A stretch of DNA of 64,000 bases from Euglena gracilis (GCA_039621445.1 CP154954.1:48835847-48899846); one strand, 5' to 3'; numbered from the stretch's first letter, positions 1 through 64,000 are shown. Numbers and translations are program-made. Notes: generated from the sequence alone by a model not told the origin.

Positions 1-594
1 TCGAGATCGGCCGCTTAAGTCGAAGCACAGATTCATGCATTTTTCTATTGGGTAGATCACTAGATGCATGAATGGATGGATGATGAATGGATGTGTAGAT
101 GGAGAGATAACCTTCCCAAAATAATTTTGCCCCCAAAACCTTTGATCGATGGGCCACGTTTCTCATAAAGCAGTCAAATGGAGATTTTACTGGTAATTAT
201 AAAGTAATTCACTGCTTCTATTCATCGGACAACAAAACGTTGTGGCAATTGGGTTTGATTTTTGTTTGCGCTTACCGCCTCCTGATTTCCGAAAAGATGC
301 ATCATTTTTCATGTTGTCCCTGGTGGGGGGCAACATTATTTGGACGGATCTCTTCGGCCTCCCTCTGCAAAAGTTATTTGGGCATGCAAAGCTTCAGGGC
401 ACTGCAAAGTTATTTGGGGGGTTCAGCTTGGTTGAAAACTGACGGATGGATAGATTGATGGATTGATTTATGAATGGACGGATGGACGGATGGTTCGAGG
501 ACGGACGGAATCGGCCAACGGACGATGGGTGGACGGGAGGAGAGATGAGATATCTCGCCGGGTGGTTGAACCACTGCCATCTTCCCCACAACAG

Positions 595-11202
<10,608 letters not shown>

Positions 11203-11664
11203 CCTCAACCGGCCCCCTCCCCCCCATGCCCGCCGCTCTATATGACCGTCCTTCAAACGTCCACAAGTGCAGTGCAGTGCAGTGCACGGCGTATTGTATT
11301 GTAAAATGGCGACCAGCGGTGGAGGTCCACAAACCAACTTCGTCGGAGGGCAGGCCGAAACACAGTGTCCCAGTAGTAAACATCAAAACGATAAATGGCC
11401 AAGGCATTCCGCATGCTTGGAAGACATTTTGAGCATCTTTTCAATTAACTGTTTTCAGCATTTCAAAGCATTTTTTATTGCTTGGGCATCACGTGCATGG
11501 GCACTGTCTCTGTCCAGGGATGTGTTTGATGACCAACCGATGTGGAGGTCCACCAGAAGAGAAAAGGTGATTTATGTGTTTTATATTCCCCCAGCCAACC
11601 ATTGCTGGAAACGGCGTCACCCCCCACCACGCCGTGTTTCCGTCCAAGCAGAGCAAGCACATTT

Positions 11665-12471
11665 CAGGGGGGGGGGAAATTATGCGGTCCGCATTATTCC
11701 GCATTTTTTTTTCCGCATTTTTCCGCATTTCCGCATTATTATTCCGCATTATCCGCATTTTTTTCCTTTCTCCTTCCGCATTTCAGTTTCCGCATTTATC
11801 GCATTATTACGCATTTCCGCATTTTCGCATATTTACCATTTTTGTAAATTTTTCCGCATTTTTTCCGCATTTTCTCGCATTTTGAAGACCGCCATTTTTT
11901 CTTTTTCACGCATTTTTCTTCCCGCATTTTTACTCTTCCGCATTTTTTCCCGCATGTAATTTCCGCCATTATCCTCCTCCCCGTGCCCAGTTTTCCGCAT
12001 TTTTTCCGCATAATTATTAACTGCATCTTTAGCATAATTTCCACATTTTTCCGCATAATTTCCGCATTTTTTGTGAATTTTTTACATTTCAGGTCAACTA
12101 CAAGGTTCATTGTTTCCCCAATATGTTGGAGCACAAGTGCTCGTCTTTTCATCTCTCTGTTTTATGCATAATTTGTGCTTTGTTTTTCCATTGCATTTTG
12201 GTGACTTCTGGCAAGCTTGGGCATCGGCGATGGGAATCAAATAGCATCGGGACCCTGCATATTGTGAGGTAGAAATATATCTATCCTCTCCATGTGACCT
12301 GGGACTCCACAGAATTTCGGCATATTTTCCGCATTTTCCGCATTTTTCCGCATATTTTCCGCATTTTTTTCCCGCATAATTTCCGCATAATTTCCGCATT
12401 TTCCCGCATTTTTCCGCATAATTTCTGCATTTTTTCCCCGCCTGCCAGACCGCATAATTTCCCCCCCCCTG
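11665..12471. mobile_element. Non-autonomous hAT-like element, family 1 (internal-deletion relative of 49181-50564)
   Basis: TIR caggggggggggaaattatgcggtc ... gaccgcataatttccccccccctg; TTCCGCAT arrays; flanks cacattt/cccattt; empty site in copy 2 at ~36145. Confidence 0.92.
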
Positions 12472-13271
12472 CCCATTTCCAGCAATGCCCGCGAGGACTG
12501 TTACCACCATTCTGTTTGCCGCGTGGCCCCACGTTGCAATCCGAGTGCCACCCTGCCGAATCGAGCTCAGGCTTCTTTTTCCGGAACATCGCACCCCCAG
12601 GCTCAGCCAGGTGGGTTGTCGCCAGCCCAGGGACTGGCTGCCCCCCCCCCCCCACCTGGGAGACGGGGTCAGACCTTCAAATGCGACGCCCTGATTGCGG
12701 CCCATGCAAATCTCTTTTTAAAATGGCCACTTTCAGGAAAAGGCATCAGGGGTCGACTATTGCACTTTTTTGCACATTCTTGCAGTGTAGATTTTTTGCA
12801 CCCGGTTCGACCCGGGTCGGACCTGGTTCCAGCCCTGGATCCCCCTTGGGGGGAGGGCAGCCAGCAGCCTTTTTCCAGCCACGCCAAATTTTCCAGCCTT
12901 TGAACAGGACCCCCCCCCCCGGGCCTTGAATAACGCCCTGGTCGACCCAGGCCGTCCCTGCTGAGGGGGAGGGGGGGAGTTCCTTGCTTTGCGGACACCC
13001 AAGCGCAGAAGACGTCGCGGGTTGCAAAAAGATGTTTGACCGAGCTCCCGACAGTTATGACATTCTTCGCCATAACGCTACGCAACGGCTGGCAGGAGTA
13101 TGTCTGCACTGAGTGCAACCTCTTGGTATGTAATACGTTGAATGTATTGAGTTCCATTTGTTTTCTCTGAGTGTGTGTTTTATTTTTATTCATTTTATTG
13201 TGTTTTTCTGAGTGGAAATGTGTGTGAATGTTGTGTTGTGTGTGGGTGTGTATGCCATCTTTTGTACGTCT

Positions 13272-13373
<102 letters not shown>

Positions 13374-13491
13374 TGTGTGTGTGTCTGTGTGGAATAACAC
13401 GTTGCACCCAGCGAAACTCCAGCCATTGGTGGTCCTGACAGCCATCTGTGGCAGTTTTTCTGGCATTTGGCCAAGTACTCTCAACGCTCAC

Positions 13492-13883
13492 CACCAGGGG
13501 GTTCTGGAGCTGGAGGGGACCCCCGGGGGAGGTCCAGCCAGCCAGCAGCCCCAGCCCGATGCGAACCTCCCCGGGGCAGGGTTCGTTGAAATAAAGTTGG
13601 GGCCAGCCCCGCGAAACCGGGCTCGACCGAAAGCAAAACAATTTGGGAAATTTAGAAAAAAAAACAAATTGGCATTTTCGAGGATTTTTGTCGGGGGGTT
13701 TGTCACCTCAAAATTTTTGCTGAAACGTCCTAAGCCAGTTGGTTTTGGCTCTTTTTTGCCTGTTTTCGGGCACGAGCTGGAAACGATATGAGCTCAGTGT
13801 CTCTCCCTCTCCTTGGACCCCACCCACTTTTCCAGTTGGCTGGCTGGATGCCCCCCGGGGTCTTCAACAAAACCCTTGCTGAA
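13492..13883 (+). other. Putative non-conventional intron made from a repeat element (copy 37125-37523)
   Basis: CAG at +4..6 (cagggggtt) and TTG at -8..-6 (aacccttg). Removal joins ...LAKYSQRS-P-LAANLLLDLSGLHID in frame. Contains the dispersed gaaataaagttgggccagcc motif. Confidence 0.55.
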
Positions 13884-15803
13884 CCCTGGCCGCTAATCTT
13901 CTCCTGGATCTCTCCGGCCTCCATATCGATCCAACTTCTGCCCCTTCCCCCGGCATGTCCTCTTGCAGTCGTGGAGAGCTGCATCCCTGCAAGTGCATGT
14001 CGGTGAGCACAGACGTGCTTTAATGACGTTCTTTTTTTTTTAACACCAACATTCTGTTGGTAGCATAGGCTCTCAGTTTGTGAACTCTTCGGAGGGCCTC
14101 TGTTGTCAGAACCGGGGTACGTGTAACCCCTTGACGACCTCCAACAGGAAACGGCGGCCGAATGGTGGTGCTTTATTTTTTAAATGTGACCTTAGCAGAA
14201 TGGGTGAAATGAAGGGAAATGGTGGACGTGGGCTCTCCTTTGCATTAACATTGGCCCACCGAAGCAGAGATGCCTGATACAAGGATACCAGCGCCAGGAA
14301 TGGGATGCTTTGGGGATGTCAAGAAAAGTCACCTCCCTCCCGCCTCACACCAATGGATGAGGATGTGTCTGTTGCTGTATTCACTCATACTGGATTTCCG
14401 TTTGTGTGCGTGCGCGCAATTTGTTTTTGAAAAACGCGTCCTCATTTTTTTTTGTATTGTTTCGACCCCAAAATATTTCGTTGACATCCAAAAATCAAAG
14501 AAAAACTTTGCTTTTACCGCCCAGAACGCCTGAACTCGCGGATGTATGAAAGAAGACCAAAAAAATATTTCGAAAGAAACACGCGCAAACACGCACACAC
14601 ACGCGTGCACGTTGCAAACATACACACTGTGGTAGCAAGGTAGCAAGAAGGAGTAAATATTTGGACGAAATCCACAGGCATTGGCTCATGTCCTTCGACC
14701 CACAAGGTGAAGTTCACGTTGCATTGTTGCATTCTCGCAGTGAAATCCCCTCTGCTTCGTTGATGCAAGATGTCGAAACCAAAGAGCCCACAAACATTGG
14801 GCATGACCTTTCGACTCCGCCGTCGGCTCTGCACAAGGACAAACGTTGGGTCAGCTTTCTTCCAAATGGCACTCCAAATCTCATACTCTCGCCGAATTGC
14901 GCCCACATGTTGGTCCAGGGCTGAAGGCGAATCCTCGAAACCCCATGTGTGTGGGTGGGGGGGGGTCGACCCCCCCACACTCATTCTGGTGGGTGGGGGG
15001 GGGGTCCGACCCCCACCAGGCCTTCCCTACAGCCTTGTGTCACCCCCAAATTGTCTCCAGCGGTGTGAACGTTCCCCCCCCTCTTTGGCCAGTCCACAGG
15101 GCCTCCACACCGCCTCCAGAGGTGGCCCCCCTGTCTCGTTGGCCTTGCCGCCAGCACCCGATGCCAAGTCGCTGGCAGAACCGCTTGCCCGCGGCCCTGC
15201 AAAGGTTCTGTGGTGTCGCACGCTGGCCGGGGCCGGGAGTGCCAGTCACAGTGTCTCCATGGAAGGCCAGTGGGGCTGTGCTGGGTCACCCCTTGGTTGC
15301 ACTGAGGCTTCTGGCTTGTTTATGGCGCGCGACCTCCGGTTCTGGCCCAATGTGCTGTGTGGCGAGTGGCCGGGGACCCCATATATCAGTGCTCCTTTTG
15401 TTGCTCCGCCTGGCTGGGTGAGCAACTCTGGTGTAAATTCCAGCGCTATAGGGATGTACACCCACCTTGTGTGGTTGGTGTGGTCCCCGTGGGTGGGTCC
15501 ACACCCTTGCTGCCCCAGTGCTGCACTTGCCTCCTGCCCTCTTCCCACTTTTCTGTGCGGGGACTTGAAAGTTCCACTGTCCTCAGGGTCCTGCAGCTTC
15601 AGTAAACCTGGTTCACCAAGCCTTGGCCTCAGGGCGGGTGGCAGGTGGGTGGTGTGCTGCTAGGTACGCAGTTCCCTGGCATCCCTGGGGGGGGGGGGAC
15701 TGAAATTTTTTTCTGGCCACGCCGAAGATTGGCCTGATTTTCAATTTCGTTGGGAAGAATATGTGCAAAGGCTTTCTAGAGTCCAACCGACGACCAAGAA
15801 CTC

Positions 15804-16745
15804 TTGTCACTTTTGATTTCCTCCGTAAATGAAACCGATGGAGACCGTTTGAGGCTCCTAAGGGGGACGGTAATGATCACAAATTTTCAACAGGCCTGGG
15901 ATTTGTTGGAAAAAGAAAATTCCAGTGGGGCAGGAAATTGTGCGAGGCAAAAATTTGAAGAAATTCGCCTCAAGTACAAAAACGACCTGACTGAGGAGGA
16001 TTGGAAACGTTTTGAGACAGATTTTCTCATGTTGCAAAATTTTGCAAAAGATGTGACCGACGCCGACACATATCGGGTTTTAAGACGGGAAATTCCCAAA
16101 TTTTACAACGAGAGAATTGTCAGGGAACAAGAAAGGGGAGTTGATTTGAACGTGGTGGAGGTAAGAAATTTGCACTTGGTGGATCCCCACCAAAGTGCAA
16201 GGGGTTTTGGTGAGTGCATTGGAGGGATGGATCCACGTTACATTTTGTCTCCGTGATGTTTTTTGGGACCATTTTGAGGTGACGGTTGGGTCGGTAAGGG
16301 ACAAAAACTTGCTTCTTTCACTCAATGGACGAAATGTGTCAAACGGACAAAAATTGCAAGTTTCCTCCAAAGAATTTCAACTTCCCCCCACAGAAATCAT
16401 GGGAATGATGCACAAATGGCTCATGCAAAAGGAGCAAGCCGTTGAATTTAAATGGCATAGTGCCCCCCCCCCCCCGGAACGGAATCAAACCCCCCAATGG
16501 ATGAGGGTGACAGAAGTTTCCACAGAATCGGAAAATGAGAATTTTTCTCAAAATTCTCAAACAAAAAAGGAGGGGGGGACACATCAAAGTTTTTGAATCA
16601 CCCCGTTTCCATTCAAAATATGGAAGAAGCACCACTCCCTACCCCACCCCCACAACAAAAATCAATGAAGGTGTAATCAGAGCACTGTGCGAACGTTGTA
16701 GTAAGATGGGGCATATTGCCGCCAAGTGTTGGGCAAAATTGCCGG
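15804..16745 (+). mobile_element. Degenerate gag/ORF1-like retroelement remnant (copy ~39443-40895, split by a MITE)
   Basis: AT-rich intron-less frameshifted ORFs (15804-16256, 16195-16596) followed by CERCSKMGHIAAKC (CX2CX4HX4C). Codon style differs from host exons. No RT seen. Confidence 0.55.
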
Positions 16746-17357
16746 ATGCAAATCAAGGCCTTTGGGGTTGGGTTGCTGGGGGGGGTGGGCTCCCACCAGG
16801 CCGCCCCCCTGTGTGGGTCCCCTCAACACCCGGTGGGACGTTGACTTCCCTCGGTGGGTCAATAGCCGTGGCTGGGGGGCGTCGCAGGGCTGCGGTCCGC
16901 TGCCCCACAGAGCCAGGACCCGGCGCAGGACCTGAGAGGGCGGAAGAGGCGACGGGGCGAGGACAACGATGGGGCAGAGGAGGGGGAGGAGGAGGAGGAG
17001 GGCTGCCGGCCACTGAAGAAGTACACGGACGGCTTTTTTTGCCAGGGAAGAGCATTCTGGCATTTGGGGGGAGGGTTTTCTGGGTCCTTTCTGGATTGGC
17101 TCACCCCGGCAACTGAAGGCACTGATTGGGTTGACTAATAGGCTTGTGTGTTTTTCCCCCCTGAATGGGAGGCATTTTGACCGGGGCTGGATCTGAAAAA
17201 GAAGCCTGTCTGCCACCCATTTCCTGTGCACAGGTCAGAGCTGTCTGTGCGGCCATCCGTCCCCGCAGTACCCAACAGTGTGGCCGGCGATGGGAAGCAG
17301 TCGCCGGGGGTCGTCTCGGGGCCGCAGTCCGCTGCCCCACAGAGCCAGGACATGGCA

Positions 17358-19343
17358 GAGCAGGGGTTTTCTTCAGACGGCGGTGACCCTGCCCCCTGCT
17401 GGGGAGGTCCAGCCAGCCAGAGCTGGCTGGACTTTTTTTTCCCAATCCCATCCGGGCTGCAGACAGTGACTAGACCAGTGACTATTGACGTCTGGTTGCG
17501 AAGTGCAGAAAAGTGTTTCTTCTTTTAAAGCCCAAGACTGCAAAAAACCAAGCCAATAATTGCAGCAGACCGAGGAATTTTTTTTGTGGTGAACCTCGCT
17601 GTCTCCCACTGGGTTTGGCTTAATTTTGAGCCTATTTTCGGCGTGAAGTGCCAGAAGATTTTTAACCTTGAAAAGTGGGTTCCCTGGTCTTAAACAAAAC
17701 AAGCAAAACAGCCCCACACCAGACCCTGCCCACAGCACAAAACCCAGTGCCCAAAGAACAAAGAACCAAAGAAGAAGGCAGCCCAACCCAAAGGTGGCAA
17801 AAACCCAACACACAAATCCCAACACCCAGTGCACAGCAAAAAACAAACAAACCCAATCTCGTTGACAAACCGCCAAAATGAAAAACTCTGATGATGAAAA
17901 ACCCACAAATCCCAGAAACGGCAGCCAAAACCCGAGATAGAAACACGTCAAACCTCAAATAGAAAGACACCACAGGTGAGAACACGGCCCCCAAACCCCA
18001 CAAATTGAAAACAAATTTCACCAGTCACAGAAACCGTCCAAAGCAGAGCTGTCCCATGCAAAGCCCACCAACTCAACCCCCAGATGGCAGTCAAATGAAC
18101 CCCCCTCCCAAATAATCTGGCGGGGCCCTTGCTCCTGGCAGTGGCCGAATAACTTGGCGGGGGAGGGGCAAAAAAGATGGTTCCAGTAACTTGGCACCCC
18201 CTTTTTTAGGCAAAATTCTTTTACGACGTTGAAAAAAGGGCCCAAATAACCTGGCGGGGGGCAGGGTCAAAAGTTGGTTCCAATAACCTGGCACCTCCGC
18301 CAGGTTATTTGGGGGGGGGGGGGCTAAATCCTGAGGACAGCACAAAAAAAAAACCAAGATGACGCTCAAAAACCACTCAACCCCCGAAAAACCCAGAAGA
18401 CAACAGATGTGTGAGACTGGGGGGGTGGCTGTCACAGTTGCCAATCTTGCAAGCAGAGATAGTCACCAGAGACAAGTGGAAACAAAAGGAGGAGGAAACA
18501 ACACAGGAAGAAAAGTGGCAGTTAACAATGGCTGGCCACTGGACACAAGCTCACAGGCTTGTGTTGCCAGTCTGGACAGCTCCCAGTGCTCTCAGTGAGC
18601 CCAAACGATTCAAACCAAATCACCTGCACCAGCAGGGCTTGTGAACAACCTTCTGTTGCTGAGTCAATCTGGAGATGCAACAGAGTGTGATTTTGATTCC
18701 ACCAGTGTGCACAGGTGACCGAACATTAGCAAATGTGACAGAAGAGAAAAAAGGGAAAGGAACCAATTAGGATTTTCCTTAGCTGCGAACTTTTTTGCAA
18801 GTTTAAGACTAACCTAGCTCTCCATCCGTCCAGACCAAAGGAATTTCGTCCGCCGTCTATCTACATCAAAGGAATTTCTTCCAGCTGGCCGTCCGTCCGT
18901 CCGTCCGTCTGTCTGCCGGTCTGCACAGTTCCGTAGCAGAACCAAGGTGTGGAAACAAGGCGACTGGCAAAAAAATCACAGACACCTGTAACCTGACACC
19001 GGGAACCTGTGAGCGTAAAATGTTTCAGAGGCACCCATGACCTTTCACACTGGAGGGGGATAACTTTGGGGTTTACCCCTTTTTGCCTCTATCACCTTCG
19101 CCCCCCCCCCCCCGCCGCCGGCCCAGTGGTCCGCTGAAATAAAGTTGGGCCAGCCAGGGAAGCTGGGCTGGACTGAAATATTTGGTCCAGTGCCAAGATT
19201 TTTTTTTGAAAAAAGGCTCCTCCCTGCAAACTGCAAAGAAGCCCCCCCCCCCCCCCCACCCCCCCCCCCCCGGAACCCCACCCCCCCCCCCCCCCCCCCG
19301 CGGAAACCCCGCGGGGGAGGTCTTTAAGAAAACCCCTGCGGCG
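17358..19343 (+). other. Non-conventional intron coinciding with a TIR transposon (element 17361-19338)
   Basis: 13-bp perfect TIR caggggttttctt/aagaaaacccctg; flanks tggcagag/cggcggag; CAG at +4..6 and CTG at -8..-6; splicing gives SQDMA|EDLRGRKRRR. Confidence 0.8.
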
Positions 19344-20267
19344 GAGGACCTGAGAGGGCGGAAGAGACGACGGGGCGAAGACAATGATGGGGCAGAAGAG
19401 GATGAGGAGGAGGAGGAGGGCTGCCCGCCACTGAAGAAGTACACAGACGGCTTTTTTTTGCCAGGGAGGAACATTCTGGCATTTGGGGGGTGGTTTTCGG
19501 GGTCCTTTCTGGATTGGCGCACCCTGGCAAATTAATTGACTGATTGGGTTGAATGACAGTTTCTTTTTTTTAATGCGAGGTACACTCGTTGGGGCTGGTT
19601 CTTAAAATGAATCCTGTTTGCCACCCATTCTTTGTGCACAGGTCAGAGCTGTCTGTGCGGCCATCTGTCCCTGCTGTACCCAACAATGTGGCTGGCGATG
19701 CGACGTGCGTTCCAGAGCTCACTACGACAGACATCCAGCCCTGGTCACCGAGCGCTGCCGCCCCCGTCCAATAACAGAAGTTGCGAAATCCAGACCCTTC
19801 AGGAGCGTTTTTCAAACAAAAACTCTGCTCTGAGTATTGAGTACTGAGTACTGAGCTCCGACTAAGCAAAAGCCTGGCCAGGATCGACCCTCGGTGGGGT
19901 GCGATTGACAGGTGCGCCATGGCACAAAACACCCCCAAGGTCTTTCAAAAGAAGCCTGGAGATGCCGTGCGAGGAGCAGGCACCCCATAGCACCCCATCC
20001 GCCCCCCCCCCCCCGGGGGGGGGTTGGGTTTTTGGGTGCCTGCCCATACCAGGCACCCCCTCTGACCCCGGCGCCAAAGGCACCGGGGGCCTGGAAAAGG
20101 CCATTTTCAATGAAACTTTTCTTGGTTCCCCCGGACCCCTCCCCCCCCGGGGGTGTGCCTGCTGCTAGGGGCAGGCACCCTATAGCACCTACCCCCCCCT
20201 CCCCCCCGGTCAGTAAGCACAAGCCTGGTATTGGCTTTACAACTTTCCTCATAAACGGAAATTTTCT

Positions 20268-20309
<42 letters not shown>

Positions 20310-21081
20310 ACACACACCATGAATGCAGTCCAGTGCTGCCACCGGCACAGGTCCGTCGCAGCCACCCACGCAGGACGCTTCCCTTGGGCAGCTGCACCCG
20401 CCCCAGAGGGCGGGTGCTGTTGGTGCTTCTTGACCGCGCACTTTTGCTTCTTTTCTGTTCCATTGTGAGCTGATTTGTGGCAAAGCGAACAAAGCAGAAT
20501 TAAACTTTTTTCAAGTGGAAATAAGCGTACAGATTGACTCCAACACCATCGCATGTTGCTCTCTGTTGGGTGGCATGAACAGGAACTTGTCGCACAGAGC
20601 TTTCACGCGCGTGTCTCCTGTGTATCCAATGCCATACGGCAGTCGCCTATTCCAGCCTGCCACCCCCTCATACGGCAGTCGCCTATTCCAGCGCTGCCAC
20701 CCCCTGGCGGATAGACACACCGGGAGATGGAACTGAGCATAATGGAGCTACATAGCCGTTGAAACAAAGCGATGGGGACCGATTTGGGTGTGTTCCAGGG
20801 TTTCCAGGGTTATGCCATACTCCAGGGTTGAGTGCGGCTGGGGCCAACGACCAGGCGGGAGACCGGCCCCACGGCCGTCCAAGGCACCTCAACCCCGGTG
20901 GCCTCCTCTGCTACAACTGTTGGTCCCGGACCCACATGGTGGACCACTGCCCCCACCCAGCCAGGCCGCAGCCTGTGTGATCGCGAGCCAGGCCATGGCT
21001 CGCGGAGTCACTGACTCCTGCTTTCCGTGCTGTTTTTTTTATTTATCACCAGTGTCACCTTGTGTGTGTGTGTGTGTGTGG

Positions 21082-21114
<33 letters not shown>

Positions 21115-21213
21115 CATGTGTGTGTGTGTATGTGTGTGTGTGTGTATGTGTGTGTGTGTGGCATGTGTGTGTGTGTGTGTGTGTGGCATGTGTGTGTGTG
21201 TGTGTGTGTGTGG

Positions 21214-21286
<73 letters not shown>

Positions 21287-22265
21287 CATGTGTGTGTGTG
21301 TGTGTGTATGTGTGTGTGTGTGTGTGTGTGCGTGTGTGTCACCCGTGTGTTTTAAACGACATCACGTTGATTTGCATCTACGTCTGGATAAGGTGGGGAT
21401 GCAGTGGGGTGGTTGCGTCATTAGCGTTGCAGTTTGACTTGAACGAGAAGTTTGCACAACTTTGTCCCTTATCTTTCTGGGGGCTGCAGCCTGTTTCCAC
21501 TATTTTGCAGCAAATGTGGAGGCGATAACCACACTGCACAGGTGCAACCAAGTCCTTCTAAAGGAAAGAGGCATTCATCCCCCACAGATGAGACCCTAAC
21601 CCTAACCTAACCGGTTGACTTTTGGGTTCCATCAATTCAGTCTGGCTGATTTTTTTTCTGAATGGGAGTGTTCAAAAAAAGGATGATCACGCCGCAGGTC
21701 GCAATTATATGCCCCCCCCCCCCAGGGGTTCCATACAGTTGGGTCAGGGGGGGGGGTCCAAATTTTTTTTTTGCATTATTGATGGAATAGGGCTAGGGTT
21801 AGGAGTTCGGCCTCGGCCTCCTGACCCTACTCCCGACCCCCTGATCCAACGATGTCCCCCCCCCCCGATCAAAATTGGTTTCTCTCGGTAATTTGAAAAT
21901 TGTTCCGGTGGAACTGCAGTCCAGATAATGAGTTCATTGAACCTCTCCGGATTTGTCTTTGTCACTATTTTAGTGTTGGTTCATTTTTTTTTTGAGCGGC
22001 AGGAGTAGGGTAAAGGGCAGGAGACTTTCCAATTCATTTTGATTTAGTCAGTTGCATACATTTCTAATTAGGCATGAATCAGGCGTTGAAGTTTCATTTT
22101 TTGAGGTCTAAACCCAACCTCATTCCTAACTTAACCAGGTTTTGAATAGTGCTGAGCTCTTAATGGGACATGCACAAAATGGAAGGCAAAAAGAACAGCA
22201 TTACAAATATCACGCAATTCATAATATACAAACTACACGCTTGCAATTTACGGTGACTTTCAGTG

Positions 22266-35686
<13,421 letters not shown>

Positions 35687-36763
35687 CCTCAACCGGCCCC
35701 TCCCTCCCCCCTGCCCGCCGCTCTGTATGACCGTCCTTCAAACGTCCACAAGTGCAGTGCAGTGCAGTGCACGGCGTATTGTATTGTAAAATGGCGACCA
35801 GCGGTGGAGGTCCACAAACCAACTTCGTCGGAGGGCAGGCCGAAACACAGTGTCCCAGTAGTAAACATTAAAACGATAAATGGCCAAGGCATTCCGCATG
35901 CTTGGAAGACATTTTGAGCATCTTTTCAATTAACTGTTTTCAGCATTTCAAAGCATTTTTTATTGCTTGGGCATCACGTGCATGGGCACTGTCTCTGTCC
36001 AGGGATGTGTTTGATGACCAACCGATGTGGAGGTCCACCAGAAGAGAAAAGGTGATTTATGTGTTTATATTCCCCCAGCCAACCATTGCTGGAAACGGCG
36101 TCACCCCCCACCACGCCGTGTTTCCGTCCAAGCAGAGCAAGCACCCCATTTCCAGCAATGCCCGCGAGGATTGTTACCACCATTCTGTTTGCCGCGTGGC
36201 CCCACGTTGCAATCCGAGTGCCACCCTGCCGAATCGAGCTCAGGCTTCTTTTTCCGGAACATCGCACCCCCAGGCTCAGCCAGGTGGGTCGTCGCCAGCC
36301 CAGAGACTGGCTCCCCCCCCCCCACCTGGGAGACGGGGTCAGATCTTCAAATGCGACGCCCTGATTGCGGCCCAGGCAAATCTCTTTTTAAAATGCCCAC
36401 TTCCAGGAAAGGGCATCAGGGGGCGACTATTGCACTTTTTTGCACATTCTTGCGGTGTAGATTTTTTGCACCCGGTTCGACCCGGGTCGGACCTGGTTCC
36501 AGCCCTGGAACCCCCTTGGGGGGAGGGCAGCCAGCAGCCTTTTTCCAGCCACGCCAAATTTTCCAGCCTTTGAACAGGACCCCCCCCCCCGGCCTTGAAT
36601 AACGCCCTGGTCGACCCAGGCCGTCCCTGCTGAGGGGGAGGGGGGGGGTTCCTTGCTTTGCGGACACCCAAGCGCAGAAGACGTCGAGGGTTGCAAAAAG
36701 ATGTTTGACCGAGCTCCCGACAGTTATGACATTCTTCGCCATAACGCAACGGCTGGCAGGAGT

Positions 36764-36934
36764 ATGTCTGCACTGAGCGCAACCTCTTGGTATGTAATAT
36801 GTTGAATGTATCGAGTTCCATTTGTTTTCTCTGAGTGTGTGTTTTATTTCTATTCATTTTATTGTGTTTTGCTGAGTGGAATGTGTGTGAGTGTTGTGTT
36901 GTGTGTGGGTGTGTATGCCATCCTTTGTACGTCT

Positions 36935-37006
<72 letters not shown>

Positions 37007-40000
37007 TGTGTGTGTGTCTGTGCGGAATAACACGTTGCACCCAGTGAAACTCCAGCCATTGGTGGTCCTGACAGCCATCTGTGGCAGTTTTTCTGGCATT
37101 TGGCCAAGTACTCTCAACCCTCACCACCAGGGGGTTCTGGAGCTGGAGGGGACCCCTGGGGGAGGGGGTCCAGCCAGCCAGCAGTCCAGCAGCCCCAGCC
37201 CGATGCGAACCTCCCCGGGGCAGGGTCCGTTGAAATAAAGTTGGGGCCAGCCCCGCGAAACCGGGCTCGACCGAAAGCAAAACAATTTGGGAAATTTAAA
37301 AAAAACAAACTGGCATTTTCGAGGGTTTGTCGGTGGTGTTTTCACCTCAAAATTTTTGCTGAAACATCCTAAGCCAGTTGGTTTTGGCTCTTTTTTTGCC
37401 TGTTTTCGGGCACGAGCCAGAAACGATATGAGCTCAGCGTCTCTCCCTCTCCTTGGACCCCACCCACTTTTCCAGTTGGCTGGCTGGATGCCCCCTGGGG
37501 TCTTCAACAAAACCCTTGCTGAACCCTGGCCGCTAATCTTCTCCTGGATCTCTCCGGCCTCCATATCGATCCAACTTCTGCCCCTTCCCCATCTCGGCAT
37601 GTCCTCTTGCAGTCGCGGAGAGCTGCATCCCTGCAAGTGCCTGTCGGTGAGCACAGACGCATTTTAATGACGCTCTTTTTTTTCATCACCAACATTCTGT
37701 TGGTAGCATAGGCTCTCAGTTTGTGAACTCTTCGGAGGGCCTCTGTTGTCAGAACCGGGGTATGTGTAACCCCTTGACGACCTCCAACGGGAAACGGTGG
37801 CCGAATGGTGGTGCTTTATTTTTCAAATGTGACCTTAGCAGAATGGGTGAAATGAAGGGAAATGGTGGACATGGGCTCTCCTTTGCACTAACATTGGCTC
37901 ACCGAAGCAGAGATGCCTGATCCAAGGATACCAGCGCCAGGAATGGGATGCTTTGGGGATGTCAAGAAAAGTCACCTCCCTCCCGCCTCACACCAATGGA
38001 TGGGGATGTGTCTGTTGCTGCATTCACTCATACTGGATTTCCGTTTGTGTGCATGCGCGCAATTTGTTTTTAAAAAAACGCGTCGTCGTTTTTTTTTTGT
38101 GTTGTTTCGACCCCAAAATATTTTGTTGACATCCAAAAATCAAAGAAAAACTTTGCTTTTACCGCCCAGAACGCCTGAACTCGCGGATGTATGTATGAAA
38201 GAAGACCAAAAAAATATTTCGAAAGAAACACGCGCAAACACGCACGCACGCGCGTGCACGTTGCAAACATACACACTGCGGTAGCAAGAAGGAGTAAATA
38301 TTTGGACGAAATCCACAGGCATTGGCTCATGTGCTTCCACCCACAAGGTGAAGTTCACGTTGCATTGTTGCATTCTCGCAGTGAAATCCCCTCTGCTTCG
38401 TTGATGCAAGATGTCGAAACCAAAGTGCCCACAAACATTGGGCATGACCTTTCGACTCCGCCGTCAGCTCTGCACAAGGACAAACGTTGGGTCCGCTTTC
38501 TTCCAAATGGCACTCCAAATCTCATACCCTCGCCGAATTGTGCCCACCTGTTGGTCCAGGGCTGAAGGCGAATCCTCGAAACCCCATGTGTGTGGGTGGG
38601 GGGGTCGACCCCCACACCCATTCTGGTGGGTGGGGGGGGTCCGACCCCACCAGGCCTTCCCTACAGCCTTGTGCCACCCCCAAATTGTCTCCAGCAGTGT
38701 GAACGTTCCCCCCCCCCTTTGGCCAGTCCACAGGCCTCCACACCGCCTCAAGAGGTGGCCCCCCTGTCTCGTTGGCCTTGCCGCCAGCACCCGATGCCGA
38801 GTCGCCGGCAGAACCGCTTGCCCGCGGCCCTGCAAAGGTTCTGTGGTGTCGCACGCTGGCCGGGGCCGGGAGTGCCAGTCACAGTGTGTCCATGGAAGGC
38901 CAGTGGGACTGTGCTGGGTCACCCCTTGGTTGCACTGAGGCTTCTGGCTTGTTTATGGCGCGCGACCTCTGGTTCTTGCCCAATGTGCTGTGTGGCGAGT
39001 GGCCGGGGACCCCATATATCAGTGCTCCTTTTGTTGCTCCGCCTGGCCGGGTGAGCAACTCTGGTGTAAAAAAAATTCCAGCGCTATAGGGATGTACACC
39101 CACCTTGTGTGGTCGGTGTGGCCCCCGTGGGTGGGTCTACACCTTTGCACCCCAGTGCTGCACTTGCCTCCTGCCCTCTTCCCACTTTTCTGTGCGGGGA
39201 CTTGAAAGTTCCACTGTCCTCAGGGTCCTGCGGCTTCAGTAAACCTGGTTCACCAAGCCTTGGCCTCGGGGCGGGTGGCAGGTGGGTGGTGTGCTGCTAG
39301 GTTCGCAGTTCCCTGGCATCCCTGGGGGGGGGGGAACTGAAATTTTTTTCTGGCCACGCCGAAGATAGGCCTGATTTTCAATTTCGTTGGGAAGAATATG
39401 TGCAAAGGCTTTCTAGAGTCCAACCGACGACCAAGAACTCTTGTCACTTTTGATTTCCTCCGTAAATGAAACCAATGGAGACCGTTTGAGGCTCCTAAGG
39501 GGGACGGTAATGATGGCAACAGGCCTGGGATTTGTTGGAAAAAGAAAATTCCAGTGGGGCAGGAAATTGTGCGAGGCAAAAATTTGAAGAAATTCGCCTC
39601 AAGTACAAAAACGACCTGACTGAGGAGGATTGGAAACGTTTTGAGACAGATTTTCTCATGTTGCAAAATTTTGCAAATGATGTGACCGACGCCGACGCAT
39701 ATTGGGTTTTAAGACGGGAAATTCCCAAATTTTACAACGAGAGAATTGTCAGGGAACAAGAAAGGGGAGGTGATTTGAACGGGAATGGAGGTAAGAAATT
39801 TGCTCTTGGTGGATCCCCACCAAGTGCAAGGGGTTTTGGTGAGTGCATTGGAGGGATGGATCCACGTTACATTTTGTCTCCGTGATGTTTTTTGGGACAC
39901 ATTTTGAGGTGACGGTTGGGTCGGTAAGGGACAAAAACTTGCTTCTTTCACTCAATGGACGAAATGTGTCAAACGGACAAAAATTGCAAGTTTCCTCCAA

Positions 40001-43000
40001 AGAATTTCAACTTCCCCCCACAGAAATCATGGGAATGATGCACAAATGGCTCATGCAAAAGGAGCAAGCCGTTGAATTTAAATGGCATAGTGCCCCCCCC
40101 CCCCCCGGAACGGAATCAAAACCCCCCAATGGATGAGGGTGACAGAAGTTTCCACAGAATCGGAAAATGAGAATTTTTCTCAAAATTCTCAAACGAAAAA
40201 GGAGGGGGGGACACATCAAAATTTTGAATCACCCCGTTTCCATTCAAAATATGAAGAAGCACCACTCAGGGGGGGGGAAATTGATATCCGCAATTTTTCC
40301 GCAATTTCCGCAATTTTCCGCAATTTCCGCAATTTTCCGCAATTTTCCGCAATTTTTCCGCAATTTCCGCAATTTTTCCGCAATTTTTTTCCCATTTTTT
40401 TCCCGCAGAATTTTTTTCCCACCACCGAAGATGGAAGATGCAATGAGTTCAAGCCATTCTTCAAATGGATCAACAGGTGTGCTATTGTGTTTTGTTGTTT
40501 TTCCCCCCCAGTTTACCAATTTTTCTCACAGGTGCACCACTGGTTACAGAATTGGGTGCGTCCCACCTGTGCAAAGAACATCAAGCATGTTGATTTGTGC
40601 TCGCCTGCATCGACGTGGGTGTTGCAGTGTTCTGAACCTCACAATTGAAAATTTTCTAAGTCCCCATCAGACAGAAATGTGTATACCCGATATCAATTTT
40701 TCCGCAATTTTTCCGCAATTTCCGCAATTTTTCCGCAATTTTTCCGAAGGCCTCCGATATCAATTATCCCCCCCCCCCTGCACCACTCCCTACCCCACCC
40801 CCACAACAAAAATCAATGAAGGTGTAACCAGAGCACTGTGCGAACGTTGTGGTAAGATGGGGCATATTGCCGCCAAGTGTTGGGCAAAATTGCCGGCTGC
40901 AAATCAAGGCCTTTGGGGCTGGGTTGCTGGGGGGGGGTGCGCTCCCACCAGGCCGCCCCCCTGTGGGACGTTGACTTCCCTCGGTGGGTCAATGGCCGTG
41001 GCTGGGGGGCGTCGCAGGGCCGCGGTCCGCTGCCCCACAAAGCCAGGACCCGGCGGAGGACCTGAGAGGGCGGAAGAGGCGACGGGGCGAGGACAACGAT
41101 GGGGCGGAGGAGGGGGAGGAGGAGGAGGGCGGCCGGCCACTGAAGAAGTACATGGACGGCTTTTTTTTTTGCCAGGGAAGAGCATTCTGGCATTTGGGGG
41201 GAGGGTTTTTTTGGGTCCTTTCTGAATTGGCTCACCCCGGCAACTGAAGGCACTGATTGGGTTGACTGACAGGCTTGTGCGTTTTCCCCCCCTGAATGGG
41301 AGGCATCTTCACCGGGGCTGGACCTGAAAAAGAAGCCTGTCTGCCACCCATTTCCTGTGCACAGGTCAGAGCTGTCTGTGCAGCCATCCGTCCCCGCAGT
41401 ACCCAACAGTGCGGCCGGCGATGGGAAGCAGTCGCCGGGGGTTGTCTCGGGGCCGCGGTCCGCTGCCCCACAGAGCCAGGACATGGCAGAGCAGGGGTTT
41501 TCTTCAGCTGCCGGTGACCCTGCCCCCTGCTGGGGAGGTCCAGCCAGCCAGAACACATTTTTTTTCCAATCCCATCCGGGCTGCAGACAGAGACCAGTGA
41601 CTATTGACGTCCGGTTGCGAAGTGCAGAAAAGTGTTCCTTCCTTTAACGTCCAAGACTGCAAAAAACCAAGCCAATAATTGCAGCAGACCGGGGATTTTT
41701 TTTGGTGGTGAACCTCGCTGTCTCCCACTGGGTTTGGCTAATTTTGGGTCTATTTCGGCGTGAAGTGCCAGAAGATTTTTGACCTTGAAAAGTGGGTTCC
41801 CTGGTCTTAAACAAAACAAACAAAACAGCCCCACACCAGACCCTGCCCACAGCACAAAAAAAACCCAGTGCCCAAAGAACAAAGAACCAAAGAAGAAGGC
41901 AGCCCAACGTGGCAAAAACCCAACACACAAATCCCAACGCCCAGTACACAGCAAAAAAAAAAACTCAATCTCGTTGACAAACCGCCAAAATGAAAAACTC
42001 TGATGATGAAAAACCCACAAATCCCAGAAACGGCAGCCAAAACCCGAGATAAAAACACGTCAAACCTCAAATAGAAAGACACCACAGGTGAGAACACGGC
42101 CCCCAAACCCCACAAATTGAAAACAAATTTCACCAGTCACAGAAACCGTCCAAAGCAGAGCTGTCCCATGCAAAGCCCACCAACTCAATCCCCAGATGGC
42201 AGTCAAATAAACCCCCCTCCCAAATAACCTGGCGGGGCCCTTGCTCCTGGCAGTGGCCGAATAACTTGGCGGGGGGAGAGGAAAAAAAGATGGTTCCAGT
42301 AACTTGGCACCCCCCTTTTTTAGGCAAAATTCCTTTACGACGTTGCAAAAAAGGGTCCAAATAACCTGGCGGGGGCAGGGATTTTTTTAAGTTTGGACCC
42401 CCGGGGGGGGGGAGGGGGAGGGGTAGGGTGGGTGGGTCCGCCGGACCCCCCCCCCCCCCCCCGGGGGGGGGCCCCCCCGGAGGGGGGTGGGATATACTTT
42501 TCGGCGCCGCAGGCGCCGAAAAAATTCTATTTTTAGCACTTTTCGCGATTTTTCGGCCATTTTTTGTGGGTCCCCCAGGCCCCCCCCCCCCCCGGGGGGA
42601 GCCCCCCCTCTAGGGGGTGGGTGGGTGGGGGGGAGACCCCCCCCTCCCCCCCCCCCCGGCGTATAAAAACCCCCGGGGGGGGGGCAGGGAAAAAAGTTGG
42701 TTCCAGTAACCTGGCACCCCGCCAGCTTATTTGGGGGGGGGGTTAATCCTGAGGACAGCACAAAAAAAAACAAGATGACGCTCAAAAACCGCTCGAAACA
42801 CACCCGAAAAACCCAGAAGACAGCAGATGTGTGAGACTGGGGGGGGGTGGCTGTCACAGTTGACTTTGGGGTTTACCCCTTTTTGCCTCTATCACCTTCC
42901 CCCCCCCCCCCCCCCGCCCCGGGGGCCGCTGCAAAAAAGTTGGGCCAGACAAGGCATATGGCCTGAAATATTTGGTCCAGTGCCAAGATTTTTTTTTAAA

Positions 43001-44112
43001 AAAAAGGCTCCTTGCAAACTGCAAAGAAGCCCCCCCCCCCCCCTGCGGAACCCCCGGGGGAGGTCTTTAAGAAAACCCCTGCGGCGGAGGACCTGAGAGG
43101 GCGGAAGAGACGACGGGGCGAAGACAATGATGGGGCAGAAGAGGATGAGGAGGAGGAGGGCTGCCCGCCACCGAAGAAGTACACAGACGGCTTTTTTTTT
43201 GCCAGGGAGGAACACTCTGGCATTTGGGGGGATGGTTTTCGGGGTCCTTTCTGGATTGGCGCACCCCGGCAAATTAATTGACTGATTGGGTTGAATGACG
43301 GTTTCTTTTTTCTGACTGCGAGGTACACCCGTTGGGGCTGGGTCTTAAAAGAATCCTGTTTGCCACCCATTCTTTGTGCACAGGTCAGAGCTGTCTGTGC
43401 GGTCATCTGTCCCTGCAGTACCCAACAATGCGGCTGGCGATGCGACGTGCGATCCAGAGCTCACTACGACAGACATCCAGCCCTGGTCACCGAGCGCTGC
43501 CGCCCCCGTCCAATAACAGAAGTTGCGAAATCCAGACCCTTCAGGAGCGTTTTTCAAAAAAAAACTCTGTTCTGAGTACTGAGTACTGAGTACTGAGCTC
43601 CGACTCAGCAAAAGCCTGGCCAGGATCGACCCTCGGTGGGGTGCGATTGACAGGTGCGCCATGGCACAAAACACCCCCCAAGGTCTTTGAAAAGAAGCCT
43701 GGAGATGCCGTGCGAGGGGCAGGCGCCCCATGGCACCCCATCCGCCCCCCCCCCCCCCGGGGTTGGGTTTTTGGGGGTGCCTGCCCCAAGCAGGCACCCC
43801 CTCTGACCCCTGCGCCAAAGGCCCCGGGGCCTGGAAAAGGCCATTTTCAATGAAACTTTTCTGGGTCCCCCGGACCCCTCCCCCCCCCGGGGGTGTGCCT
43901 GCTCGGGGCAGGCACCCTATAGCACCTACCCCCCCCTCCCCCCCGGTCGGTAAGCACAAGCCTGACAACTTTTCCTCATAAACGGAAATTTTCTCTGCAC
44001 ACACACTGACACACTCCATGAATGCAGTCCAGTGCTGCCACCGGCACAGGCCCGTCGCAGCCACCCACGCAGGACGCTTCCCTTGGGCAGCTGCACTCCC
44101 CCAGAGGGCGGG
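36764..44112 (+). CDS. Gene B putative N-terminal low-complexity exons (two ~60-aa repeats with RKRRR and acidic tract)
   Basis: ATG 36764 (MSALSATS|gt), exon 37045- (CETPAIGGPDSHLWQFFWHLAKY), repeat exons ~41000-41147, 41365-41488, 43087-43178 and 43384-. Several junctions and frames are unresolved and differ between copies. Confidence 0.45.
40267..40780. mobile_element. hAT-like MITE, family 2
   Basis: Same TIR and core as 5836-6323; perfect TSD caccact (40260-66 / 40781-87); empty site at ~16630 in copy 1. Confidence 0.93.
41489..43086 (+). other. Non-conventional intron / TIR transposon (element 41492-43081), copy 2
   Basis: Same ends and flanks as 17358-19343. Confidence 0.8.
42376..42675. 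mobile_element. G/C-tract-rich MITE nested in the intron-element; relative at 59034-59383
   Basis: Absent in copy 1 (~18260). Ends cagggattttt / aaaaacccccg; central cggcgccgcaggcgccg motif shared with cgcgccgaaggcgccg at 59211. Confidence 0.7.
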
Positions 44113-44487
44113 TGCTGTTGGTGCTTCTTGACCGCGCACCTTTGCTTCTTTTCTGTTCTGTTGTGAGCTGATTTGTGGCAAAGCGAACAAAGCAGAATTA
44201 AACTTTTTTCAAGTGGAAATAAGCGTACAGATTGACTCCAACACTATCGCATGTTGCTCTCTGTTGGGTGGCATGAACAGGAACTTGTTGCACAGAGCTT
44301 TCACGCGCGTATCTCCTGTGTATCCAATGCCATACGGCAGTCGCCTATTCCAGCGCTGCCACCCCCTGGCGGATAGACACACCGGGAGATGGAACTGAGC
44401 ATAATGGGGCTACATAGCCCTTGAAACCAAGCGATGGGGACCGATTTGGGTGTGTTCCAGGGTTTCCAGGGTTATTTCATACTCCAG

Positions 44488-47400
44488 GGTTGAGTGCGGC
44501 TGGGGCCAACGACCAGGCGGGAGACCGGCCCCACGGCCGTCCAAGGCACCTCAACCCCGGTGGCCTCCTCTGCTACAACTGTTGGTCCCGGACCCACATG
44601 GTGGACCACTGCCCCCACCCAGCCAGGCCGCAGCCTGTGTGATCGAGAGACAGGCCATGGCTCGCGGAGTCACTGGCTCCTGCTTTCCGTGCTGTTTTTT
44701 TTTATCACCAGTGTCACCTGTGTGTGTGTGTGTGTGTGTGTGTTGTGTGTGTGTGTGTGTGTGTGTGAGTCTGTCTGTCTGTGTGTGTGTGTGTGTGTGT
44801 GTGTGCGTGCGTGCGTGCGTGTGTGTCACCCGTGTGTTTTAAACGGCATCACGTTGATTTGCACCTACGTCTGGATAAGGTGGGGATGCAGTGGGGTGGT
44901 TGCGTCATCAGCGTTGCAGTTTGACTTGAACGAGAAGTTTGCACAACTTTGTCCCTTATCTTTCTGGGGGCTGCAGCCTGTTTCCACTATTTTGCAGCAA
45001 ATGTGGAGGCGATAACCACACTGCACAGGTGCAACCAAGCCCTTCTAAAGGAAAGAGGCATTCATCCCCCACAGATGAGACCCTAACCCTAACCTACCGA
45101 TTGACTTTTGGGTTCCATCAATTCAGTCTGGCTGTTTTTTTTTCTGAATGGGAGTGTTCAAAAAAGGATGATCACGCCCCAGGTCGCAATTATATGCCCC
45201 CCCCCCCCAGGGGTTCCATACAGTTGGGTCAGGGGGCGGGGTCCAAATTTTTTTTGCATTATTGATGGAATAGGGCTAGGGTTAGGAGTTCGGCCTCGGC
45301 CTCCTGACCCTACTCCCGACCCCCTGATCCAACGATGTCCCCCCCCCCCCCGATCAAAATTGGTTTCTCTCGATAATTTGAAAGTTGTCGATGGAACTGT
45401 AGTCCAGATAATGAGTTCACTGAACCTCTCCGGATTTGCCTTTGTCACTATTTTAGTGTTGGTTCAATTGAGCGGCAGGAGTAGGGTAAAGGGCAGGAGA
45501 CTTTCCAATTCATTTTGATTTAGTCAGTTGCATACACTTCTAATTAGGCATGAATCAGGCGTTGAGGTTTCATTTTTTTGAGGTCTAAACCCAACCTCAT
45601 TCCTAACTTAACCAGGTTTTGAATAGTGCTGAGCTCTTAATGGGACATGCACATAATGGAAGGCAAAAAAGACCAGCATTGCAAATTTCACGTAATTCAT
45701 AATTTACAAACTACACACTTGCAATTTACGGTGACTTTCAGTGATTTTACAATACAATTATTTCTGAAATGTTAATGAAGTTTTAACCCCCCCCATACAC
45801 CCCATACCCGGGTTGTTGGATTTTTTTTTGATTTTTAACCTGTTTTTTTTTACCCAAAACTCCATGGGTTTTTGGGCCAAAAACGGCGGCCAGGGGGTCG
45901 AAAAAAATGCTCATTTTCGGCTCAGAAACAGGTTTTCCGGGCCCGGGAGGCCAAAAAACATCGTTTCCAGCAACAAAAAAAATTTTTCGGTTTTTTTTCC
46001 GCCTTTTTTTGACCAGAAATTCCCAAAAACGGCTCAGTCAGAACAGGCCAAACCTGTACAAAATGGCTAAAATTGGCCGAAAAAAAATGGCCGTAACTCA
46101 GGCTAGGCGGGGAGTTGCGGGGAAGTACCGTTAGATAGAGGATTTTAAGGGCTTCAATTTAGGTCTCCGGACTTTTCCTTTGATTCCCCACCATTTTTGA
46201 GCAACTTCAGAAAAATTGTTTTTTTGACCCCAAAAGGGGGCCGAAAACGGCTAAGTCGCAGGCCTGCCGCGCTGATTTGGGCCGTAAATTGGCCATATTT
46301 CGGACTAGGCGGGGAGTTGCGGGGAAATCAAAGTACTGTTAGATTTCCGGAAATAATGTACGTTTTCTCGAGATATTTTTGAAAAATCAATTTTTTGACC
46401 GATTTTTGGACCTCGGCAGAATGGCAGAGTCGGAAGAGGGGGGGGGGCGGGCGGGCGAATCCTACCCAGTTTGGACCCCTTCGCGGGTGAATAACTCGGG
46501 CCTGGCGGGGAGTTGGGGGTCAAACGGAGGTGATTCGGAAACTAGAAATCCAGTCGCTCGCGACTGAAAAAAAATATCCGGGAACGCCAGGATGATGGTG
46601 ATAATCCGCCAGTTCTCCTGGTGGCCCCGACCGGGGGGGGGGGGGAGGGGGCGGGGGAGAGGGGGATTGGACCCCCCCTTTTCCCCAGGGGTAAGCTTCG
46701 CTCTAACCCATAAAGGGATAAGAGCTCAGCGACCTGAACCCTATCTAACAGCCTTAATCCGTGACATGAAACACGTTGCCGCGCGTCATGCATGTGGAAT
46801 GTGGAGAACGATTGGTGATGGCAACCCGGACCCCGGTCCCGCTTTCTTTCGCTTTTCGTTGTGTTTCACGGTGCCGGGTGTATTTTACGATATTTTTGGA
46901 AGGGCATGACAAGGCATTTCGAAAAGGTTAATAACCCCATTTGTGGTGTGTCACTTCTCGGTGAGACGTGGGGGGTTGGGTGGCCCCCTCCCCCCCCTCT
47001 GCAGGTGTGTGCGGTGACGAAGCAAGGCCAGCAGCCCATCGGCAGCTGCTACAACTGCAACGCCACCAATCACTCCGTCAAGAACTGCCCGCCCCCAGGC
47101 CGGTCTCAGCACCACGCCCCTCACGCCTAGGTTGCCTCCGTTGAGGAACAGCCCAGGGGGGGGGGATGCCCAACAGCGGTGCGGGGGGAGTGCTTTGCCT
47201 CTCGAGAGCCCATGCCACCCTCGGTCATTTTGACCGTTGCCAGTCGTTGCCCGGCGTCTCGCAGCGCCAGGGGAGGCGGAGAGGGACTGGCCTGCCCCAC
47301 TCCCTCTTCTGCACGTTCTGTGAGCGGCCCGGGCACACGCGCAATGTGTGCTGGAGGGAGGACCCGGCCCGCAAGGACCAGCACAGCACCCGCAAGGAGA

Positions 47401-50400
47401 AGCAGCCGCCCCCCGCGGCGGTCCCCGCCGAGGCCGTCACCAACGAGGTCCAGCGCTTTGGGGCTCCCGCAATTTGCTGTGCGCCTGTGCGATGTTAAAC
47501 TGTTTGCTCATGCGCCCCGCACATGCCATGTGCACGCGCACACGTAGACTGCAGAAGGTTTAGGCCAAGCCAGGCCCAAAGGTCGGCCCAAATTTCGGCC
47601 TAAAATTCTTACCAAAACTGCATTCTTTCAATAACCCTTAACAGGCTTTCAGAAGGAGCACCACGTCCACCTCGGAGTGTCATCTGGGTAACCCTGATGG
47701 TGGCGGGGGGCACCCAGGAGGTACCTGTGCCAATATAAAAAATACAGAAATAAAAATTAATAAATATACATTAAGTGGATATTTTCACATAAGTATATAC
47801 ATATTGCAGCTGAATTCTTAATGGCCCCAGGGGCATTAATAATTCCCAGGGGTTAGCGGAAAAATTTGGGTTATGGATGGAATGGGGTCAGGGTTAGGAG
47901 TTAGGTTGGTGTTAGGCCTAATTTAGATTGGTGTTAGGTGTACCAGTTAAGCCTAAAGTTAAGCTGAACTCCTAACCCTAACCCTATTCCATCAATAACA
48001 CAAAAAAAATTGACCCCCTGGAACTTCTTAATGGCCCCAGGGGCATTAAGAATTCAGCTGCCCTATATATGTGTGTATGTGTGTATGTATGCATGTGTAA
48101 ATATACATGTGCATATATGCGTATGAATATGAATCTGTATTTGTGTATTTACATAAATGTATATGCATATGCATGTGTACAATGATGGAAGGGAGGGCGA
48201 TAATATGCACCATACAGTTTTGTTTTTTTGCAGTTGATTTTGGAGGATAAGATTGTGCATTAGAGTTTTTTGTTGTTGTTGTTGTTGTTTTGCATTTTTC
48301 ATTTTTCAATGAGTCGTTTTGGGCATCGTAAAAGGTTTTTTTCGTATGTACAGTCTTTCCAGTTTTTGGCAGGTTTTTTTTTGCCTCCTCGTCTGCCTTC
48401 CCAGAAGGCAACGTCATGTTATTGAGATAAGCCAGGTACCCTCACCTCAGGCCGTTGCCGTGGGAGAGGTGGACATTCTGTCGGTCCTGCGGACTCACAA
48501 GGGTGGCAAGAAGCAGAAGGCCGCGGATGATTTCATGGACCAGCTGCGCCGGTACTGTGAGCAGCTCCAGTCCGCCCCGCCAGCCCCACCACCTGTTGCG
48601 GAAGGCCCAGAGGTCTGTGCCGATTGCGAGCAAACCCAAAATCAAGTTTCTGCGTTCTCCGGACACAACAGATCGTCACGCTGCATTGCACATACGCGGG
48701 ACAGCCCTAATTTGCCCCAAAATTCAATACTTTCAAAATGGCGGGGCTGTTGGTGCAAGCATCGACCTGCATAGACCAGCATTTTTTCTTTCTTTCGAAA
48801 TAGCCTTTTCAAGTACCGGCCACCGAACCCCGTCAAGCTCCGCCACCTCAAGTTTGCCAGGGTCTGAAGGCCGCCCCTTCCACCCCCCCCCCCCCCCCCC
48901 CCGTGTGTGCCTTCATCCCAGGCCGCCGTGGACCCAGCCGACCCCGCGGCGGCGGAGGGGCCCCCAGGGCCCCGCAAGGCGCGCTGCTACAACTGCAAGA
49001 GCGCCGGCCACGTCGTCCGCGACTGCCCCGACAAGCTGTTCTGCACGCGCTGCCGGAAGGAGGTAAACCCCCCCCAAATAGTATTGCACCCGCAGCTCTA
49101 TTGGACGGCCGCCTCCGGCGGGGGGGGGGGGGTGCAGCACTATTTGGACCCGCAGCACTATTGGGCTGGGTGCCTCTTAGCAGGGGGGGGGGGAATTATG
49201 CGGTCCGCATTATTCCGCATTATTCCGCATTTTTCCGCATTTCCGCATTATTCCGCATTATTCGGCATTTTCCCGCATTTTTCCGCATATTTTCCGCATT
49301 TTTTTTGTAAATTTTCCGCATTTTTCCGCATTTTCGCATTTGACCGCATTTTTTTCCGCATTTTTCCGCATTTTCCCGCATTTTCCCGCATTTTTCCGCA
49401 TAATTTCCGCATTATCCCGCATTTTCCGCATTTTTCCGCATAATTACCGCATTTTTCGCATAATTTCCACATTTTTCCACATAATTTCCGCATTTTTTGT
49501 GATTTTTTTTTACGTTTCAGGTCAACTACAAGGTTCATTGTTTCCCCAAGTTTGATGAAGTCTGACCGCTCTTTTGAAGGGCAAGGATGGATGGACGTTG
49601 TATGTTTCCAGAAAGGGTGGATGTTCATTCATGGTTTTCACATACCATTGTTGCCCCACTCGCTTCTTTAATCGATGATTTGTTTGCCACATATTCTTTG
49701 CTGAAATGTTTTTCAAAAGGGTCCTAGTTCAGGTGCAAGCCCAGTTTCTGCGTGATATGTTCATCAGAGTTTTGAAATCGTTGCAGGACGGTTTGAATGT
49801 TTGCTTTGAGAAAAGCAAGGAACAAATTGAGTTTTACCGTCAACTTCGCGTGCTCAACCCAAATAATTTGCCTTTTATGTCATCAGCTCCCACAGATTAC
49901 TCAGCGTTGCGTTTGGACGGATGTGATGAAGATTTCATACAATATTTGCAATGCACAAAAAGGGATATTGACGGCACAGAGGAGTTAATTGAATGGTGGA
50001 AGACGCACCGGCCATCACTTTTTCGTGAACGTGTTTTGTTTCTGATTTCCACCCCGGTCGCCACTTCAAGTGTGGAAAGGTTTTTTTCCGTTTGTGGACA
50101 GCTGGATGCCAATCAGTGGGCTTTGTCACAAAATGCACGGAGGTTGGAGTTTATGCTTCAATTTAATGGTGATTTGTCTGGGCGTTTCACCTCTGACCTG
50201 TTCGCATTGTTTATTTGCGTCCGCGGCTTTTGAACAATGGACATACTGCCGCTGAACATTTTTATTGTGCTTTGTTTTTCCATTGCATTTTGGTGACTTC
50301 TGGCAAGCTTGGGCATCGGCGATGGAAATCAAATAGCATCGAGACCCTGCATATTGTGAGGTAGAAATATATCTGTCCTCTCCATGTGACCTGGGACTCC

Positions 50401-53290
50401 ACAGAATTTCGGCATATTTTCCGCATTTTCCGCATTTTTCCGCATATTTTCCGCATTTTTTTTCCGCATAATTTCTGCATAATTTCCGCATTTTTCCGCA
50501 TTTTTCCGCATAATTTCCGCATTTTTTCCCCGCCTGCCAGACCGCATAATTTCCCCCCCCCCTGCTCTTAGTCCCGGCCTATCACCACAGACACCCTTTT
50601 TGTCTGCTCAATGTCCTTCTCTGAGGCTAGTGAGGTCGTGTGGTTCATCTTTGGACGACTTTTGTGAGTTGCTCGGGTGGGAATTTGCCCCCTTTCCCCT
50701 CTCTGCGGATTAAAAAAGGTGCCTGCAGTAGGCTGCACCAGCTTCTACGCATTTCACATTGCTGTGATTTGGGGGGGTGCAGCACTATTGGACGCTCGCT
50801 TCATCCGGCAGGGGGTGCAGCACTATTTTGGACCCGCAGCTCTATTGGCCCCGCAGCACTATTAGGGGGGGTTTACGCCATGCCACTGTCCCCCCTGCCT
50901 GTCTGCCGCCCGTGCCGCCCCTCGGCACGCTGTCTTCCATGCCCCCCCTCCGGCTCCCCCCAGGGGCACACCGCCAACCGCTGCAAGACGTGCCACAACT
51001 GTGGCGGCCACCACCTCCTCCGCGAGTGCCCCGGCCATGTCGTGCCCTCCTCACTGTCTCGCTTCAGTGGTCCGCCAAAATTTGGGCAATGGAATTGCCC
51101 CTTCCCTGCTTTGGGGTCGGAACTCTCCGTTCACCCCCGCCAACATTCTGTCTTTGCGGAGGAAATTGAGGGCCACTGACCATCAGGGATGCTCACAAGA
51201 GGGCCGCCACGGGGGCAAACCCGTCGTGTGCAGCAAGTGCCAAAAGTCCGGGCACACCGTCAACAAGTGCAAGCAGCAGGTGGAGGGGGAGGCCCCGCCG
51301 GGGAGACCGGGGGCGACGGTGAAGGGGTTCGTCGCGGAGGCCACTGCGGAGACCATGCTCCAGATCCTCCAGGAGACGGTGTGCCTGGGCCCCGATGGCC
51401 GATGATTGCCAATCATGATCACCGGTAATTGTTTAAGACCAATAAAAGGAGGGTGCAACACTCCAAGTCCGACAAGAAACAAAATGGTATAAAATCAGGT
51501 CAGTGATCTTCTGGGCAGTTCGTGCTCCATTCTCGGGTGTGATTTTTTTCTGGTTTTTGGAGCCCCTCCCCCCAAAGCGTGCAGTTGCGACACGCTTCGC
51601 CCTCTGACTCTCTCAGGGGTTCCTTCCAGCTGGGGCAGAGGTCACTCCAGTGTTGGATCCGACGCCGCTGTGCGTTGTCCTGTGTCCCACGACGGAGGAG
51701 CGGGACGCGTTCGTCACCGCGCTCAACGGCGCCGTGCCAGCCCTCTGCCCCCCGCTGGTGGCTCACCCCGGCCCCTGAATGACAGACCACGCGGCAGGTT
51801 TGGCGGAACGATAAAGCATGGTTTTCATAGGTGCGACGTTTTTTTTTAACGCAAGTCCAATATGCTTATTGGACTTGTTATATAACAAATCATTTTACCA
51901 AATACACAATGTGTTTACAAATCACAAATAATAATGTGTTTTATTGTGTGTAATAATGTGTTTTATGGATCCATTTTGTCTTGTTGCAATTGTAAACCCC
52001 CCAGCACATTTTTTTCAGAGGCAAAATCCCCGAGCTTCCAATTTTACCTGTTTGTTTTCCCTGGAGGTGCAGGCGGTTGAGGCATATTTTTGGGAGGGGA
52101 GCAGGCTTAAGGTTGAGGGTACCCCCCCGGGGGGGGGAGCTGGACTGCAGCTAGTCCAAAATTGGCTAGTGGACATCCTAGTGGACCCCTCAGGGGGGAG
52201 GGTTCCGCTAGCAGGGTTAACAAGTGGGACTTTTTTTTCCAGCGATCCCGAAATTTTTTTGTCCACAAAAATAGACAATTTTTGGCCATTTTTTGTGATT
52301 TTTTTTGAAACAAAATATGCCAAAAAATCAAAAACCTCATTTCCACCTCGGCATGCAGCGCCAGAGGTTTTTTTTTTAACCATTTGGGGGAACAGACCCC
52401 CCCCCCCAGACCTTGCTGGTGGCTTTTCCCCCCGTGTGTGGCAAATGGCCAGCCAGTGGACCCCCCGGGGTCCTTAAGCAAAGTCCTGGTCCTGGAGGGG
52501 AGACTGGCTGAAATGGCTCCTTGTGGCAGAAAGGACTCCGGGCTCACCACAACCCCAAGCCACGCATTCCCCGCCAACGCCCCAGCGCAGCGGCCGGCCG
52601 CCACGTTGCCGCCGCGGAGGAGGTGGCGGCGCTGCTGGGCTCCCCCGCCTCCCCGCCGCCCCCCGACGAGGCCGCAGACCTCGCCCCCGCGGCCCACCCC
52701 ATCGCCCACCCCGCCGCCCTCGCCCCCCTCCCCCCCTCCGACGTCGACGCCGACCCTCCCCGACCCCCGCTGCCCAGGGTGGTGGCCCGGGGTCACCCGC
52801 CGAGTCTCCATTTCATGACAACGTTTTCAACACCGACTTCCGGCCCATTGCCATGCTCTGACCTTCGCTGTGTGCCAGTGCAGTTTTCTGCCCCCCCCCC
52901 CCCTGCTGCCCTTCCACCCAATCTTTAATTCCCCCCAAGTCTAGATTTTAACTGCCGTTGCCTGCGATCATCTGTGGTCGTCTGGTTTCAATTGAAAGCC
53001 TTCGGCAAGCTCCCCAACCCCAGTCCCGCCGGTGTTGGCGCAATTCCGTTGATTCCGCCGGTGGCTCTGCCATCCATCGGATGCCTTTGGGTCCGCCTTG
53101 GAGGCCGACCCTCAGGCCTCCCGTGGCCCGGCACACCCCGGACCAGCCCCCGCCCTGCCGGCAGAGGATCCGTTTTACAGCGCGGAGGAGACCCCCGGCG
53201 GTGGCAGCGGCGGCGCGGCGGGGCCAGAGGGGGAGGAGGGGGAGGCCCCGTACTGGTGATGGGCGGCGGGCCCTCCCATTCGCACTGCCG
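44488..53290 (+). CDS. Gene B middle: seven CCHC zinc knuckles (Air1/2, ZCCHC7/CNBP-like), RRM-like domain and Pro-rich linker
   Basis: Exons 44488-44636 (CYNCWSRTHMVDHC), 47005-47092 (CYNCNATNHSVKNC), 47299-47447 (CTFCERPGHTRNVC), 48451-48612, 48922-49062 (CYNCKSAGHVVRDC, CTRCRKE|), 50964-51032 (|GHTANRC, CHNCGGHHLLREC), 51217-51378 (CSKCQKSGHTVNKC), 51617-~51733 (...EERDAFVTALNG), ~52590-52780 and 53165/53181-53255/53290. Confidence 0.85.
47806..48061. mobile_element. MITE with 18-bp perfect TIR and internal TTAGGG/CCCTAA-like tracts
   Basis: gcagctgaattcttaatg ... cattaagaattcagctgc in TA-rich context; related sequence at ~21700-21810 and ~45185-45290. Confidence 0.8.
49181..50564 (+). 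mobile_element. hAT-superfamily DNA transposon, internally deleted, family 1
   Basis: TIR cagggggggggggaattatgcggtc / gaccgcataatttcccccccccctg; perfect 7-bp TSD ctcttag; internal transposase fragment. Confidence 0.92.
49706..50233 (+). pseudogene. C-terminal fragment of a hAT transposase (dimerisation-domain-like)
   Basis: LIEWWKTHRPSL...LISTPVATSSVERFFS matches the hAT WW...P.xS..xER.FS signature. Confidence 0.8.
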
Positions 53291-54193
53291 GTGCGACCAC
53301 CCCCACGGGTGCGCGGCGTTCAACCCACGAAGCTCACTCACTGCCAGTGGTCTTGACTGTGGCCCTCCGAGGTCTTTGCTGGTACTGTTTGGCTTTGAAT
53401 TTTGAATTGAATATGAAAGGGATTCTGATAGCTTGACTTTTTGGCGGGTTGGTCAGTCCACCCCTCCTGGGGGAGGGTCTTGTTTGGGTAAATGGGGTTT
53501 TCAGAAAAAAAAAGTTGGGTATTGGATTTGGGCTCAGGGGAATTCTTTAAGCCGGCAACCCACCCCCGAAGGGTCACCCATTAAGCACCTTTTTCCCTAC
53601 CAGTGGCTCTCACTTGGGGGGCTGAGCGAAATAAAGTTGGGGACAGCTGGGACGAAAAATATTTGTTGCTTCGAAGCATCCTTTTTGAAGCATGGGGTCA
53701 AAAATAATGTTTTCGAGGTTTTGGGGGTATTTTACCTCAAAACTCTGCCCTGGGGGAGGTTAAGGTGGATGGGTCCCGTCAGGCCGGGTGGGTCGCCCCA
53801 GCGGGGGAAGTTGGTGGATCCTCTTTTTTTTTTGAATGGAGTGCTGAAATTTTTGACCCAAAATTGACACCCCAAAAGTACCTCCCTCTCACTCTCCTCG
53901 CTCTCCTCCCAACAGGGGGCATACCCAGGGGGTGGAGAGAGCCAGTCTTATAATCCCCCCACTTGGCCAGCACATTTTTCCTTTCTGCACTTTTACCCAG
54001 CCCTCAGCTAAAGCCCCCGCGGTGCTTAAGAAATTCCCAGTGGGCACGTTTTATATATCTCAAAACTGTTTTTTTATCATGTTTATTTCTTTTTCTTAGG
54101 CGGGCAAAAATCGCATTTGAGCTTTTTTTTTTGGGTCGGTGTGCACATTTGCCTGCATGTCTAAAAATGTTATTTTGGAGCCGGCGCGTCCAG

Positions 54194-63498
<9,305 letters not shown>

Positions 63499-64000
63499 GT
63501 GTGCCGCAGGAGGCTGTTGCGTGGCCACGGTCGGGGGCCCAATTGATCACTGCCTTCCTGGCAAGGGACCTTTTTGGGGGTGAGGTAAAGACAAAGGGAA
63601 ATCTCAATTTTTTCCGATTTTCTGTGTGTCTCAGATTTGTTTATCGAAGCACGAGGTGCGGGGTCTAAGAATGACAATGACAATCCAGTACGCTCCCTGT
63701 CAGTCAACGACCCATACTTTGTGTCCAGATATCATGAACCATCTGTCCGGTGATACTGTGATGATCGTGCACATTGAGGGGGTGCACATTGAGGGGGACA
63801 GAACCACATTATTTTTCGGGATTTTGCAGGTTTTTTTTTGTGTGTGTGTCCTTCTGACTTCTGCCTGGAAATGAGTTTGACAAAGAGAAATCCTGCATTT
63901 GGGCCACATCTTCTCTGCCATCAAAATTTTAGATTTCTTTTGCTTTTTTTTTTGAATATTTCACAACAATTTGCAAAATGTTCACAAACTTACAAAAAAT

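Follow-up and report, generated by a model that had tools for sequence, protein, structure and literature searches.

A CAG...CTG inverted-repeat element probably spliced as a nonconventional intron from the second unit of a tandem repeat in Euglena gracilis

A non-autonomous element with terminal inverted repeats (TIR) interrupts the second unit of a tandem repeat in nuclear DNA of Euglena gracilis, and very probably leaves the RNA as a nonconventional intron. The locus lies in a 64,000-nucleotide stretch (GCA_039621445.1 CP154954.1:48835847-48899846), here called the window, whose features are numbered from its first letter and collected in Table 1. Direct repeats flank the element, a paralogue of the site is empty, the predicted intron fits a published splicing code, and RNA coverage stops near its 5' border.

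We propose the following explanation. A CAG...CTG non-autonomous cut-and-paste DNA transposon, most likely of the hAT kind, would have entered a coding exon with duplication of 8 nt of target; it would have landed in the second of two 433-bp units repeated in tandem within the gene, at a time before a segmental duplication of ~24 kb. In the pre-mRNA, the inverted ends would pair as a 14-bp stem, and the nonconventional-intron machinery would remove the element together with the 3 nt before CAG and the 5 nt after CTG. Since these outer nucleotides, 3+5, add up to the 8-nt duplication, the mRNA would regain the reading frame that it had before the insertion, SQDMA/EDLRG (the empty paralogue of unit B reads SQDPA-EDLRG). 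With the frame regained the insertion would be tolerated, and the stem would have been kept intact since. We consider this explanation as a whole, comprising hAT-like insertion, duplication and stem-guided removal, to be probable; what we infer in it is the precise position of the junction, the sequence of events and the assignment to hAT.

Results

Filled and empty copies of the insertion site

The window is G+C-rich nuclear DNA in which positions 1-22267 recur at 25074-45745 as collinear blocks of 92-98% identity, the units A and B of the ~24-kb duplication. Within each unit a 433-bp segment is doubled in tandem. The first copy, R1 (16864-17292 in A, 40995-41423 in B), is uninterrupted. The second, R2, begins 4 bp past R1, is 83-86% identical to it, and is split by the element 62 bp from its start in both units; R1 of unit A aligns with 17296-17351 plus 19339-19700 at 84-86% identity. 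The uninterrupted site that a first-pass annotation of the window had placed at 41047-41064 (gacc-cggcggag-gacctg) is found there, and unit A holds a second empty site. The anchors ccaggac and gacctg are 9 nt apart in the empty R1, and in R2 the element has 9+8 nt about it between the same anchors. The duplication is therefore exactly 8 nt, provided that the element is the CAG...CTG unit. The empty comparator is a paralogue only ~84% identical, not an allele. Comparison of the filled and empty sites supports, as the simplest reading, insertion of a TIR element into the second copy of the 433-bp repeat, and the two filled copies are best taken as a single insertion copied by the ~24-kb duplication, not as two events.

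The 13-bp TIR reported earlier is perfect on direct reading, and an inverted-repeat search returns terminal arms of 14 nt, 17360-17373 and 19326-19339, that are 100% complementary. The lengthening to about 19 bp that had also been suggested can be reached, only by way of a 1-nt bulge. Perfect matches to the 13-mer CAGGGGTTTTCTT number four in the window, at both ends of 17361-19338 and both ends of 41492-43081; with up to 2 mismatches there are 11 matches, against 4.41 expected. The flanking repeats TGGCAGAG and CGGCGGAG agree at 6/8 positions, as the annotation had stated for a relic duplication, and identity of 6/8 or better between random 8-mers of the window has a chance of 0.0064.

None of the 5 ORFs inside the element has a Pfam domain, and no Rfam family matches in 16500-20300. 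The interior carries later indels and nested repeats. DNA word depth is 43-80 over the unique interior of the element, or about one to two copies, and 89-125 in the flanks. At 1.6-2 kb and low copy, the element is not a MITE in the strict sense (short, usually <1 kb, high copy), although its 396-nt relative at 13492 has the size of one.

Table 1. Features of the window discussed in the text, with the kind of evidence or the distinguishing details of each.
Feature	Coordinates	Strand	Details
Left 8-nt direct repeat TGGCAGAG	17353..17360	+	5 nt exonic, then 3 nt intron spacer
Predicted nonconventional intron, unit A	17358..19343	+	1986 nt: GAG spacer, element, CGGCG spacer; next exon begins G
CAG...CTG non-autonomous TIR element, unit A	17361..19338	+	1978 bp
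5' terminal inverted repeat CAGGGGTTTTCTT	17361..17373	+	
3' terminal inverted repeat	19326..19338	+	exact reverse complement of the 5' arm
Right 8-nt direct repeat CGGCGGAG	19339..19346	+	5 nt intron spacer, then 3 nt exonic
Uninterrupted paralogous site cggcgcag, R1 of unit A	16921..16928	+	sequence comparison
Uninterrupted paralogous site cggcggag, R1 of unit B	41051..41058	+	sequence comparison
Same predicted intron and element, unit B	intron 41489..43086 (1598 nt); element 41492..43081 (1590 bp)	+	flanks and TIRs identical to unit A
Exon Ea	16865..17019 (start approximate)	+	RNA depth; paralogous to exon Ec
Nonconventional intron, CAC...GTG type	17020..17254	+	paralogue of 19439-19662; RNA in bin 17064-17292 fits exon start at ~17255
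Exon Eb, ends at element	17255..17357	+	X21 and X22: 12-15 RNA reads each at 17265-17326
Exon Ec, begins at element	19344..19438	+	last 30 nt in spliced reads; 19344-19429 masked
Nonconventional intron GTA-CAC...GTG-CGGCC, next exon begins A	19439..19662	+	10-bp stem; read loose ends at 19663; geometry
Exon Ed	19663..19732	+	RNA depth 8.3+4.3 in X21; loose ends past 19732 in 35 reads
Nonconventional intron, RNA-verified, short relative of element	13492..13887	+	396 nt; unit B copy 37125-37527
Third, diverged family relative (ends approximate)	61025..61235	+	in GT-AG intron of poly(A)-polymerase-like gene
Nonconventional intron	57478-57878		orthologue mapping, poly(A)-polymerase-like gene
Nonconventional intron	62061-62352		orthologue mapping, poly(A)-polymerase-like gene
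Nonconventional intron	4840-6365		frame continuity
hAT transposon relic, family other than element's	49181..50564	+	CAGGGGGGGGGGG... TIRs; flank repeat CTCTTAG 7/7; ORF 49679-50233
Deletion derivative of hAT relic	11665-12471		flank repeat 6/7
Related MITE, unit B only	40267-40780		flank repeat CACCACT 7/7 (7-9 possible); true empty site in unit A, 16629-16637
CAG...CTG element	7704-8209		flank repeat 6/7

Fit to the nonconventional-intron code

Nonconventional introns of Euglena have been defined genetically as 5'-N3CDG/CH'GN5-6 followed by an exonic R, where the donor spacer is strictly 3 nt and an acceptor spacer of 5 nt works best, with 6 nt tolerated (PMC12501133). The predicted intron, GAG-CAG...CTG-CGGCG before an exonic G, matches this code exactly: 3 nt (GAG) separate the 5' exon from CAG at 17361-17363, and CTG at 19336-19338 is followed by the 5-nt CGGCG and then by the exon purine G at 19344. 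Its borders are GA...CG, not GT-AG. In minimum-free-energy folds of the full stretches, 2.0 kb in A and 1.6 kb in B, positions +3 to +16 pair with -5 to -18 through 14 contiguous pairs, giving the end-joining stem in both units. Such introns leave as circular RNA, according to passages of PMC11282704. The earlier claim that 3+5=8 restores SQDMA/EDLRG stands as far as the N3-CAG...CTG-N5 geometry before G is concerned, which is exact, and the RNA depth described below fits removal at the predicted junction.

Affinity of the element to hAT transposons

Passages of PMC3517528 characterize hAT MITEs by an 8-bp TSD, a TIR of 5-27 bp and a length below 4 kb, and give the TIR of one of them, Mar, as CAG(G/A)GGTAGGC. 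The focal element has an 8-nt duplication (now 6/8), a TIR of 13-14 bp that starts CAGGG, and lengths of 1978 and 1590 bp in the two units. A relic of a different family, at 49181-50564, lies 30 kb away. This family is marked by CAGGGGGGG/TTCCGCAT, and the relic itself holds dozens of TTCCGCAT subterminal repeats and has a 7-nt flank repeat. Alone, its ORF falls below the Pfam cut-off for Dimer_Tnp_hAT (E=0.027). The ORF has 71 relatives at E<=0.001; Dimer_Tnp_hAT is matched by 10 of 31 aligned sequences (the ORF and 30 relatives), with a best E of 4.3e-10, and a profile of the ORF relatives matches Hermes transposase at its C-terminus (E=3.7e-9). These matches indicate that the window contains hAT elements whose ends are CAGGGG. 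CAGGGG is all that the TIRs of the relic and the focal element have in common.

A scan of 47 CAG...CTG inverted-repeat pairs found 6/8 identity at k=8 only in the focal element and its copy, and an 8-bp duplication is not general for CAG...CTG elements in this genome. A second MITE copy occurs at 5836-6323, where the flank repeat lies in a poly-G run and so is unsizable.

The hAT-type 8-bp geometry put forward by the first-pass annotation agrees with the termini and the 8-nt duplication of the element itself, and is opposed by the hAT-linked family and three elements, which show 7 nt. On balance we find a hAT identity plausible and somewhat favored. A possible but doubtful alternative is that the nonconventional intron derives from a transposon of another kind, either another 8-bp-duplicating superfamily or a euglenid-specific lineage. 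The cognate transposase that the annotation had suggested seeking did not turn up: the window has no autonomous element with the same ends and a hAT transposase, and no transposase in it is linked to the element's family. This result speaks for a non-hAT origin, as do the 7-nt repeats made by the only hAT-linked family in the window. The Ac-type target consensus is nTnnnnAn, and the site CGGCGGAG has the A at position 7, not the T at position 2. A non-hAT origin must nevertheless accommodate termini, TIR length, size and duplication that all agree with the hAT MITE description in passages of PMC3517528, as well as hAT transposase relics with CAGGGG ends in the same window; a hAT-like element is our working assignment.

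Transcription of the host gene

Three RNA-seq runs (X21, X22, X24) and one DNA run, all with the same species label, were mapped on 13400-20250. Read mapping masked 19233-19429 as repeat, so the joint 17357/19344 could not be covered. Reads at 17312/17326 number 12 in X21 and 13 in X22, and the bin 17293-17521 holds only 845 (X21) and 818 (X22) read-bases; at a depth of 12-13, coverage must stop 63-70 nt into the bin, at ~17356-17363. None of the three RNA runs has any depth in 17522-17979 or 18438-18895. Low depth at 17980-18437 falls in a repeat with a DNA word depth of 1.7-4.2e5, where reads may stem from other loci. For a depth of 3.3 summed in X21 at 18896-19124, within the element, we found no explanation. 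Beyond the element, reads that run from 19663 on, 25 in X21 and 23 in X22, have a loose end that corresponds to the final 30 nt of exon Ec, 19409-19438, and shows the letter of unit B; Ec is therefore present in mRNA.

The four-exon model, Ea to Ed, has an open frame of 141 codons. Indels between units A and B amount to 3, 0, 3 and 0 nt in the exons, and to 4, 14, 13, 14, 2 and 4 nt in intron segments. Protein homology searches with exon Eb returned no relatives of the host protein (29 candidates of greater length, none scored; no near-length candidate), and scans of metagenome contigs with Eb and the R1 exon gave 592 and 596 pattern matches, 0 confirmed. Because the host protein has no relatives in the searches made, the open frame and the indels in multiples of three are the grounds for taking the gene as coding.

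RNA-seq, which had been named as a check on removal, agrees with it in the drop of depth at ~17356-17363 and the mostly zero interior. We consider it very likely that the element is removed from RNA as predicted, at an exact joint that we infer within the masked stretch. Were the element left unspliced, the interrupted copies would be pseudogenes or transcribed piecemeal, and the exon reads would come from an element-free paralogue elsewhere. The masked joint, the lack of host-protein relatives in these searches, and a DNA depth higher in the flanks than in the interior, which leaves room for another copy, are compatible with this alternative. Letters of both unit A and unit B, however, occur in RNA at 17312/17326 (8/12 reads in X21 have the B letters), so transcription reaches the element in both interrupted copies. 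The open frame over the predicted joint, the exon indels in multiples of three and the exact fit to the tested code also argue against it. We judge an unspliced element unlikely, and removal as an intron remains our reading.

Age of the insertion and order of events

The annotation had presented a transposon caught in the act of becoming an intron. The insertion evidently predates the ~24-kb duplication, its flanks have decayed to 6/8, and its interior has been altered since; it is an established intron that has kept its transposon-like appearance, not one in mid-transition. The interior differs by 5-14% between units A and B, plus indels of 300-620 bp. Spacer and TIR together are identical at 19/19 positions between the units, and the adjoining bases differ. 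Beside a flank decay of 2/8, finding 0/13 mismatches in the TIR has a neutral chance of 0.75^13 = 0.02. This is unlikely under neutrality; the terminal stem seems to be under selection.

Because R1 and R2 are old, as their identity of 83-86% indicates, they give no direct reading of which event came first. The element could have been ancestral to both repeat units and have been lost precisely from R1, either because the 8-nt repeats recombined with each other or through intron loss mediated by a reverse transcript; a spliced RNA template would delete exactly the element and one repeat. Yet R1 retains the neighboring intron 17020-17254, and the cDNA template would have to be partly spliced. Moreover, a contiguous 433-bp tandem duplication with one insertion takes fewer events, and an 8-nt flank repeat is the footprint of an insertion. 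We regard ancestral presence with loss as improbable, and insertion into R2 as the likely course.

Relatives of the element and other introns

The nonconventional intron at 13492-13887 is verified by RNA: its joint 13491>13888 is covered by 41, 34 and 8 RNA reads (X21, X22 and X24, respectively) and 0 DNA contigs. It begins CAC-CAGGGGGTT, and its 3' end, read backwards, is CAG-CAA-GGGTTTTGTTGAAGAC, compared with CAG-GGGTTTTCTTAAAGAC in the element. The two sequences share a block with 20/20 identity (13526-13545 and 17401-17420) and a 63-nt block at 79% (13571-13632 and 19118-19178), and the shared blocks and both termini are collinear. Alignment scores are 41 and 55, where 200 shuffles gave a maximum of 24-26. 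The third, diverged relative at 61025-61235 has alignment scores of 48 and 54, and its shuffles did not exceed 28. The subterminal block of the family is GGGGAGGTCCAGCCAGCCAG. Apart from these two relatives and the copies in unit B, no further copies of the element's family were found. Because an RNA-verified intron shares termini and blocks with the element, members of one TIR family therefore act as nonconventional introns, a relationship that is proposed, not shown, in passages of PMC12501133, PMC3935182 and PMC11282704. Repair of a double-strand break with filler DNA, which would make the 8-nt repeat a repair fingerprint and the inverted ends unrelated to transposition, has been published for a young gapC intron with eight-nucleotide direct repeats (PMC4770533) but is highly improbable here, in view of perfect 13-bp inverted termini starting with CAG and at least two relatives in the window in which its terminal and subterminal blocks recur collinearly, features that bespeak a transposon family, not random filler.

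The intron at 13492 has a 6-nt acceptor spacer, with CTG at -9 to -7. Its flanks match at 2/8 in the splicing register and at 5/8 in another. The 5/8 that the first-pass annotation had given assumed an element end at TTG 13876-13878, off the RNA-verified site. We rejected this end, which disagrees with the RNA joint; in that register the real splice would take out 4 nt beyond the element plus one duplication.

Additional nonconventional introns were defined without regard to flank identity. According to orthologue mapping, the poly(A)-polymerase-like gene has 2 nonconventional introns beside 6 of the GT-AG type. Counted in the 3+5 register, flank identity is 6 for the focal intron and 5, 5, 2, 2 and 0 for the others, and the five non-focal introns together have 14/40 flank matches (P=0.115). 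The series of decaying flank matches that had been read across these introns is thus not significant. Across the registers k=5-11, identity peaks at k=8, with 0.42 compared with 0.22-0.33 for the rest, a value driven by three introns. The intron at 9085 has GAG at +4 to +6.

Discussion

The arithmetic of this locus suggests a wider idea, which we offer tentatively and consider rather doubtful in its general form: the nonconventional splicing rule may be the RNA-level inverse of 8-bp-staggered hAT-type integration, and most such introns may come from CAG...CTG transposons with 8-bp TSDs. If so, elements that duplicate 8 bp would be invisible in mRNA and able to seed introns in exons, and sister families with 7-bp duplications would cause frame shifts, persisting only outside exons. 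The relation 3+5=8 can be tested genome-wide, with the 7-nt families of the window as a built-in contrast.

Nonconventional introns make up 71.8% of the introns of Euglena agilis (PMC12501133). Their origin was called "unclear" in 2025, and passages of a December 2025 paper find it "plausible to assume" that it is MITE-like. The annotation stated that a MITE origin had been proposed before, and passages of Milanowski et al. 2014 (PMC3935182) confirm that the proposal has been in print since that year. A review, in the passages concerned, uses 'TIR' for the stem and 'TSD-like' for the repeats at the junctions, and states the +4 to +6 and -8 to -6 rule (PMC11282704). Transposon origin is held as a hypothesis in passages of PMC12501133, PMC3935182 and PMC11282704, whereas the focal locus displays the anatomy of an insertion. 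The term 'hAT' is absent from the available text of PMC12501133 and of the review PMC11282704, and 'TSD' is absent from that of PMC12501133. We found no literature that links euglenid nonconventional introns to hAT, or 3+5 to an 8-bp duplication, in a search that covered the articles themselves; their supplements may bear on the point.

Among known systems, the introns from which the code was derived (Nomura et al. 2025, PMC12501133) resemble the focal intron in spacers, CAG/CTG triplets, exon-start purine and terminal stem. A preserved pre-insertion site is not a new kind of case, being preceded by gapC intron 4 of Euglena agilis ACOI 323, a strain-specific nonconventional intron with eight-nucleotide direct repeats at its junctions and empty alleles (Milanowski et al. 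2016, PMC4770533). Like the focal intron, it occupies a site that is empty in comparable sequences. Its empty sites, however, are alleles of other strains, and it is a young intron for which double-strand-break repair was proposed, whereas the focal element has a paralogous empty site, is an old insertion, and has long perfect TIRs and family relatives in view. Mar of Drosophila willistoni, as described in passages of PMC3517528, is likewise non-coding; its TIRs are short and begin CAG(G/A)GG, and its target-site duplications are 8 bp, but it is 610 bp long, multicopy and not an intron; the focal element is 1.6-2 kb long, low copy at >=95% identity, and exonic.

The locus is a good fresh example of an already known idea, with family and transposase context added. 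It gives the MITE hypothesis a concrete anatomy: the element has the ends of a transposon, the duplication could be counted at 8 nt, a comparator stands empty, one family relative is a verified intron, and a hAT relic lies nearby. A parallel exists in the introners of Micromonas and Aureococcus, which Huff et al. in 2016 are said to have described as transposon-derived spliceosomal introns: a DNA transposon reportedly lands in an exon, its ends and the duplicated target supply the splice sites, and the mRNA is restored. Introners are removed by the spliceosome at GT-AG borders, whereas the focal element is predicted to follow the stem-dependent nonconventional rule.

Segmental duplication and mobile elements

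Some 24 kb of the window is duplicated segmentally, with unit A (1-22267) and unit B (25074-45745) matching in collinear blocks at 92-98% identity. Letters of both units occur in RNA reads as well as DNA reads, showing that both are real and both are transcribed. The two MITE copies are 92% alike. A true empty site is present for each in the opposite unit, and each insertion postdates the duplication. The unit B copy is flanked by a 7-nt repeat, CACCACT.

Selected features of the window
Feature	Coordinates	Description
Poly(A)-polymerase-like gene	55752-63617	Resembles non-canonical poly(A) polymerase or TUTase
O-methyltransferase-like gene, exons	8750-9184 and 4600-6600	Weak Methyltransf_2 match, E=0.0064
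MITE, about 500 bp	40267-40780 (unit B only)	CAGGGGGGG...AATTGATATC ends, TCCGCAA repeats
MITE, second copy	5836-6323 (unit A only)	CAGGGGGGG...AATTGATATC ends, TCCGCAA repeats
CAG...CTG inverted-repeat pair, 506 bp	7704-8209 (copy 32399-32894)	Arms 12/14, flank repeat 6/7
hAT transposon relic	49181-50564	CAGGGGGGG... TIRs, TTCCGCAT subterminal repeats; ORF is transposase C-terminal
Deletion derivative of hAT relic, 807 bp	11665-12471	

Neighboring genes and their introns

By orthologue mapping, six introns of the poly(A)-polymerase-like gene are of the GT-AG type. Two others, at 57478-57878 and 62061-62352, are nonconventional; both match the rule N3-CAG...CTG-N5|R, where R is the purine that begins the next exon, and have stems of 11/13. 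The inverted-repeat pair departs from the nonconventional-intron rule because the base following its spacer is a pyrimidine. The O-methyltransferase-like gene lies upstream of the host gene, whose coding exons flank the CAG...CTG element predicted to be a nonconventional intron. Frame continuity, the sole support, suggests a putative nonconventional intron of CGG...CCG type at 4840-6365; this region contains the unit A MITE copy.

Repeat-derived sequence and the interior of the element

ORFs at 15690-16834 resemble retroelement gag and include a weak CCHC zinc-knuckle match (E=0.039, under the Pfam cut-off). Two more zinc-knuckle matches lie elsewhere, one at 48868-49443 with E=5.4e-6 and the other at 50866-51405 with E=0.0089. 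The DNA word depth of 1e4-3.6e4 across the gag-like ORFs, together with RNA depth of about zero, indicates a silent high-copy element amid expressed exons. Just upstream, within 15395-15690, depth in the size-fractionated RNA run X24 peaks locally at 8.45 (bin 15461-15689), DNA word depth is very high, and 39 X24 reads stop at 15562 and continue into other sequence. This X24 signal may represent a repeat-derived transcript or small RNA.

Nested within the predicted intronic element are palindromic ...CCAAATAACCTGGCGG... repeats (17980-18437 in unit A, 42200-42760 in unit B), a block with DNA word depth of 1.7-4.2e5. About 300 bp of inserted G/C-rich sequence (42381-42690), with relatives near 59100-59400, is present in the unit B copy alone, and a 620-bp segment (18441-19062) is restricted to unit A. 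A few RNA reads occur at 18896-19124, on the unit A-only stretch.

Flank repeats of the hAT relic

Both the hAT relic and its deletion derivative have flank repeats of 7 nt, rather than 8 nt, a length that is unusual for hAT.
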